Positions 1 to 64,000 of a DNA stretch of 64,000 nucleotides are shown here, piece after piece. The notes below the pieces were generated by a model. That model saw only the letters and a list, made by a program, of their open reading frames with translations. It was not told the DNA's origin and made no database searches. The stretch spans positions 64,001 through 128,000 of IMG/VR virus record IMGVR_UViG_3300028591_000006, one strand, 5' to 3'. Within the stretch, counting starts at the first letter, position 1. Each line of letters begins with the position of its first letter. Both the position numbers and the translations under genes were made by a program. Source of the stretch: a virus (taxonomy: Duplodnaviria; Heunggongvirae; Uroviricota; Caudoviricetes).

Positions 1-930
1 AGTGTAATAAACTTTTCCTCTAGCATCTCTTACCTGGATAGACATTCCTTCAGGGAGTTGTGGTTCAATTGCTGCTAATGCTTTTTGTATACCATCTTTT
101 GTGAACATCTTTGCATAAAGAAGTCTATCAGTCTGACCCCAGTCATCACCGACAGGGAAATAACGTTTATCTTTAGCCTGATTATCTTTGGAATAAAGGA
201 AAAGATTAATTCCATCTGGAACTCTGTTAATCCAATCTGTTGAAGACTTGATTGGTTTGCGAGAAGAATTTACTGGAACTACTTCGCCATCAATATCATC
301 TGCTAAATCGCAAGCATCTTCATAGCTCATAGGAGTTCCGATAACACCACCGTTCTGGTCAAGAACATTGTATTTAATTCCAAGCATTGGTTTTTGGTTT
401 CTACGAATTGCCTTTTTAATACCCTTTGAAATATCTTCTCCAGACATACTTTCCATCTTATTTTTCAAATCACTTACATCATTTTCAAGAGAAGATTTCA
501 CCGGTTTCTTAGCAGACTGAATATAAGAATCAACATCATACATGTTGTTTCCTTTTTCATACTTATCACGAAGCATATCCATTCCGCCACCAGCTTCAAA
601 GAAATTATCGAGGAAATCTCTTACTCTATTCTGTGTACCTTCAAAAGGATATTCAGGACTTTCTTTTGCATAATTCCAAGAATAAGCAATGAGGTCTTCG
701 TATGTAGCACCATTTGTAAAATGTACCTTTACATAACAAAATCCGGTGTCCATGAACTCAAAAAATAAACGAACAGAATAGTCATTATGCTCTGCCATAA
801 CCCAGGAATATCCCTGACCATAACCTTCTTTCATCCACCACCCATTGTATGTTGGACCTACATTTTTATAAACAATATTTGCTGTATCATAAGCAAGTTC
901 TTCAGATTCCATAGAAGATTTCACTAACAT
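1..930 (-). CDS. Partial (runs off window edge) late modular protein of the IKS-motif family; putative internal head/cargo protein
   Basis: Missing from ORF track; hand-translated open frame from ATG at 930 (MLVKSSMESEELAY...) to the edge; linkers YIQSAKKPVKSS and VPVNSSRKPIKSS; late promoter motif at 959-968. Confidence 0.75.
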   Translation of the reverse strand, partial: MLVKSSMESEELAYDTANIVYKNVGPTYNGWWMKEGYGQGYSWVMAEHNDYSVRLFFEFMDTGFCYVKVHFTNGATYEDLIAYSWNYAKESPEYPFEGTQNRVRDFLDNFFEAGGGMDMLRDKYEKGNNMYDVDSYIQSAKKPVKSSLENDVSDLKNKMESMSGEDISKGIKKAIRRNQKPMLGIKYNVLDQNGGVIGTPMSYEDACDLADDIDGEVVPVNSSRKPIKSSTDWINRVPDGINLFLYSKDNQAKDKRYFPVGDDWGQTDRLLYAKMFTKDGIQKALAAIEPQLPEGMSIQVRDARGKVYYT

Positions 931-969
931 ATATTTCCTCTCAATATTCGTGATATTAAAATATATAAA

Positions 970-1461
970 TTATTTCTTTGTCTTGCGGCTTTCCTTTTTC
1001 TTACGATTATATTCATCACGTCTATCTACAGACTTTCTTACAGCCGGACCCTTGGCATTATGGTCAGGAAGTTCGTTTTCCTTAAGCATAAGGATACGGT
1101 TTGCAACGATACGTGGTTCCGGGATAAAGAACATCTTTACATTCTTTCTTTTCGGAGAATGTTCATAATCGTAATGGTCAAATCCGTCTTTATGTGTTTC
1201 ATAGAAATCGGCACGGAAATCTTCGATATGAACGATACCCATATTGCACAGTTCAACAAGCTGCTTGCGATAGATGTTTCCCATAGGTGCTGAGTAATCA
1301 AGATATACTGCGAAATCATCAAGAGTTCCAACATAACTGTTTGACTTGAGTACAGCTTTCTGGAATGTACTGAATCTGCTCCATCTGTCGGCAAACTCAA
1401 ATACATCTACGAATGTACCAATCATCTGAACTTCATCTTTTGTTTTCTTTTCTTCGAACAT
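970..1461 (-). CDS. Hypothetical protein
   Basis: 163-aa ORF with SD (GGAG), in tandem with upstream gene. Confidence 0.7.
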   Translation of the reverse strand: MFEEKKTKDEVQMIGTFVDVFEFADRWSRFSTFQKAVLKSNSYVGTLDDFAVYLDYSAPMGNIYRKQLVELCNMGIVHIEDFRADFYETHKDGFDHYDYEHSPKRKNVKMFFIPEPRIVANRILMLKENELPDHNAKGPAVRKSVDRRDEYNRKKKESRKTKK

Positions 1462-1464
1462 AAT

Positions 1465-2253
1465 TTACTCCTTGTTCAATACTGTTTTTGCTCTACCCTT
1501 TACCATGGTAGACTCTATAAATCTAACCTGACCCTTACAATTTACGTACCAGTCAGAATTAAGATGACGGAAATATCCGCTGCGGAAATGTGGTCGTACA
1601 AAACCATGTTCCACAGTTCTGTGGGAAACAACCTTGTCAGAAAGAGAAATGCTCTTTGCTTTAGGGTTTCTCTTTACACCATTTGGAACTCCATCTACAA
1701 CACACTCAGGAAAAGCATTGATGTAGAACAGGAAATTAAGTGCAAGATTATATGGAGCTGCTTTCTCATTACATTCTTCCACACAGAAAGTAGTATTCAT
1801 ACCATCATCAAAAACTGTAATGAAATGCTTTCCGTTAGGCATCTTTGTGTAAAGGATTGTGCAGCTATAATTCTGTCCGATAACTCCCCAGAACGTTCCG
1901 TTCTCATGGGTTTCAAGGGTGTCAAGAATATTCTGAACTTCCTTCTGACGAACTTCTGTTGTTCTGAAGAAATCAAACAGGCTGTCATCTTTAAGATAGT
2001 ATCTGTCGATTCCATATTCAAGGTCAGTAAGGACAGCAACAACTTCATAAACATACTGATACTTTGCTGAAGTAGGTGACATAGCACTCAGCCAGATAAG
2101 ACTGAATTCTTCAAGTCCACGTGCCTGGCACATGTAGTTGAGTGTCAGTCCTCTCTTGTCGCTGAGTGAGCGTGAAGGATAGTACTTGCATACCTGTTTG
2201 TAAATGTCGTTGTACTGATTCATCTGAATGTTCAGGATATTCCTATATGACAT
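1465..2253 (-). CDS. Hypothetical protein with C-terminal RPHFRSGYFRH motif
   Basis: Start re-placed at ATG 2253 behind AAGGAG; the track start at 2373 overlaps the upstream gene. Confidence 0.7.
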   Translation of the reverse strand: MSYRNILNIQMNQYNDIYKQVCKYYPSRSLSDKRGLTLNYMCQARGLEEFSLIWLSAMSPTSAKYQYVYEVVAVLTDLEYGIDRYYLKDDSLFDFFRTTEVRQKEVQNILDTLETHENGTFWGVIGQNYSCTILYTKMPNGKHFITVFDDGMNTTFCVEECNEKAAPYNLALNFLFYINAFPECVVDGVPNGVKRNPKAKSISLSDKVVSHRTVEHGFVRPHFRSGYFRHLNSDWYVNCKGQVRFIESTMVKGRAKTVLNKE

Positions 2254-2263
2254 AACTTGCTCC

Positions 2264-2491
2264 TTATTTGTTATAATCTTCTTTAGTATAAAGGAATGTA
2301 AACCAGCCACGATATTTCTTAGATTCTCCGAATTTGACTCCATTTTTAAGGAATCTCCATCCACAATATTCAACTGTAATCTGAGTCTTAGTTACTTTTG
2401 TAACTTTTGTATAATTAATCATTTCCTGACCAGCACCGCCACACTGGCGTACTACAACTTCGTCACCAACTTTAACATTGTTCAAATCCAT
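2264..2491 (-). CDS. Small hypothetical early protein
   Basis: AAGGAGCAAATT-ATG directly downstream of sigma70-type promoter. Confidence 0.7.
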   Translation of the reverse strand: MDLNNVKVGDEVVVRQCGGAGQEMINYTKVTKVTKTQITVEYCGWRFLKNGVKFGESKKYRGWFTFLYTKEDYNK

Positions 2492-2506
2492 AATTTGCTC
2501 CTTAAA

Positions 2507-2555
2507 TAGTTTTACTATCTGTAATAAATATACTACCTTGTATAACGCTTGTCAA
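2507..2555 (-). promoter_or_regulatory. Early sigma70-like promoter, class A (TTGACA-17-TATATT plus conserved leader)
   Basis: Shares 29-bp TAGTATATTTATTACAGATAGTAAAACTA with copies at 23352 and 61538. Confidence 0.8.
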
Positions 2556-2633
2556 GAAAAAAAATAAAAAAAACACCAAAATTCATAAGAATTTCAGTGT
2601 TTTTAACAGTTTTTTCAGAATGTACAGCGGAAA

Positions 2634-3095
2634 TTATTTTTCCTTAGCACTCTTCTTCATCAGTTTTTCCATGTTCTTCTGCATTTCTTTAAAGCCTTTC
2701 TGCATGGTTTCAAGCTGCTTACTCTGAGCGTCAATCAGTTTAGCCTGTGTTTCCACAAGTTTCTGAAGGGCAGGGTCACTTCCTGAAGATTTTGATTCAT
2801 TAGCGTGAAGAGTATTTTCATTGAATCGTTTAAGATTATTCTGTTTCTTCTCGTTGATGATTTTCCAGTCTTCATCTGTAAGCTGCTTGATAAACTTTCC
2901 ATCTTTACCAACAATCTGTGCCTCACAGACTACTGGTTTGCGAAGTGAAAGAAGTTCATAAGCATCTTCAATAGATACTTCTGTTCCCTGATTTTTTGTA
3001 CCAGGTTCTACAAGCCAGATACGGATTGTATTTCCATGGCTTGTTACTGAACAGAACTTGCCGCTGATTGGCTGTACACGAATTGTTCTTCCCAT
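2634..3095 (-). CDS. Hypothetical protein with C-terminal coiled coil
   Basis: 153-aa ORF with SD. Confidence 0.7.
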   Translation of the reverse strand: MGRTIRVQPISGKFCSVTSHGNTIRIWLVEPGTKNQGTEVSIEDAYELLSLRKPVVCEAQIVGKDGKFIKQLTDEDWKIINEKKQNNLKRFNENTLHANESKSSGSDPALQKLVETQAKLIDAQSKQLETMQKGFKEMQKNMEKLMKKSAKEK

Positions 3096-3291
3096 AGGAT
3101 TCTCCTTTATATTTAGTTAAAATATAATAACTATTCTACAAAAATGATAGAAATTTTTTCTTCAGAAACATTGAACTCTATTTTGAAATCAGATATCTCT
3201 TTGTGGGTTTTATCATCTTTAAGGACCACAGAAACATGATGTGCTCCAAAACCCTGATGTGCCTTATCCTGAAAGATACCAACGAATTTAC

Positions 3292-3570
3292 TTAACTCCA
3301 TTCTGTTCTCCGTTCAGATGGAATAACTTCTTCAAATACCTTATGCAACTCAGCAATAAGTTTATCACCAAAATGAGCAATTGATTTACAAAGGTATAAT
3401 GAAAATTGACTGATTTCAGGCTGCTCTTCACTTTCTGCTTTCATCGTAAAGGCAAGTACATACTCAAACAGGAATTTTTCATCCGGACTGTCCGTAAACT
3501 TTTCGTAAAATGAAAGAAGGAAGTTTCTGAAAGATTCTGTACAATAATCAAAAGTTTCTTTTTTTGTCAT
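3292..3570 (-). CDS. Hypothetical protein
   Basis: 92-aa ORF with AAGGAG SD. Confidence 0.6.
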   Translation of the reverse strand: MTKKETFDYCTESFRNFLLSFYEKFTDSPDEKFLFEYVLAFTMKAESEEQPEISQFSLYLCKSIAHFGDKLIAELHKVFEEVIPSERRTEWS

Positions 3571-3598
3571 AAATACTCCTTATCTTTAATTATAGAAA

Positions 3599-4504
3599 TT
3601 ATTTGTCTTTCATACCCTTGGAAATACTCTGTTTTGCTTTCGGACAGCGACCGGGAACAAATCCTTCCGGACATTCGAACTGCATTACTTCTATGATTCC
3701 ATTGTTATAGTAATGACGACCTTTATTGGCTTTGCTGATGTTAGCTTTACATTTATCAGATTTGGCTATTCCACGATGTCCATCAGCAACTTTCTTAGTA
3801 TGAGCCTTTCTTTGTTCTTCGGAAAGATTATTCCACCAGTCTTTACGGCTTTGACTTCTTTTTTCAGAACCAGCAGCTGTATTGGTTCTTCCTGGTCGGA
3901 AACCATCCGGACATGATTCTGCAACAGTATCTATAATACCATTAGTATACCATTTCTTACCTTTGATTTGTTTAAGAGATTTATTACGTTCTGAATTGAT
4001 TCTTCGTTGTTCCTGACCTTCGGCAGACATCCAGTAAGCACTAATAGAATTTTTATGTTTTTGTTTGGATTCTTCGGAAAATACCTGTTTCTGACGGGCT
4101 GCTGATATTTTCTTTCTTATTTCTGCACCTCTTTCACTTGCGTGTAATTTTCGTATAGATTTTGAAATCTTTTCATTTACAGTTTCTCCAAGATTTCCAC
4201 CATTACCACCATCCGAGATATTATAATTGGCAAGACCTATAGAACGATAATATTCAATATATCTCTTCTCAAGAATATCAGCATCTTGTTTTGTAATACA
4301 TTTCTCAAGAACTTTTTTCTCGAAATTTTCTATGCCATATTTAGGTATTGCATACTCTAATAAAATTTTACCAGAGCCTAAATACCCATCTGTTTCAGGT
4401 GTTTCTCCTTTATAAAGAGTTCTTTGACCAATATAATTGTGTCCATTGATTTTGTTAGTCGTTACGTAAATGTAATGATACAATATTACCCTTTTCATAA
4501 GCAT
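3599..4504 (-). CDS. Free-standing GIY-YIG homing endonuclease with NUMOD3-like repeats
   Basis: YIYVTTNKINGHNYIGQ...YLGSG...E..YI...YNIS.GG.GG catalytic pattern; HS/FSEE..K repeats; WYTNG..CP.GF repeats. Confidence 0.9.
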   Translation of the reverse strand: MLMKRVILYHYIYVTTNKINGHNYIGQRTLYKGETPETDGYLGSGKILLEYAIPKYGIENFEKKVLEKCITKQDADILEKRYIEYYRSIGLANYNISDGGNGGNLGETVNEKISKSIRKLHASERGAEIRKKISAARQKQVFSEESKQKHKNSISAYWMSAEGQEQRRINSERNKSLKQIKGKKWYTNGIIDTVAESCPDGFRPGRTNTAAGSEKRSQSRKDWWNNLSEEQRKAHTKKVADGHRGIAKSDKCKANISKANKGRHYYNNGIIEVMQFECPEGFVPGRCPKAKQSISKGMKDK

Positions 4505-4633
4505 TCTCCTTTTTGGAATGATTATGAGAACCTTTTTATATAATTAAGGTAAACATAAGCAATTCCACATCAATTGTTTGTGTTATTTAGGCTATGGATA
4601 TTCGGTGTATCCATAGTCGTTTAAGATGATTTC

Positions 4634-4662
4634 AATATAATATGAAACATAATTATTGTCAA
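4634..4662 (-). promoter_or_regulatory. Sigma70-like promoter upstream of GIY-YIG gene
   Basis: TTGACA-17 nt-TATATT on minus strand. Confidence 0.65.
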
Positions 4663-4668
4663 TAAAAA

Positions 4669-4694
4669 AAAGACCACCCTTTCGGATGGTCTTT
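4669..4694 (-). terminator. Intrinsic terminator after major capsid gene
   Basis: AAAGACCA/TGGTCTTT stem; U-run on minus strand. Confidence 0.75.
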
Positions 4695-4716
4695 GTTGTT
4701 TTATGTGGCTTTAAGG

Positions 4717-6177
4717 TTACTCGATAACGAACTTAAGCATTGAATTTTCGAATGCACGGGTACCACCAAGCATACAACCCATACCCTGAATAGAGTGCAG
4801 GTCATCCATAGCAAGAGGGTTTGTAGCGTAGAGAGAAATGAATGAACCTGTAAGATAAGATGCATCCATATCATCACGCTTGTATCCCATAAGTGCGGTA
4901 TCTTCATCGAAGTCCTGGTTCTTAAGAACCTTGAAACGATTGAAGAGTGTACCGGCAACATAAGGTCCGATTGGTTCAGCAGAGTAAGAGTTAGCTGACC
5001 AGATATCCTTGCTGTTGTAGAAGTTAGCAGAAAGAGATTCGATAATGTTCATCAACTTAGAACCTGCAACAATCCAGTTAGCACCAGAACGTGCAATGTT
5101 CTTACGAATTTCGTTGCTTGCTTCAATGATTGACTGAAGAACAGACATGTTATGTTCAATCTGTGAAACTCCAGATGGAAGGATTGAATTCCATGTTGCT
5201 GTACCTTCTGCACGAGCGAGCATTTCGTCAAACATATTACAGCTGATTTCCTTGTTAATCAGACCACCAAGGCTTGTAGAAAGAACCTGGTCGATATCAT
5301 ATCCGTTGAGAACCTGCTTTGCAGCATAGAAGTCATCAAGAGAATATGTTGAGCGGAGTCTGTAAGGATTTGCTGTGATTGTCTTAGACTTCCATTCAAG
5401 AATAATCTGAGCAGGTTTCTTACCACCAACATAGTTATCAGGTGTTGCACCCCAGTCATAGCGGTATTTGATAGAAACTTCAGCACCACTTGCAGCGGCA
5501 TTGAGTGTAATTGCAACATCACCACTCTCGTAGTCTACTGTACCTGAATCAATTACATTAAGAACAGGAGTAATCTGTCCTTTTCCGTCATCAAGTGTGA
5601 ATGCGTTAGCAACACCAGAAACTGTGATTTCAAGTGTGTTAGGGAGCATTGTTCCTTCAGGAGCAGTAAATGTTACATCTGTTCCAGATACAGTTGCATC
5701 AGCACCTACCTTGTTTGTTGTGTAAGTGTTATCCTTAGCCCAGTTTGTTGCACCAAGAAGAGCTGTACCCTTTGTGATACCGTTGCGGTTTTCGTTAGCG
5801 GTAATCTGTGGATAGAAGATTGGTGATTCTTTTGTTGGCATTGGCTGAACGCCGCAAACTTCTGTGTAAGCGAAGTTTGGAATCAAAATAGAATAGAGGT
5901 TGTAAAGGATAGAAATTGGATTGTCTACCTTTGAAATGTCTGATACGGCAGACTTAATTTCTTCTTTTGATTTCTTGCCGGTAGTCAGCATTACGTTTGT
6001 AACCTGCTGAAGAGAGTTCTTAAGAACTGCCTCTTTTTCCTTAGACATCTTTGTTCCCCAGCGTTTTGCATATGCGTCTCTTGACTGTGCAATGAGATTG
6101 TTATGCAAAGGGTCAACTGAAGAATTAATCTGTGTAATGGTTGAGTTGAGTTTAGCCTGTGCTTCTTCTCTTGTCAT
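4717..6177 (-). CDS. gp23: Major capsid protein, T4 gp23-like, with inserted beta-rich domain
   Basis: VCGVQPM..P..IFY motif, EINKEI, ANWIV.., motif order of gp23 family; 486 aa; near prohead protease. Confidence 0.9.
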   Translation of the reverse strand: MTREEAQAKLNSTITQINSSVDPLHNNLIAQSRDAYAKRWGTKMSKEKEAVLKNSLQQVTNVMLTTGKKSKEEIKSAVSDISKVDNPISILYNLYSILIPNFAYTEVCGVQPMPTKESPIFYPQITANENRNGITKGTALLGATNWAKDNTYTTNKVGADATVSGTDVTFTAPEGTMLPNTLEITVSGVANAFTLDDGKGQITPVLNVIDSGTVDYESGDVAITLNAAASGAEVSIKYRYDWGATPDNYVGGKKPAQIILEWKSKTITANPYRLRSTYSLDDFYAAKQVLNGYDIDQVLSTSLGGLINKEISCNMFDEMLARAEGTATWNSILPSGVSQIEHNMSVLQSIIEASNEIRKNIARSGANWIVAGSKLMNIIESLSANFYNSKDIWSANSYSAEPIGPYVAGTLFNRFKVLKNQDFDEDTALMGYKRDDMDASYLTGSFISLYATNPLAMDDLHSIQGMGCMLGGTRAFENSMLKFVIE

Positions 6178-6228
6178 AGTAATTATTCTCCTTTATGAAT
6201 AACTATTTAATTTTTCCAACACTCTAAC

Positions 6229-6252
6229 AGAGTGGCTTATTTCAGCCACTCT
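6229..6252 (-). promoter_or_regulatory. Hairpin in 5' leader of capsid mRNA
   Basis: AGAGTGGCT-6 nt-AGCCACTCT between late promoter motif (6287-6296) and capsid ATG. Confidence 0.5.
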
Positions 6253-6314
6253 TGCTCTAAAACGAACGTTGGTGGCATTGTATACTAAATATATAAATGT
6301 TGCTGCTCGGAAAG

Positions 6315-7607
6315 TTAATCGTTCAGATAATTGCAAAGTTCCTGACCAGGATTCCAGATGACTTCAAACTGCAAAGTTCCAAGACTTTCATTATAATATG
6401 GGTCATCTCTCTGGTCTTCAGGAGCAAAACTTGTATCACCAGTTGAAAATTCTACAAAATATTCACCTTCATATGTATCATCCATAGTTACATAATAACT
6501 ACCATTTGTTGTTTCAGCATAACTTCTACAATTATCTTTAAATTCATACAAAGGAATTGTATCATTTACCTTACCAACTTCAGGAACATCACTTCTTGTA
6601 ATTCTTACAAAACAATCAGAAGTTGCATTATGGATTTCTGAAATCTGAGCTGCGGATTTCACAGCCTTTTTCTTTCCTTTCTTAGACCTTCCATGACATC
6701 CGGATTCGATAGGATTTGAAAGACCAATATATTCACGAATTGTATCCGGTTCAAACCAGATTAAATCATTCAGTTCGGTCATTGTCGGTGGATTTCCTTC
6801 TTCACGGAAAAGCAGCTCTTCACAGGCATTAAGAATATCATCAGGGTCAGCACCATCTTCAATCATACTGTCGAACTGGTCCTTACCGCCTGACCAGAGT
6901 CTTGTATAAAGGTCATTGCCGCTGATATCTTCTGTAACGTACATTGACTGGATTGGGCGACGAGAATTTGTAAGATAATCCTTTGCAATCTGTGCTTTAC
7001 TATCTGCTGTGAATCCATGCTGACGAAGGAACTCACGTACATGACGAATTGTTGTCTGAGAATAATCCCAATCAGGATAAAGAACAGGTTTACCATCAAC
7101 AATCTCTGCAACTAACGTACCGTAAGAATACAACTTATCATCATCGAACTCAGCTTTATTGTAGAAACTTGCTCTTGAATCATGCTGTGGTTGCAAATAT
7201 CCACGAGCCATAGATTGTACAGGTTTCTTTTTACCTTTCTTCTTTCCGCAAGCTGACGCAACAAGTTTTCCACTATTCAGTTTACGTGCAATCTGAGCAG
7301 CCTGAGTATTGAACCATTCAGCATCAGATTCTCCCGGATTGGAAACTTCAGTATCCCATACACTTCCACTTTTTGCTTCATAAGGCATTACAAAATCCCA
7401 TTCATAATCGCTCATTGCTGAATTACTAGCAAGAACGGCAATCTTCGCACAAACTGTAGGTTCATCAAATCCTTCACCCATGCCAAATGCAAGACAAAGT
7501 TCATCACCATTATTCAGATTATCAAGTGTGATATAATAAGTAGATTCAGGACTTGCAGATACGCTTTCTACACCTTTCTGAATATCCTGTGGAGTTATTT
7601 TCTTCAT
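6315..7607 (-). CDS. Acidic multi-module late protein, IKS-motif family (putative head cargo)
   Basis: Basic linkers KKKGKKKPVQS, RRPIQS, PIES..KKGKKKAVKSA separate about 4 modules; late promoter 7637-7646. Confidence 0.75.
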   Translation of the reverse strand: MKKITPQDIQKGVESVSASPESTYYITLDNLNNGDELCLAFGMGEGFDEPTVCAKIAVLASNSAMSDYEWDFVMPYEAKSGSVWDTEVSNPGESDAEWFNTQAAQIARKLNSGKLVASACGKKKGKKKPVQSMARGYLQPQHDSRASFYNKAEFDDDKLYSYGTLVAEIVDGKPVLYPDWDYSQTTIRHVREFLRQHGFTADSKAQIAKDYLTNSRRPIQSMYVTEDISGNDLYTRLWSGGKDQFDSMIEDGADPDDILNACEELLFREEGNPPTMTELNDLIWFEPDTIREYIGLSNPIESGCHGRSKKGKKKAVKSAAQISEIHNATSDCFVRITRSDVPEVGKVNDTIPLYEFKDNCRSYAETTNGSYYVTMDDTYEGEYFVEFSTGDTSFAPEDQRDDPYYNESLGTLQFEVIWNPGQELCNYLND

Positions 7608-7650
7608 ATATTTCCTCGCTTAAAATGTTTATATGGAAATATATAATAAA

Positions 7651-7680
7651 AGACCCCTACGAACTTAATCATAGGGGTCT
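7651..7680. terminator. Stem-loop terminator
   Basis: AGACCCCTA...TAGGGGTCT inverted repeat in intergenic gap. Confidence 0.6.
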
Positions 7681-7706
7681 AAGGAAGGTATTAATATGGC
7701 TTATTA

Positions 7707-8063
7707 TTAATTATTCAATAATTCAAAACATTTAGAGAAGTTTTCATCGGTTATGAACTTCCCTTCACCTTTCTTACGTTCAAAACCAACCTTTTCAATT
7801 TTTATAGTCGAATCGATTTCTTCTTCAGTAAACACAGGCTCATGTTCAGGAAGATTTATTAATATATCGCTGCCATAAACAATATACAAATTACCTTCAT
7901 ACACAAACAATTCATTTTCAGAATCATATACAAATCTATTAACATGATGTGGATTTTTAGGAATATATCTGATATTCCTGTTTTTCCAGATAGTTTTATA
8001 GATTCTAAAAGCCAATTCGTCTTTCTTCAAAAAAGTAATTTTAATCATAATTTTGCTCCTCAT
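7707..8063 (-). CDS. Hypothetical protein
   Basis: 118-aa ORF, gene-dense minus-strand context. Confidence 0.6.
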   Translation of the reverse strand: MRSKIMIKITFLKKDELAFRIYKTIWKNRNIRYIPKNPHHVNRFVYDSENELFVYEGNLYIVYGSDILINLPEHEPVFTEEEIDSTIKIEKVGFERKKGEGKFITDENFSKCFELLNN

Positions 8064-8072
8064 AAGTATTAT

Positions 8073-8765
8073 TTATCCTTTTCTTCTTGTAGCATTATCA
8101 TCTACAAAATCTTTACCAAAAGCATAAGAATGTGAATTCCTACGTCTAGGTTTAGTATAAAAATAACCGTTTACATTGCCATTATCATCTCTTGAAACGC
8201 TTTTAGCTTTATCTTCAAACATACCAACAGTATCAGGTGTAGCATTAGGATTACTAGGATAATCAAACTCAGCTTCACCATTGAATCTGTGTCTGTTATT
8301 TCCATTTCTCATAGAATCATCTTTCAATGCCGGAGAATAAATAATACATTCCTGTTTGAACGGAATTGCAAAACTAGCGTCAAATTCTCTCATAAAATCG
8401 TTCATAACCTGACGGAAATCTTTATCATCAGTCATATTGATAACCATGTAAGAATGTTCATTATCTTCTTTCGATTTATCTTGAGGACCTTGATAGCCAC
8501 CATACACAGATGTAACTTTCCAACCATAATAATCGCATAATTCTCTAAGACCATCTCTCAAAGCAATTTCCATCTCCTGATTAGTATATTCCCCATCATA
8601 ATCAGGTTCTTTTCTCTGGCTTTTATCTGCTGTCAATACAACAGTTTCATGGTCATACATATATGATTTCATACGATTATAGCTTGCACTATAAATTTTA
8701 TCTTTACCGAGAATTATATCAAGACTCTGTTTATTAAGTTCATGTCCGTTCATGTGTTTTACCAC
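8073..8765 (-). CDS. Hypothetical phage protein
   Basis: 230-aa ORF (probable start M5 behind GGTGG). Confidence 0.7.
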   Translation of the reverse strand: MVKHMNGHELNKQSLDIILGKDKIYSASYNRMKSYMYDHETVVLTADKSQRKEPDYDGEYTNQEMEIALRDGLRELCDYYGWKVTSVYGGYQGPQDKSKEDNEHSYMVINMTDDKDFRQVMNDFMREFDASFAIPFKQECIIYSPALKDDSMRNGNNRHRFNGEAEFDYPSNPNATPDTVGMFEDKAKSVSRDDNGNVNGYFYTKPRRRNSHSYAFGKDFVDDNATRRKG

Positions 8766-8811
8766 CTATTATAATTATAGAAAACCCACCATTTTCAGGT
8801 GGGATGCATCT

Positions 8812-11661
8812 TTACTTATTCCAGCGTTTGAATGCTTCAGGAGTACAAGGATTACCCCAGGTACTTCGTGTCTTTTCAGAAATCACACCGTCTCTTTCAA
8901 GTCCGTCCTTATACGATTCCCAATCCTGTTGCATTTCATAATAATCATTCCACTGTCCGGCAGCCTTAAAATCCTGTACAGCCTGTCGGAAAGTAAGACC
9001 AGATGTTACAGATTCACGGGAATTGTCAATCTTATGATACATTGTTTCGCCATTAGAGAAACGTGCTGTTACACCAAGTTTCTGCCATCCGTAATCTTTT
9101 ACAAGAGTATCGAGATAAGTATTAATTTTTGCTGCAAGATTATCAAATTCGGCATCTGACAAATCTTCGGTATTTCCACCTTCTTTTATCTCAATCCAGA
9201 TACCTTCATAGTATCCGTCACGGATTTTAATACAGAAAGGTGGGGCATAATCTGGGTCACGATAATCATCATAAAGCGGAATATCCATTTCAGTTGCAAG
9301 GTCTGTGGCATTATCAATTTCATCTCTATATTCAAGAGAATCAAGGTCATAATCACGTTCCTCTGTGTCTACATCATTTTCTTCATCATATACATAGTTC
9401 TCAGCAACATATGTTACAAGTGGGAAATCATATCCATAAACATTATCATTGCTGCCGAAGTTTGATGTTCCTGACTTAATAAGACGTTTAGATTGTATTT
9501 TCATTTTCTTTTCTCCTTTCTTACCTGACTGAATATTTTCCGTTCCATTCCATAAGTAATCCGGGTCAATTACTACATCAAATCTGTTTCCAAACTCAGG
9601 ATTTATACCCCAGATAAAACTTTCTGAATTTAATGACATATCATCAATCCAATAAGAATTAAATCCGCTCGGCTCTTCTTCTTCCGCATACAGATTAAAT
9701 GCAAAACCACTTGGAATGGCAAAAGGTGCTTCATTAGATGGAATTTCTTCAGCAACTGATTCCGCAATAGATTTAAGACCTTCTGGATAAATTGTCAGGG
9801 TGTGACCAAAATCGTGTTGAAAGAAATCATCCTGACACATCTCTATGAATTCTTCATCTGTATCACGATGATATACCTCATAAGCGTCTGGCCAATTATC
9901 ACCTTCTTCTCTTTCGAGATATTTTAACCACTGGTCAAATCCAGCACGAGTATAAAGAGTTCCATCATCGGCAAGAAGTAGGGGTTCGGTAAAACTTATT
10001 CCGATGTCACCAATCTTTTCTTCTACTTCATCCATATCATATTCCTGGTATTCCCAGCTGCCATTTGCAGATTTAATTACTTTCATATTCTTATCTCCTT
10101 TTGATGATGTCAGGCAGATTTTTTCAAATCCACTCATGGCATCCCAGTCTTCAAGCAAATCATTATCATCAAGAATGTTATAGACTTTATTCAGTAATGG
10201 AATGTCATCTTTAAGAATTCTCTTATTGATAGTTCTGTAATCCTGTTTATCATCAATAACATAGAAAAGCAAATCATCAAGCTGCTTTAATTCTTCATCG
10301 CTCAAAGAATTTCTTACAACATCATATTTGGTAAAGTCTTCCTCTTCACCATACGCTTTAGTAATATAACCGAGAACGATTGATATACCATCTCTTTCAC
10401 CTTCGCTGAGAGATGCAGACGATTGTATTTTCATATTATTTCTCCTTGAAGAACCGATGTTTTTCTTAGAAGATGTAACCTCATTAAAGGCTTTAAGTGG
10501 CGGAGCTTTTACACCTTCCGGTAAACCATTTGGATATAAATGCTTATTAGCATAAACATCATATTCATGATTCTTCATCTGTTCGATAGCATATTCGAGT
10601 TTTGTAGAGAGTGATTTGATATCTCTTTCCCTGAAAGAATCATCTTTTTTCCATTTCTCAGCAGCAAAAGTATATTGTTTTTCAGCAACAGTTTGTTTGT
10701 TATGAAATACTGTGAACCATGACGAATTAAAAGAACTACCGTGTAAGGTTGTGTATAAACTCCACCCATTCTTAAAATAAGCTGTCACTGAAATTTCAGG
10801 TATACCACCATTAATGCGTCTGCTTAAATGTATATCTGCTCCGTAAGGTTTTAACAAATCCTCAATAACTTGTAACATCTCTCTTTCAGCTTTATCATAC
10901 ACATCAACTGTTTCTAAACTAGAATAATCTATTGCCGATTTAATAATATTATTCATAATCTCAAATCCTTCTTTGTACTGTTTCTGATATTCAGTCCAGG
11001 CATCACCAAGACCATCTATAGCCTCAGCCATATTACCAACTTCGCCAAGGTTCCATTCCTCATCATAACAGAATTTCTTGGCTGAGTTATAATCTCTCTC
11101 GGTCATATCACCAAACCGTTCTGTAAGCTGTTCAAGGTAATAGTCTTTATAGTCTTCACGTGTTTTCATATTTCCACCTTTCAATGCACTTTCAATAACA
11201 TCCCAGTCTTCTTCCGGATAATTTGCAACTCCATAAAGCTGCCCTTCAACTCCCAAATCCTGGAGAAGAATTCCATCAGTAATCTTGTAAGCCGATACAT
11301 CTTCAATATCTACACCATAGGTATCAGCCACATCTTCCGGATTATCACAAGCCCAGATTGCGTAATTGAAATTGTCTTTTGAGATTCCATATTCGGTAAG
11401 TTTGTTTATGATATTGTCTACGAGAGCATAGATGGCATCTTCATCTGCTGCAATGCTCTCAGGGTCTACATTGTCTGTAACTGAGTCAAAGTCAACTTCC
11501 GGGTAAAGACGCTGAAGGTCGTTTATCACTCCGTCATAGTTTCTGACCTGACCATCCTGAAACATTTCCCATGCAAGTACATTGCGTACAGAAGTGAATG
11601 AATCAAGATTAGATATGATATCGCTGCGATAGACTGTCTTATTTATACCTGTTGTTTCCAT
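8812..11661 (-). CDS. 949-aa acidic polyprotein with five internal in-frame RBS+ATG; IKS-motif family
   Basis: Internal KGGNMKT, KEGFEIMNNIIKSA, RRNNMKIQSSA, KGDKNMKVIKSA, KKGEKKMKIQSK; late promoter 11666-11675. Confidence 0.8.
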   Translation of the reverse strand: METTGINKTVYRSDIISNLDSFTSVRNVLAWEMFQDGQVRNYDGVINDLQRLYPEVDFDSVTDNVDPESIAADEDAIYALVDNIINKLTEYGISKDNFNYAIWACDNPEDVADTYGVDIEDVSAYKITDGILLQDLGVEGQLYGVANYPEEDWDVIESALKGGNMKTREDYKDYYLEQLTERFGDMTERDYNSAKKFCYDEEWNLGEVGNMAEAIDGLGDAWTEYQKQYKEGFEIMNNIIKSAIDYSSLETVDVYDKAEREMLQVIEDLLKPYGADIHLSRRINGGIPEISVTAYFKNGWSLYTTLHGSSFNSSWFTVFHNKQTVAEKQYTFAAEKWKKDDSFRERDIKSLSTKLEYAIEQMKNHEYDVYANKHLYPNGLPEGVKAPPLKAFNEVTSSKKNIGSSRRNNMKIQSSASLSEGERDGISIVLGYITKAYGEEEDFTKYDVVRNSLSDEELKQLDDLLFYVIDDKQDYRTINKRILKDDIPLLNKVYNILDDNDLLEDWDAMSGFEKICLTSSKGDKNMKVIKSANGSWEYQEYDMDEVEEKIGDIGISFTEPLLLADDGTLYTRAGFDQWLKYLEREEGDNWPDAYEVYHRDTDEEFIEMCQDDFFQHDFGHTLTIYPEGLKSIAESVAEEIPSNEAPFAIPSGFAFNLYAEEEEPSGFNSYWIDDMSLNSESFIWGINPEFGNRFDVVIDPDYLWNGTENIQSGKKGEKKMKIQSKRLIKSGTSNFGSNDNVYGYDFPLVTYVAENYVYDEENDVDTEERDYDLDSLEYRDEIDNATDLATEMDIPLYDDYRDPDYAPPFCIKIRDGYYEGIWIEIKEGGNTEDLSDAEFDNLAAKINTYLDTLVKDYGWQKLGVTARFSNGETMYHKIDNSRESVTSGLTFRQAVQDFKAAGQWNDYYEMQQDWESYKDGLERDGVISEKTRSTWGNPCTPEAFKRWNK

Positions 11662-11772
11662 AAGAAAATATATAAATCAGAACAGCATACTTCCAAGGTA
11701 TTTATAATTGCATATAAGGACTTCATCAGTCTTATTATTGTCTACTCCATGACTTGAGTATTTCATATAAAT

Positions 11773-12219
11773 TCATTTTGTTTCCTTTAAGAAATCTAAA
11801 GAATCATCAACCATCTTTTGTCTTTCTTCTACAGACATGTCATTCCATCGGGGTTTTCCTTGGATTCCTAATTGAAGGAATATTGCCATAAGAACTTGCT
11901 TTGATATGCTGTTTCCTGATTGTTTATAGAGTTGACTCTTACTGTTCACCTTTGCAGCTTTGTTGAAATCCTCATCCGAGAATCCCATAAGTCTCCATGT
12001 CTCATTCTCAGTTAACTTACGGATAGCATATTTCTTACCCATTTCTTTATCTCCTTCTACGACCGGAAGTATAGCAGTCTTCTTACCTTCCGGGCGTGTT
12101 GTTATAGTCGGACATAATCCGCTCTTATCTACAGTTTTATTAAACGCATTTATCGTATCACCCGGTTTACACTCATTACTGAGTAATGTATCCCAGGCTT
12201 GTTCATAAAATTCATACAT
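11773..12219 (-). CDS. C5-cytosine methyltransferase C-terminal fragment (last TRD-like module plus motifs IX-X)
   Basis: LCPTITTRP module then IRKLT..E.WRLMGF..(IX) and LYKQSGNSI(X); internal AAGGAG-ATG at 12042. Confidence 0.9.
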   Translation of the reverse strand: MYEFYEQAWDTLLSNECKPGDTINAFNKTVDKSGLCPTITTRPEGKKTAILPVVEGDKEMGKKYAIRKLTENETWRLMGFSDEDFNKAAKVNSKSQLYKQSGNSISKQVLMAIFLQLGIQGKPRWNDMSVEERQKMVDDSLDFLKETK

Positions 12220-12427
12220 CTTCTTTAATGATAGAATCTTCCATTTCTTCAAGAATCATTATATCAAGAAACGACATTGTTGTAAGGGTTGGACAGATTT
12301 CAGGTGCTCTTGCTCCCCACGAACGAATATCAGAATATCTTGCCTTTACGGAATGCTTCTCATATCCTTTTCGTATCTGCTTACCGAATTCATTTCTTTC
12401 CTGTCGTAACAGATATATCTTCTTCAT
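12212..12427 (-). CDS. Free-standing TRD-like mini-ORF of split methyltransferase
   Basis: ICPTLTT motif; stop overlaps next start (ATGTATGA). Confidence 0.7.
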   Translation of the reverse strand: MKKIYLLRQERNEFGKQIRKGYEKHSVKARYSDIRSWGARAPEICPTLTTMSFLDIMILEEMEDSIIKEDV

Positions 12428-12572
12428 ATTCCAGTACCATATTATCTTTAGCAGCTGATGTTATGGTATTGCACAATCCGGTATAATTTATTTCGAGTTT
12501 CTGCTCAAACTTTTTATCAGAATTATCTTCCGGAGTTCTGCCACGCATTGCTACTATCAGATATTCTTTCAT
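12390..12572 (-). CDS. Free-standing TRD-like mini-ORF
   Basis: EQKLEIN..GLCNTITSAAKDNMVLE; ATGA overlap with HNH stop. Confidence 0.75.
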   Translation of the reverse strand: MKEYLIVAMRGRTPEDNSDKKFEQKLEINYTGLCNTITSAAKDNMVLEYEEDISVTTGKK

Positions 12573-12895
12573 ATTTCCTTTCTCATCTTTGCAGCGTGAC
12601 TCTGATTCTCATCATTGGTACACCACTCAAGATTACTTACCTTATTATTCAGTTTATCAAAATCTATATGGTTTATCTGCTCCTTATTGTCCGGATTCGG
12701 AATAAAAGCCAGAGCCACAAGACGATGAACTTTCTTATGCTTACGCACATTATTCTTGTATAAATCAACAAGGGCATAACCTTTTTCAGTAATAAATGGT
12801 TTCAGAAGTTTACCACGTTTAACACCATAAACTTCACCATCCTTAGATACACAGTACAGACCTTCATACCCCGGAATGTCTTTCCACTTTTTCAT
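12569..12895 (-). CDS. NUMOD4-HNH homing endonuclease inserted in the TRD array
   Basis: WKDIPGYEGLY.VS..G.V (NUMOD4) plus VHRLVA.AFI.N....INHID..K.NN...NLEW (HNH). Confidence 0.92.
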   Translation of the reverse strand: MKKWKDIPGYEGLYCVSKDGEVYGVKRGKLLKPFITEKGYALVDLYKNNVRKHKKVHRLVALAFIPNPDNKEQINHIDFDKLNNKVSNLEWCTNDENQSHAAKMRKEI

Positions 12896-12982
12896 CTTCT
12901 TTCTCCCGCTCAATCAATATGTAAGGCATGTGCTCGCCATCAGATTACCATAAAAGATAATCTCACTTTTCTTCTCGTTCAT
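12887..12982 (-). pseudogene. Degenerate TRD-like module (internal deletion/frameshift)
   Basis: MNEKKSEIIFYGNL in one frame, HMPYILIERE in another, only about 30 codons in total. Confidence 0.4.
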
Positions 12983-12998
12983 CAATTTCCACCAGATA

Positions 12999-13136
12999 CT
13001 ATGGATGAAGTACAGTCGAAACGGTAACACTCACTGTATCAGAGCTGTACACCCTATCCTGATTATAATATTGCGTTCCACCATTGCTGACCTTTTCACC
13101 AAGTCCGCCAAGCATTACCGGTTCAATATCATTCAT
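12999..13136 (-). CDS. TRD-like mini-ORF ending at TAG, probably prematurely
   Basis: Not in ORF track; MNDIEPVMLGGLGEK...QDRVYSS..VSVTVST VLHP*YLVEIDE; GGTGG SD, ATGAATGA overlap. Confidence 0.65.
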   Translation of the reverse strand: MNDIEPVMLGGLGEKVSNGGTQYYNQDRVYSSDTVSVTVSTVLHP

Positions 13137-13317
13137 GACATTCCACCATTATTTTTGGCTGCAAGTTACCACCTGTACAACAAGGGATGGTAGGACAGAT
13201 ACCCCATTTGGAATAAACACGATTAGCACTTTCAAAGGTATGGTCAATCGTGTGGTCCATACAGGCGAGAATTATAACTTCAGGTGAAACTTCTCTCTCT
13301 AAGCAATTTTCATTCAT
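13129..13317 (-). CDS. TRD-like mini-ORF, in frame, (AG)4 near start
   Basis: ANRVYSKWGICPTIPCCTGGNLQPKIMVE; (AG)4 at 13293-13300. Confidence 0.75.
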   Translation of the reverse strand: MNENCLEREVSPEVIILACMDHTIDHTFESANRVYSKWGICPTIPCCTGGNLQPKIMVECHE

Positions 13318-13618
13318 ATTCACAAACTATTACGCAATTACTATTATCAGCTTCAATACCTTTCCAGTATCTTGCCAAAACCGTATTTGCAATCTCCTTA
13401 TTTATATCAATTATAGAAATATCATTAACACTTAAAAACTTACCGTTCAAACTTCTTCTAATGGTTGCTGGGTAATTACGGCATTTGAGCAATAAGTTCC
13501 CATTCCTTTCCAATCCCTTGCAAGCAAGGTCATCGCTATGTCCGTTTCCTTCAGAAATTTCGTTCCCACTTCCGAAAGATAACAGGTCATTACATTGTTT
13601 GTTTGTAGTATTATTCAA
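13310..13618 (-). CDS. Dual-frame TRD ORF; the 0-frame ends in a TRD-like module
   Basis: C-terminal IDINKEIANTVLARYWKG; TTG start overlapping upstream stop, GGAG SD. Confidence 0.65.
   Translation of the reverse strand: MNNTTNKQCNDLLSFGSGNEISEGNGHSDDLACKGLERNGNLLLKCRNYPATIRRSLNGKFLSVNDISIIDINKEIANTVLARYWKGIEADNSNCVIVCEYE
13447..13614 (-). CDS. Hidden TRD-like module in the +1 frame of ORF 13310-13618
   Basis: Hand translation: ..MTCYLSEVGTKFLKETDIAMTLLARDWKGMGTYCSNAV..*, clearly paralogous to neighbouring TRDs. Confidence 0.7.
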   Translation of the reverse strand: MILQTNNVMTCYLSEVGTKFLKETDIAMTLLARDWKGMGTYCSNAVITQQPLEEV

Positions 13619-13874
13619 TTTCTATAACTCCATTGCTTGGTATCTGTCCGCTACCAAAGCCTTTATAATCCCTTGCAAGAATTGTCATTGCAACATCTAC
13701 ATCTACTTTATAGACTTTTCTGTAGTTACAATAACAACACCATTTCCTATGCTCTGAATCTTGCTTATTCCTCTGTTTTCCCTTGCGATTATACAGTTCG
13801 CAACTTTCAGCAGCTTTGGATTCTTGATACTCAAATCTATCGGAATAATTACTCTCTCTAGCCGTTTCTGTCAT
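13611..13874 (-). CDS. Dual-frame TRD ORF; the 0-frame ends in a TRD-like module
   Basis: C-terminal VDVAMTILARDYKGFGSGQIPSNGVIE; TAATG overlap, AAGGTGG SD. Confidence 0.65.
   Translation of the reverse strand: MTETARESNYSDRFEYQESKAAESCELYNRKGKQRNKQDSEHRKWCCYCNYRKVYKVDVDVAMTILARDYKGFGSGQIPSNGVIEIE
13703..13870 (-). CDS. Hidden TRD-like module in the +1 frame of ORF 13611-13874 (no own start)
   Basis: Hand translation: QKRLERVIIPIDLSIKNPKLLKVANCIIARENRGISKIQSIGNGVV..*. Confidence 0.7.
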   Translation of the reverse strand, partial: QKRLERVIIPIDLSIKNPKLLKVANCIIARENRGISKIQSIGNGVVIVTTEKSIK

Positions 13875-14068
13875 TATTCCACCTTTACAAGCACATCCGC
13901 TATGCCGCCCTTACTTGCTGTAATGGTCTTGCAGATTCCATAGATTGAGAAAACAGAACCGTCATATCCGTCATGCAGACCATATATGTTGCCAAGATAG
14001 ACAGCATTTTCAAAGTCTTTTTCCTGAGTCCTCTCTCTCTGATTATCTGCAACTTCTTTCTTACTCAT
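13874..14068 (-). CDS. First TRD-like mini-ORF, in frame, (AG)5 near start
   Basis: YLGNIYG...GSVFSIYGICKTITASKGG; ATGA overlap with catalytic fragment; (AG)5 at 14031-14040. Confidence 0.75.
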   Translation of the reverse strand: MSKKEVADNQRERTQEKDFENAVYLGNIYGLHDGYDGSVFSIYGICKTITASKGGIADVLVKVE

Positions 14069-14799
14069 TCAAGTTTTCCATCATCAATAAGCTGCTGAAT
14101 AAGTTTCTCAGCTTTCTCCGATTTTATAAAATAAGAATCAGCCACTTCTTCCTGAAGGAAGTCTTTCATAACATACTTCAAAGGAATCTTTTTAGGGAAC
14201 TCAAATTCTATAAAATCTTTTGAAAGAATTGATACACCAAAACAGCGTTCACGATTCTGCGGAATACCAAAGTCCTTGGCATTCAAATCTTCGTAATAAG
14301 TATAATATCCACGAGATTTAAGATAATCGAGCCATTTATTAAGTTCGGGAAGATTGCTCTCAGAATGACATTGCGGAACATTTTCCCAGATACAAATATC
14401 AGGTAACTGTTCATCCGGAAGTTCTGTAAGAAGTCTTTTTACTTCAAAAAGTAAAGAAGATGTTGTTCCGCTACCTTCTTTCATACCTTCCATTTTACCG
14501 GCCACTGAAAGCGATTGGCAGGGCCAAGAATAAAACATCACATATGTATATTTATCCTTATCTACAATTTCCAAGTCAGAACCATGAATCTTAGTTATAT
14601 CAAGAACTGGAAATTCTGTACCATGAATTGCATTATAAGATTTAATTGCAAACTCATCAAACTCAACCAACTTGTAGCGTTCAAAATCTACACCTATAGC
14701 TTTCATAGCCATAGATTGGGAACCCACACCTCCGAATAATTCTAGCAATCTAATTTTCTTTTTGATTTCCGGTTGTGGCAGGTCAAATAAAAAACCCAT
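14065..14799 (-). CDS. dcm: C5-cytosine DNA methyltransferase N-terminal catalytic fragment (motifs I-VIII)
   Basis: LLELFGGVG (I), SWPCQSLSVAG (IV, catalytic PC), IWENV (VI), LNAKDFGIPQNRER (VIII). Confidence 0.95.
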   Translation of the reverse strand: MGFLFDLPQPEIKKKIRLLELFGGVGSQSMAMKAIGVDFERYKLVEFDEFAIKSYNAIHGTEFPVLDITKIHGSDLEIVDKDKYTYVMFYSWPCQSLSVAGKMEGMKEGSGTTSSLLFEVKRLLTELPDEQLPDICIWENVPQCHSESNLPELNKWLDYLKSRGYYTYYEDLNAKDFGIPQNRERCFGVSILSKDFIEFEFPKKIPLKYVMKDFLQEEVADSYFIKSEKAEKLIQQLIDDGKLE

Positions 14800-14883
14800 T
14801 TCATATCTCCATATATTTTCAGTATATCTTAATAATAGAAAAACCCGCCTTCTCAGACGGGTTTGTTACAGAATGAAAAATAT

Positions 14884-15408
14884 TTATTTTCTAACAGACA
14901 TGCCACCAACCCTATCATACATGGGGTCGGAATCAAATTCTTCAGGGAAATCAATTCCAACAGTAATAGCATCAACAAGGGCTTTTCCAATATCACCCCA
15001 TTTATCAGCAAACTTTCCTGACTGATTACCGGTATAGAACTCAGTATCATAAATAGCGAGCTGCACCCTACCATTATCTCGCCATGTATCATCTGCCCTA
15101 CCCTGTAATTCCTGAAGAGCCTTAATGTCATTAGGATTATTCCTGTCGCCCCAGAAAGTAAGAACATAAGTATCATCATCATAACTTTCTGCAACGGCAT
15201 TACCAAACATCTTAACAAAGACATTTTCAATAAGAACATCTAATTCACGACTAGCTTCATTGAGTCTGTCACCATCTTTATCCCAGTCAAAATCCACTCC
15301 ATTATCTTCACGATAATTTTCTTCAAAAACATCCGTAAGGGTTGTAATATCTACCCCAATCATGATTCTGTCCGGATTATCATAATAATCTGATTTGATA
15401 ACTTTCAT
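14884..15408 (-). CDS. Acidic protein starting MKVIKSD, IKS-motif family
   Basis: N-terminus matches internal module starts of the 949-aa protein. Confidence 0.7.
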   Translation of the reverse strand: MKVIKSDYYDNPDRIMIGVDITTLTDVFEENYREDNGVDFDWDKDGDRLNEASRELDVLIENVFVKMFGNAVAESYDDDTYVLTFWGDRNNPNDIKALQELQGRADDTWRDNGRVQLAIYDTEFYTGNQSGKFADKWGDIGKALVDAITVGIDFPEEFDSDPMYDRVGGMSVRK

Positions 15409-15420
15409 ATTTATCTCCTA

Positions 15421-16332
15421 TTAAAACATTGGAATGGATTCATCATCTGCATCATATACAGGTGGTTCCTGTGGATTTCCATTACCTTCTCCAAGAAGTC
15501 CAAGTTCACGACCAGCTTCTTCAATATGCTCCCACATAACACCATAAATATACATACGGTAAGGATTAACATAAATTAAATCCGGATTTCTTGCAGATAC
15601 ACCGTGTGAACGATAAACATTATTTGCCATAAGACCTGATGGTGCCCATTTCTCGCTATAAGGAATGCTTGTCTGCATCTGATATTCAATTTCATTATTA
15701 CCTAACCAGAGACAACCAGTTTCAAAATAAGGTTCGCCATCACAGAAAGCATGATATCCATATCCGTCAGTATCAAATTGATTTATATCTTCAAGATGCC
15801 CATCATCAATCGCCTTGTTTACAGCCTCTACCAAATCATCAGCGGATTTGAAACCATGTACAATGTCTTCACTTGTGTAAAGCTGCTCATGGAAAAGTTT
15901 CTGAGCATTGTCTTCGATATCAAAAGGATTTGCATAGAATTCAACATCAGCTGCCCCAGCTTCATACTTGTACATACTGTCAAGATATTCCGGACTTTCT
16001 GCAAATTCTTCTTCACCTTCCACCCATTCATCTACAGCTTCATACATAGCTTCAAGTGCAGTATGGTCAGCATCATAATCATTTAGATATTCATTAAAAT
16101 AATATTCAACATCAAAAGGCTGATTACGATATTCATTAAGTTTGGTTACAAGTTCATCCTGAGTTTCAAGCCAGTCGGCAAACTCATTGATAAACTCATC
16201 ATAGTAATGTTCTTTGTCTTCATTACCTGTTTCTGCAAACCAGTCAACATCAAAAATACCGGCTGTTTCAAGGGCATTCCTGATATTGTTGTATGCCGGG
16301 TCATATGGACTTAATTCCGATTTAATTAACAT
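15421..16332 (-). CDS. Highly acidic protein starting MLIKSE, IKS-motif family
   Basis: Start re-placed at ATG 16332 behind AAGGAG; downstream of protease. Confidence 0.7.
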   Translation of the reverse strand: MLIKSELSPYDPAYNNIRNALETAGIFDVDWFAETGNEDKEHYYDEFINEFADWLETQDELVTKLNEYRNQPFDVEYYFNEYLNDYDADHTALEAMYEAVDEWVEGEEEFAESPEYLDSMYKYEAGAADVEFYANPFDIEDNAQKLFHEQLYTSEDIVHGFKSADDLVEAVNKAIDDGHLEDINQFDTDGYGYHAFCDGEPYFETGCLWLGNNEIEYQMQTSIPYSEKWAPSGLMANNVYRSHGVSARNPDLIYVNPYRMYIYGVMWEHIEEAGRELGLLGEGNGNPQEPPVYDADDESIPMF

Positions 16333-16401
16333 ATGCAACTCCTTATAAGTTTTACTATCTGTAATAATAAACGATTGAATACAGATAGTCAAGCAAAATC
16401 T

Positions 16402-17274
16402 TTATTTTTTGAAAAGTTTCTTAAGGTCTTTTGTATCAGGATATTTCTTAAGGGAACTCTTGATTGCCTTTGTACTTGGAAATCTGCTCTTAAGATTAAC
16501 TGAGCTTGCAAGAGGGAATGTCTTGGATTTATCGGCAAGGTGCAGACTGTTGAACATTGCTGCAATCCAGTCATTTGTAGGATTCTTTTCATAGGCTTCT
16601 TCAATTGCAGAAGTAATCTGCTCACGAAGACCTTTTTCTAGGTCAAGAACTGACTGTGTGAGGTCAGGAGCATTATCACTAGACGTACATAATTGTAAAC
16701 AACGTGGCACGGCAGGCACCGAAACCGTATCTTGCGAAACGGCAAGATATGTATCTTCGTCAACACGTGTGAGTCCATTTCCAATATCAATCAAATCACC
16801 AAATCCACGTGAAGATGTTCCAATCATACCTGTTTTTGCAAGTGAATATATGAGATTGCCCTTTGGAGTATCCATTAAATCAAGGTTGGAAAGTACCAAA
16901 TTATCATCACCAATCCAAAAGTCGTTTATGCGAATCACGACATTTTCAAGCAATACTTCCGAACTATCCCTATGACAATCTTCACCCCAGAAACAATGAT
17001 TATCCAAAGCAGCTTTAATAAAAGGATTTTCACGAATAGATTCCCAAAGTTTCTTACTAAAGACCATATTATTGAGAGTTGGTATGTCATAATATGCAAT
17101 AGGCATATTCTTCCAGGAATAAAGAACACCTGTATTGTCCATTTCTGGTTTGTAACCTTGCAAGATATAATCTTCTTGTTTCATCAAACCAGATTTAATC
17201 AGTTTACTTTTAGTATCAGAAAAAGTCTTAGCAGAAAACCAATTACCTTTAATCCATACATTATGTTGATTCAT
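16402..17274 (-). CDS. gp21: Prohead (capsid maturation) protease, T4 gp21-like
   Basis: PTLNNMVF, WGEDCH, DTPKG.L...L...G.IGTSSRGFG signature; late promoter 17311-17320. Confidence 0.9.
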   Translation of the reverse strand: MNQHNVWIKGNWFSAKTFSDTKSKLIKSGLMKQEDYILQGYKPEMDNTGVLYSWKNMPIAYYDIPTLNNMVFSKKLWESIRENPFIKAALDNHCFWGEDCHRDSSEVLLENVVIRINDFWIGDDNLVLSNLDLMDTPKGNLIYSLAKTGMIGTSSRGFGDLIDIGNGLTRVDEDTYLAVSQDTVSVPAVPRCLQLCTSSDNAPDLTQSVLDLEKGLREQITSAIEEAYEKNPTNDWIAAMFNSLHLADKSKTFPLASSVNLKSRFPSTKAIKSSLKKYPDTKDLKKLFKK

Positions 17275-17321
17275 ATTCTATACCTCTTAAATTCAAAATA
17301 GATGATATAGAAATATATAAC

Positions 17322-18416
17322 TTATTTCTTCAACATACCTCGAACAAAGTTTTCCCCTGGACATTCTTTAGAACGAACATTCTTCTCACCATTATTCCAA
17401 TACAATAAACCCTTACTATCTTTAGGATGAAATTGTCCTTTCACAAAATTTTCCCCTGGACAATTAACAGCAAAAATATTTATTTCTCCATTTGTCCATC
17501 GCTCACCTTTCAAATCTGGAAATGTCCTGCCATATCTAAATCCTTTAGGACATATTGCTACAAGTATGTCTGATTTTCCATTTGTATACCAATGTTTATG
17601 AGTATGCTCATTTTCGCCTAATCTTCCACGAGTGAATCCATCAGGAGCTTCCTTAGCATGAATTTCAATCTCACCATTATTCCAGTAATACAATCCTGTA
17701 TTAACATCTCTTAATCTTTGCTTAATAGCATCACCTTTCTCACCTTCATACATCTTGCGTTTAATTTCAATTTGCTGTTTCTTTTGTTCTTCGGTCATAG
17801 GCACACCTTTATTCCAAGGTGTATGACCCATTAATGTTTTAGAAATCTTTCGTTTAGTTTCTTCAGATTTTGGACCTTTATTTATACCTTTACAACGTTC
17901 CGACATTTTTCTTTTCTGTTCTTCGGTAAAATGTTTTCCTCTCCATCGGCTACCCATAGCATAACGTTGTTCAGGTGTATATTTCATACCTCTTGTACCA
18001 CTATGCAATGACATTAACTTCTTGGTTTCTTCTGTATGATGTCTTCCTAAGAATGTAGGTCCACCTTCTCCGCCATCAGTCATATTGTATCCATAACATC
18101 TATCGTTCGAATGGTACATCATAATAAAGAACTTTTCCCAATAATCGAAGTCATAAGTTTCCAAGATTACTTCTGCTGTAAAATTCTCATATCCATATTT
18201 ATGAATTGCATTCTTTAACAACGTACCTTCACCAACATTCGATAGTAAATGTCCTCTCTTAAATCTACTGACAATATTCCTAGACTGTCCGATATAGACT
18301 TTGTGATTTATGATGTTTTCAATTTTATAAACACCTGAAATAATAACATTCGGCATTTTCTTAATTTCAAGGATTGAAATGGAATTGGTTAAAATTCTAT
18401 AATTATTATTAGACAT
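17322..18416 (-). CDS. Free-standing GIY-YIG homing endonuclease with NUMOD3 and WxNG..CP repeats
   Basis: ISGVYKIENIINHKVYIGQS..; GYNMTDGGEG; HTEETKK/KSEETKRKIS repeats. Confidence 0.92.
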   Translation of the reverse strand: MSNNNYRILTNSISILEIKKMPNVIISGVYKIENIINHKVYIGQSRNIVSRFKRGHLLSNVGEGTLLKNAIHKYGYENFTAEVILETYDFDYWEKFFIMMYHSNDRCYGYNMTDGGEGGPTFLGRHHTEETKKLMSLHSGTRGMKYTPEQRYAMGSRWRGKHFTEEQKRKMSERCKGINKGPKSEETKRKISKTLMGHTPWNKGVPMTEEQKKQQIEIKRKMYEGEKGDAIKQRLRDVNTGLYYWNNGEIEIHAKEAPDGFTRGRLGENEHTHKHWYTNGKSDILVAICPKGFRYGRTFPDLKGERWTNGEINIFAVNCPGENFVKGQFHPKDSKGLLYWNNGEKNVRSKECPGENFVRGMLKK

Positions 18417-18630
18417 AGACGATACCTCTTTTATCGTTTGTGTTTAGAAAGCCGTAGATACTCGTAATATCTGCGGCTTTTGTTTATTATAAATCCTTTT
18501 ATTCAGTTAATCAATAGAACTACTCGAAAATGTTTTTATTATGATATAATCTCCACCCTATCCGTCTATACTCTTCGTAAATAGGTTTCCAAATCATCTC
18601 ACATTGTTTTCTCTCATATCCAGTCATATC

Positions 18631-19233
18631 CTACTCCATAGCCTGTTTAAGTTTATAAATTTCTTTATCATAATACTCAAGCATGGAATCAATCTTTGAT
18701 GAAACCATACTATCATAATTCTGTACACATTCAAGTATGTCGTAAATCATCTGAAGTCTTTCAAGAAGTAACGTCTGTGCAACCTGACCATTGGTATCGA
18801 ATGAACCATGCTCATCAACAAAATTCCAGTCACCCGGAAGAACATACATAGGAGAGATATCAGAATCATAGTTGATTGCTGTTTCAATCATATCATCATA
18901 ATAATCCTCGGTCTGCTCATAGAGTTCCTGGGCAAGTTCATGATAAGTATAGAATTCTGGTCCAGTACAAAGAAAATGAATTGTTCTCAAATCGAAAAAT
19001 AAAGCTGCAAGATACTGAGCACATTCAGACAAGGTATACAAAGGCTCAGGACTCTGATAATAACGTGATTCAATTACAGTTTCATAACCGGGAATGTGTT
19101 TCATAACTTCCTGTTTAGAACGATTACTGAAACCAGGAACCTTAGCAATCAGTTTGTTTGTCTGCCATGCTTCCCAGCCATTCTCACCTTTCTTGAGTAC
19201 CACATCTGATTTTAATTCTTTTCGTATTCTCAT
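18631..19233 (-). CDS. Ferritin/Dps-like four-helix protein with N-terminal extension
   Basis: DLRTIHFLCTGPEFYTYHELAQELYE....YYDDMIE fits Dps ferroxidase pattern; start at ATG 19233 just after late promoter. Confidence 0.6.
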   Translation of the reverse strand: MRIRKELKSDVVLKKGENGWEAWQTNKLIAKVPGFSNRSKQEVMKHIPGYETVIESRYYQSPEPLYTLSECAQYLAALFFDLRTIHFLCTGPEFYTYHELAQELYEQTEDYYDDMIETAINYDSDISPMYVLPGDWNFVDEHGSFDTNGQVAQTLLLERLQMIYDILECVQNYDSMVSSKIDSMLEYYDKEIYKLKQAME

Positions 19234-19249
19234 AAGAAAATATATAAAC

Positions 19250-19567
19250 CTAAACCACACCATTTTCCTTAAGGAATTTGTACATCTTCTGATTAAGGCT
19301 CTGCTGCTGAGAATCATCTATACCAATCTGTATGACAGTATCATTTCCATCAAGTTCGAGAATAACATCAGCTTCAGGACATTTCTCTTTCAGATATTCA
19401 GCAACCTTAAAACATACATATTCCCGCCAGCATGTAAATACAGTTCCGTCTATATCCACAGGTTCTTTACGGTCAAGTTTTAATGCCTCTATACACCCTC
19501 TGCTATGTTTCTTATAGATTGGATAAGATACTTCTATGATTTTCTCAACTAATACTTCAGTAGTCAT
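19250..19567 (-). CDS. Hypothetical protein
   Basis: 105-aa ORF. Confidence 0.6.
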   Translation of the reverse strand: MTTEVLVEKIIEVSYPIYKKHSRGCIEALKLDRKEPVDIDGTVFTCWREYVCFKVAEYLKEKCPEADVILELDGNDTVIQIGIDDSQQQSLNQKMYKFLKENGVV

Positions 19568-19619
19568 ACTTTTAATAATAGATAAGCATATAATCTCAGT
19601 ATCATGGCGTTATAAAAAC

Positions 19620-19649
19620 CTATATTATTCATATAGGGGTTTACACTTC
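19620..19649 (-). repeat. 30-bp element, exact inverted copy of 61456-61485
   Basis: Reverse complement GAAGTGTAAACCCCTATATGAATAATATAG matches base for base. Confidence 0.85.
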
Positions 19650-19716
19650 ACCTAGTTTTTATGATATCGTTTGAGAATATAAATATTTCTAATATTAAAT
19701 TATAAAGGAGCAATAT

Positions 19717-20121
19717 ATGGCTGAAGAGAAAATTTATGAATCTAAGAAGATACTTGAACAGATTATGGATACAACAAATCCGGATAATGTCGTTGATATT
19801 ATCAGAATTGTACTCAATACTTCTGATGACAGTAAAATGAAACTGTATGTTATCGGAGAAATCCTTACCAAAAATAAAAATGATGTAATCTATAAACTGA
19901 AAGGTGATGTAAACCATTTGCGTAAGAAGATTTCAAATCAGCGTCTTTATATCAATAAACTCAAGAAAGCACTTACCGGATGCCAGGCTAAACTTAGTCA
20001 GGCTAATGCTATCTCAGATAAAATTGACCGTGATGCTTATCGTAAGGCTTGCAATTCTTATGATAACAATTATAGTCCGAAGAAAAAGATTGTAGTAAGA
20101 AAAAAGCCTTATACGAAATAA
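19717..20121 (+). CDS. Hypothetical coiled-coil protein
   Basis: AAAGGAG SD; first gene of plus-strand block. Confidence 0.7.
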   Translation: MAEEKIYESKKILEQIMDTTNPDNVVDIIRIVLNTSDDSKMKLYVIGEILTKNKNDVIYKLKGDVNHLRKKISNQRLYINKLKKALTGCQAKLSQANAISDKIDRDAYRKACNSYDNNYSPKKKIVVRKKPYTK

Positions 20122-20145
20122 TAAAGATGATATTGGGAGCAAAAT

Positions 20146-21126
20146 ATGACACGTGGTGAATTGTGGGATAAACTGATTGAGTTTGCAATCAGCAATAAGT
20201 CATTTCCAAAAGCAGAAACGTTTGCCGCATACTGTAAAAATATTCCGGAAGACACGATTAAGAAAGTTTATCGTATGTGGATTCAGGAAGGTAAACTTGA
20301 ACGTAACGGTGATACTTTATGTTTTACTGACAAAAGTATACAATCTCAACTTATGGAAGATGAAATAAAGCGGGTGACTAAACCTGTTATGAGACAATCT
20401 GTTCGTAAGCGAATGGAACAACAGACTAATTTTATTTTGAAAATAATTAAGATTATCGCAATTATAATCGGTTCGGTATTAACAACAGTTTCGATTCATT
20501 TTACATTTGGTTTCAACAAGATGGGTATGGCAATCCTCTGGGGATTTTTACTCTCAGCCGCTGTCGTATGTTTTATGTCTTTTGCTTTTACAATCCGTTC
20601 ATATGTTACGAAAAAAATGACACGTGTTTTAATTGTTGTACTATGGGTCCTCGGAATTTCATATTCTGTATTCACAGCTGTTTCCGGACAGTTTAATGAT
20701 TTCCGTAAATACACAGCATCTGACAATTCCGTTCAGATTGAGAATAAGAATAAGATTTATGAAAAGCAGCTTAAGGCACTTGAAAAGAAACAGGAAGAAC
20801 TTCTGCACTGGCGAAAGAAAGAAGAAGAGTACACCCTTAATCCTGAACTTAAGGTTGAAAACAGAAATACATGGAAAGATATTCAGAGCGGTGTTGAAGA
20901 ATTGAAGAAAGTCGAAACCGATATTGTGAATATCCAGGACAAGCTGCTGAACAATATCGATACTGAAGTTGTTCTTGAAGAAACTGTATATAATTGGCTT
21001 GCGTCATTTCTTGGTGTAAGTGCAGATATTATTCAGTTTATAATCATTCTCTTTCCGGCATTGTTTATTGACCTTTGCTCTACAGTATGCTTTACATTTG
21101 CACTCGGCAAGGAAAACAATGTCTGA
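20146..21126 (+). CDS. Multi-pass membrane protein with coiled coil
   Basis: Three hydrophobic segments, long coiled coil, C-terminal TM. Confidence 0.7.
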   Translation: MTRGELWDKLIEFAISNKSFPKAETFAAYCKNIPEDTIKKVYRMWIQEGKLERNGDTLCFTDKSIQSQLMEDEIKRVTKPVMRQSVRKRMEQQTNFILKIIKIIAIIIGSVLTTVSIHFTFGFNKMGMAILWGFLLSAAVVCFMSFAFTIRSYVTKKMTRVLIVVLWVLGISYSVFTAVSGQFNDFRKYTASDNSVQIENKNKIYEKQLKALEKKQEELLHWRKKEEEYTLNPELKVENRNTWKDIQSGVEELKKVETDIVNIQDKLLNNIDTEVVLEETVYNWLASFLGVSADIIQFIIILFPALFIDLCSTVCFTFALGKENNV

Positions 21127-21236
21127 AACGCTCTAGGATTGATTTGGAGAGCCTTTATACCCTTTGGTAATGATATTTGTCGATTTCATTCAGAAAGGCT
21201 CTCAGAACGAAGATATAAGCGAATAGGAGTAAAATT

Positions 21237-21659
21237 ATGAATATTATTTTTAATAAAGGTAAACCCTATGAAGAAGTGTTTACTACAGAACAAATCGAAA
21301 GTATGACAAAAGACCAGTTGAAAGGTCTGAAACAAAGATGTACAGAATGTATTGCTGAGATTGCAAATAAAAGAAGTCATTATAAGAATGAAAATACAGA
21401 AGAAGCAAACAGTAAAGACTTCTGGACTAAGATGAATAAATATAAAGCTGCCATAACTATTCAGCAGAGATACATCAAATATCTTAGCGATGTTGAACGT
21501 GCAAAAGAACCGAAACCTGACCAGAAAGATAATGAACATTGGCTTTGGTGCTATTATCAGGAAAGCCTTAAAATGCTTACTGAAGATATGGTAGAACAGA
21601 TTAAGGAAATGGCAGATAATAGGGCTGAATTCCATATTGAGTTTGAAAGATTTGACTAG
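21237..21659 (+). CDS. Hypothetical protein
   Basis: 140-aa ORF with SD. Confidence 0.65.
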   Translation: MNIIFNKGKPYEEVFTTEQIESMTKDQLKGLKQRCTECIAEIANKRSHYKNENTEEANSKDFWTKMNKYKAAITIQQRYIKYLSDVERAKEPKPDQKDNEHWLWCYYQESLKMLTEDMVEQIKEMADNRAEFHIEFERFD

Positions 21660-21672
21660 GAGGAATTAATAA

Positions 21673-22137
21673 ATGAAAGAACCAACAGAAAGAAGAAAAC
21701 ATTTTGAGTTGTTTTATAAAAATCTCAAAGAATCAAAAGACTTTGAAAAATTGTCTGTCCGTGAACTTATGTGGAGAAGTTATAATCAGGCTTGTGCAGA
21801 CTGTGGACAGGATTGTTCTGAGATAAGTATTGAAGAAACACAGAAGATTATCGAAGACCAGATATTCTTTGATTTCATTTCTGACTGTTTATTGCATCCA
21901 GACAAGTCTAAACCTGTGCAGTCAAATGATTATGTAAAGGTTACATATTGTGAACCAAATAAGTGTGTAGGATTTCCTGACAGAATGGATGAAATGGATT
22001 GTGAACATTGTGAACGTACGAGAATTATTAATCTTTCAAAACTCTGTGGCGTTGAATCTGACGAAAAACTTAACGATAAGATTCTTACAGCAGATGAAGT
22101 AAGGGAACTTTCGAAGGCAATTGCTAAGGAGATATAA
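21673..22137 (+). CDS. Hypothetical Cys-containing protein
   Basis: GGAGG SD; CxxC pairs. Confidence 0.65.
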   Translation: MKEPTERRKHFELFYKNLKESKDFEKLSVRELMWRSYNQACADCGQDCSEISIEETQKIIEDQIFFDFISDCLLHPDKSKPVQSNDYVKVTYCEPNKCVGFPDRMDEMDCEHCERTRIINLSKLCGVESDEKLNDKILTADEVRELSKAIAKEI

Positions 22138-22140
22138 ATC

Positions 22141-22356
22141 ATGTTGTGTTATTTTATAGTATCGTTTATTGTATTTATAGTTAGTTTCTGGTTTGGTGCT
22201 CAATATGGTATTGATAGTTGTTCGAACGATATTGAGAACACTACAATTCTCAAATATATCAAGCGTGATATTCTTAGAAATAGCAATATGTCAGATGAGG
22301 CCAAATTACATTATCTTGATGTATTAACCGCACAATTAAAATCTATCAATGTGTAA
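22141..22356 (+). CDS. Small membrane protein
   Basis: N-terminal TM; AAGGAG SD. Confidence 0.55.
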   Translation: MLCYFIVSFIVFIVSFWFGAQYGIDSCSNDIENTTILKYIKRDILRNSNMSDEAKLHYLDVLTAQLKSINV

Positions 22357-22358
22357 TT

Positions 22359-23315
22359 ATGGCAATTAACTTTAAGAAATTATTTGACGACGCACACATA
22401 AAGACACGTGATGACCCTTACCGTCACTGGACTCATATATGTTGTCCTTTCTGTAAGAATCCGCCAGATACTCACTTCAATGGTGGTTTCTTTTCGTTAC
22501 AGCCGAGATATAACTGTTTCCGCTGCGGTTCACATTCTTATTATGACGCTGTATCACTTGCCCTCAACATTTCAATTTCTGAAACGTCAAAACTTTTTAA
22601 GAGTTATGATTATATTCCGAAAGAACCTGTTGAGAAGAAAGTTGCTAAGGCTGAACATCTTGATTTACCTGGATATCACCTTGATGAAAATGAAAAGGAA
22701 TATCTGCGTGGTCGTGGATTTAATGTAGAGTATCTGCAATCAAAATTTCATATCCGTGGTGGTGGAATTGCCGGTGACTGGGCATACCGTATTCTCATTC
22801 CGATTTATTACAATCACGTTCTTGTATCATGGACAGGTCGAAGTATCCTTCCGAAAGAAACGATTAAAGAACTTGAAATTCCACGTTATAAGAACCTGAG
22901 CATTGAACAGTCTGTAATAAACAGTAAGGAGATTTTCTTTAATCTCGATAACTGTAATCGTAAGGAAGTTATTCTTGTAGAAGGTCCTATGGATGTGCTT
23001 AAGATAGGTGATAACTGCGTGTGCAGCTTAGGAACTTCAGTAACACGGGAACAGGAATTATTTCTTAAGAACAGATTTGAAAAGGTATTTATTGCTTTTG
23101 ATAATGAACCGGATGCTCAGCGTAAGGCACGACATCTTGGTATGAATCTCAGCTCAGCCGGAATGAAAGTCGAAGTTGTAAATATCTGTGAAGATTATTA
23201 TAAAATGCAATTTGATGAAGAAATCGGAATGTGGATTCTTGTTCAGAAAAATGACCCAGGTGAACTCACTGAAGAAGAAGTAAGACAGATTAAAAAAGAA
23301 TTAGAATTTTTATAA
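22359..23315 (+). CDS. dnaG: DNA primase (Zn finger plus TOPRIM)
   Basis: CPFC..C..C zinc ribbon; YL.GRG; ILVEGPMDVL, FIAFDNEPDA TOPRIM motifs. Confidence 0.9.
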   Translation: MAINFKKLFDDAHIKTRDDPYRHWTHICCPFCKNPPDTHFNGGFFSLQPRYNCFRCGSHSYYDAVSLALNISISETSKLFKSYDYIPKEPVEKKVAKAEHLDLPGYHLDENEKEYLRGRGFNVEYLQSKFHIRGGGIAGDWAYRILIPIYYNHVLVSWTGRSILPKETIKELEIPRYKNLSIEQSVINSKEIFFNLDNCNRKEVILVEGPMDVLKIGDNCVCSLGTSVTREQELFLKNRFEKVFIAFDNEPDAQRKARHLGMNLSSAGMKVEVVNICEDYYKMQFDEEIGMWILVQKNDPGELTEEEVRQIKKELEFL

Positions 23316-23331
23316 ATTTTTTACTTTTTTC

Positions 23332-23382
23332 TTGACAAAGGTTATGCAACGTAGTATATTTATTACAGATAGTAAAACTATC
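23332..23382 (+). promoter_or_regulatory. Early sigma70-like promoter, class A
   Basis: TTGACA-17-TATATT plus 29-bp conserved block, GATAG-TAAAA-CTATC leader hairpin. Confidence 0.8.
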
Positions 23383-23393
23383 GAGGAGTTTAT

Positions 23394-24050
23394 ATGAAAC
23401 AAATTAAAATCTTGTTCGCAATGCTTATGATTGCTATGTTGGCTGCTTGCAGTAACCCTAATATGCCAAGTGTTGAGTCTGAACCACAGACACCTGTTCA
23501 GCAGAAACCTTCAGATACCCCTAGTGATACACCTTCAGATGTACCTAGTGATGTACCACCTGCTGAAGAAGAGCCTTCTGATACACCTACAGAAGAAACA
23601 CCTATTAATCCTTGGATTCTTGTTGTAAAGGATAGTTCTGCTGGTACAAGAGGAAATGCTGGTACTGATTTTGTTTATATTGACGAAACAGTTGCAAATC
23701 CTTTTGCCGCTCTTGTCAGTGCCGGAACAATTCAACTTGAATTTGTTGGAAAGCGTGAATTAAAAACATCTTCGAATATGTGGTATGGAACTTCTGCTAC
23801 TGATAAGATTAGTGTTGTCAATCGGTACAAAGTTTATATTCACAAAGACGCTGTTAATTCAGAATATTTCCTTGAAGATAGTTCTTTGAAGTATTATCTG
23901 ACTACTTCTAATAACAATTATGCTTTTCGTTACAGAATTGTTAAAGAAAACGATGTTTGGAAAATGTCAGTTGTTCATCATAATTCTTTAGGTGCAAACG
24001 ATATGCCGTTGTATATCGTAAAGAACAGTTACTCTGTAAAGAATAACTAA
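23394..24050 (+). CDS. Early lipoprotein with PSD[TV] low-complexity linker
   Basis: Signal peptide with lipobox LAAC; own early promoter and terminator. Confidence 0.8.
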   Translation: MKQIKILFAMLMIAMLAACSNPNMPSVESEPQTPVQQKPSDTPSDTPSDVPSDVPPAEEEPSDTPTEETPINPWILVVKDSSAGTRGNAGTDFVYIDETVANPFAALVSAGTIQLEFVGKRELKTSSNMWYGTSATDKISVVNRYKVYIHKDAVNSEYFLEDSSLKYYLTTSNNNYAFRYRIVKENDVWKMSVVHHNSLGANDMPLYIVKNSYSVKNN

Positions 24051-24053
24051 AGC

Positions 24054-24081
24054 AAAGAGCCACCCTTTTGGGTGGCTCTTT
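24054..24081. terminator. Bidirectional intrinsic terminator
   Basis: AAAGAGCCACCC-TTTT-GGGTGGCTCTTT between convergent genes. Confidence 0.85.
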
Positions 24082-24084
24082 TAT

Positions 24085-24348
24085 TTAGTGATGACTTCTT
24101 GGTATTTTCACATCAAGATGTAGGAAATAATATTTTGATGTAGTTTGCGTAAGAACTTTCTTTGGTACAAACTGAATATTTTTCAAGAGAGTTGTTTCAT
24201 AATAAATCTTAAATCGCTTTGTAATTTCTTCAAACAATTCTTCAGTCATTACGATACCGCAATCCAAAAGATAATTTCGATATACTGGCTTAGAAGTTTC
24301 TTCAGTAACTCTCTCACCATTTCCAATCATAAATGCATCATTCCACAT
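24085..24348 (-). CDS. Small hypothetical protein at end of tail operon
   Basis: 87-aa ORF abutting upstream gene. Confidence 0.5.
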   Translation of the reverse strand: MWNDAFMIGNGERVTEETSKPVYRNYLLDCGIVMTEELFEEITKRFKIYYETTLLKNIQFVPKKVLTQTTSKYYFLHLDVKIPRSHH

Positions 24349-24349
24349 A

Positions 24350-25888
24350 TTACTGTCCTATTTGAGTCAAACAAACAATAACACCATTTGAAGCACTTAC
24401 TTTTTTAGTAGTTGAATCAAATGTAAAAACATGATTGCTATCATTTATTGTATTATGAATATATGATTTTCCATTAGAGAACTGACCAATAAAACTATCC
24501 ATTGTTGCCCCACCAGTAATGCTATATCCAACTACGATATAAATACCATCAAGACCATCGGATGTCCATGCTGAACTATCATCTGTTATGAACTTAGTTT
24601 CTAAATCAACAACCTTACCGTTTAATGCTTCAAGCTCTGTTCTAAGATTCTTAATTTCTTCAACATCAATTGTTGTACCAAGTTCATCAAAGAAACCTGT
24701 TCCACTTTCTGGTATAATCCATGCGATATTTGTTCCTTTAGTGTATAATTTACCGTTAATTGTAAGTGAATCACCTGTTGGATAAATATTGAATACCTGT
24801 CCGTTTTTCAAGTCATCAAGTGCTACTACAACATCGTTATCTATTGTGATTTCAGTAGTTGTATCAGGGTCATCTACAGCAAGAATATTACCGCTGTATT
24901 TATAGACGCTAGATACTTCACCTTCAAGATTTGTAACCCTCTGTTTGAGACCTGGGTTTACTGCTGTTCCATCACCATCAAGAGTCTCATTAATAGTTGC
25001 TATTGCATCTGCATTATCGGCAACATCCTTTACAAGACCGTTTGTATCATCACCTACAGTTGTCTGTAATGCTGACACATCATCTTTGATATCTGCAATA
25101 TCAAGGAATAAACCTGTCGGTTCTACATCCGGGTCGCTGCCTGGAGTACCTACTTTGGTTTCCAGAGATGTTGTTCTATCAACAAGACCTGTTGTAGGTG
25201 TATCTACAGTTGTCTGTAATGCTGACACATCATCTTTGATATCTGCAATATCATGGAACAATCCTGTTGCAGGTTCAGGTGAAACTGCTGGTTCTCCAAC
25301 CTTATTTTCAAGACTTGTTGTTCTGTCAACAAGACCTGTTGTAGGTGTATCTACAGTTGTTTCGAGACTTTCAATTCGTTCAGTAAGTGTAGAACCGCCG
25401 CCGCCCTGACCGATTTCAGCTTCGAGATTTGCAATGTCCGATTCATTTTCTTTCACCCTATCAAGAAGACCATCATAATGTTTTGCAGGGTCTTCAGAAT
25501 TATCATCCCACCCATCCTTAACATATCCTTCAAGAGTATTTATTTTACTTGCAAGCGAAACAACTCCCGGAGCAGGCGAAGTAGTTACCCCAGCCTGGTC
25601 AGCAACAGCTTGAATACGTGTTACAACATCATACATTCCTGGAGGCAACGGTACTATACCATCATATTTGTAATTATATTCCAGAGGGTCGATTCCAACG
25701 AATCTTGCAACATTATCTACGGCATAAGCATTAAATTTGAAATAATTTTTCCAGTCAGCAATAGATAATGTTTTAATTCCGGCATTATCTGTTGCCATCT
25801 GATAAACGAGAACACGAAAATAGCGTTCTGTCTCATCTGTAATTGCACCGATTGGTATATCTGATGGTTCTTGAATCTCTGTAGCCAT
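24350..25888 (-). CDS. Fibre/fibritin-like segmented coiled-coil protein
   Basis: Heptad segments with GL motifs; internal repeats; start behind AAGGAG at 25888. Confidence 0.7.
   Translation of the reverse strand: MATEIQEPSDIPIGAITDETERYFRVLVYQMATDNAGIKTLSIADWKNYFKFNAYAVDNVARFVGIDPLEYNYKYDGIVPLPPGMYDVVTRIQAVADQAGVTTSPAPGVVSLASKINTLEGYVKDGWDDNSEDPAKHYDGLLDRVKENESDIANLEAEIGQGGGGSTLTERIESLETTVDTPTTGLVDRTTSLENKVGEPAVSPEPATGLFHDIADIKDDVSALQTTVDTPTTGLVDRTTSLETKVGTPGSDPDVEPTGLFLDIADIKDDVSALQTTVGDDTNGLVKDVADNADAIATINETLDGDGTAVNPGLKQRVTNLEGEVSSVYKYSGNILAVDDPDTTTEITIDNDVVVALDDLKNGQVFNIYPTGDSLTINGKLYTKGTNIAWIIPESGTGFFDELGTTIDVEEIKNLRTELEALNGKVVDLETKFITDDSSAWTSDGLDGIYIVVGYSITGGATMDSFIGQFSNGKSYIHNTINDSNHVFTFDSTTKKVSASNGVIVCLTQIGQ
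25054..25360. repeat. Intragenic direct repeats (50 bp x2, 35 bp x2; about 150-bp period)
   Basis: 25054-25103 = 25204-25253; 25179-25213 = 25326-25360. Confidence 0.85.
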
Positions 25889-25890
25889 AA

Positions 25891-26979
25891 TTATCTCCTT
25901 ATAGTTTCTCGTGTATAGAACATAGCACCTACGGTACATATGCCATTTTCAATTTGCATTGCAAGACATGGACCGTCCGGGTCATTGTCATATAACCTTA
26001 ACATTATAGGAATATATTTCTCATAATGCTGATTATTAGGTTCATAAATCTTTTCCTGAATATATGTCTTCTCAGCAGTATTAGACAAAATATCTATCTC
26101 TGACCATATGAGTTCTTTATTATCAACGATTGAAGACTGACATTTAAGGTCATAAGAGAACATAATGAAACCATCACCAATAACAACAGAACGCTCTTCT
26201 TCGATATTTCGTTCTGTTTTTGTCTTAAGGTCTTTCATACGAACTTCACGATAAAGTTCTACAATCTCATTATCAGTAAACCCATCAAGAATTTCCATTG
26301 ATACAGGGTCGCCAAATGGACAGCTGAAATTGGTGTAATCACGGTCTATTCCAGTGGAATATATTTCTGTATCTGTGCCGCTTAGATAACAGTATGGTAC
26401 ATAAAATATGAGAACTTCAACACGTGCTGGTTTTGTAAGAGTAATGATATAGTCGAACTCATTCATCATCTTGAGCATTTCATCAAGAGTCTGATATTCA
26501 CTTCCACCACCATCTTCTGCCGGTTCTTCGATAAAATAATTTTGAAAACCAATCTGAATGAGACCTTCAGACATATCCGTAAATACACCGGAGTCTGTAT
26601 ACTTTAACGGAATCTCATCTGTATTTTTTGTGGCATCAGTATAAAGGTCAGAACCATGATACTCAAGTACCTTTCCAGTAAACATCGAAGAAGATATAAG
26701 TTGAAATAAACGGATGTCTTTTTTTAACATTGAATATGCAATAATTGAACGATAAGGTTCTTTATTGATGTTTCGTGCATTACGATTAAACGAGTTGAAA
26801 ATAATAAAAGAATCCCCATTCCGCATTTCATCTTTGAGAATCTCATACAAATCCTGTAGGTCTGAGGAATTCATTAAAGCATCTATAAAAGAGTAAACAT
26901 ATTTCTCTTCTATAGGAAATTTAGGAGAAGTATTTCTTTTCGCATATTGCTGTATTTCAGATTTGCTGATAAGTTCCAT
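25891..26979 (-). CDS. Putative baseplate wedge protein
   Basis: Position directly after gp6-like gene; no motif recognised. Confidence 0.45.
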   Translation of the reverse strand: MELISKSEIQQYAKRNTSPKFPIEEKYVYSFIDALMNSSDLQDLYEILKDEMRNGDSFIIFNSFNRNARNINKEPYRSIIAYSMLKKDIRLFQLISSSMFTGKVLEYHGSDLYTDATKNTDEIPLKYTDSGVFTDMSEGLIQIGFQNYFIEEPAEDGGGSEYQTLDEMLKMMNEFDYIITLTKPARVEVLIFYVPYCYLSGTDTEIYSTGIDRDYTNFSCPFGDPVSMEILDGFTDNEIVELYREVRMKDLKTKTERNIEEERSVVIGDGFIMFSYDLKCQSSIVDNKELIWSEIDILSNTAEKTYIQEKIYEPNNQHYEKYIPIMLRLYDNDPDGPCLAMQIENGICTVGAMFYTRETIRR

Positions 26980-26980
26980 T

Positions 26981-28903
26981 TTATACCTTTCTTACAGTTA
27001 TAGAATTAAGTTTACGTAAACCGTCTTCTGCACCAATTGAAAGAATACCTTCGTTCTCCATGCCCCAGTAACATCGGATGATACCCTCACGGAAAGAATA
27101 ATTTGTAAGGTCAAGAGAAACAAGCTGCTCAGTATGATAACCGATTGGCTGAGAAGGATTTGTTTCATCATAGATTTCACAAGTTGTTATACTTCCGGCT
27201 GTTTCTATTTCCTGGAAAGTATATACGGTGTCTGGTTCTTCTTCACTCTCAGAAGGTACAGTTAATGTATACCACCCTCTACCTGGTCTTTCATTTGAAT
27301 ATGATGGTATTGTAATTTTCTTATTAGATTCTTTTACAGCTTCTTCATAATAATGATAACCCTTAAGAATAAGACCTGTAGATGCATAAGGGCTTGAATC
27401 CTGAATGTCCTGAACGATTGCTGCAAGGTCGAGGTCTTCAAACAATGACGAATCTTTAGACTGTAAGTATGAAAGATTATAATACTGACTTGCTTTAGAT
27501 TTCACAAACTGCTCAAAAGCATCCTGAGAAGTTGTTGTAGTATATTCAAAAGCAAGATGTTGTCGAACCTCGGTGAAATCATAAACTTTCAGAACAGCAA
27601 TATCTTTATATGGTTCAATACGTGTGAGCAGACGTTCAATAATTTCATCAGCGAGTTTATTACCGTTAGGGTCTACAAGATAAACCTGAACAATACCTGT
27701 GATATCAAGAATCTGTTTTCCAGTTCGTATCCATCTTTCATAATCTGAAAGAACCATGCAATCACCGACTTCCGGCTGAGCATTAAACCATGCCGTATAT
27801 TCCGGAATAGAAGAAATATTTATTCCTGAATACAATCTTTGCTTGAGATAAAGACCAAGTTTACCAACAGAAGGTTCGTTAATAGCAACTGAAGATTTTG
27901 TGTTTTTTACATTCAATTTAACCTGATTCTCATTTACATCTTCATAAGAAGAGACGAAAGTAAGAGTGTCTGCTTTTATCTCACCCTGAATACCATCAGA
28001 CTTGATGTATGATACTTCGTAAGGATAACCATTAGGATTATTAACTTCACTTCCAGAGAAAATTTTAATGTACAAATATGAATCATAATAATATGCGAAG
28101 TATCCATTGCGAGGAACGGCATATGTATTTGTAAATTGAATAGGATTCAATTCATTTGTTTTTAATGAACGCTGCCATTTTTCACCATCATATGTAACTA
28201 CATCACCATTGCGGAATTCTGTTGTAAGACCATCCTCTGAGAATTTTGTCTGACCATCTGCGATTACCCAGTAAGACTGTCCTTTAATTCCATACGCATT
28301 CTGCAAAAATGGAGTTCCACCCCATTTATTATCCCCGTTTGACTGTGGTTTCCATGAACCAAGGAATGATAACTGGTCATAAGATGTTTCATAACTTACT
28401 TCAGGAATTTCCACACCGTTTACTTTTACTGTAAGATAAGACAAATCAGGGTTCGCAGCTTGAATCTTGATGATAGACTTGTATGTTCCTGTTTCGGTAA
28501 TCCTTGTTCCCTGGACAGCAGTAACGGTACGTTCATCGGTACCAAGCAATGTTATGTTTTCCATCAACGTGTATATGATACCGTCATCTGTTGTAAGTTC
28601 ATCGTATTGAGCAATTTCGGTTCTTTCATACTGGGGGTCTGTTGCTGGTGGTTGAGCAAGCGATACTGATACCTGAGTTGTAGCTGTTGTACGATATGGA
28701 ATCTTCTGTAGGAAAAACGCAAGCCACGAACGCATTGTATCATCAGAGAAATTATTAATATCTGTGAACTCAGCATTAATACGATTCTGCTCTTCGAGAA
28801 TAGATTTTTCCATATTTACACCGATAGCTGACCAGAGATTATAAAGTTCAGTTTCTCGTTCTTCTGAACTGAAATATGTAGCAAATTGATTCAAAAAAGC
28901 CAT
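26981..28903 (-). CDS. Baseplate wedge subunit (gp6/BplJ-like)
   Basis: 640 aa; TATTQV..L, YTL.ENI, V.A.QG, Y.V.Y..SDG..G, I....Y.A pattern; follows gp25-like gene. Confidence 0.7.
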   Translation of the reverse strand: MAFLNQFATYFSSEERETELYNLWSAIGVNMEKSILEEQNRINAEFTDINNFSDDTMRSWLAFFLQKIPYRTTATTQVSVSLAQPPATDPQYERTEIAQYDELTTDDGIIYTLMENITLLGTDERTVTAVQGTRITETGTYKSIIKIQAANPDLSYLTVKVNGVEIPEVSYETSYDQLSFLGSWKPQSNGDNKWGGTPFLQNAYGIKGQSYWVIADGQTKFSEDGLTTEFRNGDVVTYDGEKWQRSLKTNELNPIQFTNTYAVPRNGYFAYYYDSYLYIKIFSGSEVNNPNGYPYEVSYIKSDGIQGEIKADTLTFVSSYEDVNENQVKLNVKNTKSSVAINEPSVGKLGLYLKQRLYSGINISSIPEYTAWFNAQPEVGDCMVLSDYERWIRTGKQILDITGIVQVYLVDPNGNKLADEIIERLLTRIEPYKDIAVLKVYDFTEVRQHLAFEYTTTTSQDAFEQFVKSKASQYYNLSYLQSKDSSLFEDLDLAAIVQDIQDSSPYASTGLILKGYHYYEEAVKESNKKITIPSYSNERPGRGWYTLTVPSESEEEPDTVYTFQEIETAGSITTCEIYDETNPSQPIGYHTEQLVSLDLTNYSFREGIIRCYWGMENEGILSIGAEDGLRKLNSITVRKV

Positions 28904-29175
28904 TAGTTCATTTCTCCTAATCGTGATACATCTACACTAATATCATAGAATTGTATTCTTGAATTTCTACCATCGAAAGTAACGTTTGGTCCAAGGTCTT
29001 TGAAAGCGAGTTTTATTGCTGCAATCTGACTCCCATATACAAATTCTGCGATATCTACACCCCTTTCATAGTAAGGAATGTCTGAAGTGGTATGTAAAAG
29101 TCGTGTATTCATTCGTTTCAAAAGAGCTTCTTTACCGTTATATTTTTTTGACAATGTTTCATCAAATTCAATCAT
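28903..29175 (-). CDS. Baseplate wedge gp25-like protein
   Basis: RL.T....IPY..RG motif; start ATG 29175 just after late promoter 29179-29188. Confidence 0.55.
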   Translation of the reverse strand: MIEFDETLSKKYNGKEALLKRMNTRLLHTTSDIPYYERGVDIAEFVYGSQIAAIKLAFKDLGPNVTFDGRNSRIQFYDISVDVSRLGEMN

Positions 29176-29203
29176 ATAAAATATATAAAAAGAATAAGAA
29201 GAT

Positions 29204-29542
29204 TTAATCAATCATTACAGACGTTTGATTACAATTAGCAACAACAATAGTTGCTGATTCAGTTGCTCCTGTATTTGGATTTGTTAATGTTATTGTTAAT
29301 TTATCTCCCATAAGTACTATAGGTATATTGTCCGCAGATGTTTGAATAGATGTACCTTTTATTATACCACCACCTGCAAAAGCACCGTGTGTTGCTGTGA
29401 ATGATATTGCTGTAAATACGGGAAAATTATCAACCATTATTGAAGTATCAACTTGACTTGCAGGTGGTGGTAATATAGCCGTTACTGCTCCGGATAATGT
29501 TGTTGCAGTAGCTGCTGGATTATATACACATACTAGTTTCAT
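29204..29542 (-). CDS. Spike-tip (PAAR-like) protein
   Basis: 112 aa after spike gene; G.I.GT..K.S.D..P.V..GD pattern. Confidence 0.55.
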   Translation of the reverse strand: MKLVCVYNPAATATTLSGAVTAILPPPASQVDTSIMVDNFPVFTAISFTATHGAFAGGGIIKGTSIQTSADNIPIVLMGDKLTITLTNPNTGATESATIVVANCNQTSVMID

Positions 29543-30288
29543 ATAGTTACCTGCAAATGATTATTTACATTAAATCCGGCATTAGCTGTAATATTACATT
29601 GTGCTGTAGCCTGAATCTCGCAATTCTGAGTTGCTGTGATTTTCGTACTTCCAGTAGATTGTATTTCGCAATTCTGTTTTGCTGTGATTTTGGTATTTCC
29701 AGTTGTATCTATTGTGCAGTCTTTTTTAGCAACTACTTTACAGTTTGAGTTGGTATAAATCTGTATATCATTGTCTGAATCTACGTTTACTTTACCTGAG
29801 GAAATAATGTTTATCTCTGAACCGTAAGTATAAATCTTATCGTTTTTATCTATGAGAATAAATCCGTTGTTTTGATGTATTACTGTATAATCATCTGTCT
29901 TAATCATATAGCTGTCTACACCAATACGCTCAGCACCTACAGTATCTTTAGGTTCATAACCTTGTATGTTTCCACCATTTACAGATTTTTTGGTGTCAAA
30001 CTTTTCGTAAAATTGTTTATCAATTTCATCTGGATTTTTATACAAAACAGGATACATGAGATTACCCTGATGAAATTCAACCAATACTTTATCGTCTTTT
30101 CGTAATGGTAAAGACATAGCCCAGAACGGAACATAAGTAAGAGGATATCCGGTACCTTTTTGAAAGAATTCATCAATAAGAACATTGCAATAAAGTTTCT
30201 TTTCACGTTTTACCGTATCAATCATGTCTTCAACAAGAGTTCCTATATAGACACCTGTTGCCTCTACGCCTATAAATTGTTCAGCCAT
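29539..30288 (-). CDS. Baseplate central spike (gp5/gpV-like OB fold plus beta-helix)
   Basis: PL..DDKVLVEF.QG....P OB-fold motif; C-terminal 8-aa repeats NCEIQ.TG.TKITA. Confidence 0.75.
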   Translation of the reverse strand: MAEQFIGVEATGVYIGTLVEDMIDTVKREKKLYCNVLIDEFFQKGTGYPLTYVPFWAMSLPLRKDDKVLVEFHQGNLMYPVLYKNPDEIDKQFYEKFDTKKSVNGGNIQGYEPKDTVGAERIGVDSYMIKTDDYTVIHQNNGFILIDKNDKIYTYGSEINIISSGKVNVDSDNDIQIYTNSNCKVVAKKDCTIDTTGNTKITAKQNCEIQSTGSTKITATQNCEIQATAQCNITANAGFNVNNHLQVTI

Positions 30289-30290
30289 AA

Positions 30291-31133
30291 TTACCTTCCC
30301 ATATATTTAATATTAGCAAAACTATGTACATAAGCATTCGTTTTTAGAACATCAATTCTCGAATATGCACACAAGTAAGACAATCCAGTATCAAACTCGG
30401 GAATATTTTCAAACTTCATAGTGTATACACTCATAAACGATGCTGGTATTGCTGTCTGAATAGTAAACTTCTTTCCAATCATTTTACTGAGAAAGTCTTT
30501 CTGATTCCACACTTTAGCACCATGAGCTGATGAAAATGCTGTTTCTATCTGGTCATTTTGAAACATAATTTTATCTGAACCAAGTAATAAAGGGTCAAAC
30601 TCCATATTGGTTGCCTTCTGTGTTACAATACTTCTCCATGTACGACTAATTAATTCTTTAGTTCCGGCATAAATATAAACAGCTTCACTAAAATCATCAG
30701 GCTTCTTCACCTTAGCCTGTTCAAGTGAATATAATCTGTTATCCTGAATAAAATTGCCGGCATACTGATTGATTATAGGACACGGAACTTTAAGACTCGA
30801 ACTTTGTCTTGATAAGTCGAGTCGCAAAGCTCTTGCAAGTTCCTGAGTATTTGCGATAGGTTTTGAAATCAGTGTATACAGAGATTTAGGACATGCAGAG
30901 AGTTCATAATGCCAAGTACCATTCGAACCTGTAGATTCAGAAACTGACATTGGCACCCAGTCTATTTCGTAATATGTGAAATAATAATCTGGACTTTCTT
31001 CAAAAGTACATTTACCTGCACATTCAAAAATGATATCAAGGAATGTACTACATGCGAAAAAATCATCTATGATAAATCCTTTAAGAATCTGACCTTCTCC
31101 AAGGTCAAGATTTATTTGTCTACCTTTTGCCAT
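30291..31133 (-). CDS. Putative baseplate hub protein
   Basis: Position upstream of spike; inference from gene order. Confidence 0.45.
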   Translation of the reverse strand: MAKGRQINLDLGEGQILKGFIIDDFFACSTFLDIIFECAGKCTFEESPDYYFTYYEIDWVPMSVSESTGSNGTWHYELSACPKSLYTLISKPIANTQELARALRLDLSRQSSSLKVPCPIINQYAGNFIQDNRLYSLEQAKVKKPDDFSEAVYIYAGTKELISRTWRSIVTQKATNMEFDPLLLGSDKIMFQNDQIETAFSSAHGAKVWNQKDFLSKMIGKKFTIQTAIPASFMSVYTMKFENIPEFDTGLSYLCAYSRIDVLKTNAYVHSFANIKYMGR

Positions 31134-31387
31134 TATTCACTCTCATTAAAGAAATATTTCTGATAAAGATTGTCTGTAACAACATATCGGGTGCCTGTCG
31201 AAAGTGTTATAGGCGATGCAACCGATACATAATTATTCAACAACTCAGCTTTCATGGATTTCTGTCCAATAGAGTCGAGAATCTTATCAGGTCTATGATT
31301 CCATCTCTCAGGAATAAATATCTCAGAGGCATCCCCTATCAGAAATAGATTTGCAACACCTCTTGGAAGTTTCACCGGTTTTATCAT
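31133..31387 (-). CDS. Small baseplate protein (gp53/tailX-like)
   Basis: HRPDKI...I...LL..N motif; position. Confidence 0.45.
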   Translation of the reverse strand: MIKPVKLPRGVANLFLIGDASEIFIPERWNHRPDKILDSIGQKSMKAELLNNYVSVASPITLSTGTRYVVTDNLYQKYFFNESE

Positions 31388-31397
31388 AAGTTTCTCC

Positions 31398-32399
31398 TTA
31401 AATTTTCTTTGTGGTAGCTTTGAATATTTTCTTTACATTTTCTCCAACATCGCTGCCGAATGTAGCAATACTATCAAGAAGTGATGACATAGCACCTTGA
31501 GAATTCGCAAATTGACTTATCATAAAATCACCATTAGTCTGACAATAGTTTACATCCATAACCGTTGCCTGAACAGTACATTTTGCCCACAAAGGATAAC
31601 CATAAGTATCCATATTTGGAGAATATTCGACATCTACCTTCTCAAGATAAACACCACCAAAAGCAAAAAGATTACCAATAACTAATGTAACAGCATCTCC
31701 ACCTTTATCTCCTACAGATTCACCGCTATCGCTTGATATTGTAGTGTTAGACTTATTATCGGGAGAATATCTAACTGAAGGACCAGGAATTGCAAATTCT
31801 GTTGCAATGGCATCTACACCGGCTGTTATGAGACCTTTTCCACCATCTGTATTTGCTCGTGAAGTATCGATTCCCCTAGCATTGTCCAGAGTCTTCTTTA
31901 TCTGCTCACCAGTTCCCAAATCTCGTGGAAATACAAAAGAAAGAAGTGCTTGTGTTGGTTCCCAAACATCTGTTTTACCGCCATTTCCATCTTCAATAAA
32001 ATTAAAAGAGAAACTGAATGAGAAAGGTTTTGTGGAATTCCAGAACTTACGATTCATCCAAGGTTGTTGAATAGAAGTACCTCGGAATCCTTGAAGTCCT
32101 TTATTAACCATATTGACGAGAGAACCACCTATAGCAGTAATACCACCACCGAACATCTCTTCCCATTTAGACTCTCCGGAAAGTTTTATACCTTCATTCA
32201 GAATACCACATACACGTCTTCGTTTATTTTTACATGCAATAAGTATTTCTTGAGGATTGTTTTCTTTGAGAGAATTTGTTCCGACGAACTCTGAACCACC
32301 AGTAACAAACTGGTCTTCAATTCGCATAAAATTAGCTGTACCGAACTCAGATACACCCAAACTACTTGCTAGATTAGTTACTATATTTGCTAATGCCAT
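31398..32399 (-). CDS. Tail tube initiator/baseplate (gp48-like) protein
   Basis: PFSFSFSFNF..., VYLEKVDVEYSP, P...C.VQ.T tube-fold pattern. Confidence 0.55.
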   Translation of the reverse strand: MALANIVTNLASSLGVSEFGTANFMRIEDQFVTGGSEFVGTNSLKENNPQEILIACKNKRRRVCGILNEGIKLSGESKWEEMFGGGITAIGGSLVNMVNKGLQGFRGTSIQQPWMNRKFWNSTKPFSFSFSFNFIEDGNGGKTDVWEPTQALLSFVFPRDLGTGEQIKKTLDNARGIDTSRANTDGGKGLITAGVDAIATEFAIPGPSVRYSPDNKSNTTISSDSGESVGDKGGDAVTLVIGNLFAFGGVYLEKVDVEYSPNMDTYGYPLWAKCTVQATVMDVNYCQTNGDFMISQFANSQGAMSSLLDSIATFGSDVGENVKKIFKATTKKI

Positions 32400-32406
32400 A
32401 TTTTAC

Positions 32407-34230
32407 CTACCTGTTTGAAGAATTAGAGTTCAATGGATTGTCCTTGTTATGAGTTGTATCAATATTAAGGTCAAGCTGCATATCATGAGCAAAATCTTTG
32501 TAAGCCTGTTTCCAAGGTTCGTACTTTTCATTAACCCATCGTTCTTGGTCAGTTGCCTTAGCAAATGTAAATGCTTTTCCATTGTTATCCTGATATTGTT
32601 GTAGAACATTATCTATAGCACCTTGATATCCCTCTTTTCCAAAAGTTTCTGCCTGAAATGCTGTAAGAGTACCTTCAGATACACGTTTTGATATTGCTTC
32701 TCCAACAAGTTCCGATTTCCTATTTTCCTGCTCTAAAATAAGATTCTCTTGTCTGCGTTCATATTCACTATCCGACATCGGTCCTTTCTTGGAACGAGCA
32801 AGAAGGTCTTCATAACGTTCTGCCTTAGCAACCAATTCAGGAGATGCATTGTTCAATATCTCCCTAGCATCATTCTCGTAATTTCTCTTAATATCAAGTT
32901 TGGCATCAAAAGCGGAATTTGCAGCTAGCAAACGTGAATTCAAATCTTCTTCACTTTCACCCTTATACTTCTTGCGAATAGCCGATAGATAGTCCTGTCT
33001 ATATTTTTCTACACCTTCATCTGTACTTAAATCATAATCTTTTTTCTTAAGCGATTCAGCACCGGCTAAACTGAAAAGTTCTTTGTCTCCCTTCTGTTGA
33101 GCCTTTTCCAAAGCTGTTCTATATTGTGATAATTCTTTGTCTTTCTTAAGACCTTTAAGTTCATCCTTTTCTTCACTGCTTATTCCACCAAATGAGAAAC
33201 CTGGGAAATGAATCTGTGACATTATTCTTTCACCAGCAAGTTGTAATTTTTTAGGAATAGTTTCGACGTTGGAACGTATCTCAGCAATGGCAATATCACG
33301 TTTGACAGGCATTTCAGCAAGCCATGTGTATAACTTACCTTTAAGCCACATCCAGATTTGAGAACCTATAACAACAACACTTCCAAGTAAAGCTGCCAAT
33401 CCGGCAAATTTCCCCACAATACTTCCAACAACATAACCTATGGACTGTGTAGCATTAAGCTGTTTATCTCTATCTTTTTTCTCATCAGCCTTCTCAGCTT
33501 CTTGCTTATCTTTTTCCTGTTTACCAGTTTTATCATCGTTGATAAGCTCTTTAAGATTTTCTATATTTTCCTGTTGAGCAGATTTAATTTCATCAAAATT
33601 ATCTTCAATGAGTTCAGTAAGGTCTGTAAGTTGAGTATTAATTGTCGCAACTTCTGGGGAAGAAGATACCGTTCCCTGACTAGTGTTATTTTTATCAGTT
33701 TTACTACCACTACGAGCATCCTTAAAACCCTGTAGAAATCCACTCGAAAAATCTTTTACTGTTTTGTCTATAAGATTAGACATTGTTTTAAGAGGATTAT
33801 CGAGTGATGTAACTACAGAATTAAATCCTGCCTGAACTTTAGCCTGAGTTTCTTTCCAGTCACGCTCTTCCTGAGCTTTTTTCCGCTGACGGTCAAGTTC
33901 ATCCTGTCGTTGAAGTTTTCTTTGATATTCTTGCCATTTAATATATTTCTCTTGTTCATATTTTGCGGCAAGGGCTGCATCAGCTTTTCCACCAGATGCA
34001 ACTTCTCCACCTTTCATTCCTTTTTTTACAAGGTCAGATTTGTTAACACCGACAGTTACAGCCTTTTCAATGTCTTTGTAATGAACCGGAACATCATCAT
34101 CCGCTAAAGACTCTGCGATTGTCTCCATTGATTTAACGATGATTGTACCAAGGTCTCTACTTGCAATTGGTGTAGATTCTTGGGTTGCCGGAAGAGTTGA
34201 ACCTGTATCGCCACGAGAATATATAGCCAT
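32407..34230 (-). CDS. Tape-measure-like helical protein
   Basis: 607 aa, charged coiled coils plus central hydrophobic segment; follows chaperone-like genes; late promoter 34251-34260. Confidence 0.6.
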   Translation of the reverse strand: MAIYSRGDTGSTLPATQESTPIASRDLGTIIVKSMETIAESLADDDVPVHYKDIEKAVTVGVNKSDLVKKGMKGGEVASGGKADAALAAKYEQEKYIKWQEYQRKLQRQDELDRQRKKAQEERDWKETQAKVQAGFNSVVTSLDNPLKTMSNLIDKTVKDFSSGFLQGFKDARSGSKTDKNNTSQGTVSSSPEVATINTQLTDLTELIEDNFDEIKSAQQENIENLKELINDDKTGKQEKDKQEAEKADEKKDRDKQLNATQSIGYVVGSIVGKFAGLAALLGSVVVIGSQIWMWLKGKLYTWLAEMPVKRDIAIAEIRSNVETIPKKLQLAGERIMSQIHFPGFSFGGISSEEKDELKGLKKDKELSQYRTALEKAQQKGDKELFSLAGAESLKKKDYDLSTDEGVEKYRQDYLSAIRKKYKGESEEDLNSRLLAANSAFDAKLDIKRNYENDAREILNNASPELVAKAERYEDLLARSKKGPMSDSEYERRQENLILEQENRKSELVGEAISKRVSEGTLTAFQAETFGKEGYQGAIDNVLQQYQDNNGKAFTFAKATDQERWVNEKYEPWKQAYKDFAHDMQLDLNIDTTHNKDNPLNSNSSNR

Positions 34231-34260
34231 AAATTATTCCTTATTATAATAAATATATAA

Positions 34261-34542
34261 TTAGCTAGAAATAAGTCCATGAAGATTGTTATAGAGATTC
34301 TGTGTTTCGCTATCTTTCAATAAGCAATTGAATTCATGAAGTTCCCAGATTTTCATATTAAGCAATGAATCAATAGAACCGAGGCCGAACATAGATAACG
34401 GAAGTATTACACCCTGATAGAACTCATAAATATTTCTGGAATCACGATTAATAAGTGACTCCAGCGAGTAAGGGAATGTTGTATAACACCTTACCACCGC
34501 ACTTCTTACATTTAAGTTCGTAAGTTTTATTCTGAACTCCAA
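34261..34542 (-). CDS. Small gp51-like/tail chaperone extension ORF, lacking a convincing own start
   Basis: SIDSLLNMKIWEL..F..LL motif; overlaps the upstream gene in +1 frame. Confidence 0.55.
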   Translation of the reverse strand: MEFRIKLTNLNVRSAVVRCYTTFPYSLESLINRDSRNIYEFYQGVILPLSMFGLGSIDSLLNMKIWELHEFNCLLKDSETQNLYNNLHGLISS

Positions 34543-35212
34543 ACTTACTTACTTCTTCAACTTTATCAAAAAGTTCATTTATAAAATTATACGGATTACA
34601 ATCAAGATAATTCATAAGTCCATCGAATGTACTGTTTTCATTAAAGAATCGTTCTCCTTTCTCATCTACAAGATGTAAGATTCCTCTCATATACAGATAT
34701 TGAAATGAAGTATCATGAGATTTGAAAATCTCATCATGCTGCACATTTTTTACTGTCTGAAAATAATCGTACAAAGCACATTCAAGATTCATTGTTGGTG
34801 GCATAATCTTGTATGTCTTTTCGGTCTTTTCTGTACGGAAAACGATTTCTGGTACTTTATAATCTTCTGGTGTAGGATTAAGGTCTTCATCCGAAAGGAA
34901 AGCTGTAACTTCATGCGGTTCATTACAAAAATTACCGTTACTATCTGTACAACGACATCTTACTGTAAATTTAAGTTTATTCTCTAAGGAATGGATTTTT
35001 ACAAGCATGAACAGATGACGCAATTCGCTTAATGTAAGTTGATTAGCGTCTTCTTCCATAAGGTCATTAAGGATAGATGTTACTACACTTTCAGGAAGTT
35101 CGCCATCACTGGTTGCTAATGTTCCATAGTGCCTTCCCGTCATACAAAGGTCGATGTTTACCTCTTTAAGTTGTGATAATTGTGGTGCTGGAAATCTAAT
35201 TGTTTTTCTCAT
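34448..35212 (-). CDS. gp26-like baseplate hub/tail assembly chaperone with Zn fingers
   Basis: L..LF.LVK.HS...F.V.CxC..C and C-terminal CKKC. Confidence 0.65.
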   Translation of the reverse strand: MRKTIRFPAPQLSQLKEVNIDLCMTGRHYGTLATSDGELPESVVTSILNDLMEEDANQLTLSELRHLFMLVKIHSLENKLKFTVRCRCTDSNGNFCNEPHEVTAFLSDEDLNPTPEDYKVPEIVFRTEKTEKTYKIMPPTMNLECALYDYFQTVKNVQHDEIFKSHDTSFQYLYMRGILHLVDEKGERFFNENSTFDGLMNYLDCNPYNFINELFDKVEEVSKFGVQNKTYELKCKKCGGKVLYNIPLLAGVTY

Positions 35213-35238
35213 TGTTTACTCCTTATAAAATTATATAA

Positions 35239-35997
35239 TTATTTCACATCTTTCCAATGTTCGCCATCAATATCAAGTATCTGAAGATTAGTATGATTTT
35301 TCTTAAACTCAGGGATACGGGAATATGTAACTGTCACTTTATGTAATCCCGTTCCACCTTTATTCGCAGCTGTTCGACTAATCCTTGTAGGATATATACG
35401 AGGATATGTGGTTATACCTGTTGGTTTTGCACCTATAGGAATCTCTGGTTTCATACTATCAAGTGCTGAACTAAGAACATTTGGTAGAACAGCATTTGGT
35501 AATCTTTCAAGAGTAGAAACAATCACGTTCTTATAAGCCATATACTCACCGGCTGTGAGTGTATCTTCAAACTCAATATAACGGGCACGGGCACAAAGTT
35601 CACATGGTGCATTAAAATAAACACCTGTTCCACCACGAATCATGTTATACCAGGTCTTATGAAAGTTATAAACAGAATTAATACTATCTTCGAGATACGT
35701 TACTACAATGTTTTGTAGTTTTACACGTTTTGGAATCTCATAAGTCACCGGACCATTGTTCATCTGTTCTATTTCAAATTCATCATCCGGAAGGTTTACC
35801 TGTTCTGCTAACTGAGAAACGTATCCGCAATAAACAATATTTCCAAGAGTTGCTGTCTGCATTGCCTGAAGAACAAGATTTTCTTCAGAACTTGCCAGAC
35901 TTTGCGGATAGTAACTCTCGAAGGATGGTGCATCAATCATCCAGAGGAATTTGTATTCTTTTTTAAGGTCAGTTAGTGGTAATGTTCGTGGTAACAT
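35239..35997 (-). CDS. Tail-tube-like protein (gp54-like)
   Basis: IVVTYLED...SVY.F..TW motif paralogous to tube. Confidence 0.6.
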   Translation of the reverse strand: MLPRTLPLTDLKKEYKFLWMIDAPSFESYYPQSLASSEENLVLQAMQTATLGNIVYCGYVSQLAEQVNLPDDEFEIEQMNNGPVTYEIPKRVKLQNIVVTYLEDSINSVYNFHKTWYNMIRGGTGVYFNAPCELCARARYIEFEDTLTAGEYMAYKNVIVSTLERLPNAVLPNVLSSALDSMKPEIPIGAKPTGITTYPRIYPTRISRTAANKGGTGLHKVTVTYSRIPEFKKNHTNLQILDIDGEHWKDVK

Positions 35998-36016
35998 CTC
36001 AACTCCTTAATGGAGA

Positions 36017-36577
36017 TTAAATCTGCTTACCACGCATTTCAGGAACGTTCTGATTTCTATCCCAAGAGATGTTTACAGTAAGTTTATTAACCTCAGTTCC
36101 ACCTTTGTTTACTTCACCGATATCAACACCATAAACACGCACACCAATAAGACGACGATAAGCGGTAATTGTTTCTTTAGTTACAGAAACCATGGCAACA
36201 CCAATATTGAATTTAGCTTCAATACCGAACACGCCAGCCTGGTTATCTTCGTTACCTGTAAGGTCTTTAAGTGCTGAGAAGAAGTCATAACACCACATCT
36301 CTTCATCAACATAGAAACTTAAATCTGTCTCACGAGTAGATTCATCAACACCTGGAATATTGAAGAATTCACCTGCCCATGGAATTTTAATTTTAGCAGT
36401 TTTACGGTCAGCAAAGATAGCCTTTTCGTTATAAATATCAGCAATGCTGCTGAACTGCAAAGCCTTTGGAAATTTAGCCATTACAGGTGCTGGAACATCT
36501 TCGATAAAAATCTTATATAAATAGTTTCTTTGGAAATCACCAATAGTTGCATGTACATCTCTACAAGAAATACCCAT
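36017..36577 (-). CDS. Tail tube protein (gp19-like)
   Basis: FQRNYLY.I.I, IKIPWAG..FNIPG, ..W; follows sheath; late promoter 36594-36603. Confidence 0.8.
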   Translation of the reverse strand: MGISCRDVHATIGDFQRNYLYKIFIEDVPAPVMAKFPKALQFSSIADIYNEKAIFADRKTAKIKIPWAGEFFNIPGVDESTRETDLSFYVDEEMWCYDFFSALKDLTGNEDNQAGVFGIEAKFNIGVAMVSVTKETITAYRRLIGVRVYGVDIGEVNKGGTEVNKLTVNISWDRNQNVPEMRGKQI

Positions 36578-36601
36578 ATTATTCTCCTTTAAGAAATATA
36601 T

Positions 36602-36623
36602 AAAGGGAGCTTATACTCCCTTT
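36602..36623 (-). terminator. Stem-loop after sheath gene
   Basis: AAAGGGAG-6-CTCCCTTT. Confidence 0.6.
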
Positions 36624-36627
36624 AAGA

Positions 36628-39033
36628 TTAAGCATTTACTAACGCCACGTTAATGTTGATTACTTCGGAATCTTTCATGATTGCAACTTCGATAGGAATT
36701 GTCAAAGTTCTTCCTGCCTTCTGTGCCTCAGCAAAGGTAGGCATGTTAATCTTGAAGGAGTATACGAAGTTCTTAGTCTGCAAGTCAGTAAGAATCTTTG
36801 TAAGTCCAGATTCCTGATTAAGGAGGTCTGTTGGCGTACTATAACGGAATACAAACTGCTGCTCAAAAGTAACAATCTGTTCACGAATCTGGTCAACAAT
36901 AAATACCGGAGCAATATATGAAAGGTCTGTATTGAGAGCGTATGTAGTTCTCTGTTCCCACATCATTGTTCCGTTATTTGTACTTCTCTGCCAGTTAATG
37001 CGATTTGTTTTAAGTTCTGTTCCAAACTTTTCATAATCACATTCCATAAGTTTTTCAACAGAGATATTACCATAAGTAGCACCAGCTGGTGGATAACAAA
37101 GATAACCATAGCTGCTGAGCATATCTGCAAGAATAGCAACATAGTTGACTGAAGGGTAAACATAAATATATTTGTCTTCTTCAATCTCAACTTCATCAGG
37201 TCTTGAACCAATTGCTACGTATTCATTGGTATAAACATTCTTTTTCCAATTTTCCAAGTCAGAATAGAATTTGAATGCCGGAGCATCGACAAAAGTGTGC
37301 ATAAAGTAATCTTTTGCCTTCGCAGCAATCTTGTTTGCAACCTTGTAGTTTGTGATACCATTCATTGCAATAACGTTACATGGTGAAGTTTCAAGTGGTG
37401 TGAGGTCAATTTCAGATGCAACGATATTGTTACTTCCGTTAGAACCGTTGTCAAGAGTGAAATAATCTCTGATAGCATCCCAGTTAGAAGAGATATTACC
37501 GTTGATAAACAGCTGTACATCACCGAAATCGAGATTCTTCCAGTAAATATCCGATTCTGAATTTGTAGACATATCTACTGACTTCTTAATGCGATACTGA
37601 CTATCGGCATAATCGGCAATGGTTACTCTCCAATCTTTAACTGATACAGGAATACGTTCTACTGTATAGTATGAATCTTTAGAAGGCTGAGCAACAAGTT
37701 CCATCGTAAGTGTATTTTCTGCATCCCATGATGCTGTACCAATTGCATTTACCTGACTTACATATTCGTAAGTGTAAATGTTATGAGAGATAGTAATATT
37801 AGTTGCAGAATTAAGAGCTGCAATAATATCAATGTTTGTTTCTGGTGCAGGATTTACAACAATCATTGTACTTGAAAGAGAAACAACTTTTCTCCATACA
37901 TCCATGTTCTGCTGATACATACCTGTTTCTACAGAACGAGTATAAACATAATATTTGAGTTCACCAAATTTACTTCCAGCATAAAGATTTGAAAGTTCTG
38001 TATTTACATTAGCGTTTGTAATCTCTACAACTTCAGAAGTTCCCCAAGTAGTATTAAGTTTTCTGATTTCATAGAATGTTGTTCCTGCATCTGCTGTTCC
38101 ATACCAGTGAGCCGGTGAAAGATACGTTTCTGTTCCGTCAGCGATATAAACATCTGCAAAGGCTGTAGGACTTCCCTTTGTTCCTTCAGGTGTAATTTCT
38201 GCAAGGTCTTCATTGTAACTCTTACCATCAAGTTCCCACACGTTATCATGAACATCATAATTGGTATTTCTTACAGTACCAATCACCTTTGGAGTTCCAG
38301 GTTCTCCCTGAGGCTCAACAGTCTCCTGCATAAGAGCATTATAGAACTTTGTACCATCAGTCCAGATATTGTACAAATCTACAGTTATCACATCCGTGAT
38401 GATTTCTCCATCTACAACTTTATACACACGAAGTTCATCGTCGTGATTAAGCATGATAACTGCAACTACAGATTCACCAACAGAATCATAAAGTACACAA
38501 CCGTTCTTAATTGTCTTACCATAAAGATTCTTTTCTTCTCGTGGAGAAACATCTTCGATAACAATCGTTTGTGGAGTTGAAGGAGATGCACCTTCATTAG
38601 GAACTGAACTTGAGATAGGAAGTGGTGCAAATTTAATTGCAGTAACACCAGCATCTCCTACACTAGTATTTGCTGCAGCAAGAACCGGTGTAGGGTCAAG
38701 CATTGTAATATCTTCAAATGTTTCACAATCTTCATTTGATTCTTTATTAGAAGATGTAGAGACAAAGTAAGCATTTGCCATTTTAGCATTCTGATTAAGA
38801 CGCCAGACATATGCGTAACTTACCTTTTCAAGAATCTTAGCAAGACCATAATAATTAGCATTATAATCAAGGTCATAACCAAGAATATCCTTGAAGTTTT
38901 CAGCTGTTACATAATTCATTCCAAGTTTACCTTTTGTAGTAAGCATTGGAATTATTGTTCTGAGTAATGACGCACCGCCAGTCTGAAATGACTGGTCATC
39001 AATTGTCAAATATACACCGCTCTGTTTATCCAT
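36628..39033 (-). CDS. Tail sheath protein (gp18-like) with large insertion
   Basis: SGVY..I.D.S N-terminus; VDAP, PPAG...G.I, RIN, MWEQRT...LSYI C-terminal sheath motifs; late promoter 39059-39068. Confidence 0.85.
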   Translation of the reverse strand: MDKQSGVYLTIDDQSFQTGGASLLRTIIPMLTTKGKLGMNYVTAENFKDILGYDLDYNANYYGLAKILEKVSYAYVWRLNQNAKMANAYFVSTSSNKESNEDCETFEDITMLDPTPVLAAANTSVGDAGVTAIKFAPLPISSSVPNEGASPSTPQTIVIEDVSPREEKNLYGKTIKNGCVLYDSVGESVVAVIMLNHDDELRVYKVVDGEIITDVITVDLYNIWTDGTKFYNALMQETVEPQGEPGTPKVIGTVRNTNYDVHDNVWELDGKSYNEDLAEITPEGTKGSPTAFADVYIADGTETYLSPAHWYGTADAGTTFYEIRKLNTTWGTSEVVEITNANVNTELSNLYAGSKFGELKYYVYTRSVETGMYQQNMDVWRKVVSLSSTMIVVNPAPETNIDIIAALNSATNITISHNIYTYEYVSQVNAIGTASWDAENTLTMELVAQPSKDSYYTVERIPVSVKDWRVTIADYADSQYRIKKSVDMSTNSESDIYWKNLDFGDVQLFINGNISSNWDAIRDYFTLDNGSNGSNNIVASEIDLTPLETSPCNVIAMNGITNYKVANKIAAKAKDYFMHTFVDAPAFKFYSDLENWKKNVYTNEYVAIGSRPDEVEIEEDKYIYVYPSVNYVAILADMLSSYGYLCYPPAGATYGNISVEKLMECDYEKFGTELKTNRINWQRSTNNGTMMWEQRTTYALNTDLSYIAPVFIVDQIREQIVTFEQQFVFRYSTPTDLLNQESGLTKILTDLQTKNFVYSFKINMPTFAEAQKAGRTLTIPIEVAIMKDSEVININVALVNA

Positions 39034-39070
39034 AATAGAATTCTCCTTAATGATTAATAAATATATAATC

Positions 39071-40024
39071 TTAGTTTATTACCAAAGTATTGTTGTTATG
39101 GTAAATATTAATATTCTCCTGTTTTACCGGAGATATAACGAGTCTATTTGCAAAAGAATCTAATAAGCTGCCACTACCTTGTGGCGGATTGTTTACCTTG
39201 CTTGCATCCACCATAGCAAATATTCCACCATGTACATTTGGAAGAGGCAATTCGTCACCATAATTTGCAAGGTAGAATCCCTGGCTTTGCAGAGAGAACG
39301 CATTATAATTCCCCGGCATAAATCCACGTTCAGTATCAAGTTCAATAGTATATTTCAGATTCTCAAGTTTTTTACATCCGGAATTACCAGTTATATATCC
39401 TGAAAATAAATCATTATGACAACGTACTTCGAGAGTATTGTAATGACCTGTCATTCTTCTCGGACTTACAAGTGATAACCAACAGTTAGGATTCCAACCT
39501 TCTTTTATGAGGAGTGCATCACTGATATCCGCACCGCTTGTACGGATTGAGAAGACTCTTGTAGGTTTACCAGTTCCATCATATCCAAGGTATGTCTGAA
39601 CTGTAGCTATAATGATTCCCTTAAACTCGGCTATTGCACTTCCATCAAGAGTTACAAATTCACCAAACCACTGAGGTTGGGTTGTTCCTTTGTTTGTAAA
39701 AGAATATGTAAACCCAATTGCAATATCCGATGTTGTTACATTTAACGTAACTATCGCTTCTGTTGTTATCTTTACAATTTTGTGGGTGTATTTTTCTCCG
39801 TTTTCATCTGTATATGCTGATTCAATATCTGTTGGAATGATGAGCATAGAAAACGGATATATAGTTACTTCTGCTCCGGATGACGTTACTTCTGGTCGCA
39901 TTAAAGGTCTTGTAAGAAGACCTTCATTAGACAAACCAGCCATAAAGGTATTAAGATAGTCAGCCTGTAAAGGTGTAGAAAATTTCCACCCAATTTTCTG
40001 TTTTCCGGTGTCTGTACTTGGCAA
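39071..40024 (-). CDS. Late structural protein, function unknown
   Basis: TTG start with AAGGAG; late promoter 40052-40061. Confidence 0.6.
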   Translation of the reverse strand: MPSTDTGKQKIGWKFSTPLQADYLNTFMAGLSNEGLLTRPLMRPEVTSSGAEVTIYPFSMLIIPTDIESAYTDENGEKYTHKIVKITTEAIVTLNVTTSDIAIGFTYSFTNKGTTQPQWFGEFVTLDGSAIAEFKGIIIATVQTYLGYDGTGKPTRVFSIRTSGADISDALLIKEGWNPNCWLSLVSPRRMTGHYNTLEVRCHNDLFSGYITGNSGCKKLENLKYTIELDTERGFMPGNYNAFSLQSQGFYLANYGDELPLPNVHGGIFAMVDASKVNNPPQGSGSLLDSFANRLVISPVKQENINIYHNNNTLVIN

Positions 40025-40096
40025 TTTAATTCTCCTTTTAATCTGTTACATAAATATATAAATCATCAAAAATTTATAAACTTTTTTATTTTTTTG

Positions 40097-40140
40097 TTGA
40101 CAAACATTTTAGTAAGTATTATAATCAATTACAGAAAGGT
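40097..40140 (+). promoter_or_regulatory. Early sigma70 promoter, class B
   Basis: TTGACA-17-TATAAT-CAATTACAGAAAGGTTGA; second copy at 44742. Confidence 0.85.
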
Positions 40141-40165
40141 TGAGAGAAACCTTAAGGAGCAAATT

Positions 40166-40522
40166 ATGTATTCAAGAACAATCAATGTAAACAACAAAGA
40201 TTACAATTTTATCGCAGCTTTCCGCAAGAACAGAAGTGGGTTCGTACATGAGTGCGAACTTCATATCGGTTTCCAGCAGTTCGACAGTAAGGCACAGTAT
40301 TACAACAGAACCTGGGAATGTTATGAATTTCAGAGTGTAATGTGTAGTGCCCTTTATGATTACAAAGAATATATTACAAATCATCTTAAGGAAACATTCC
40401 TTGCAGAACGTGGTTATAAGAGAATGACACCAAAACTTAAGGCTGAGTTTGAACTTTTCTGTGCAAACAATCAGCAGCTTAAAGATATTGCTAAGGTTCG
40501 TGAAGAACTTGAGCACCGCTAA
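40166..40522 (+). CDS. Early hypothetical protein
   Basis: AAGGAGCAAATT-ATG at 40166. Confidence 0.75.
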   Translation: MYSRTINVNNKDYNFIAAFRKNRSGFVHECELHIGFQQFDSKAQYYNRTWECYEFQSVMCSALYDYKEYITNHLKETFLAERGYKRMTPKLKAEFELFCANNQQLKDIAKVREELEHR

Positions 40523-40569
40523 TTTTCAAATATGGTTTCCGGTTATCCTTAAAACCGGAAGGAGTAAAT

Positions 40570-41070
40570 ATGAATTTCGATGTTAAATCGGGAGAAAAAC
40601 TTCCGAATGGTGATGTATCACAGTTTATGACAGTGATGAACAAAGAACTTTCTTCAATCAAAGAGAAAGGAACCACAGAAGGTCTTACAATTCAGGACAA
40701 GGCACATTTCTTGGCTGTAGCTCGTAACCTTACAAGTGCAATTGAGTATTACACAAAATTGTGGGGTGCTGAAGTTGCAAATCAGGATACAGGCTTTGAA
40801 TTCAAAGACCTTGGACTTATTGTTTCTTCAAAAGCAGGTGGAAATACAACCGAAATCAGTTCAGAGATTTTCGATGTACTTACTGTAGAAGAAATCAAGA
40901 AGGTTGCAAAGGTTACAGAAAAGGCTCTTAAGGATAATGGTATGTCTGACTTTATTGAAAAGTTCAAGAAAGTTACAGGTACTAGAGCAAACTTAGTACA
41001 GTACAAATCGATTACATCTGTTCTTACTTCAGAAGGTGTTAAAACAATGCCAACATCAAAAACATATTAA
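40570..41070 (+). CDS. Early hypothetical protein
   Basis: 166 aa with AAGGAG. Confidence 0.7.
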   Translation: MNFDVKSGEKLPNGDVSQFMTVMNKELSSIKEKGTTEGLTIQDKAHFLAVARNLTSAIEYYTKLWGAEVANQDTGFEFKDLGLIVSSKAGGNTTEISSEIFDVLTVEEIKKVAKVTEKALKDNGMSDFIEKFKKVTGTRANLVQYKSITSVLTSEGVKTMPTSKTY

Positions 41071-41078
41071 AAACTATT

Positions 41079-41100
41079 TAGTAGGTCTTCGGACCTACTA
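41079..41100 (+). terminator. cUUCGg stem-loop
   Basis: TAGTAGGTC-TTCG-GACCTACTA. Confidence 0.75.
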
Positions 41101-41166
41101 CAAATCATTAAGAACTGTTGCAGTTTTGTTAGTTTCTGTTACAAAAATTAACAAGGAGTAAACTTT

Positions 41167-43203
41167 ATGAGTTTTGTTAAATTCAGAGATGCTATCATCA
41201 CACATTTTGATGATATGCAGAAAAAGTACGACAATTTGTTTGTCGTAGATTTGGACAAAGATAAGTTCTACGAATTTTACCTTTCAGTTTATCCGGAAGG
41301 AACAAATCCAATGTTCCGTGAACGCACTGAACATGACTGTTCTACATGTCGCCACTTTATCAAATCAATCGGTAATGTTGTTGGTATTAAGGAGGGTAAG
41401 ATTGAAACAATCTGGGATGTTACTGTTGATGACAAGACTTATCAGATTGTTGCAAATGCAATGGCTGATTATGTAAAGACAAAAGCCATTCAGGATTTCT
41501 ACTTCTCAAAAGAATCTTCAGCAGGTTGTCTTGAAAATTATGAACAGAGTGAAGACGGTTCTGTAAGGACTTGGCAACACTTCTATTTGAAGGTTCCACA
41601 GAAGTATGTAACATTTGGTGTAGATGAAAAGAAAGCACAAATGCGTGATATTCGTAACGTATTCTTCCGTTCACTTTCGGAATTCTCAATCAGCAGCATT
41701 GATACAGTTCTTGAACTTATCGCTCAGAATTCATTGTATCGTGGAAATGAATGGGAAGCTAACTTGAAGAAGTTGCGTGGATATAAAATTGCTTTTGACA
41801 AGCTTGATGAAAAGGAAAAGGAACTGTTCGCTTGGGAAAAGGCAGGTGAAGCCGGTATTGCTGTAGGTAAGATTCGCAATCATTCAATTGGAACACTTCT
41901 TATTGATATCAATGAAGGAATGGATTTGGACCAGGCAGTTACCCGCTACGAGAAAGTTGTAGCACCAACAAACTACAAAAGACCAAAAGCAATTTTTACA
42001 CAGAAGATGGTTGAAGAAGCACAGAACAAGATTACTGAACTCGGTTATTCAGATTCTCTTGCACGACGATTTGCAACAATTGATGATATTACAGTAAACA
42101 ATATCCTCTTCTCAAATCGTGACGTAGCAAAAGAAAAGAACCTTGATGTATTCGGTGAACTTAAATCTGAAGCAACTTCAAATCCAAACAAATTCAACAA
42201 GGTTGAAGAAATCAGTCCTGAGAAGTTTGTACAGAATGTTCTTCCTACCGCTCGTGAACTTGAAGTTTATTTCGATGGTAAGAACGAAAAGAATCTTTGT
42301 TCACTTATCGCACCAAAGAATAAAGGTGCAAAGACAATGTTTAAGTGGAACAACGGTTTTTCATGGGCTTACAAAGGAAACATTACTGATTCACTTATTA
42401 AAGAGAACGTAAAGAATGCCGGTGGAAACGTTACAGGTGATTTGCGATTCTCAATTCAGTGGAATGATAACGGTGACAACAATAATGACTTTGACGCACA
42501 TTGTACAGAATGTTTTGCGGGTGGCAGACACAATGAAATCTATTATTGCGACAAACGAAGCGTATACACTCGTGGTCAGCTTGATGTAGACATTATTCAG
42601 CCAAACGGTAAGGTTGCGGTAGAGAATATTTATTGGACTTCACGAAATACAATGTCTGACGGAAAGTACATTTTCTATGTACACAATTTCAATCATCGTG
42701 GTGGACGTTCTGGATTCTCAGCAGAAATTGAGTTTGACGGAACAATCTATAAGTTCTGTTATGACAAGGAACTTCGCCAGAATGAAAAGGTAATGGTTGC
42801 GGAAGTAACTTTGAAAGACGGACAGTTTACAATCAAAGAACTTCTTCCTTCAACTACAGCATCAAAAGATATTTGGGGAATCAAGACAAACAGTTTCGTT
42901 CCTGTATCAGTAGTTATGTACTCACCAAACTATTGGGATGAACAGGATGGAATCGGTAATAAGCATTACATGTTTATGCTGAAAGGTTGTGTCAATGATG
43001 AAACACCTAACGGATTCTTCAATGAATATCTTAAACCTGAGCTTGAAGTTCACAGAAGAGTTTTTGAGGCTCTTGGTTCTAAGATGAAATGTGAAGATTC
43101 AGAAAATCAGTTGTCTGGACTTGGATTCTCCGCTACAAAGCGTGATGAATTGGTTGTAAAAGTAATCGGTTCAACAGAACGTTTGTTGAAAATTAAATTC
43201 TAA
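41167..43203 (+). CDS. Large conserved phage protein with TerD-like C-terminal region
   Basis: GDLRFSIQWN...DFDAHC...LDVD..P..VENI..Y.F.VHNF pattern. Confidence 0.6.
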   Translation: MSFVKFRDAIITHFDDMQKKYDNLFVVDLDKDKFYEFYLSVYPEGTNPMFRERTEHDCSTCRHFIKSIGNVVGIKEGKIETIWDVTVDDKTYQIVANAMADYVKTKAIQDFYFSKESSAGCLENYEQSEDGSVRTWQHFYLKVPQKYVTFGVDEKKAQMRDIRNVFFRSLSEFSISSIDTVLELIAQNSLYRGNEWEANLKKLRGYKIAFDKLDEKEKELFAWEKAGEAGIAVGKIRNHSIGTLLIDINEGMDLDQAVTRYEKVVAPTNYKRPKAIFTQKMVEEAQNKITELGYSDSLARRFATIDDITVNNILFSNRDVAKEKNLDVFGELKSEATSNPNKFNKVEEISPEKFVQNVLPTARELEVYFDGKNEKNLCSLIAPKNKGAKTMFKWNNGFSWAYKGNITDSLIKENVKNAGGNVTGDLRFSIQWNDNGDNNNDFDAHCTECFAGGRHNEIYYCDKRSVYTRGQLDVDIIQPNGKVAVENIYWTSRNTMSDGKYIFYVHNFNHRGGRSGFSAEIEFDGTIYKFCYDKELRQNEKVMVAEVTLKDGQFTIKELLPSTTASKDIWGIKTNSFVPVSVVMYSPNYWDEQDGIGNKHYMFMLKGCVNDETPNGFFNEYLKPELEVHRRVFEALGSKMKCEDSENQLSGLGFSATKRDELVVKVIGSTERLLKIKF

Positions 43204-43219
43204 ATAAAGGAGTAAAGTT

Positions 43220-43594
43220 ATGGAAAAACTTTTTGAAACAGCAAGCAAAATGAAGGTTCGTTTTAATTACCGTGGAGTAATTACTACAGAAGATTTGTGG
43301 GATTTGGATGTAAAAGCATTGGATTACATTTATAAGCAGCTTATGGTTGCAAAGAAGGAATCCGAAACAGAAAGTCTTCTTGAAGAAAAGAAAACAAATC
43401 CAATTCTTGAAGTTCAGATTGAAATTGTAAAACACATTTTCAACGTAAAGGTTGAAGAACGTAAAGCTGCAGAATTGCAGGCTGAAAATGCCGCAAAGAA
43501 ACAGAAGATTCTTTCAATCCTTGCCCGTAAACAGGACGCTGAACTTGAAAACAAGTCTGCTGAGGAGCTTGAAGCACTCATTAAAGACTTGTAA
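43220..43594 (+). CDS. Coiled-coil partner of the 678-aa protein
   Basis: FETASK.K.RF...G....EDLWDL motif. Confidence 0.7.
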   Translation: MEKLFETASKMKVRFNYRGVITTEDLWDLDVKALDYIYKQLMVAKKESETESLLEEKKTNPILEVQIEIVKHIFNVKVEERKAAELQAENAAKKQKILSILARKQDAELENKSAEELEALIKDL

Positions 43595-43626
43595 TTGATT
43601 AAAGTGGTGAACATTTAATGAATAAC

Positions 43627-43703
43627 GGATAGGGATACCACTTAAACCGAATCCCTATCCACCGTAGTCTGCCGGTCCTACAACAAAGTATCAAAGACCG
43701 GCA
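43627..43703. terminator. Tandem large-loop hairpins between convergent genes
   Basis: 10-bp stem 43627-43660 and 8-bp stem 43670-43703. Confidence 0.55.
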
Positions 43704-43708
43704 AACTT

Positions 43709-44674
43709 TTATTCACCTACAAATGCACCTTCTTCAAAATCTTTTTCTTCAAAACCGTAATCTTCAAAATCAGCATCTACATCCAGGATATAATTATGAG
43801 CCGTATCAAAGAAAACTCTATCGTTATCAATTACAATGAATACCTCTCCATCTCCGGATTCCTGAATGACATCTCTCATTGAAACACCATCGTCACTATC
43901 AATCTCCCACCACATGCCTTTTATATCTTCAAACTCATAGTCTTCCGGGAGATGTACATTATATTCATCAAAATCTTCTTCAGAATTAATTTGTACGAAA
44001 GAAGTACCAGATGGACTGTTCTCTTCATCATCTTCATCAAGGTCACCTTCAAGGACATTATCGTCTTCAGGTTTTTCAATACCAACGAGAATATTATCAT
44101 CGGTTTCTTCTACGGTAAGGTCTACAGCCGATTCAATACTCTCCGGTGCCTCATCAACGCTTACTGTATACAGACCGATTTTAACCTTTACATCATCGTC
44201 ATCTTCGATAAGTTTATTAATCTCGGTTACGTCTTTATGAGTAATAATATCATCACATTCAATGACATTATCTTCCCCGGCTTCCGTACCAAAGTAATCT
44301 TCAAGTTCTCCGACAACAGAATCAACAGATGATTTTACAATCCCATTCTGTTTCCATTTCTCAACTATTTTCTTTGCCTCACGTTTTCCTTTACCGTTTT
44401 GTGTAAGTCTATTCATGGCTTCTTCTTCCTTGATTTTACCCAGAGCGAACTGGTCTTTAATATCACCGATAGCTGATGATTCTATAGTTTCTTTGGTATA
44501 TTCAGTAAATGCCTTATCGAAATCATCTTCGCTCATTTCAGCGAAGTCATCATAAACATGAAAATAATCTTCGAGTGCAGCTCTCAGGTCTGCCTTATTT
44601 TCAAATGTAGCTTTAAGTTCATCTACATCAGCTGCCTGTTCTTCCGTAATATTGAATATGTCTTTAGTATTCAT
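43709..44674 (-). CDS. Very acidic late protein, IKS-motif family (scaffold/core-like)
   Basis: TIESSA, IVKSSV, SIESAV motifs; late promoter variant 44695-44704. Confidence 0.65.
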   Translation of the reverse strand: MNTKDIFNITEEQAADVDELKATFENKADLRAALEDYFHVYDDFAEMSEDDFDKAFTEYTKETIESSAIGDIKDQFALGKIKEEEAMNRLTQNGKGKREAKKIVEKWKQNGIVKSSVDSVVGELEDYFGTEAGEDNVIECDDIITHKDVTEINKLIEDDDDVKVKIGLYTVSVDEAPESIESAVDLTVEETDDNILVGIEKPEDDNVLEGDLDEDDEENSPSGTSFVQINSEEDFDEYNVHLPEDYEFEDIKGMWWEIDSDDGVSMRDVIQESGDGEVFIVIDNDRVFFDTAHNYILDVDADFEDYGFEEKDFEEGAFVGE

Positions 44675-44741
44675 AACAATATTCTCCTATAGAAAGATAT
44701 ATAAATCTTACAGAATAATTATAGAAAATTTTATTTTTTTG

Positions 44742-44788
44742 TTGACAAATATTTTACTAAGTATTATAATCAATTACAGAAAGGTTGA
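44742..44788 (+). promoter_or_regulatory. Early sigma70 promoter, class B
   Basis: TTGACA-17-TATAAT; near-identical to 40097 copy. Confidence 0.85.
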
Positions 44789-44814
44789 AAAAAGAACTTT
44801 CTAAGGAGCAAATT

Positions 44815-45120
44815 ATGGAAAGACTTGTTGGAGCAAAAGAAAAGATTATTAATATCTGTGCTGAGTATTTTAATAACTGTGTTAGTGAAAATGGATTCGA
44901 AAGTTTCAAAGAAATGAAATCTAATTACGATTGGGAAGCTGAAGACATCCGTTCAGAAATCTACAGTACAATTAATCATTTTTTGAATGACCTTTACAAC
45001 AATGGTATTGATTATGAAATTACACTTCATGATGATTGTTTTCTTGAAATCTATGAAAACGGTTGGGTTGTAATGTCTTATAAAGATTTGAAGAAAGAAG
45101 TTTTCAATCTTGTAAAATAA
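44815..45120 (+). CDS. Early hypothetical acidic protein
   Basis: AAGGAGCAAATT-ATG at 44815. Confidence 0.7.
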   Translation: MERLVGAKEKIINICAEYFNNCVSENGFESFKEMKSNYDWEAEDIRSEIYSTINHFLNDLYNNGIDYEITLHDDCFLEIYENGWVVMSYKDLKKEVFNLVK

Positions 45121-45306
45121 GGAGCAGATTATGAGATACTATATCGTGAAAATCAGTACAGACGGACAGTACGAAAGATTTCCTACAGTTTATTTTACAA
45201 GAAACGCTGCTCAGAAAATCTGCGACTGGAATAATTCGATGTATTCTGGATACTGGAAGGTATGTGAAGAATAGGGTAAATCTATCATTAAGATAAGGAG
45301 AAAATT

Positions 45307-45660
45307 ATGAAAAATATTATGGTGTGCGGTTCTCGTTCTATCACAAACGAAGAAGTTATCTTTTCAAAATTGAATGATGTTCTAACTCAACATCCTGACA
45401 TGATTCTTATTTCCGGTGGTGCAAAAGGAGTAGATTCTATCGCTGAAAACTGGGCAAAATCACATCATGTTTTTATAAAACAGTTCAAGCCAGACTGGAA
45501 GAAATATGGTCGTGGAGCAGGCATTGTCCGTAATAAACAGATGGTTGAAGAATCCGACAAAGTAATAATCTTTTGGGATGGCATTTCTAAAGGTACAAAA
45601 TCAGACATTGATTTCTGCAAAAAATTCGGAAAAGAACATCTGATTGTGAGACTCATTTAA
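45307..45660 (+). CDS. SLOG-family protein (DUF2493/YspA-like)
   Basis: VCGSR, ISGGAKGVD, DW..YG..AG..RN..MV, FWDG.SKGT. Confidence 0.9.
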   Translation: MKNIMVCGSRSITNEEVIFSKLNDVLTQHPDMILISGGAKGVDSIAENWAKSHHVFIKQFKPDWKKYGRGAGIVRNKQMVEESDKVIIFWDGISKGTKSDIDFCKKFGKEHLIVRLI

Positions 45661-46079
45661 TTATGAGATTCTAAGAATTTACGACTCATTGAAAACACCA
45701 AAGGCTGAATATCAGGAATCAGACGTTTAACCGTATCGAAAGTTAATCCTGTAGATATTGTATTGTCTACAAGGAATTTTGGTTTCTCTGATAGTTTTAT
45801 ATCTGAAACGCTCATTCCTAAATCAATTGCCGCAATATCATCTTTATTCATTCCTTTCTTGATGTTCCTAAGTTCCTGGTCACTAGGGGTTTTAGAGAGG
45901 ATGTCACATACATCTATTTCAAGGTCGCTCCGCAATTCTTTTATTCTATTGCATATATTCAATGTATAAATCGCTTTCCCACCATGCTGAGGTGTTGGAA
46001 TAAGTATGCAACTTTCTTTTAATTGCGGTGCTAAGAATTCTGCAATTTCATTAACATAACGAGAGTTGTTTGTTTTCAC
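45657..46079 (-). CDS. Phosphoribosyltransferase (ComF-like)
   Basis: LIPTP, LVDNTISTGLT PRPP-binding loop variant. Confidence 0.75.
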   Translation of the reverse strand: MKTNNSRYVNEIAEFLAPQLKESCILIPTPQHGGKAIYTLNICNRIKELRSDLEIDVCDILSKTPSDQELRNIKKGMNKDDIAAIDLGMSVSDIKLSEKPKFLVDNTISTGLTFDTVKRLIPDIQPLVFSMSRKFLESHN

Positions 46080-46105
46080 ACCTTTTATGACAGAAGATAC
46101 ATATC

Positions 46106-47095
46106 CTATTGTCTGAGCATAAAATGAAATCCATTGTATTCAATCATAGGTGAGTTATCTTTACGATAATATGCACTCGCTACAGCCACTCCACCATCAC
46201 CAACACTCATTGGTGATATAAGTGTTCCATCTTCATATCCAGTCACGTTGCAGCCATTATATTTTGACTTCTTCTTTTTCTTCTTAAGACCGGCTGTAAC
46301 TTTATATTTGAATCCATCACCGGCATCCTCCCACCCATCATCAACAGAAATATCAGTAACATTACTTTCTTCATTCTGCTGAGTATTTACTTCTTCTGTT
46401 TCTGTATATTCAGTTTCTTTTGTTTCTTCAGGTTTTTCCTGGATACCGGCAAGTTTATTATAAGCTGCAAGGGCATCTTCACCCTTATCAAAGAAATCTG
46501 CTTTCAAAGTACGATATTCATTTCCATTACGGTAAAGTTTCCAAACAGAGAATTTCTTATCAGCCGGATTTCCTGCAAGAACGGCATAGTAACCACCGGT
46601 AAGTCCACCAATACGCTGAACCTTTCCGACTTTTGCACGACTGAATCCTTTCTGTTTGCGAATCCAGTTCTGAGCATCTTCTGGGGAAATAATGTCTGCG
46701 ACCCATTTACCGGCTTCCTTTACCTTATTTCCAACTTTCTGAGCAGCTTTACCAGTTGCCCTTGCCTTATCTACAATTCCATATTTAATTTTGCCAAGCG
46801 GATTAAATGAAAGGATTAAAGAGGAATTTATGACTGTAGAAAACAACTTCTTCAGAACGTCATTACTTATTACATCACCTTCAGAATATTCAGGAATAAG
46901 GTTCAGATTGTCGTCTATCTCGATTATTTCATAACTTCCATTTCCCATTCCGATAGCATAAAGCTCAGTATATATTCCTTTGTCGGTTAAGATAACATCA
47001 ATATCATTTCCTTTAACTTCGATTCCATTAAGTGATTCATCTTCTGTTTTCAGAAAGGCTGCGATTGCTGATGGTATTGTTCCAGTAATAGTCAT
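46106..47095 (-). CDS. Late protein, unknown function (possible head cargo)
   Basis: TVINSS motif, acidic/basic tail; late promoter 47112-47121. Confidence 0.6.
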   Translation of the reverse strand: MTITGTIPSAIAAFLKTEDESLNGIEVKGNDIDVILTDKGIYTELYAIGMGNGSYEIIEIDDNLNLIPEYSEGDVISNDVLKKLFSTVINSSLILSFNPLGKIKYGIVDKARATGKAAQKVGNKVKEAGKWVADIISPEDAQNWIRKQKGFSRAKVGKVQRIGGLTGGYYAVLAGNPADKKFSVWKLYRNGNEYRTLKADFFDKGEDALAAYNKLAGIQEKPEETKETEYTETEEVNTQQNEESNVTDISVDDGWEDAGDGFKYKVTAGLKKKKKKSKYNGCNVTGYEDGTLISPMSVGDGGVAVASAYYRKDNSPMIEYNGFHFMLRQ

Positions 47096-47123
47096 AAATT
47101 ACCTCTATGAGAAATATATAAAT

Positions 47124-47723
47124 TCATGAAATATTATTACCATTCATAAACTTGAGTAATGTTACTCTCGATACATTCAGTCTTTTTGCTACACTCGATT
47201 TACTCATACCATCTTTCCTCATTCGTCTTATAACACCTTCCATTCCACTCAATTTATATTTGCACGGTTTCTGTCCTTTCTTTCGTCCAATCTGCTTACC
47301 TGACTTTCTTGCATTTTCCATCCCCATTTTAGTTCTTTCTGAGATAAGATTACGTTCTATCTCAGCACTTAATCCAAAAGCAAAAGCAAGAACCTTAGAC
47401 TGTATATTGTCACCTAATTCATATCCTTCTTTTATTGCAATAACTTTTACACCTTTGTTTAATAATATTTGAAGCGTGTCCAATATCATCATTAAAGAAC
47501 GACCAAGACGTGATAATTCTGTAATAACAATTAAATCACCTTTTTGAACAATGTTGATAAGTTCTCCAAGTTTACGTTTAGACGGGTCTTTTGTACCACT
47601 AATATTTTCCGAAATAAAGATGAGATTATAGATACGATGATACCTACAATAGTTCTTGATAGCAAGTTTCTGATTATCCGTAGTCTGCATTGGTGTGCTG
47701 ACTCTTACATAAGCATAGTTCAT
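47124..47723 (-). CDS. Serine recombinase (resolvase/invertase family) with C-terminal HTH
   Basis: YAYVRVST..Q...NQ, E.ISG, GD.I..TELSRLGRS, E.ER.LI.ERT..G. Confidence 0.95.
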   Translation of the reverse strand: MNYAYVRVSTPMQTTDNQKLAIKNYCRYHRIYNLIFISENISGTKDPSKRKLGELINIVQKGDLIVITELSRLGRSLMMILDTLQILLNKGVKVIAIKEGYELGDNIQSKVLAFAFGLSAEIERNLISERTKMGMENARKSGKQIGRKKGQKPCKYKLSGMEGVIRRMRKDGMSKSSVAKRLNVSRVTLLKFMNGNNIS

Positions 47724-47787
47724 AATTTTTTACTCCTAATTTTTATGATAATTTAATTATAACACAAAATAAAATAATGTAAATTAC

Positions 47788-47812
47788 AAACGACCGCTTT
47801 GAATGTACAAGG
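47788..47812 (+). repeat. Crossover site 1
   Basis: AAACGACCGCTTTGAATGTACAAGG. Confidence 0.9.
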
Positions 47813-48043
47813 TGATATGGTTCTGACTTTGCCGGAATACTCGATTGGCAAGATAGATTGACCACATCAAGTTTAACCGGTATATCTATAGACCCTCTAC
47901 CTGAAACAAATAGACTTTCAACGGAAGCGAGGTACATTAATAGTACCGATACAAATAGACCATACACTGACTCTAATGATGATAATTCTTTTGAAAATCG
48001 ACCAAAAAACCTTACCATAAGGATTTGGAGACGCATAAGATAA
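47799..48043 (+). pseudogene. Silent cassette 1 (short, frameshifted)
   Basis: LNVQGDMV frame stops at 47859-47861; the conserved C-terminus ENRPKNLTIRIWRR is in another frame. Confidence 0.65.
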
Positions 48044-48523
48044 CTAAGCCTTTCTTCTCCAAATCTTAATTGTTAAATTCTTTGGTCTACATTCTTGAAC
48101 TGTAGCGTTACCGTTATATTCGGTATAACTACGGTCAACGTATTGTGTACCGTTCCACACTACAGCACCGTCAGTATAAGGTTTACCTTGAAAATTGTTG
48201 TTACCATAATCGTAATGACACCATCCAGACCAATTTCCCCACCAATGAGTATGGTCATTTATGGTATGTGAATGGTAACCATCTTCAGATGTGCTCGGAG
48301 TAGCTACTATAGTACCTGTACCGCAACCTTCATCATAAGAAACACCAGCACCTTGAGCATCTTGATTACGACCATAATAGGAATGGCTATGACTACCAGC
48401 ACCACTCATTCCCCTATCCGAACATCCACCCGTAGTACCTTCACTCCAATGTTTATGGTCCATATAATGTTGATGCCACATTCCATGATTATGATAACCA
48501 TTTTGATAACCTTGTACATTCAA
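48044..48523 (-). CDS. Silent cassette 2 (His-rich fibre tip, no own start)
   Basis: TTG-NVQ at site 2; HxH motifs; ends RPKNLTIKIWRR. Confidence 0.85.
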   Translation of the reverse strand: MNVQGYQNGYHNHGMWHQHYMDHKHWSEGTTGGCSDRGMSGAGSHSHSYYGRNQDAQGAGVSYDEGCGTGTIVATPSTSEDGYHSHTINDHTHWWGNWSGWCHYDYGNNNFQGKPYTDGAVVWNGTQYVDRSYTEYNGNATVQECRPKNLTIKIWRRKA

Positions 48524-48534
48524 AGCGGTCGTTT
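48510..48534 (-). repeat. Crossover site 2
   Basis: Exact reverse complement of site 1 (25 bp). Confidence 0.9.
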
Positions 48535-48539
48535 AGAAT

Positions 48540-48549
48540 TTATATATTT
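48540..48549 (+). promoter_or_regulatory. Late promoter motif on the central invertible segment
   Basis: TTATATATTT 31 nt upstream of ATG 48581. Confidence 0.7.
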
Positions 48550-48580
48550 GTAAACTCAATATTCTTTGGAGATTTAAGTT

Positions 48581-49324
48581 ATGGCTGTAGATAATGAAGT
48601 TCGTAACATTGATTTATTCGGTAATCTTTTGTCACTCAAACAGGATATTTTCGACGCAGTTCACCCTATTGGTGAAACTTATACGCAATATCCACAGCAA
48701 GACCCGCCTGCAACAGTTTATAATAAAAACGGAATTACTTCCGAATGGGAAACAATAAATGATTATGATGGTGCGTTCTTCAGAGCAGAAGGAACAAACG
48801 CAAACCCCTTTACAGAAAAAGGGACCGCTTTGAATGTACAGAATGATATGGTGAGAAGTCATAATCATTATAACGCTCATGTACATTATATAGACCATAA
48901 GCATTGGACAGAAGGTACGAGTGGTGGATGTAGTGACCGAGGTACTGATACTACAGGTTGGCATGAACATGGTTTGGTATTGCGTTGTGGTGATGGAACC
49001 GGTAATTATGGTGTTAACAACGTTATGGTTGATGATGGTGACCTAGTTGATTCAAAAGGATTAATAGGTGGTAATTATGCGAGTGGAGCAGGTAGTCATA
49101 GTCATACTATAAATGACCATACACATTGGTGGGGAAATTGGTCTGGATGGTGTCATTACGATTATGGTAATAACTATTTTACAGGACGACCATATTGTGA
49201 TGGTCCGGTAGTATGGGATGGTACGCAATATGTTGATAGAAGTTGGACGGATTCAAACGATAATAATGCTATTGAAAACCGTCCAAAGAACTATACTATA
49301 AAGATTTGGAAGCGTACAAACTAA
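48581..49324 (+). CDS. Expressed fibre-tip protein: constant N-terminus plus cassette 3
   Basis: HPIGETYTQ..GAFFR collar-like N-terminus; HxH-rich variable part; ends RPKNYTIKIWKR. Confidence 0.85.
   Translation: MAVDNEVRNIDLFGNLLSLKQDIFDAVHPIGETYTQYPQQDPPATVYNKNGITSEWETINDYDGAFFRAEGTNANPFTEKGTALNVQNDMVRSHNHYNAHVHYIDHKHWTEGTSGGCSDRGTDTTGWHEHGLVLRCGDGTGNYGVNNVMVDDGDLVDSKGLIGGNYASGAGSHSHTINDHTHWWGNWSGWCHYDYGNNYFTGRPYCDGPVVWDGTQYVDRSWTDSNDNNAIENRPKNYTIKIWKRTN
48823..48840 (+). repeat. Crossover site 3 (in the coding sequence)
   Basis: GACCGCTTTGAATGTACA 18-bp core, reads T-A-L-N-V-Q. Confidence 0.9.
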
Positions 49325-49803
49325 GCAGTTCTTTTCCAGATTCTAAATGTTAAATTCTTTGGTCTTGTTTCTGTACTACCGGTATCGTCTGTATTGTCTT
49401 TATTGATATAATAACCTGCGTTACTCCAAACTTGTGCTTGATTTGTGTAATTATCACCCCACCAAGTAGCCCAATTATCATTGGTATGATAACAAGTATA
49501 GTCAGTCCATACTCTACCACCACCTGTAGAATTGTTGCTAGGTCCACCTGAATTACCATAATAGTCACTTACAGATACAGATACGGGGTAGTTTGTAAAA
49601 TAATCAGAACCACAAGGTATTACACCCTCACCCGAAGTATTTACACCTATAGCACAACTACCACTAGCACCATGTCCGTGATTTATACTATGAGTATGAT
49701 TAGATAAATCATGTTGATGGTCCATATGATGTCCATGAGAAAATTCGTGTCTGTGTTGCATTCCATGATGATGTGACTGAACAGTTTGACCTTGTACATT
49801 CAA
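49321..49803 (-). CDS. Silent cassette 4 (His-rich fibre tip)
   Basis: TTG-NVQ at site 4; HxH array; ends RPKNLTFRIWKR. Confidence 0.85.
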   Translation of the reverse strand: MNVQGQTVQSHHHGMQHRHEFSHGHHMDHQHDLSNHTHSINHGHGASGSCAIGVNTSGEGVIPCGSDYFTNYPVSVSVSDYYGNSGGPSNNSTGGGRVWTDYTCYHTNDNWATWWGDNYTNQAQVWSNAGYYINKDNTDDTGSTETRPKNLTFRIWKRTA

Positions 49804-49814
49804 ATCGGTCGTTT
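49790..49814 (-). repeat. Crossover site 4
   Basis: AAACGACCGATTTGAATGTACAAGG, 1 mismatch to site 1. Confidence 0.9.
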
Positions 49815-49853
49815 ATATTTTACAGAAACATAACATTTTCTATAATTAAAAAT

Positions 49854-50396
49854 ATGATTGGAAAATATAAGAAATTATACGAAACTGAACGTCAGGTTAA
49901 ACTAAACTTACAGCAAACACTTGCAAATGTAATCAAAGACAACGAAAAACTTCGTTTCGAATTGTCCGAGATATCTAAGCGTATCGGTTTACGAAACTTT
50001 ACAGAACTTCTGGATGAAGTTGAACACGAATTTAATCTTGAACAGGAAAACAACAGATTAAAATTAGAATGTATAACATGCGTCTACACAGATAGTCCAT
50101 GCGTCCTTTCAGATTACGGAAAAGATAAAAACGGAATATGTGACCATTTCAAAAGCGTATTTCAGGAAAATGCAGAACTGAATGAAATAATTAAAAAACT
50201 TAAGGTTGATTATGACACCTGGTATTCCGCAGAAAATCCACCTAAGAATAATATGGAACAGGTAATTGCGGAAGATGATTATGGTACTATTCTCATGGCT
50301 TGGTATTGTGTACATAAAAAGAAATGGTACAATAACGAATGTCCTGACCCGGATGATGAAATTACGGTTGTGCGTTGGAAGAAACTGAAAATATAG
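49854..50396 (+). CDS. Hypothetical protein (coiled coil, Cys cluster, DUF551-like tail)
   Basis: W.S.E.PP....V...W...TVVRWKK C-terminus. Confidence 0.6.
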   Translation: MIGKYKKLYETERQVKLNLQQTLANVIKDNEKLRFELSEISKRIGLRNFTELLDEVEHEFNLEQENNRLKLECITCVYTDSPCVLSDYGKDKNGICDHFKSVFQENAELNEIIKKLKVDYDTWYSAENPPKNNMEQVIAEDDYGTILMAWYCVHKKKWYNNECPDPDDEITVVRWKKLKI

Positions 50397-50422
50397 CTCT
50401 CAGACGCTAATAGATTAAAAAT

Positions 50423-50480
50423 AACAAGGGTATCTGAGTGAAATAGTGTTATTACACTACCAACTCAAAATACCCTTGTT
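50423..50480. terminator. Long interrupted hairpin between convergent genes
   Basis: AACAAGGGTAT/ATACCCTTGTT outer stem with two inner stems. Confidence 0.55.
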
Positions 50481-50492
50481 TTTCACGTTCTA

Positions 50493-51860
50493 TTAACGAG
50501 TTATATCTGCTGCACTGTTTCTTGTCAAAGTTTCCTGATTTCCATCATATTCAAAGCTGATAAATGAATCACCGTATGTAACCATGTAGTTCATAAAGTC
50601 TACATAACTTCCACCCTGATTTCTTGGAATAATGTTATACAGTCCTGTCGCTGTGATTTCCTTTGTGCTGTAGAATGTCAGCCCAGTGTTAGTTCCTGTA
50701 TAAGCGTAAAGGCTTATATTCGCAGCAGTAACATTTACAGTAACCTGAAGATTACTGAATCCGTCATAGCCGCTGTCAGGATTTACTGTAAGAGTGGTGT
50801 TGTTGTTAATTGTTACTGATTTACCTGTCTGTAATCTATTTACCGGAACGTTTGTATGAACTAATACAGAATTGAGCAGCTTATCACCGTCAGCAGTAAT
50901 CATTGTGTCACCGTTTTCGGTAATTGTAAGTTCTTTATCCTGGTCCGGAACAACATTGACGTGAACTTCTTCCATAGCAACATAGTCAGGATTAATCGGT
51001 CGTATAACTGTTTCACCGGAAGTCTTAATCGCTTCATAACGAGTATGCTCAACCGGAATAGTTACATCAACATTAACTTCAACTTCCTTAGTTGCGTCAT
51101 ATCCGTCTGAAGGAATGATTGTGTGAGTTCCGTTAGAAGTTATCTCAGCTACAGTTTTATCCTCAATAATTGGTGCATGTGGTGCGTCTTCGCTTTCCGT
51201 TACAAAGTTACAAACGAAATCCTCTTTCATTACATAACCATTTATTGTTGATACAAGTCCTGTTATCTTTAATGTATAAGATTTTACATAATCAAGAATA
51301 GTATCCGGATAAACTGTAAGAATACCACCTGTGCTGTCTTTAAGAATTGTACAAGGTGTTGTATCAATAGTTGCTATGGCATTATCAATGTTTACCGGAA
51401 GATTGGTTTTAAGGATGAATACAGGATTGACGGGAGCTGCTGATACAGTACCTACCTGAAGTGCAACATCATTAACCTCAACATAAATTGGAAGTGGTGC
51501 TGGTGGATTTACAGGTTCATCCGGAATGAATGGTTTTGGTGCAATATCAAAAGTAATCTCGTCTACAAAAGAATTATATTCACCGTCTACAAAAGCATCC
51601 CAATAAATCATAACCTTACGGGATAATGTTGTATTGGTAACGGTCTTAATGTTGGGAAGTGTGAGTATGACATTACTTGCAGGTGTGAGTGGAATTTTAT
51701 AAAGATTGTCTACAACAGACCAGCTCTCTTTATCATTATTAAGTGCAAGTAATGAGTAAGATACTTTGGTTGGAATATAATAGATTCCGGCACTGTCACG
51801 GAATCCGAGATTTACCTTTACAGTAGAACCTTCATTAGGTGTGTTATTTAATCTAATCAT
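50493..51860 (-). CDS. Virion structural protein with Ig-like domain and about 37-aa repeats
   Basis: Repeats IT.NG...I.P..GYD...EV.VNV; late operon. Confidence 0.65.
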   Translation of the reverse strand: MIRLNNTPNEGSTVKVNLGFRDSAGIYYIPTKVSYSLLALNNDKESWSVVDNLYKIPLTPASNVILTLPNIKTVTNTTLSRKVMIYWDAFVDGEYNSFVDEITFDIAPKPFIPDEPVNPPAPLPIYVEVNDVALQVGTVSAAPVNPVFILKTNLPVNIDNAIATIDTTPCTILKDSTGGILTVYPDTILDYVKSYTLKITGLVSTINGYVMKEDFVCNFVTESEDAPHAPIIEDKTVAEITSNGTHTIIPSDGYDATKEVEVNVDVTIPVEHTRYEAIKTSGETVIRPINPDYVAMEEVHVNVVPDQDKELTITENGDTMITADGDKLLNSVLVHTNVPVNRLQTGKSVTINNNTTLTVNPDSGYDGFSNLQVTVNVTAANISLYAYTGTNTGLTFYSTKEITATGLYNIIPRNQGGSYVDFMNYMVTYGDSFISFEYDGNQETLTRNSAADITR

Positions 51861-51999
51861 AATCTAAGACCTCTAAATAATTGAATTCTTCTGCGGCAAT
51901 AACTAATGAAGAATCATATACTTCATCAGCATTGTTCTGTGTTACTGTTAGAAATGCTTTTGACTTTACGACATTAAGGTCGTTCTCAACTAATTCCAT
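51853..51999 (-). CDS. 48-aa leaderless ORF
   Basis: Hand-translated; ATG 4 nt after late promoter motif; overlaps next gene start. Confidence 0.5.
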   Translation of the reverse strand: MELVENDLNVVKSKAFLTVTQNNADEVYDSSLVIAAEEFNYLEVLDYD

Positions 52000-52087
52000 A
52001 TTAAAATATATAAAAAGAAAAGAACCCTACCTCGTAATTGAGATAGGGTTTTGTTTTAACAATATTTTAATTATTCTATTTTCTCCT

Positions 52088-53359
52088 TTATACTAATCTG
52101 TATCTAGCCCATACCCAAACAGTTGAACTAGGTATAAGTCCTCCACCCCATCCTTCTACACGGCAATACCACTGATTGTAAACGTTCTGTTGTGGAATAC
52201 ACATATAGTCTCCATTTATTTGTCCTTGACCATCAGTTGTCCAAGCGTGTACGGCTATTACTTCACTACGCCCATCTGGTACACCTATGTTACCCATATA
52301 GAAACAACTGTTTGCATCCAAAGTAACTGTTGTGTTAGAAATATCAATTACTTCACCTGCACTCATTTTCCAATCAGTCCATTGAGCAGAAGATGGAGAT
52401 ACTGTATTTGGATTGATACATCGTCTAGTATATACTCTACCACCTGTATCTAAAATTTTCTGGAAAATCCATTGTGTTGAACTAGATGCTACGTCTGTGT
52501 TGGAACCTTTTACTTCCAGAATACCATAAAATCCTGCATGTGGTGTGTTGATTGTATTGCTACTGATAGTGTAGATACCTGGGTTGACAACAATATTGCA
52601 GTCTGCAGCAATTATGTTATTATTCAATATGGTCGGCATAATAAACCAATCATTATTTACTCTTGATACTGCATAAGAGTTCGCTCTACCTTGCTCGTTG
52701 TCAATTACTACTGTACCATTCAATGTAATTGGTGAAGTAGCTTGACTTACAGTAATGCTATAATGACCATGTGTTTTACCTAAACGTAAGAAACTACCTA
52801 CATAAGTATTTACGCCAAGTCCTATAAGTTGATTACACAATGCTTTTATATCATTATAAACATTATCTGTACCAGTCGCTCTATAATCATATTTTATAAC
52901 AGTATCACTCTTTGCTACAAGCTGATTGCTTGAACTTGCATTAGCCGGAATCTTGCCATTGATTGCGGTAATGTCCTGTTTGTTTAACGCAATCTGTGCC
53001 TCGTCAAGCTGAGCTGTTTCATCGGTCATAAGTTTGAAAGCTGACCAATTAAATGGAACATCAACTGTTGCACTGTTTAAATTCCATATATTTACAACAA
53101 AACTGTTTAGAGTTTTGGCTAAAACTGTAAACAGAATACCGCCTGTGGAAATGGTGCTAAAATTAAGTACGTAATCTGTATCTGGCATTGGAGTAACGAA
53201 AGTAATTTCTCTATCAGCATAAGCACCAGGACTAATAGAACTAATTGTTTCACTCCCGCTCTGTTGTAATGTAACGCTAGGTACTAATTCGCCAGACACG
53301 CCGTTGAGACCGGCAATATGTGTTTCGTTTCCTTGATTATCTCTGTATAAAAGGCTCAT
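52088..53359 (-). CDS. Tail fibre/adhesin-like protein (type A)
   Basis: MSLLY..N.G.E.HIAGLNG N-terminus shared with 53877 gene; gp53-like/H-lectin-like module, pyocin-knob-like module. Confidence 0.65.
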   Translation of the reverse strand: MSLLYRDNQGNETHIAGLNGVSGELVPSVTLQQSGSETISSISPGAYADREITFVTPMPDTDYVLNFSTISTGGILFTVLAKTLNSFVVNIWNLNSATVDVPFNWSAFKLMTDETAQLDEAQIALNKQDITAINGKIPANASSSNQLVAKSDTVIKYDYRATGTDNVYNDIKALCNQLIGLGVNTYVGSFLRLGKTHGHYSITVSQATSPITLNGTVVIDNEQGRANSYAVSRVNNDWFIMPTILNNNIIAADCNIVVNPGIYTISSNTINTPHAGFYGILEVKGSNTDVASSSTQWIFQKILDTGGRVYTRRCINPNTVSPSSAQWTDWKMSAGEVIDISNTTVTLDANSCFYMGNIGVPDGRSEVIAVHAWTTDGQGQINGDYMCIPQQNVYNQWYCRVEGWGGGLIPSSTVWVWARYRLV

Positions 53360-53370
53360 TTTCTATCTCC

Positions 53371-53862
53371 TTAATCTGTGGTTTTAGTGTATTCAATGAT
53401 AAATTTCCATGTTGTTGTAGAACCAACTAATTCACCATCTGCAAAAAGGGCAAGAACGGAACCGTCGTTCCTAATAAGTGACAGAACTGTGATATCATTT
53501 CGATATGTGTTTACCGGCACCGTATACATAGAACCCGAACAAGTTCCTTCGAATTTCACACAGGTATCAATCGACAATGCTGAAATATCAACGTTTTTCT
53601 GTGTACCTTTCTCTGAAGATTCAATGATAACTTTCCTATAAATCGGTTTACCATCAATCCAATGCTTACCCGTATCAGTTTCTTCTGTTGAGTAATCATC
53701 CTTGTTCTTCCAATCGTCTGTAATACACACCATTACGTTATTCGGGATAGTATGATTAGCGACTGCAATTGTATGAGCTGCACGGGTTCCGACCCACATC
53801 CTTACACCACTTGATAATGTGGTTAATTCTCCTGTGTCCTCAGACACTTTATTTACTGACAT
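53371..53862 (-). CDS. Tail fibre-associated protein (type B)
   Basis: MSV......TGEL.T..SG.R.WVGTR shared with 54521 gene; YST.E..TG..WIDGKPIYRK. Confidence 0.65.
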   Translation of the reverse strand: MSVNKVSEDTGELTTLSSGVRMWVGTRAAHTIAVANHTIPNNVMVCITDDWKNKDDYSTEETDTGKHWIDGKPIYRKVIIESSEKGTQKNVDISALSIDTCVKFEGTCSGSMYTVPVNTYRNDITVLSLIRNDGSVLALFADGELVGSTTTWKFIIEYTKTTD

Positions 53863-53876
53863 ATTCCAATTCCTCC

Positions 53877-54503
53877 TTATTCTGTTTGATATGAATACTC
53901 TATGTGTGCTCTACAATCTGTACCCAGTGGTGGAGTACCATATCCAATACTCAAACTTACGACATTAGTATCATGTGACAATACGGATGTTCTTGAAAAC
54001 TGTGCAGACTCCGTTCCCGTATACCATGCTATTGTTGTATCAGTGTTACGTCCTTTGTTTACAGGTAAGCCTGTTGCTAAGGTAGAGAGTTCATTAACCC
54101 CATCATAAACAACGTCACCAGAAACAATTACAAGTTTTCCAATTTTGAAACATCTTAAATTACCAGAAATAGATGGACCTAAAGTTGGAGTTATAACCTG
54201 TACAAAATCATACACAGCATTACTTGTAACAGGATTCATATCACCATCAGTAACCGCATCCACCACGATAGGAACACCACTTGCAACATCATCAGTGATA
54301 TTTGCGATTCCGTACTGTGCCTTCTGCTCAAGGCTGAGGCTATTCCATTCATTCCTTGTTCCGGTAAATGTAAGCTGGTCACGTGTCTGGCTAACCTCGC
54401 CATTCTGAACAATTACGCCTTTACCGGAAACGAGGTCTGCCTGTCCATTAAGACCGGCTATATGTTCTTCTGTTCCGTTATCTTTATAAAAAAGTAAACT
54501 CAT
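53877..54503 (-). CDS. Tail fibre/adhesin-like protein (type A')
   Basis: Paralogous N-terminus; NPVTSNAV module; ..KIGKLVIV C-terminal domain. Confidence 0.65.
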   Translation of the reverse strand: MSLLFYKDNGTEEHIAGLNGQADLVSGKGVIVQNGEVSQTRDQLTFTGTRNEWNSLSLEQKAQYGIANITDDVASGVPIVVDAVTDGDMNPVTSNAVYDFVQVITPTLGPSISGNLRCFKIGKLVIVSGDVVYDGVNELSTLATGLPVNKGRNTDTTIAWYTGTESAQFSRTSVLSHDTNVVSLSIGYGTPPLGTDCRAHIEYSYQTE

Positions 54504-54520
54504 ATCTCGTTTCCTCCAAT

Positions 54521-55009
54521 TTAATCACAGATGTATGTAGCACTTCCGTAGAACGTTGTGTTACCCTGTGTATATCCACCGATTGCCTCAAGTCCTTTAG
54601 AACTGTCATTACGCAATGTCAAATGCTGATGCTTTGAACTTTCAGCTTCAACAGATGTGAGAGCAATTGTAAAGTCTGCTGCAGGTCTAGGAAGTCCTGT
54701 TGCTACAGTTACATTACCCGGCAATGAAGGGTTGTCTACGAAAACTACACCTGTGAATTTTACCATAGCAATCTTTCCGTATCGAACGTATGAGATTGTT
54801 CCATTTGAAATATAATCTGCATTGAGTGTGGCGTTTCCGGTTGTTGTTTCCTGTCCGCCATCATCTGTAATACAAATCATTGTGTTTCCGGGAATAGAAC
54901 CGTTCAGTTTTGCGGCATTATACGCATCACGGGTTCCGACCCAATAGCGTGTTCCGCTTGCTGTGGTTACGAGTTCTCCGGTTAATTTATTGACTGTACT
55001 TACTGACAT
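54521..55009 (-). CDS. Tail fibre-associated protein (type B')
   Basis: Paralogous N-terminus; RYGKIA.V..TGLPRP C-terminal domain. Confidence 0.65.
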   Translation of the reverse strand: MSVSTVNKLTGELVTTASGTRYWVGTRDAYNAAKLNGSIPGNTMICITDDGGQETTTGNATLNADYISNGTISYVRYGKIAMVKFTGVVFVDNPSLPGNVTVATGLPRPAADFTIALTSVEAESSKHQHLTLRNDSSKGLEAIGGYTQGNTTFYGSATYICD

Positions 55010-55077
55010 ATAAATCTCCTTTTATTTGAGTTTGTTAAAAGAACTGCCATTTCTGACAGCCCTTTTAAGTTTATACA

Positions 55078-57315
55078 TTACACATCTTCTGTATACCAAG
55101 TGAGGTTGATATACAAGTCAAGTCTATCTCCCGAAAGCGGAATACAAACAATCTCACCATTTGTATCAACAGATATAAAGGTGGGTGTTGCACCTGTACT
55201 CTGAAAGTTTATAGTAGTACAAGGTTGGAATATTGCAGGTCTATATCCTTGTGGAACAGAGCCTATTTTGGTACTTTGAGTCCACTCGAAAGAACCTTCA
55301 GTATTGAACCTCGCAATACACTGAACGATATTTCCCCTTCGTACCAATGAAGAGTATGCACCCGGTGATTGACTGATTATATCAGTTATGTTTGCCTGTG
55401 TTTTTTGAACAAAATTATTGTAAATCGTGCCCGACATAACAGGAGCAGTAGAGCCTTCTGTTATTGCATTTATAGCAGATAACCTCTCAATCTTCCAATA
55501 AGGTGGTGTTCCTTGTTCAATATCTGCCACATAACTTACTTGATATGTCGCATCGTTGTCATTACTTATAGAATAAGTAACGGTTCCTGATACAGATTTT
55601 GTGTATGGTCCGTCAAGGAAATATGTGAGGCTGTAAGAACCAAAGGTTATTCCGGTACGTTTAAATTCACCTGCATAAGTACCTACAGGAAGAGTAATGA
55701 TATGGTTAACAAGAGCCCTCATATCTTCTATTGCATCCACTGTACCCACAACACTAAAATTATGTTTTATAACAGCTTCGTTCCTTGAAACAAGTGGATT
55801 TGTAGTAGGTCTTGTGGCATCTGGAATAAGATTATTTAATCCAGCAAGTGCATCTTCAACAGTTGTTTTCTCAGCACCACCTATAGTAAGTGGGTCTGTA
55901 AGGTTCTTCTTCTGATAATTTGTATTCAAGGTAACTGCAACCGCATTACTTGTAACAGGATTCAGGTTTCCTTCCTGAACAGTATTTACGGTAATAACAC
56001 CGCCTGTGAAATCATCTATAATCTGAACAATGTCAAAAGCCTTCTTTGTGTTGAGGCTCAAACTATCCCATTCAGCCTGAGTACCAATGAATGTTTTCTT
56101 GAAATCACCGTCCAAGTCTACCCAATCAAAGTCCTCAACAGTCCATGTAGCAATGTTACCACCAACAGCAGCAACACTACTTTCAGGTGTATAAGCACTA
56201 CCAACTGTAAATGTTCCATCATTGTTTATTGTTACGCTGTATGTGCTGTCGTCAGAACTTTTCTTAGCGAACAGTTTACCTGCTGTATCATCTACATACA
56301 GTTCATAACCACCTGCACTTACTGTAATACTTGTGCTGTATTCAGGACTTGTTGGTGTACTTATGACATTTCCGTTCATGTCATAGAATGTACCGTCAAC
56401 TTCCGCACCAGTGAAGTTCTGAGTTAAATCTTCGTATTTATAGATATGTCCTTCTGTTTCAGTTCCTGTGTTACCATTAAACAATACGGTATCGCCAACT
56501 GAAGGATTTGAAGGAAGTTCATCTACCTTACTCAGCTTACTGTCATCATGAAGTTCAGTCCATACAAGAGCACTTGCTTCAAGAGTTGCACTGAAAATTC
56601 TTCCGTCATTTGTCCACAATGTAGTCTTATCTGCATCAGAACCTTTGAGTAAGAAATGTCTTCCTGTCGGAATATTGTAATCAGCATTGAGTGCGAATGT
56701 TGTGGTAACATTTACAACCGCTGTGCTGTCGTCATTCATCTGTGTCCAAGCTGTAAGTAAATCATTTACACTACCTACTGAAAGGATACTTCCGCTTGGT
56801 GTAATATCAACCCATTCTGTAATGCTTACGAGTTTTACATTACGAATTGTATAAGGGTTATAAGAACCGGTTGCGGCACCAGCTGTCCACCAAGGCATTA
56901 CAGAAGATTTGATTTTGTTGAAATCTACTGTGATTGTATTTACATCACTGCCAAGTCTCTGAACGAGTGCATTGTTACCTGCCATGTAAACAAGTTCTGC
57001 ACCTGTATCAGGGTCAGTAACAGGAATACCCTCAATCTGTGGTGAATAAGAAGTTGGAGCAACATCTGTGATTGTTCCATCCTGTGTCATAAAATAAGTT
57101 GTAGTATCAGCACTGAACTGCAACCTTTGTTCGAGGGTCGCTCTCATCTGATATGTGTGACCCTTAATAAAGTTAGCTGTAGTCTCACCACAGTACATGC
57201 GTATAGCCCCTTCTGTAGCAGAAAGTGGCATGACTGTTACTGTCTTGAGACGTGTGTTTACGTGAGCAGCAACTTCGGTTAAACCGATTTCGTCAAGGTA
57301 TTTTCTTTGACTCAT
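55078..57315 (-). CDS. Large modular tail fibre protein
   Basis: KYLD..GL N-terminus; modules shared with A/A'/B genes; RRGNIV...VPQGYRP..W C-terminus. Confidence 0.7.
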   Translation of the reverse strand: MSQRKYLDEIGLTEVAAHVNTRLKTVTVMPLSATEGAIRMYCGETTANFIKGHTYQMRATLEQRLQFSADTTTYFMTQDGTITDVAPTSYSPQIEGIPVTDPDTGAELVYMAGNNALVQRLGSDVNTITVDFNKIKSSVMPWWTAGAATGSYNPYTIRNVKLVSITEWVDITPSGSILSVGSVNDLLTAWTQMNDDSTAVVNVTTTFALNADYNIPTGRHFLLKGSDADKTTLWTNDGRIFSATLEASALVWTELHDDSKLSKVDELPSNPSVGDTVLFNGNTGTETEGHIYKYEDLTQNFTGAEVDGTFYDMNGNVISTPTSPEYSTSITVSAGGYELYVDDTAGKLFAKKSSDDSTYSVTINNDGTFTVGSAYTPESSVAAVGGNIATWTVEDFDWVDLDGDFKKTFIGTQAEWDSLSLNTKKAFDIVQIIDDFTGGVITVNTVQEGNLNPVTSNAVAVTLNTNYQKKNLTDPLTIGGAEKTTVEDALAGLNNLIPDATRPTTNPLVSRNEAVIKHNFSVVGTVDAIEDMRALVNHIITLPVGTYAGEFKRTGITFGSYSLTYFLDGPYTKSVSGTVTYSISNDNDATYQVSYVADIEQGTPPYWKIERLSAINAITEGSTAPVMSGTIYNNFVQKTQANITDIISQSPGAYSSLVRRGNIVQCIARFNTEGSFEWTQSTKIGSVPQGYRPAIFQPCTTINFQSTGATPTFISVDTNGEIVCIPLSGDRLDLYINLTWYTEDV

Positions 57316-57410
57316 TTCTTTTTCCTCCTTTAGAATACTGAGAAATGATATTCTAAGATTAAATATATATTTATCTAATATATAAAATGATAACTCGTGG
57401 AGGATTTAGT

Positions 57411-57599
57411 ATGGATAAATTACCTGTTAAAGAATTCAAATGTATGATTTGTGGAAAGAAGTTTACTGAACTTACACCAATTCATGAAAAGCGTTGTATC
57501 TGTAAAAACTGTTATGATGTTGCTGTATCAGAAACATACGACAAAGGTCAGGAATTTATAACAGTGAAAAAATTAAAGAAGATTGTAAAGAATAAGTAG
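57411..57599 (+). CDS. Small Zn-ribbon protein
   Basis: CxxC..CxCxxC; GGAGG SD. Confidence 0.6.
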   Translation: MDKLPVKEFKCMICGKKFTELTPIHEKRCICKNCYDVAVSETYDKGQEFITVKKLKKIVKNK

Positions 57600-57622
57600 G
57601 TGGTTTTTAAGACCACCTACTT
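57594..57622. terminator. Bidirectional terminator
   Basis: AAGTAGGTGGT-7-ACCACCTACTT. Confidence 0.8.
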
Positions 57623-57644
57623 AATAACGACATAATATTAATTA

Positions 57645-58619
57645 TTAGTCTACGAACAGAGCATCGATTTCTTCGTTGCTAATTGGTGTGAAACTGTCAC
57701 CGCTGCTAAGAGCTATCCATTCCATTCCGTTGAACTGATATACTACACCCTGAACATATTTCTCGTCCTTTGTGTAATATGTCTTTCCAGAATCAACAGT
57801 TTCATCTTCAGTAAGAACATATCCGCCTGAACCGTTTGATTCATACCAACCGAGAGCCTTTGGATTTGCTTCTGGGTCTGGGTCTGCAACCTCATTATAT
57901 TCATACTGTGTTGGACCGAGGTACATAATTACATCATCTTCAAACGGCTCACTTGGCATTGCATCAAGTGTGAATGAAAGTTTGTCTGAAACATCAAATA
58001 CAGGTCCAATCAAACACCACTTCATTACATCTTCATCTTTTGTTTCTGTGTAGAGGTTCAAGTCTACAAATGAATCACCTGTGAACAATGTGTTCAAAGT
58101 TTCAAGAGCAGTTTCGTTAGCTTCCTGTTCTTTTGTGAATTCAGCGAAAGTATCTGCAAGTCCGGTTACCTTGTAGAATGAAGAACCGTCATCGTTTGTT
58201 GCATACAAAGCATCTTCAACAAGTCCGGCGTCTGAAGAAGTTGCAACATAACATTTTGCAAGAAGTGTAGCAGAACCAAGAGTTCCAGCAGGTACATAAG
58301 CTGCGATAGCACTGTTTACATAAGATGTACCACCATCAATACTCCATACTGAGTTTGTAGATGTACCTGTAACTTTTACAGCAGCAACCTCACTGTTAGC
58401 AGAAATATGTTTTCCCGCACCATCAGTAAAGTCCGAAGTAGTTCTACCTTCAGCCTGAACAGTGTACATCCAACCTACTTTCTGAACATTAAGATTTGGA
58501 AGATGTGCTACATCAGCTACGGTTCCCTTGAATTCAAGTTTACCTGCATTTCCAATATACTCTTTAAGTTTTAATACGAGTTCCTGAAGTCCGTCATAGT
58601 CAAGAAATTTCTTTTCCAT
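57645..58619 (-). CDS. Virion fibre/decoration protein
   Basis: KFLDYDGL N-terminus; FKGTVA...LP..VG.MY.V module. Confidence 0.65.
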   Translation of the reverse strand: MEKKFLDYDGLQELVLKLKEYIGNAGKLEFKGTVADVAHLPNLNVQKVGWMYTVQAEGRTTSDFTDGAGKHISANSEVAAVKVTGTSTNSVWSIDGGTSYVNSAIAAYVPAGTLGSATLLAKCYVATSSDAGLVEDALYATNDDGSSFYKVTGLADTFAEFTKEQEANETALETLNTLFTGDSFVDLNLYTETKDEDVMKWCLIGPVFDVSDKLSFTLDAMPSEPFEDDVIMYLGPTQYEYNEVADPDPEANPKALGWYESNGSGGYVLTEDETVDSGKTYYTKDEKYVQGVVYQFNGMEWIALSSGDSFTPISNEEIDALFVD

Positions 58620-58679
58620 ATCATTTCTCCTTATAAGATATTTTAATTGTCCTTATATTTCAAAGGACAACCGTAAACA

Positions 58680-59885
58680 TTATTCACCGAACAAAGCGTC
58701 AATCTCATCAATTGGAATCGGTACAGGTTCATCACCACTAGGAGATACAGGTTGCATTTCCCACTGATAAGTTCTTTCGTTCCAAATCCATGTAAGACCA
58801 ATAGCCGCAATTTGTTCGTCTGTGGTGTATTTTGGATTCACACCTGGGTCATAGTCAATAACCTGTCGCATAACAAGGTCGAGTGCTACAACCTGTTCAT
58901 CTGTTGTAATTGCTGTAGAATCTGCAAGATATACAATCTGTCCAAGAACGATGTGTTCAGCTTCTACAGCTGCATCATCAGGAAGTGCTCTTGCGTCTGG
59001 GTAGAATACTGTATTGTTTACAATAGTTCCGCCATAAAGCTGACCTGTAAGAATGAAGTAAGCATTACCGTTGAAAAGATATGCAGGTCTTTCCTCAGTA
59101 ATTCCTCCACCATAATCTACAGTAATTCTGTCTTCAGATGTACTTACCATTGTCCAGAGTTCAGCACGACTTTTAAGAACATCATCTACATTGGTTCCCT
59201 GATAAGTAATGGTATTAAAAATGAAATACCATTTGTTATTATAAGGCCAAGCCTGAAGCTGATGTCTTGTTCCGTTAGGTGTTTCGAGTGTAATTGTACC
59301 TTCTGCTTCCTCAATAAGTGTATTGAGTTCTTCAAGCGTATTTACAACCACATTCACTTTAGTTCCGGAAAATACAGTATCTTCCTGAACAAAGTAGTAA
59401 ACGCCATCTTTGGTAAGTGCCTTTGTATTGTACTCTTCACCGAACTGAGTTCTCAATGTAACCTGTTCACCGTTGAGTGCAATCTGTTCTTTCATCTTAG
59501 CAACGTCTTCAATAGGAAGTTCTTCATAATGGTCTGTTGCAGTTCCAATATAAAAGAATCCTCGTTTGAAATCACCGTTATCTTCACCGATGTATTGAAC
59601 AATCTTATCTACCCATTCCTCACCAGGTGTTGGCATTTTATCTACCTGAATATCAGAACCACCACTTCCTGATTGGAACAAACGGAAGTTACCGGTTACA
59701 GGGTCAGGGTCTAAAGATTTATCATATTTGTAGAAGTTACGGTCTTCAAGACAATATGCGAAATACATCTCAGGCATTTGATTCTTTTTTACAGCTTTCA
59801 TGTCTGCAAAAGTCTCATATTCCTGACGAACAAAGTCTGGTTTCTTACCTAAATACGATAGGTTATCACCAAATGGAATTGCCAT
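58680..59885 (-). CDS. Virion fibre/decoration protein
   Basis: Internal repeated modules; shares C-terminal I...EIDALF with 57645 gene. Confidence 0.65.
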   Translation of the reverse strand: MAIPFGDNLSYLGKKPDFVRQEYETFADMKAVKKNQMPEMYFAYCLEDRNFYKYDKSLDPDPVTGNFRLFQSGSGGSDIQVDKMPTPGEEWVDKIVQYIGEDNGDFKRGFFYIGTATDHYEELPIEDVAKMKEQIALNGEQVTLRTQFGEEYNTKALTKDGVYYFVQEDTVFSGTKVNVVVNTLEELNTLIEEAEGTITLETPNGTRHQLQAWPYNNKWYFIFNTITYQGTNVDDVLKSRAELWTMVSTSEDRITVDYGGGITEERPAYLFNGNAYFILTGQLYGGTIVNNTVFYPDARALPDDAAVEAEHIVLGQIVYLADSTAITTDEQVVALDLVMRQVIDYDPGVNPKYTTDEQIAAIGLTWIWNERTYQWEMQPVSPSGDEPVPIPIDEIDALFGE

Positions 59886-59910
59886 TTTGTATTCCTCCTT
59901 AATAAAAATT

Positions 59911-59936
59911 ACATCCGCTATATTTCAAGCGGATGT
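59911..59936 (-). terminator. Stem-loop
   Basis: ACATCCGCT-8-AGCGGATGT. Confidence 0.6.
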
Positions 59937-59944
59937 TTGTGAAA

Positions 59945-61402
59945 TTAGTTAAAACTCCATTTCATGTTCTCACTAACTGTACCAGCTGGGTCTGTAAGGT
60001 AATATACAAGATACTCAACACCATCGTAAGTTCTTGTTACATGAGTGTAAGAACCTGTGGCATCAAAGCTATTGTTTGTAATCTGAGTAAGCTCGCCAAG
60101 ACTAGCAGGGTAAGCATAAACTACCTGGTATCCATATTCTGCCTGAGCGTTCGAACCAATAGTCCATTCTGAACTTGGTGTACCTGCCGACTTAGTATTA
60201 GCATTAAGTTTAGCATCTGCCGCTTCGTTGTAGACGTTAGCTTCAAACCAATCAATTCCTGTAATAAGAGTATCAAAGGTTTCAGGAGTAAGCTGATATG
60301 CTGGGTCGTAATCATCACCTGCAGCATTTCCAACCATGTTGTAATCACCAAGGTATCTGTAGAGCTTGATTGTGTAAGCTGCGGTTGCAACATCTGAATC
60401 GAGCATTTCATCAGCAACACCAATTGCCTTGAGTGTGATAGCAGCTGTGATTTCGATAGGAGTTCCATCATATACAGCAGAAGTTGCGTCTGGTGTAGAA
60501 CCATCTGTTGTATAGTGGATTACTGCTCCGGTTGTTGCACAAGTAATTGTAACCTGTGTTCCCTTGTCTACTGCACCAGCACTTGGGCTGAATGTTGGAG
60601 TAGCAACTGTTGGAACATTGATAATGTAATTTGTTGTAGCAACACTTGAATCTTTCATATCTGTCTTCATAGCAATTGCCTTTACAGTAGTTGTTCTGTT
60701 GATTGTGAATGCAGCTGTATATGTTGGTGAACTTGCTGTTGGTGTAGTACCGTCTGTTGTATAATGGATTGTAGCACCTTCTGTAGCACAAGTAATTGTA
60801 ACTTCTGTTCCAGATTCAACTTCACCACCTGCTGGCATAATCTTTGGTGTCTTAACTTTTTTAGCACCACTGCCACCACCGCCTTCAGCGATTTCAGCAA
60901 CCTTGTCCATAGCATCTTCAAATGCTGCCTGGTCTTCGTATGTTACCGGGAACATATCCATACCAAGGAAGTCATACTTGATTGTGAGTGAGTTAGGGTC
61001 AGTCATAGCAACATGAATCTGTTTGCCCTGATACCACTTACCATTGATTTCAACAAATCCACCTTCGATAAATGCAATAACATCTTCAACTTCTGATACG
61101 TCTGCATACTCATGAGTAATAGTAACGTTACCAATAAAGTTAAAACGAATTGTTTTAGTATTTGGTTCTACGATAGAAAGACGGTCAACATTGTACCATG
61201 TTTCTCCAATGAGCAGAAGTCCTTTGTCTTCGAGTTCTGCAACAGCATCATCAAAATCGCTCTGGTTAGCGAAAACCTGATTCTCAATCTTTCCATCGAA
61301 ATATAGTGTTAACTTGAGCTTTTTCTCGTTAACCTTTACTTTTGACAAATGGATAAGATTGGTGTAATTGAGTTCGTACTTAAACATACGTTCATCCTCC
61401 AT
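59945..61402 (-). CDS. Late protein with two chitobiase/beta-hexosaminidase C-terminal (Fn3-associated) domains
   Basis: TP...P..G.V..GT.VTITCAT.GA.IHYTTDG.TP x2; three N-terminal repeats; late promoter 61419-61428. Confidence 0.8.
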   Translation of the reverse strand: MEDERMFKYELNYTNLIHLSKVKVNEKKLKLTLYFDGKIENQVFANQSDFDDAVAELEDKGLLLIGETWYNVDRLSIVEPNTKTIRFNFIGNVTITHEYADVSEVEDVIAFIEGGFVEINGKWYQGKQIHVAMTDPNSLTIKYDFLGMDMFPVTYEDQAAFEDAMDKVAEIAEGGGGSGAKKVKTPKIMPAGGEVESGTEVTITCATEGATIHYTTDGTTPTASSPTYTAAFTINRTTTVKAIAMKTDMKDSSVATTNYIINVPTVATPTFSPSAGAVDKGTQVTITCATTGAVIHYTTDGSTPDATSAVYDGTPIEITAAITLKAIGVADEMLDSDVATAAYTIKLYRYLGDYNMVGNAAGDDYDPAYQLTPETFDTLITGIDWFEANVYNEAADAKLNANTKSAGTPSSEWTIGSNAQAEYGYQVVYAYPASLGELTQITNNSFDATGSYTHVTRTYDGVEYLVYYLTDPAGTVSENMKWSFN

Positions 61403-61455
61403 TAATTTAGATTCATTAAAATATATAAATCAACAGAAAAATATAAAAACTACCC

Positions 61456-61485
61456 GAAGTGTAAACCCCTATATGAATAATATAG
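61456..61485 (+). repeat. 30-bp element, inverted copy of 19620-19649
   Basis: Exact match. Confidence 0.85.
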
Positions 61486-61517
61486 CCCTTATAATGCGTA
61501 TTTATGCAGAATTTATA

Positions 61518-61566
61518 TTGACAGATAGGTTATTACATAGTATATTTATTACAGATAGTAAAACTA
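61518..61566 (+). promoter_or_regulatory. Early sigma70-like promoter, class A
   Basis: TTGACA-17-TATATT plus 29-bp block. Confidence 0.8.
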
Positions 61567-61589
61567 TATTAAACTATCAGGAGCAAAAT

Positions 61590-61862
61590 ATGAATAAGAT
61601 TAAAGAAATTGACCTTAAAGCACTTTCAGATGACGGAAAAACATATTATGAAATTGCATTAAGTCTTAGAACCGGAGAATATATCCGTATCAAGAATCCG
61701 AGTTGTTCAGCTGCGGCTGTGGATGCAGCCTGTGCTTATTTCTGTATTGATTATGACGGAAATGTATATAAGCGTGTTAAGGTTTTCTTCATGGGAACTT
61801 CTCCTGAACTCAATCTTAATATGATTCCTAAGAAGTATCACAAATACTTCAAGGAGGCTTAA
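61590..61862 (+). CDS. Early hypothetical protein
   Basis: AGGAG-ATG at 61590. Confidence 0.65.
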   Translation: MNKIKEIDLKALSDDGKTYYEIALSLRTGEYIRIKNPSCSAAAVDAACAYFCIDYDGNVYKRVKVFFMGTSPELNLNMIPKKYHKYFKEA

Positions 61863-61863
61863 T

Positions 61864-62028
61864 ATGGGAGCAATATGGACAAACATCAAAGGTGAAAAGT
61901 TCAAGATAATGTTCTGCAAGGAATATGTTACATTCTTCTGTCCAAAAGATAAATCGTTTCTTACACTTGACCACAACATCAGCATGAAAAAGCTGCTGAA
62001 ACTTCCATACTTCAATCTCGTGAGATGA
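61864..62028 (+). CDS. Small hypothetical protein
   Basis: Hand-translated 54 aa, GGAGG SD. Confidence 0.5.
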   Translation: MGAIWTNIKGEKFKIMFCKEYVTFFCPKDKSFLTLDHNISMKKLLKLPYFNLVR

Positions 62029-62031
62029 TAT

Positions 62032-62229
62032 ATGTGGGTAGATAAATACGGATTTGAAATCTTTATGGGAGACCAGGAAGAGCGTAAGGAAGGTGACAGA
62101 TGGGTTCCGGATGAAGATGACAAGATTACAATGTCACCGGAAGAATTCATGAAAGGACATCCAGGTGCTAAAACTATTGCTGAGTACTGGAAGAAAGAAA
62201 AGAAACCGAAGAATGTTGGATTGTTCTAA
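62032..62229 (+). CDS. Small hypothetical protein
   Basis: 65-aa ORF in operon. Confidence 0.55.
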   Translation: MWVDKYGFEIFMGDQEERKEGDRWVPDEDDKITMSPEEFMKGHPGAKTIAEYWKKEKKPKNVGLF

Positions 62230-62238
62230 GGAGCAGAT

Positions 62239-62757
62239 ATGACACAGTGGGAGAAATTCAAAGAAAATACCTATCAGCAGATGCTTGGTAAACACAGAGC
62301 AAAGTTTATGATTGAATCATTCTATCTTGACTACGATGCCGGAACTCTTCTTGTAACCTATTCGAAAGGCTCAGACAGTATCATTTATATCGACCCGGAG
62401 GAATATGATGATGTTTATGCTTTTGAAAGAGAGCTGCAAAGTAAACTCGTAATTGGTGCTATTCCTGAGAAAGAGTGCTGGGGTGGCGAACTTGCAGAAT
62501 CCATGATTCATTATCTTGTCCGCACCCACATGAATGATTTTGTTTACATCAGTGATGAAACTCTGAATGAACTTTCTCAGTCTATCGGATATCCGGTTGA
62601 TTACATTATACGGAAAGTAAATAATGTAATTCATGCAGAAAAGATTTCTATAATGCTTAAGAATGAAGCTGACAAAATAAAGTTACCGGTAGCCTACAAT
62701 TATTGTGTAAAACTGCCTGTAAAATCTGTCAGCGAAAAGGAACTTGCTTTAATATGA
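62239..62757 (+). CDS. Hypothetical protein
   Basis: AAGGAG SD, 172 aa. Confidence 0.65.
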   Translation: MTQWEKFKENTYQQMLGKHRAKFMIESFYLDYDAGTLLVTYSKGSDSIIYIDPEEYDDVYAFERELQSKLVIGAIPEKECWGGELAESMIHYLVRTHMNDFVYISDETLNELSQSIGYPVDYIIRKVNNVIHAEKISIMLKNEADKIKLPVAYNYCVKLPVKSVSEKELALI

Positions 62758-62864
62758 AAAACAAGAAAGGGATTCCTATGACACCTGAAGAACTCGAAGA
62801 GTATAATCAGGTGTGGAAGGATATAAACGAAAGTATTGAACTTGTTATGAAATATGGAGAAGAA

Positions 62865-63119
62865 TTAGTTTCCTAAAGTCTTCTCAACAAATTCTGCCCA
62901 ATATTCCCACAAGGTTATTGTATATTCCAAACTGTCTATTGAACGGTTGTAATACAGTTCCCATTCAAAATCATCATCACTTTCCGGTGGATTTAGTTCT
63001 GGTCTTACGGGTTTTGGTGGCAGTATTGGTTTTACTTCCTGAATTGTTACGCAACTTGTCATTGTTAGACTTAGCAGTAGCACGAGCATGATTACGCAAA
63101 TCTTCTTTAGTTTTCGCAT
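62865..63119 (-). CDS. o-spanin (lipoprotein)
   Basis: Hydrophobic signal, MTSC lipobox, Pro-rich LPPKPVRP; overlaps i-spanin. Confidence 0.75.
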   Translation of the reverse strand: MRKLKKICVIMLVLLLSLTMTSCVTIQEVKPILPPKPVRPELNPPESDDDFEWELYYNRSIDSLEYTITLWEYWAEFVEKTLGN

Positions 63120-63333
63120 TCTCTATCTCCTTGTCGTTTTCTTTTTTCTTTACAGTTTCTTCCTGTACCTTTTCAGTATAATCTTTAAGGTCTTCAGCGT
63201 TCTGTTTGTAAGCATCCGCAATCTTTTTATTGTCTTTTGCTTCATCAGATTTCTTACCAGCATATTTAATGGCAAGTATCAGACAAAGGAAAAGTAATAC
63301 AATAATTCCTACACCAATAATGATTGTTTTCAT
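62977..63333 (-). CDS. i-spanin
   Basis: N-terminal TM plus charged coiled coil; upstream of o-spanin. Confidence 0.75.
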   Translation of the reverse strand: MKTIIIGVGIIVLLFLCLILAIKYAGKKSDEAKDNKKIADAYKQNAEDLKDYTEKVQEETVKKKENDKEIENAKTKEDLRNHARATAKSNNDKLRNNSGSKTNTATKTRKTRTKSTGK

Positions 63334-63490
63334 ATAATCCCTCCTTACATTACTTCTTCAAGAATATAATCAGAACATTCATTATATTTAATGACCTCTT
63401 TAATAATCCAACCTTCTTTAAGAAGTTTGTTCAAGTCATCAAATTCTTTTGGTAAGCTACCTGCATAAATTCTTATTACCTTATTAAGTT

Positions 63491-63778
63491 TCATTTGTCT
63501 TCCTCCTCTACTTCAATATTAGATTCTTCTTTCGGCATAAGTTTATCTGCAAATGCCAGTCCGACTTTCTGTCCTACGTTTACACCAAGATACATCATGC
63601 TGATTGCAAAGAAGTACGACAGTGCTCTCTCTACAAGTCCTACAAGCTGTTCCTGAATCTGCTTCGTAATAATCATCACTAAAGCACACCAGGCGATAAC
63701 AAGAATTGTAATGATAAGCCATACAATCCATACAACGAACTTGCGGCTGTCTGTTTTCTTTCCCTTCTCTTCACTCAT
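63491..63778 (-). CDS. Holin-like membrane protein
   Basis: SRKF motif, two TM helices, charged C-terminus; next to spanins. Confidence 0.65.
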   Translation of the reverse strand: MSEEKGKKTDSRKFVVWIVWLIITILVIAWCALVMIITKQIQEQLVGLVERALSYFFAISMMYLGVNVGQKVGLAFADKLMPKEESNIEVEEEDK

Positions 63779-64000
63779 ATTTACACCTCATCATCAAAAT
63801 AATGTTCGTCATCATTATTAAGTACATCCCAAAACCACACAGTTAATATTAACCCGACAGTTACTACGCACGCACAAATTAATATTACTTCTAAAATGGT
63901 ACTTACCAAAATTAGCTCCTTACATTTACAATCCGGAATTTTCACCATAAAGAACTTTTACATTTACAAGTCTTTCAACAAGTTCTTTAGTCCAATTCTC

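Follow-up and report, generated by a model that had tools for sequence, protein, structure and literature searches.

Does the row of short, overlapping ORFs on the minus strand of this window (the whole 64-kb stretch of phage DNA analysed here) encode an enzyme, and do the simple repeats within it decide which parts of that enzyme are made? A sequence-only reading had proposed that four such repeats, each lying shortly after the start of a TRD ORF, select between alternative TRDs by slippage. Following analysis of the locus and its relatives, we conclude that the region very probably belongs to a C5 cytosine DNA methyltransferase that a T4-like rumen phage encodes in split, multi-module form, with two three-state repeat switches.

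Layout of the methyltransferase locus

Read along the minus strand, a catalytic ORF carrying motifs I-VIII is followed by approximately ten TRD mini-ORFs, with an HNH endonuclease among them, and finally by an ORF that combines a TRD with motifs IX and X. The pieces outside the two switches are the following.

14065..14799, minus strand: N-terminal catalytic ORF (N ORF), 244 aa, motifs I-VIII; stop codon TGA, overlapping the start (ATG) of TRD A
13874..14068, minus strand: TRD A mini-ORF, 64 aa, with (AG)5 at 14031-14040 forming codons 10-13
13129..13323, minus strand: TRD F mini-ORF, with (AG)4.5 at 13292-13300; the other two frames stop within 3-6 codons
12999..13136, minus strand: TRD G mini-ORF; TAG at 12999-13001 (TGG in the relative L085) removes the last 12 residues
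12917..12985, minus strand: G2, remnant of a further TRD, with a 79-nt deletion relative to L085
12569..12913, minus strand: HNH homing-endonuclease ORF (NUMOD4 + HNH_3), inside the TRD array
12390..12572, minus strand: TRD H mini-ORF, 60 aa
12212..12427, minus strand: TRD I mini-ORF, 71 aa
11773..12252, minus strand: C-terminal ORF (C ORF), TRD J followed by motifs IX and X

The N ORF matches the Pfam DNA_methylase family (PF00145) over profile positions 2-207 of 324 (E = 1.8e-37) and contains motifs I-VIII of that family, with F-G-G-x-G, S-W-P-C, E-N-V and Q-N-R-E-R directly readable. The C ORF, whose probable start is the ATG at 12217-12219 overlapping the stop of TRD I, matches positions 224-322 of the 324 (E = 1.6e-11) and supplies motifs IX and X, readable as R-K-L-T and G-N-S-I. 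The two ORFs are ~1.8 kb apart and differ in frame, and the ten motifs are not found on one polypeptide. Between motifs VIII and IX, approximately ten modules with a T-[IL] core motif are arranged in tandem; every TRD has a separate start and stop, and the TRDs do not form one covalent chain. When compared with Pfam, the single TRD modules matched no family. They are identified as TRDs by module types that also occur within a single frame in P0073, P0019, P0082 and the Dulem virus 39 enzyme, all of which are single-chain; the last of these includes a B-type module in frame as well as an H-type module.

A total of 1820 homologues of the N ORF were found, the best ones mostly 244-252 aa in length. 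Scanning viral contigs with a single protein found nothing, and an alignment-based scan yielded 556 viral-contig matches. Among cultured phages, the sole blastn match to the locus was the HNH gene, and a tblastn search with TRD D gave no match. The HNH ORF occupies an equivalent relative position in the related loci L002, L085 and L086.

The start of each piece overlaps the stop before it, and the junctions are ordinary ATGA or ATGnnTGA stop-start overlaps, many accompanied by a GGTGGA-type ribosome-binding site. Stop-codon reassignment, with TGA or TAG read as sense, was rejected, as neighbouring genes are intact in table 11, each piece has its own start, and TAA TGA separates TRDs A and B. 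Programmed ribosomal frameshifting at the overlaps was likewise discarded after a shared slippery heptamer was looked for and none found. A (TTAC)5 run present in the N ORF of many relatives was also considered as a switch; its copy number is invariant, and it appears to be plain coding sequence.

Repeat tracts and the TRDs behind them

On the plus strand, the four tracts read CT x5 (14031-14040), CT x4 (13852-13859), TTGT x3 (13595-13606) and TC/CT x4.5 (13292-13300), and all are located where the sequence-only reading had placed them. In agreement with its claim that they follow coupled starts, each lies on the minus strand 5-13 codons past a start that overlaps the stop of the preceding ORF. 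There are eight such repeats (unit not a multiple of three) in the entire window, four of which fall within 1.4% of its length (binomial P = 2.6e-6).

The proposal that the tracts select between TRDs by slippage stands for those at 13852 and 13595, each with a hidden TRD behind it and with length variants, and fails for those at 14031 and 13292. The alternative frames of 14031-14040 and 13292-13300 contain no TRD, and no length variants of either tract were found in the relatives compared (L085 and L002); L085 has a substitution in the tract matching 14031-14040, with the length unchanged. Both tracts were rejected as TRD selectors, and at most could switch TRD A and TRD F ON or OFF. The features of the two remaining switches are as follows.

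13611..13874, minus strand: switch ORF 1, 87 aa; in the present state a linker across TRD B, then TRD C
13852..13859, minus strand: selector repeat of switch 1, (AG)4
13703..13870, minus strand: hidden TRD B including its stop (coding 13870-13706, stop 13705-13703), one AG out of frame with ATG-13874
13614..13715, minus strand: TRD C, encoded by switch 1 as it is now set
13310..13618, minus strand: switch ORF 2, 102 aa; in the present state a linker across TRD D, then TRD E
13595..13606, minus strand: selector repeat of switch 2, (ACAA)3
13447..13614, minus strand: hidden TRD D including its stop (coding 13614-13450, stop 13449-13447), one ACAA out of frame with TTG-13618
13313..13453, minus strand: TRD E, encoded by switch 2 as it is now set

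Switch ORF 1 begins at ATG 13872-13874, preceded by the ribosome-binding site AAGGTGGA, and switch ORF 2 at TTG 13616-13618, with GGAG located 9 nt upstream. The unit length of both selector repeats is not divisible by three, and both lie inside the 5' coding region, as expected of contingency loci. Behind (AG)4, the three frames are open for 79 (linker and C), 48 (B) and 0 codons, and behind (ACAA)3 for 94 (linker and E), 48 (D) and 0 codons. The present frames are thus open across the hidden TRDs into the next ones, B into C and D into E, as had been described, and the third frame stops immediately. Frame arithmetic also bears out that one extra AG places ATG-13874 in frame with hidden TRD B, which shares its frame with TRD A and lies behind TAA TGA, and that one ACAA fewer places TTG-13618 in frame with hidden TRD D. 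At switch 1, we would expect (AG)5 to yield B and (AG)3 or (AG)6 to yield nothing, the (AG)4 of the window giving C with B silent. At switch 2, (ACAA)2 or (ACAA)5 would yield D and (ACAA)4 nothing, the (ACAA)3 of the window giving E with D silent.

Each switch is a mini-gene in which a start codon and 5-6 further codons lead into a repeat whose unit length is not divisible by three, followed by two TRDs in succession (TRD1 and TRD2). Of the frames behind the repeat, one leads into TRD1, another passes through TRD1 as a stop-free linker before reaching TRD2, and the remaining one stops immediately. Near-identical natural variants reveal that one repeat unit gained or lost moves the start codon between frames; the gain or loss itself is likely caused by slipped-strand mispairing in replication.

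Natural variants, selection and rival explanations

Over TRDs A-B, the relative L085 matches the window at ~97% identity and has (AG)5 in place of (AG)4; its ATG reads straight into TRD B, the product predicted from the sequence. The same two-base insertion, i.e. (AG)5 with hidden TRD B in frame, is present in an independent bovine-gut run (X3), and run X2 carries an ACAA tract of at least 7 units. Over 11.9 kb, nothing distinguishes L002 from L003 but a single AGCA unit at the switch 1 site, (AGCA)14.5 versus 13.5, which toggles B and C. Differences of whole repeat units were also found in 5 of 7 near-identical IMG/VR pairs. Tract length, whose invariance the sequence-only reading had held to be fatal to its proposal, is therefore polymorphic between identical or near-identical genomes, as in a contingency locus, with the variants occurring between lineages or samples and not inside one clonal population.

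The repeats themselves also differ among relatives. The switch 1 site holds (AG)6 in L088 and (GCAGAGA)7 in L006, a locus with seven different repeats, one behind each TRD start, and the switch 2 site holds (ACAA)8 in L002 and L003 (D state), (AACA)5 in L086 (E state) and (AG)11 in L088 (E state). Across 57 related IMG/VR loci, the frames behind the first repeat are open for a median of 79, 46 and 3 codons, and all three states occur (TRD2 in 24 loci, TRD1 in 17 and OFF in 15). Repeat density in the relatives is 1.42 per kb in the TRD region, compared with 0.24 per kb in the flanks.

The dN/dS values of the hidden TRDs (0.24-0.48 for B and 0.00-0.15 for D) contrast with those of the overlapping linker frames (0.6-1.7). 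All TRDs, hidden ones included, have values of 0.00-0.48: A 0.03-0.12, C 0.17-0.37, E 0.03-0.07 (versus L002 and L088), F 0.19-0.29, G 0-0.29, H 0.15-0.33 and I 0.10-0.34. The TRD D protein is 100% identical to that of L002 at a dS of 0.25. Judged by these substitution rates, hidden TRDs B and D are evidently under purifying selection, and the neutral drift of the hidden frames that would speak against switching is not observed. Under a null in which the amino acids of the hidden TRD are fixed and the codon usage is that of the phage, the chance of an open present frame is 0.00065 across B and 0.014 across D, compared with 0.61 for module A as a control. The N-ORF frame is open for 54 codons past its TGA across TRD A; at this latter null probability the opening is not significant, and it was not retained as meaningful.

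These data bear on several other explanations. The window could contain a locked or decaying copy, with tracts shrunk below useful mutability, fixed in C + E and losing modules, in which B and D are recent silent relics. Its tracts do have only 3-5 units (4, 3, 5 and 4.5), as opposed to 8-17 in relatives, and because they are so much shorter, switching in the window is probably slow. Furthermore, TRD G has acquired a nonsense codon, the adjacent TRD was lost by the 79-nt deletion, and an AG tract in L085 is broken by a substitution, a known tract stabiliser (compare PMC3411764). However, the occurrence of (AG)4 and (AG)5 in ~97% identical sequences from independent samples indicates that the tract slipped recently, the hidden D protein is fully conserved despite synonymous divergence, and the stop-free linker frames remain intact. 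We consider a locked copy unlikely on this evidence, if still a serious contender. A pseudogene, in which a former single-chain multispecific methyltransferase has been broken by many frameshifts, leaving the small ORFs and repeats as debris, could account for a gene in more than 10 frame pieces, for single modules unrecognised by Pfam and for the true damage to some modules (TRD G and G2). It is nevertheless very improbable, given that the 244-aa length of the N ORF is kept in hundreds of relatives at 60-80% identity, that the pieces start separately, each start overlapping the stop before it and many having a ribosome-binding site, that dN/dS is low in every piece, and that the pattern of two open frames and one closed frame recurs across the 57 loci.

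A change of frame at the level of RNA or the ribosome, whether by transcriptional slippage or programmed frameshifting, would always produce both TRDs from one DNA state. The position of the repeats exactly on frame junctions, with SD-like GGTGGA sequences close by, would fit such a process, yet unit differences are seen directly in the DNA, where they are nearly the sole indels between near-identical genomes, and natural loci are distributed across all three DNA states. Repeat units of 4-8 nt are not known to make ribosomes or polymerases slip, and we regard an RNA-level origin as highly unlikely. Assembly or sequencing error at the repeats is scarcely credible: some technologies err at repeats and the contigs are metagenomic, but short reads are reliable over tracts of 8-12 bases, each state was recovered in independent assemblies, both states yield meaningful ORFs, and the differences are of whole units only.

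Possible action of TRDs in trans and comparison with known systems

For the two-switch methyltransferase, modelling suggests that each TRD mini-protein may dock in trans, contacting the catalytic subunit around motif VIII on one side and the C-terminal subunit at motif IX on the other, and the docked TRD would then give the enzyme its sequence specificity. Which motifs are methylated on the phage DNA would in turn vary among progeny, and such variety could act as a bet-hedge against both host restriction that cuts unmethylated DNA and restriction that cuts methylated DNA. The modelled combination of N, C(66-159) and TRD A, with TRD J of the C subunit left out, scored 0.89 versus 0.00 for the best of 3 controls, although this score may only mirror resemblance to solved single-chain methyltransferases. 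A mark of 0.89 is attained by 51 of 78 solved complexes and by 2 of 108 mismatched pairs. The partner pLDDT is at least 71, and contacts agree to at least 81% between runs. We know of no experimental precedent for a free TRD of 5-10 kDa working in trans. With trans-acting TRDs, the enzyme would be a three-part C5 methyltransferase made up of a catalytic subunit, a TRD subunit and an IX-X subunit.

We tentatively suggest, with confidence a little short of even, that the free 5-10 kDa TRDs are exchangeable trans subunits, with a hypermutable repeat ahead of each TRD gene or stacked TRD pair, allowing up to 3^n methylation patterns in a phage counterpart of the phasevarion that is common in the viromes of rumen and gut. 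If methylation patterns do change, phage populations would hold standing diversity in DNA marks, with a bearing on escape from restriction-modification and methylation-dependent restriction and on virome host-range dynamics, and methylation-based metagenome binning would be affected. If the TRDs work in trans, they would constitute a natural toolkit for programmable cytosine methyltransferases.

A literature search found no paper on repeat-switched phage C5 methyltransferases. The multispecific C5 methyltransferases of Bacillus phages, M.SPRI, M.Phi3TI, M.Rho11sI and M.H2I (Wilke et al. 1988; Lange et al. 1991; both cited in PMC8936443), resemble the present system in being phage-encoded, with one catalytic core and a row of TRDs between motifs VIII and IX, each TRD expected to have its own target. 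In contrast to these single polypeptides with fixed TRDs, the window has TRDs as separate mini-ORFs in differing frames and as a variable set, with two TRD pairs stacked in overlapping frames behind slippery repeats. Naturally split C5 methyltransferases are also known, namely M.AquI and M.EcoHK31I (PMC3404938). In M.AquI, a break within the variable region leaves motifs I-VIII and motifs IX-X on separate chains, an arrangement shared by the N and C ORFs of the window. However, M.AquI and M.EcoHK31I consist of two fixed chains with one specificity, whereas the window has up to ~10 extra free TRD chains in between, and repeat length sets which of these are made.

Bacteria are known to use phase-variable methyltransferases, with repeats in the Type III mod and Type I hsdM/hsdS genes of phasevarions (PMC7383803) and an (AG)4-5 polymorphism in the C5 enzyme HpyAVIBM (PMC3411764). 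A large family of phages from gut and rumen (represented by the protein homologues and viral-contig matches, 1820 and 556 respectively) now shows the same logic. As in the bacterial genes, the repeats are located in the 5' coding region with a unit length not divisible by three, a change in length shifts the frame, and the polymorphism at switch 1 is identical to that of hpyAVIBM, (AG)4 versus (AG)5. Unlike the bacterial ON/OFF switches or truncations, however, the phage gene has a three-state selector of TRD1, TRD2 or off, with several switches per locus. The device is unusual in that the coding sequence of a TRD doubles as a stop-free linker, so that one repeat could pick either specificity or none.

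Layout of the split methyltransferase locus

The parent virus record is 142,789 bp long with direct terminal repeats, and the best run match of the window is a sheep gut metagenome. Every gene of the methyltransferase locus lies on the minus strand:

14799-14068 (-): N ORF, the catalytic ORF, 244 aa; Pfam DNA_methylase positions 2-207 of 324, i.e. motifs I-VIII
after the N ORF (-): chain of small ORFs, 45-102 aa each
12569-12913 (-): HNH homing endonuclease, 114 aa, NUMOD4 + HNH_3, inside the TRD array
after the HNH gene, before the C ORF (-): three further small ORFs
12252-11776 (-): C ORF; DNA_methylase positions 224-322, i.e. motifs IX-X

The module of every small ORF contains the T-[IL] core typical of C5 methyltransferase target-recognition domains (TRDs). 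Each small ORF start codon overlaps the preceding stop (ATGA or ATGnnTGA), and in several cases the end of the preceding module supplies a GGTGGA or GGAG ribosome-binding site. Single-chain relatives carry modules of the same types in one continuous frame, placed between motifs VIII and IX: P0073, P0019, P0082 and the Dulem virus 39 methyltransferase (PP511791.1, 527 aa). Modules A to J are therefore genuine TRDs and, judged from sequence, the locus reads as a multispecific-type phage C5 methyltransferase divided into separate genes. Most of the best among the 1820 homologues of the catalytic ORF are 244-252 aa long, with 60-80% identity, so its shortness is conserved and does not reflect a recent break.

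Free-standing homing endonucleases (GIY-YIG and HNH genes) are abundant in this phage region. The HNH gene has an equal relative position in the related contigs L002, L085 and L086, with the window and L085 copies being shorter than that of L002 (175-185 aa). At 17322-18416 (-) and 16402-17274 (-), a GIY-YIG + NUMOD3 homing endonuclease adjoins a T4-type prohead protease (Peptidase_S77).

Repeat tracts and the frames behind them

The sequence-only reading had placed four short repeats just after coupled starts and proposed that slippage there selects between alternative TRDs, two of them (B and D) hidden out of frame. The four tracts are present at those positions. Counting repeats with a unit that is not a multiple of three and at least four dinucleotide or three tetranucleotide copies, the 64-kb window holds eight, four of which lie within 13200-14100, or 1.4% of the window (P = 2.6e-6). 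The open frames behind them are:

(AG)5 at 14031-14040: 51 codons (TRD A), 42 (no TRD), 6
(AG)4 at 13852-13859: 79 codons (linker, then TRD C), 48 (TRD B), 0 (immediate TAA)
(ACAA)3 at 13595-13606: 94 codons (linker, then TRD E), 48 (TRD D), 0
(AG)4.5 at 13292-13300: 53 codons (TRD F), 6, 3

Frame arithmetic agrees that one additional AG in the 13852 tract puts ATG-13874 in frame with hidden TRD B, and that removal of one ACAA does the same for TTG-13618 and hidden TRD D; the open-frame lengths confirm that the present frame runs across B and D into the next TRD (C and E, respectively). In synonymous recoding trials of B and D that followed the codon usage of the phage, the present frame remained open across B in only 0.065% of trials and across D in only 1.4%. 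The test discriminates, because the control module A gave 61%. The proposed selector role applies to the 13852 and 13595 tracts only. Those at 14031-14040 and 13292-13300 have no hidden TRD behind them and would at most switch TRD A and TRD F, respectively, ON or OFF. TRD A and hidden TRD B (13870-14068, -) share one reading frame, divided only by TAA TGA, and the ATG of the switch ORF sits within these stops.

Selection on locus segments (dN/dS by Nei-Gojobori, window versus the related contigs L002, L085, L086 and L088)
TRD A: 0.03-0.12
hidden TRD B: 0.24-0.48
TRD C: 0.17-0.37
hidden TRD D: 0.00-0.15; protein identical to L002 at dS 0.25
TRD E: 0.03-0.07, well-aligned pairs
TRDs F to J: 0.0-0.34
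catalytic ORF: 0.11-0.20
linker frames over B and D: 0.58-1.71

Neutral evolution of the hidden frames, which would speak against a selector, is not what B and D display, while the linker-frame values imply that these frames are constrained only to lack stops.

Natural one-unit variants toggle the in-frame TRD

The 3.15-kb contig L085, which matches the window at ~97% identity across TRDs A-B and F-G, the HNH gene and TRDs H and I, contains (AG)5 in place of (AG)4. Its ATG reads straight into TRD B and ends at the B stop, which is the product anticipated from the window alone. The same two-base insertion at 13851 is found in an independent bovine gut run (X3, Logan contigs), and in a contig of run X2 the ACAA tract is extended by four units, to at least 7. 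The contigs L002 (ENA assembly) and L003 (JGI assembly), with an N ORF 75% identical to that of the window, differ over 11.9 kb solely by one AGCA unit of a 14-unit tract directly behind the homologous ATG, which leads into TRD B in L003 and into the linker and TRD C in L002. Both have (ACAA)8 at the second switch, in state D. Tract lengths are hence not invariant across relatives. Among other contigs, L088 has (AG)6 at the first switch and (AG)11 at the second, L086 has an (AACA)5 repeat, and L006 has seven different repeats with units of 4, 5, 7 and 8 nt in 4-15 copies, each right after a TRD mini-ORF start. Position and role are kept while the unit changes, a pattern expected if mutability itself is selected.

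The window tracts are far shorter than those of relatives, and two lesions are private to the window when compared with L085: TGG to TAG at 12999-13001 (-), with loss of the last 12 residues of TRD G, and a 79-nt deletion at ~12917-12985 (-) that destroys the next TRD. Switching in this copy is therefore probably slow. The same short tracts and lesions could point to a copy that is already partly locked, a realistic reading though less likely than not; the (AG)4/(AG)5 polymorphism shows slippage in recent history. An identical (AG)4 versus (AG)5 difference is the reason why hpyAVIBM, a C5 gene of Helicobacter pylori, counts as a candidate for phase variation (PMC3411764).

Between the HNH gene and TRD H, L085 carries an additional TRD mini-ORF (2371-2589) that is absent from the window. 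The N ORF of L085 is only 77% identical to that of the window, as opposed to about 97% for the TRD array; the locus is mosaic. In a bovine-gut contig of run X5, 201 other letters link 13300 to 13623, so that a different module stands in place of the whole D/E cassette, with the breaks falling at module borders. This points to recombinational cassette exchange alongside repeat slippage.

An alignment-based IMG/VR scan identified 556 related loci, 80 of which were retrieved. Repeat density is 1.42 per kb between the catalytic domain and motif IX, compared with 0.24 per kb in the flanks, and in nearly all loci a long 4-, 5-, 7- or 8-nt repeat follows 15-45 nt past the catalytic domain. In these simpler relatives the catalytic ORF itself continues through the repeat and is fused to a B-type TRD, is fused to a C-type TRD via an out-of-frame, stop-free read of the B-type TRD, or stops. 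Over 57 loci, the median open lengths of the frames behind the repeat are 79, 46 and 3 codons, with 24 loci in the state reading the second stacked module (TRD2), 17 in that reading the first (TRD1) and 15 OFF. Of seven near-identical pairs, five are told apart by whole repeat units and by almost nothing else.

Poly-G tracts of 9-10 occur in the TRD arrays of L007, L016, L019, L022, L025, L050, L067-L069, L073, L080 and L081, and one such tract is GG longer in one of L056 and L062 than in the other; these tracts look like a second class of switch within the same loci. Many IMG/VR relatives (e.g. L013:6248, L014:6250) have a (TTAC)5 or (ACTT)~5 run inside the N ORF, about 220-250 nt in, which encodes Y-L-L-T-Y-S just ahead of the catalytic P-C motif. 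The copy number does not differ among the loci seen, so the run is probably ordinary coding sequence as opposed to a switch.

Proposed assembly and comparison with known systems

The anatomy, the three-frame layout and the natural variants in which one unit toggles the TRD are observed directly. In the proposed mechanism, unit gains and losses would arise by slipped-strand mispairing, TRD mini-proteins would assemble with the catalytic and C-terminal subunits, and the set of methylated motifs would follow the switch setting. Where translation terminates early, as in the TRD1 or OFF state, coupling to the following mini-ORF may be weaker, and adjacent switches may then depend partly on one another. 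A three-chain model of N, C residues 66-159 and TRD A (TRD J omitted) scored 0.89, versus 0.00 for the best of three controls; 51 of 78 solved complexes attain that mark, as do 2 of 108 mismatched pairs. The partners had a pLDDT of 71 or higher, and 81% or more of the contacts were shared between runs. In the model, TRD A touches N at residues 175-184 (QNRER region of motif VIII) and 207-242 and C at residues 74-89 (motif IX), and would thus occupy the canonical TRD slot. The pass may stem from likeness to solved single-chain enzymes, and indicates compatibility as opposed to binding.

Split C5 enzymes have precedents in M.AquI and M.EcoHK31I, in addition to fragment complementation (PMC3404938). 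A full-text literature search found no paper on a repeat-switched phage C5 methyltransferase. The multispecific Bacillus-phage methyltransferases share the modular TRD logic, but as one chain with a fixed TRD set; M.AquI is split in the same way, but its two chains have one specificity; and bacterial phasevarions and hpyAVIBM share the repeat mechanism, but only for ON/OFF switching. What is new here is the combination, in a phage, of a three-state selector with one TRD dual-coded as linker, the selector being repeated several times per locus together with free-standing TRD genes.

Follow-up and report, generated by a model that had tools for sequence, protein, structure and literature searches.

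The locus lies in a window of 64,000 nucleotides, by which we mean the whole stretch of DNA that was analysed, from the 142,789-bp (~143 kb) genome of a contractile-tailed rumen phage. It comprises a small serine invertase gene, four short repeated sites, a middle piece that carries the head of a fibre-protein gene, and a tail-to-tail pair of cassettes on each side of this middle piece (Table 1). Large tail-region genes adjoin the fibre-protein gene; for its neighbours, Pfam, PHROGs, and NCBIfam returned nothing useful. A genome-wide Pfam search gave no match to PF00589, and because the phage is without an integrase, it is probably virulent. A BLAST search of phage records with the whole locus returned a single match, covering 177 nt of the invertase gene, in Bacteroides phage B124-14.

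Table 1. Positions of the genes, sites, cassettes, and promoter elements of the locus, numbered from the first nucleotide of the window
Feature	Position	Strand	Basis or remarks
Small serine invertase, 199 aa	47124..47723	-	Pfam, PHROGs, and NCBIfam matches
Sigma-70-like promoter of the invertase gene	47756..47783	-	TTTACA-16-TATAAT with TG, 11/12; just outside site 1
Site 1	18-nt, 47792-47809; putative 26-bp, 47781..47806	+	Dyad 8/12
Cassette 1, frameshifted and shortened	47792..48043	+	Reading frames
Cassette 2, intact, silent in this assembly	48044..48529	-	Open from the site, TALNVQGYQNGYHNH...IWRRKA and stop, in phase
Site 2	18-nt, 48513-48530; putative 26-bp, 48516..48541	-	Dyad 9/12
Middle piece P, 292 bp between sites 2 and 3	48531..48822	+	Promoter motif, RBS, ATG, codons 1-81
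Promoter-like motif TTATATATTT	48540-48549	+	41 nt before the ATG
RBS, GGAG	48568-48571	+	Middle piece
Start codon (ATG) of the fibre-protein gene	48581	+	Middle piece
Gene as assembled, constant part and cassette 3, 247 aa	48581..49324	+	Translation
Site 3	18-nt, 48823-48840; putative 26-bp, 48812..48837	+	Dyad 8/12
Cassette 4, intact, silent	49321..49809	-	TDLNVQGQTVQSHHH...IWKRTA and stop, in phase
Site 4	18-nt, 49793-49810; putative 26-bp, 49796..49821	-	Dyad 7/12
Sigma-70-like promoter outside site 4	49819..49846	+	TTTACA-16-TATAAT, 11/12; reads into 49854-50396
Gene of unknown function, 180 aa	49854-50396	+	Downstream of the promoter outside site 4

The invertase and its crossover sites

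The recombinase that the original prediction had placed beside the sites is indeed present, and its product matches the Resolvase domain (PF00239; E 9.8e-33, model positions 2-144 of 145) and HTH_7 (E 4e-6, residues 165-194) in Pfam, as well as the 'DNA invertase' family phrog_125 (E 6.5e-48) in PHROGs. Its size and architecture, with a C-terminal helix-turn-helix and without a large C-terminal domain, are those of a small serine recombinase; the reading frame is intact and full length, and Ser9, within YVRVSTPMQ, is the candidate catalytic serine. It is the sole recombinase of the genome, with PF00239 matched once genome-wide. The enzyme is not closest to those of the Gin, Cin, and Min systems cited in the original prediction; its best family model is Mpi of Bacteroides (NCBIfam NF009949; E 1.1e-67, positions 1-196 of 203). 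Judged by sequence, it is a relative of the Mpi family and not a certified member, its 227.7 bits falling below the curated equivalog cut-off of 272 bits. Gin is no nearer to it than a resolvase is (E 4e-13 for Gin, 4m6f, versus 5e-13 for gamma-delta resolvase), and by sequence closeness the enzyme does not fall within the Gin/Hin/Cin/Pin/Min subfamily. It presumably works without Fis.

The 18-nt site, GACCG[C/A]TTTGAATGTACA, has four copies in the whole 142,789-bp genome, with no fifth, and four matches were reached in none of 100 shuffles. The number of copies and their alternating orientations (+,-,+,-) stood as predicted, whereas the coordinates given for them (47788, 48510, and 49790) had taken in a few flanking bases. 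Every site is in phase and reads T(A/D)LNVQ in the cassette frame, in agreement with the LNVQ read there before. When parsed as 12-AC-12, each of the four is a 26-bp site with (i) imperfect 12-bp inverted halves, the dyad matching at 7-9 of 12 positions, and (ii) the same 2-bp core, AC, which we take, from its position in this parse, as the putative point of crossover; at site 3, this core forms the first two bases of codon 82. The four sites are 17-18/18 identical despite diverging flanks. The cassette-side half of site 4 carries an A in place of the C found in the other three, and sites 1 and 2 share an exact inverted repeat of 26 nt. Viral contigs scanned for the exact site yielded 0 matches. 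In metagenome contigs, 38 single-copy exact-site matches were judged to be chance, because none of these contigs encodes the fibre protein and only one of them (L034) had a recombinase match, which was weak (25% over 79 residues).

The middle piece, the cassettes, and the fibre protein

The promoter, the RBS, and the constant part, which spans codons 1-81, all lie between sites 2 and 3, as had been proposed. The placement of a promoter there is upheld by the recurrence of TTATATATTT, which has 18 copies in the 64-kb window, with 14 of them sitting 13-70 nt upstream of ATG-led frames of at least 60 aa; the tail-sheath gene is among those so preceded. On the strength of its distribution in the sequence, this promoter-like element would be the phage's own promoter motif. 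No enrichment was seen for a 14-nt motif surrounding the promoter, the shorter TTATATATTT being the one enriched, and no good-quality sigma-70-type promoter was found in the middle piece.

Each cassette consists of T(A/D)LNVQ, then a His-rich variable insert and a last strand that is conserved (E.RP.N..I.IW.R), and closes with a stop codon of its own. Mosaicism is evident among the cassettes, which have a 47-nt exact inverted repeat in common; cassettes 2 and 3 are 58% identical. Cassette 2 is a 161-codon open frame with a near-invariant C-terminal motif; a homologue search with it returned only itself and cassette 3, with no protein on record that fuses the constant part to cassette 2. In cassette 1, frame 0 (the frame of the site) ends 22 codons past the site, after TALNVQGDMVLTLPEYSIGKID, and the remainder is open in the +2 frame only, for 77 codons to ENRPKNLTIRIWRRIR and a stop; the frameshift lies near 47820, and intact versions of this cassette are present in the relatives L045 (186 aa) and L046. 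The four-state switch with four tips that had been predicted thus holds for cassettes 2, 3, and 4, which are intact, but not for cassette 1, and because the latter is frameshifted, three states would be productive in this genome.

The 247-aa gene product, which has no shaft, has 97 homologues, and the longer of these (320-430 aa) are fibre-like and carry the shared domain at their C-terminal end. Pfam, PHROGs, and NCBIfam gave no useful family match for the variable protein; five homologues align with the full length of Gp10_C (PF21939) at scores under the cut-off (best E 6e-4), and the window's own protein has no Pfam match, Gp10_C included. No relative was found in a viral-contig scan with the single protein, and a sequence profile of the family found none among solved structures. 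In a structural search of 48,161 solved chains, six reached Z 2, all of them phage baseplate or fibre proteins, with the best match being the C-terminal domain of T4 gp10 (Z 5.3, rmsd 4.3, 61 residues aligned), which is a weak likeness. T4 gp10 and gp11 are the better matches, and 1ocy and 2xgf are weak ones; Foldseek against the PDB likewise gave weak rows only, the best being to T4 gp10 (E 0.09).

While confidence in the monomer model is low across the variable part (mean pLDDT 58), the trimer model has an ipSAE of 0.81, versus 0.00 for the best of three controls, with contacts that agree between runs by at least 76% and a partner pLDDT of at least 69. Among proteins solved as one-chain pairs, 20 of 30 reach the ipSAE mark, as against 1 of 23 among those solved as single chains; because the present model was made with a custom alignment and three copies, these counts apply to it only roughly. 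Resemblance to fibre trimers already solved may account for part of the score. From these models, the protein is probably a small trimeric head domain like those of T4 gp10 and gp12, and the cassettes, judged by fold likeness only, may set receptor specificity and host range.

Arrangements in relatives and in the source sample

Alternative arrangements are seen among the relatives. In L045, the cassette 1/2 pair is inverted with respect to the middle piece (109 nt, 94.5% identity, opposite strand). In L046, the constant part is fused to a cassette that matches 47792-47822 exactly over its first 31 nt, and this cassette has a cassette-2-like partner tail-to-tail, which is the state predicted after a 2x3 plus a 1x2 inversion. 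In a relative from a bovine run, 48840 is joined to 49792 on opposite strands, which places the constant part before a cassette of the cassette-4 type. Simpler relatives (L052, L053, L054, and L056) comprise the constant part, a site, two cassettes, a site, and an invertase; their invertases are 55-66% identical, and the reading direction of their constant part is towards the invertase, an orientation that 2x3 would also produce here. A second lineage (L060, L061, and L062) has the same layout as the present locus with three cassettes, in the order of a cassette with its own terminator, site, middle piece, site, two cassettes, site, and invertase. The two-cassette segment is inverted between L060 and L061 (870 nt, 85%), and the site half moves with its cassette, as expected for a crossover at the core. 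L063 has neither sites nor an invertase and is a fixed version. Because these relatives belong to different strains and their cassettes are mosaic, what distinguishes them may date from old events.

In the source run, from sheep gut, contigs end at 48530 and start at 48513, and again end at 48840 and start at 48823, with overlaps of 18 nt; the middle piece forms a 328-nt contig of its own (48513-48840), and sites 1 and 4 are unbroken. The other two breaks (48230/48218 and 49153/49141) are predicted to the base by k=31 graph logic from the 47-nt exact inverted repeat. Among the events considered, only a mixed orientation of the middle piece in the source sample fits these contig ends, and from them we infer alternative arrangements within it. 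Four other causes were rejected because each predicts other end coordinates: a 1x2 inversion would end the contigs at 48534/48509, a 3x4 inversion near 48827, and a 2x4 deletion at yet different positions, and a co-occurring strain would leave overlaps of 30 nt. No read or contig of this very phage was seen to span an alternative junction; the junction pieces, at 42 nt, would be too short to be listed, and the case for mixed orientation is therefore drawn from the contig ends. The window assembly and a near-identical 62-kb ENA contig are in one and the same state.

A proposed multiple-inversion switch and its rivals

It is likely, in our judgement, that the locus works as a shufflon, in which multiple inversions exchange the tip of a small trimeric protein of the fibre or baseplate, in a probably virulent, contractile-tailed phage. 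The predicted layout, a serine-invertase shufflon with the promoter and constant N-terminus on a central invertible segment, was confirmed on the sequence, with at least three crossover sites, in both orientations and one reading phase, and start-less cassettes behind them. In the mechanism we propose, the invertase, which belongs to an Mpi-like branch and would be made from a host-type promoter, recombines the four 26-bp sites of alternating orientation and is the enzyme that would catalyse the inversions. The crossover would fall inside codon 82, with the cassette supplying the following residues, from T(A/D)LNVQ onward. As assembled, the gene ends in cassette 3; a 3x4 inversion would bring in cassette 4, a 2x3 inversion would reverse the expression module and join it to cassette 2, and a further 1x2 inversion would bring in cassette 1, with a truncated product in this genome. 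The geometry permits exactly the inversions put forward originally (3/4, 2/3, and 1/2), with all cassettes in phase; with 1x4 included, 16 DNA isomers and four coding outcomes would be possible. On balance, we also lean towards regarding this as a new class of switch, in which the phage late promoter, the RBS, and 81 codons would form a small invertible head between two cassette stores, moved by an Mpi-like invertase during lytic growth, in at least two large-phage lineages of the gut and rumen.

A smaller switch of two cassettes, resembling the Mu G segment, would invert at 3x4 only, with the left pair a duplicate that decays without ever being expressed and the middle piece static. Such a reading, which we regard as improbable, accommodates the frameshift in cassette 1, the single state of both long assemblies, and the absence of a fused cassette-2 protein from the records, but it leaves cassette 2 open and in phase, with its C-terminal motif kept, and has the source-run contigs breaking at sites 2 and 3 and not at site 4. 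The gene in L046, moreover, carries a cassette of the cassette-1 type, the left pair here occupies the invertase-proximal position of the working pair in the simple relatives, and the second-lineage cassette across the middle piece retains its own terminator. There is likewise little probability that the locus is a frozen relic, shaped by past inversion or by homologous recombination, with an invertase that no longer acts and relatives that represent fixed strain differences. The comparative states do all come from different samples and strains, the mosaic cassettes and the exact repeat could drive homologous exchange, and L063 is fixed; against this, the invertase has kept its full-length frame and catalytic serine, the sites have stayed nearly identical while their flanks diverge, the breaks in the source sample fall exactly at the 18-nt sites, and the site half that travels with its cassette between L060 and L061 matches a core crossover.

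The switch may also be real and the protein something other than a receptor-binding tip, for instance a baseplate accessory, a means of evading host defence, or a decoration. Its lack of a sequence family match and its short, shaftless form would suit such a role, and the better structural matches, T4 gp10 and gp11, belong to the baseplate and are not receptor binders. On the other hand, the T4 gp12 and gp37 tips, to which the weak matches 1ocy and 2xgf belong, show this pattern of variable His-rich (HxH) inserts within a trimeric head domain. The C-terminal place of the domain in the longer, fibre-like homologues and the adjoining large tail-region genes further argue for a tip, and a receptor-binding protein is what every characterised phage shufflon varies (PMC6109161, PMC13596623). 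We consider a role other than a tip unlikely.

To our knowledge, the head of the gene is fixed in all described phage tail-fibre shufflons, and only the tails move. The moving head of the proposed multiple-inversion switch would be a new layout of the host-range switch known from Mu, P1, and p15B, which, using very short sites, doubles the cassette stores within reach of one gene and joins two mechanisms that have been treated apart, namely Mpi-type promoter flipping and Gin/Min-type exchange of coding ends. If the new-class reading is true, switching without lysogeny must fall in lytic replication, and the apparently virulent lifestyle raises the questions of when inversion takes place and whether the particles of a burst may carry fibres that mismatch the packaged genotype. 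With its 292-bp head and ~480-bp cassettes, the module makes it easy to test what site rules a non-enteric serine invertase follows. Dworkin and Blaser reportedly described, in the 1990s, an invertible segment of Campylobacter fetus that bears a single promoter and lies between opposed sapA homologues; one promoter segment flips there between opposite gene copies, as proposed here, but the system is bacterial and RecA-dependent, with long 5' homology and no site-specific serine invertase, and does not concern a phage fibre.

Like Min of p15B, Gin of Mu, Cin of P1, and Pin of e14, the present locus has a small serine recombinase adjoining the segment, short in-frame sites in the fibre gene, and start-less C-terminal cassettes in both orientations, and, as in Min, several sites allow several inversions (PMC6109161). 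In those systems, however, the constant part and promoter lie outside the invertible region, whereas here they form the middle invertible segment, with cassettes on both sides; their fibre protein is unrelated in sequence to the one described here, and the present phage differs further in having no integrase and an Mpi-type best enzyme model. In Bacteroides fragilis, promoter segments at capsule loci are flipped by the master serine invertase Mpi, which, as is proposed here, acts on a short promoter-bearing segment (PMC4747536); it turns promoters on and off at 13 distant loci, whereas the segment proposed to flip here also has 81 codons, which would be spliced in frame to alternative ends. 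The Rin shufflon of Bifidobacterium prophages (PMC6109161) and the tail-fibre shufflon of BV01-like Phocaeicola phages (PMC13596623) resemble the present locus in varying gut-phage receptor-binding proteins via cassette inversion, their states having been shown from assemblies and reads (PMC6109161, PMC13596623). Unlike the present locus, both place the constant part and the recombinase at opposite ends, and the Rin enzyme is a tyrosine recombinase (PMC6109161), whereas that found here is a serine invertase.

The outer flanks of the locus also correspond to each other: an inverted repeat of 72 nt (75%) pairs 47752-47823 with 49779-49850, and the promoter outside site 4 is homologous to the flank that carries the invertase promoter.

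Crossover sites, cassettes and the middle piece

The 18-nt site GACCG[C/A]TTTGAATGTACA occurs four times in the window, on alternating strands, and the frame read from every copy is T(A/D)LNVQ, followed by the cassette. Four matches were reached in none of 100 shuffles, which bears out the four alternating sites of the original prediction, all reading LNVQ in the cassette frame; across the 142,789-bp genome, we found no fifth copy. In a 12-AC-12 parse, each site shows 7-9 dyad matches out of 12, the 18 conserved nucleotides run from the last base of the outer half through the core and the cassette-side half to three bases beyond it, and the single difference of site 4 falls in the cassette-side half. 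In a second lineage of relatives, a base difference at the corresponding site position moves with its cassette between loci L060 and L061, which fits a crossover at the presumed core.

Features of the proposed invertible locus and of related shufflons (window positions unless prefixed L)
Feature	Position	Strand	Remarks
Serine invertase gene	47124-47723	-	199 aa; Resolvase and HTH_7; phrog_125 'DNA invertase'
Strong sigma-70-like promoter, TTTACA-16-TATAAT	just outside site 1		directed into invertase gene
Site 1	47792	+	18-nt match
Cassette 1	47792-48043	+	site frame stops after 22 codons; +2 frame open 77 codons to ENRPKNLTIRIWRRIR*
Cassette 2	48044-48529	-	open, in phase, ends in the family's conserved motif
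Site 2	48513	-	18-nt match
Middle piece	between sites 2 and 3	+	292 bp; TTATATATTT at 48540, GGAG 48568, ATG 48581
Expressed gene as assembled	48581-49324	+	247 aa
Site 3	48823	+	18-nt match
Cassette 4	49321-49809	-	open, in phase, ends in the family's conserved motif
Site 4	49793	-	18-nt match
Homologous TTTACA-16-TATAAT promoter	just outside site 4		directed into 180-aa Cys-containing gene 49854-50396
Exact 47-nt inverted repeat	48201-48247 / 49124-49170		HWWGNWSGWCHYDYGN
72-nt, 75% inverted repeat	47752-47823 / 49779-49850		outer flanks of sites 1 and 4
Promoter-like motif, examples	968, 7646, 11675, 17320, 34260, 39068, 47121, 61428	- (as listed)	phage-specific
Source-run contig pieces	46100-48230; 48218-48530; 48513-48840; 48823-49153; 49141-51815		four breaks
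L066 shufflon	L066:1647-4950		12 sites (GAACGGTTTAAAGATACA, read NGLKIQW)
L065 shufflon	L065:3117-4952		6 sites (GAACGGTTTAAAGATACA, read NGLKIQW)

The middle piece, which carries the constant part (codons 1-81) of the fibre-tip gene, is flanked by two tail-to-tail pairs of alternative, start-less gene ends, namely cassettes 1 and 2 on the left and cassettes 3 and 4 on the right, with cassette 3 joined in the assembled state. Among the four fibre-tip cassettes predicted, cassettes 2, 3, and 4 held up, being open and in phase, whereas cassette 1 is frameshifted by a one-base error near 47820 and has lost its His-rich part. Relatives contain intact cassettes at this place (loose ends 47821/47822; loci L045 and L046). 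The exact 47-nt repeat common to cassettes 2 and 3 sits within a longer repeat (180 nt, 78% identity); it suggests that gene conversion took place recently, and it could also allow homologous recombination to invert the DNA without the invertase.

The word TTATATATTT is the most enriched upstream of genes in the window and is present in the middle piece of all relatives. As (A/T)TTATATATTT, it has 18 copies in the window, 14 of which precede, by 13-70 nt, an ATG-led frame of at least 60 aa on the right strand; frames behind the motif include 39033 (a sheath-like 801-aa protein), 11661, 34230, 57315, and 61402. This enrichment, placement, and conservation support, at the level of a putative motif, the predicted late promoter on the invertible segment. 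The motif is reminiscent of the late promoters of T4-type phages, which are likewise AT-rich.

Probable inversion in the source sample and alternative states in relatives

The source-run contigs, from a k=31 graph of the sheep-gut run, break four times across the locus. Two of the four breaks are accounted for to the base by the exact 47-nt inverted repeat, with contigs ending 30 nt into the repeat from either side and overlapping by 13 nt, which calibrates our reasoning from contig ends. The other two breaks fall at sites 2 and 3, where the overlap between contigs is 18 nt and matches the site. Repeats as short as these sites do not break a k=31 graph on their own, so the reads must hold (i) two continuations after the cassette-2 side plus site and (ii) two predecessors of the site plus middle piece, and likewise at site 3.

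Other causes of these breaks predict different ends. A co-occurring strain with other cassettes would yield overlaps of 30 nt, rather than the 18 observed, and an inversion between sites 1 and 2 (1x2) would yield ends at 48534/48509, because these sites have 26 nt in common. After a 3x4 inversion, the difference in site 4 would move the end of the middle contig to near 48827, and a 2x4 deletion would break the contigs at site 4, which is bridged intact, as is site 1. Inversion of the middle piece within the source sample fits all of these contig ends, from which we infer it; among the contigs listed for the source run, none is a junction contig for the inverted middle piece.

One contig of a bovine run connects 48840 with 49792 on the other strand, thereby linking the constant part to a cassette of the cassette-4 type. 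L045 carries the cassette 1/2 junction in reverse with respect to the middle piece (109 nt, 94.5%); an intact orthologue of cassette 1 adjoins site 2, and the constant part continues into a different cassette. In L046, the constant part is fused to a cassette whose first 31 nt equal 47792-47822 exactly, followed tail-to-tail by a cassette-2-like end, as would be expected of 2x3 plus 1x2 inversion. These joints show that alternative states exist in relatives, in keeping with the predicted inversions; the relatives are other strains, so this speaks to existence only and not to the rate of interconversion.

In L045, the cassette that continues the constant part (1140-1250) has a premature stop at 1178, after which the frame resumes in another phase (…GGSHSHSVSASG…); either an expressed cassette has suffered a frameshift or the assembly is wrong here. 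In rumen run X4, a contig joins 49938 to 47751 across 21 other letters, and loose ends diverge at 47775 and 49921; a relative in this run may be without the whole switch, or differently arranged.

Layouts of related loci and the branch of the invertase

Phage fibre shufflons are established in Mu, P1, and p15B, as well as for Rin (PMC6109161) and BV01-like phages (PMC13596623), and have been surveyed (PMC9881135). The systems described keep the constant part outside the invertible DNA, whereas in the window it lies on the middle invertible piece. We found no description, in the literature searched, of a flipping promoter-plus-N-terminus module for a phage fibre or a serine invertase. The Campylobacter fetus sap promoter is comparable to such a module.

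The ordinary layout is that of four IMG/VR loci (L052, L053, L054, and L056), in which a long fibre protein (334-427 aa) ends in the same domain, the inverted repeats sit at the homologous place (EKSGVLSKQ), and two cassettes and lastly an invertase (55-66% identical) come after them. Relative to the invertase, the window's left pair occupies the place of their working pair, and the window's constant part matches their reading direction only after 2x3 inversion. In the second lineage (L060, L061, L062, and partly L048), the order runs from a single cassette that has its own terminator through a site, the middle piece of 260 bp, and a second site to two cassettes, a third site, and the invertase. 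Perfect inverted repeats of 32-37 nt flank the middle piece, and the two-cassette segment is opposite in orientation between L060 and L061. The flipping-head layout is thus conserved, and no accident of one genome. In L063 (2201-2967), the middle piece and the outer cassette with its terminator form a fixed gene, without sites, invertase, or other cassettes, which adjoins a homologue of the gene after the invertase in L061; this is either the simple ancestor or what a deletion has left of the flipped state. Two related large phages, L005 (5001-6991; 143.8 kb contig) and L050 (5001-6985; 83.5 kb), have a fixed arrangement in place of a switch: each contig encodes three full-length paralogues, in tandem, of the small fibre-head protein and carries no invertase.

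Among family models, the window's invertase fits the 'master DNA invertase Mpi family' best (E 1.1e-67 over the full length; 227.7 bits, with a family cut-off of 272), and its matches to Gin and to gamma-delta resolvase score alike (about E 5e-13). It would thus act like Gin/Min, but it belongs to another branch, which is known for inversion of short promoter segments in Bacteroides (PMC4747536). The closest invertases, those of L065 and L066 (69-73% identical), serve ordinary shufflons, which leave the constant part outside and exchange 70-130-aa ends ('...IGY') of a different, long fibre protein; in L066, the sites form blocks of three plus, three minus, three plus, and three minus. Each arm of the window's 72-nt inverted repeat contains an outward-reading TTTACA-16-TATAAT promoter, and the unit 'site + invertase promoter' was apparently duplicated as the second cassette store arose.

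The parent record, whose bases 64001-128000 form the window, is a complete virus with direct terminal repeats, present in the sheep-gut run and, in portions, also in bovine and rumen runs. In the whole genome (G000), the invertase is the sole serine recombinase, and the sole recombinase of any kind; the lack of a tyrosine integrase there makes the phage probably virulent. Genes in G000 start behind strong ribosome-binding sites of the AGGAG type, yet the family closest to the invertase is a Bacteroidales one.

The putative fibre-tip protein

The 97 homologues of the fibre-tip protein are conserved over the N-terminal 80 residues (…HPIG.TY.QYPQQ…GAFFRAEG.NA) and again at the end (E.RP.NYT..IWKR); the middle varies and is often rich in HxH. 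No family model or solved-structure sequence was found to match the protein itself. Five homologues match Pfam Gp10_C, with the whole length of the model covered, below its cut-off. Only 6 of 48,161 solved chains reached Z 2 in the structural comparison, namely the T4 gp10 C-terminal domain (Z 5.3, rmsd 4.3, 61 residues aligned), a Photorhabdus injection-system fibre, T4 gp11, a Klebsiella phage baseplate protein, the T4 gp12 receptor-binding domain, and a Bas63 baseplate protein. The three-copy model is a trimer (ipSAE 0.81 vs 0.00 for the best of three controls), with runs agreeing in at least 76% of contacts and a pLDDT of at least 69. The ipSAE mark is reached by 20 of 30 proteins solved as one-chain pairs and by 1 of 23 solved as single chains, counts that apply only roughly here because the model was built with three copies and on an alignment of our own; resemblance to fibres of solved structure may raise the score. 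On the modelled trimer and fold, the crossover lies inside one domain, with the constant part supplying a helix and the first strands, and the cassette supplying an insert and the closing strand. By analogy, a receptor-binding role of the protein is likely.
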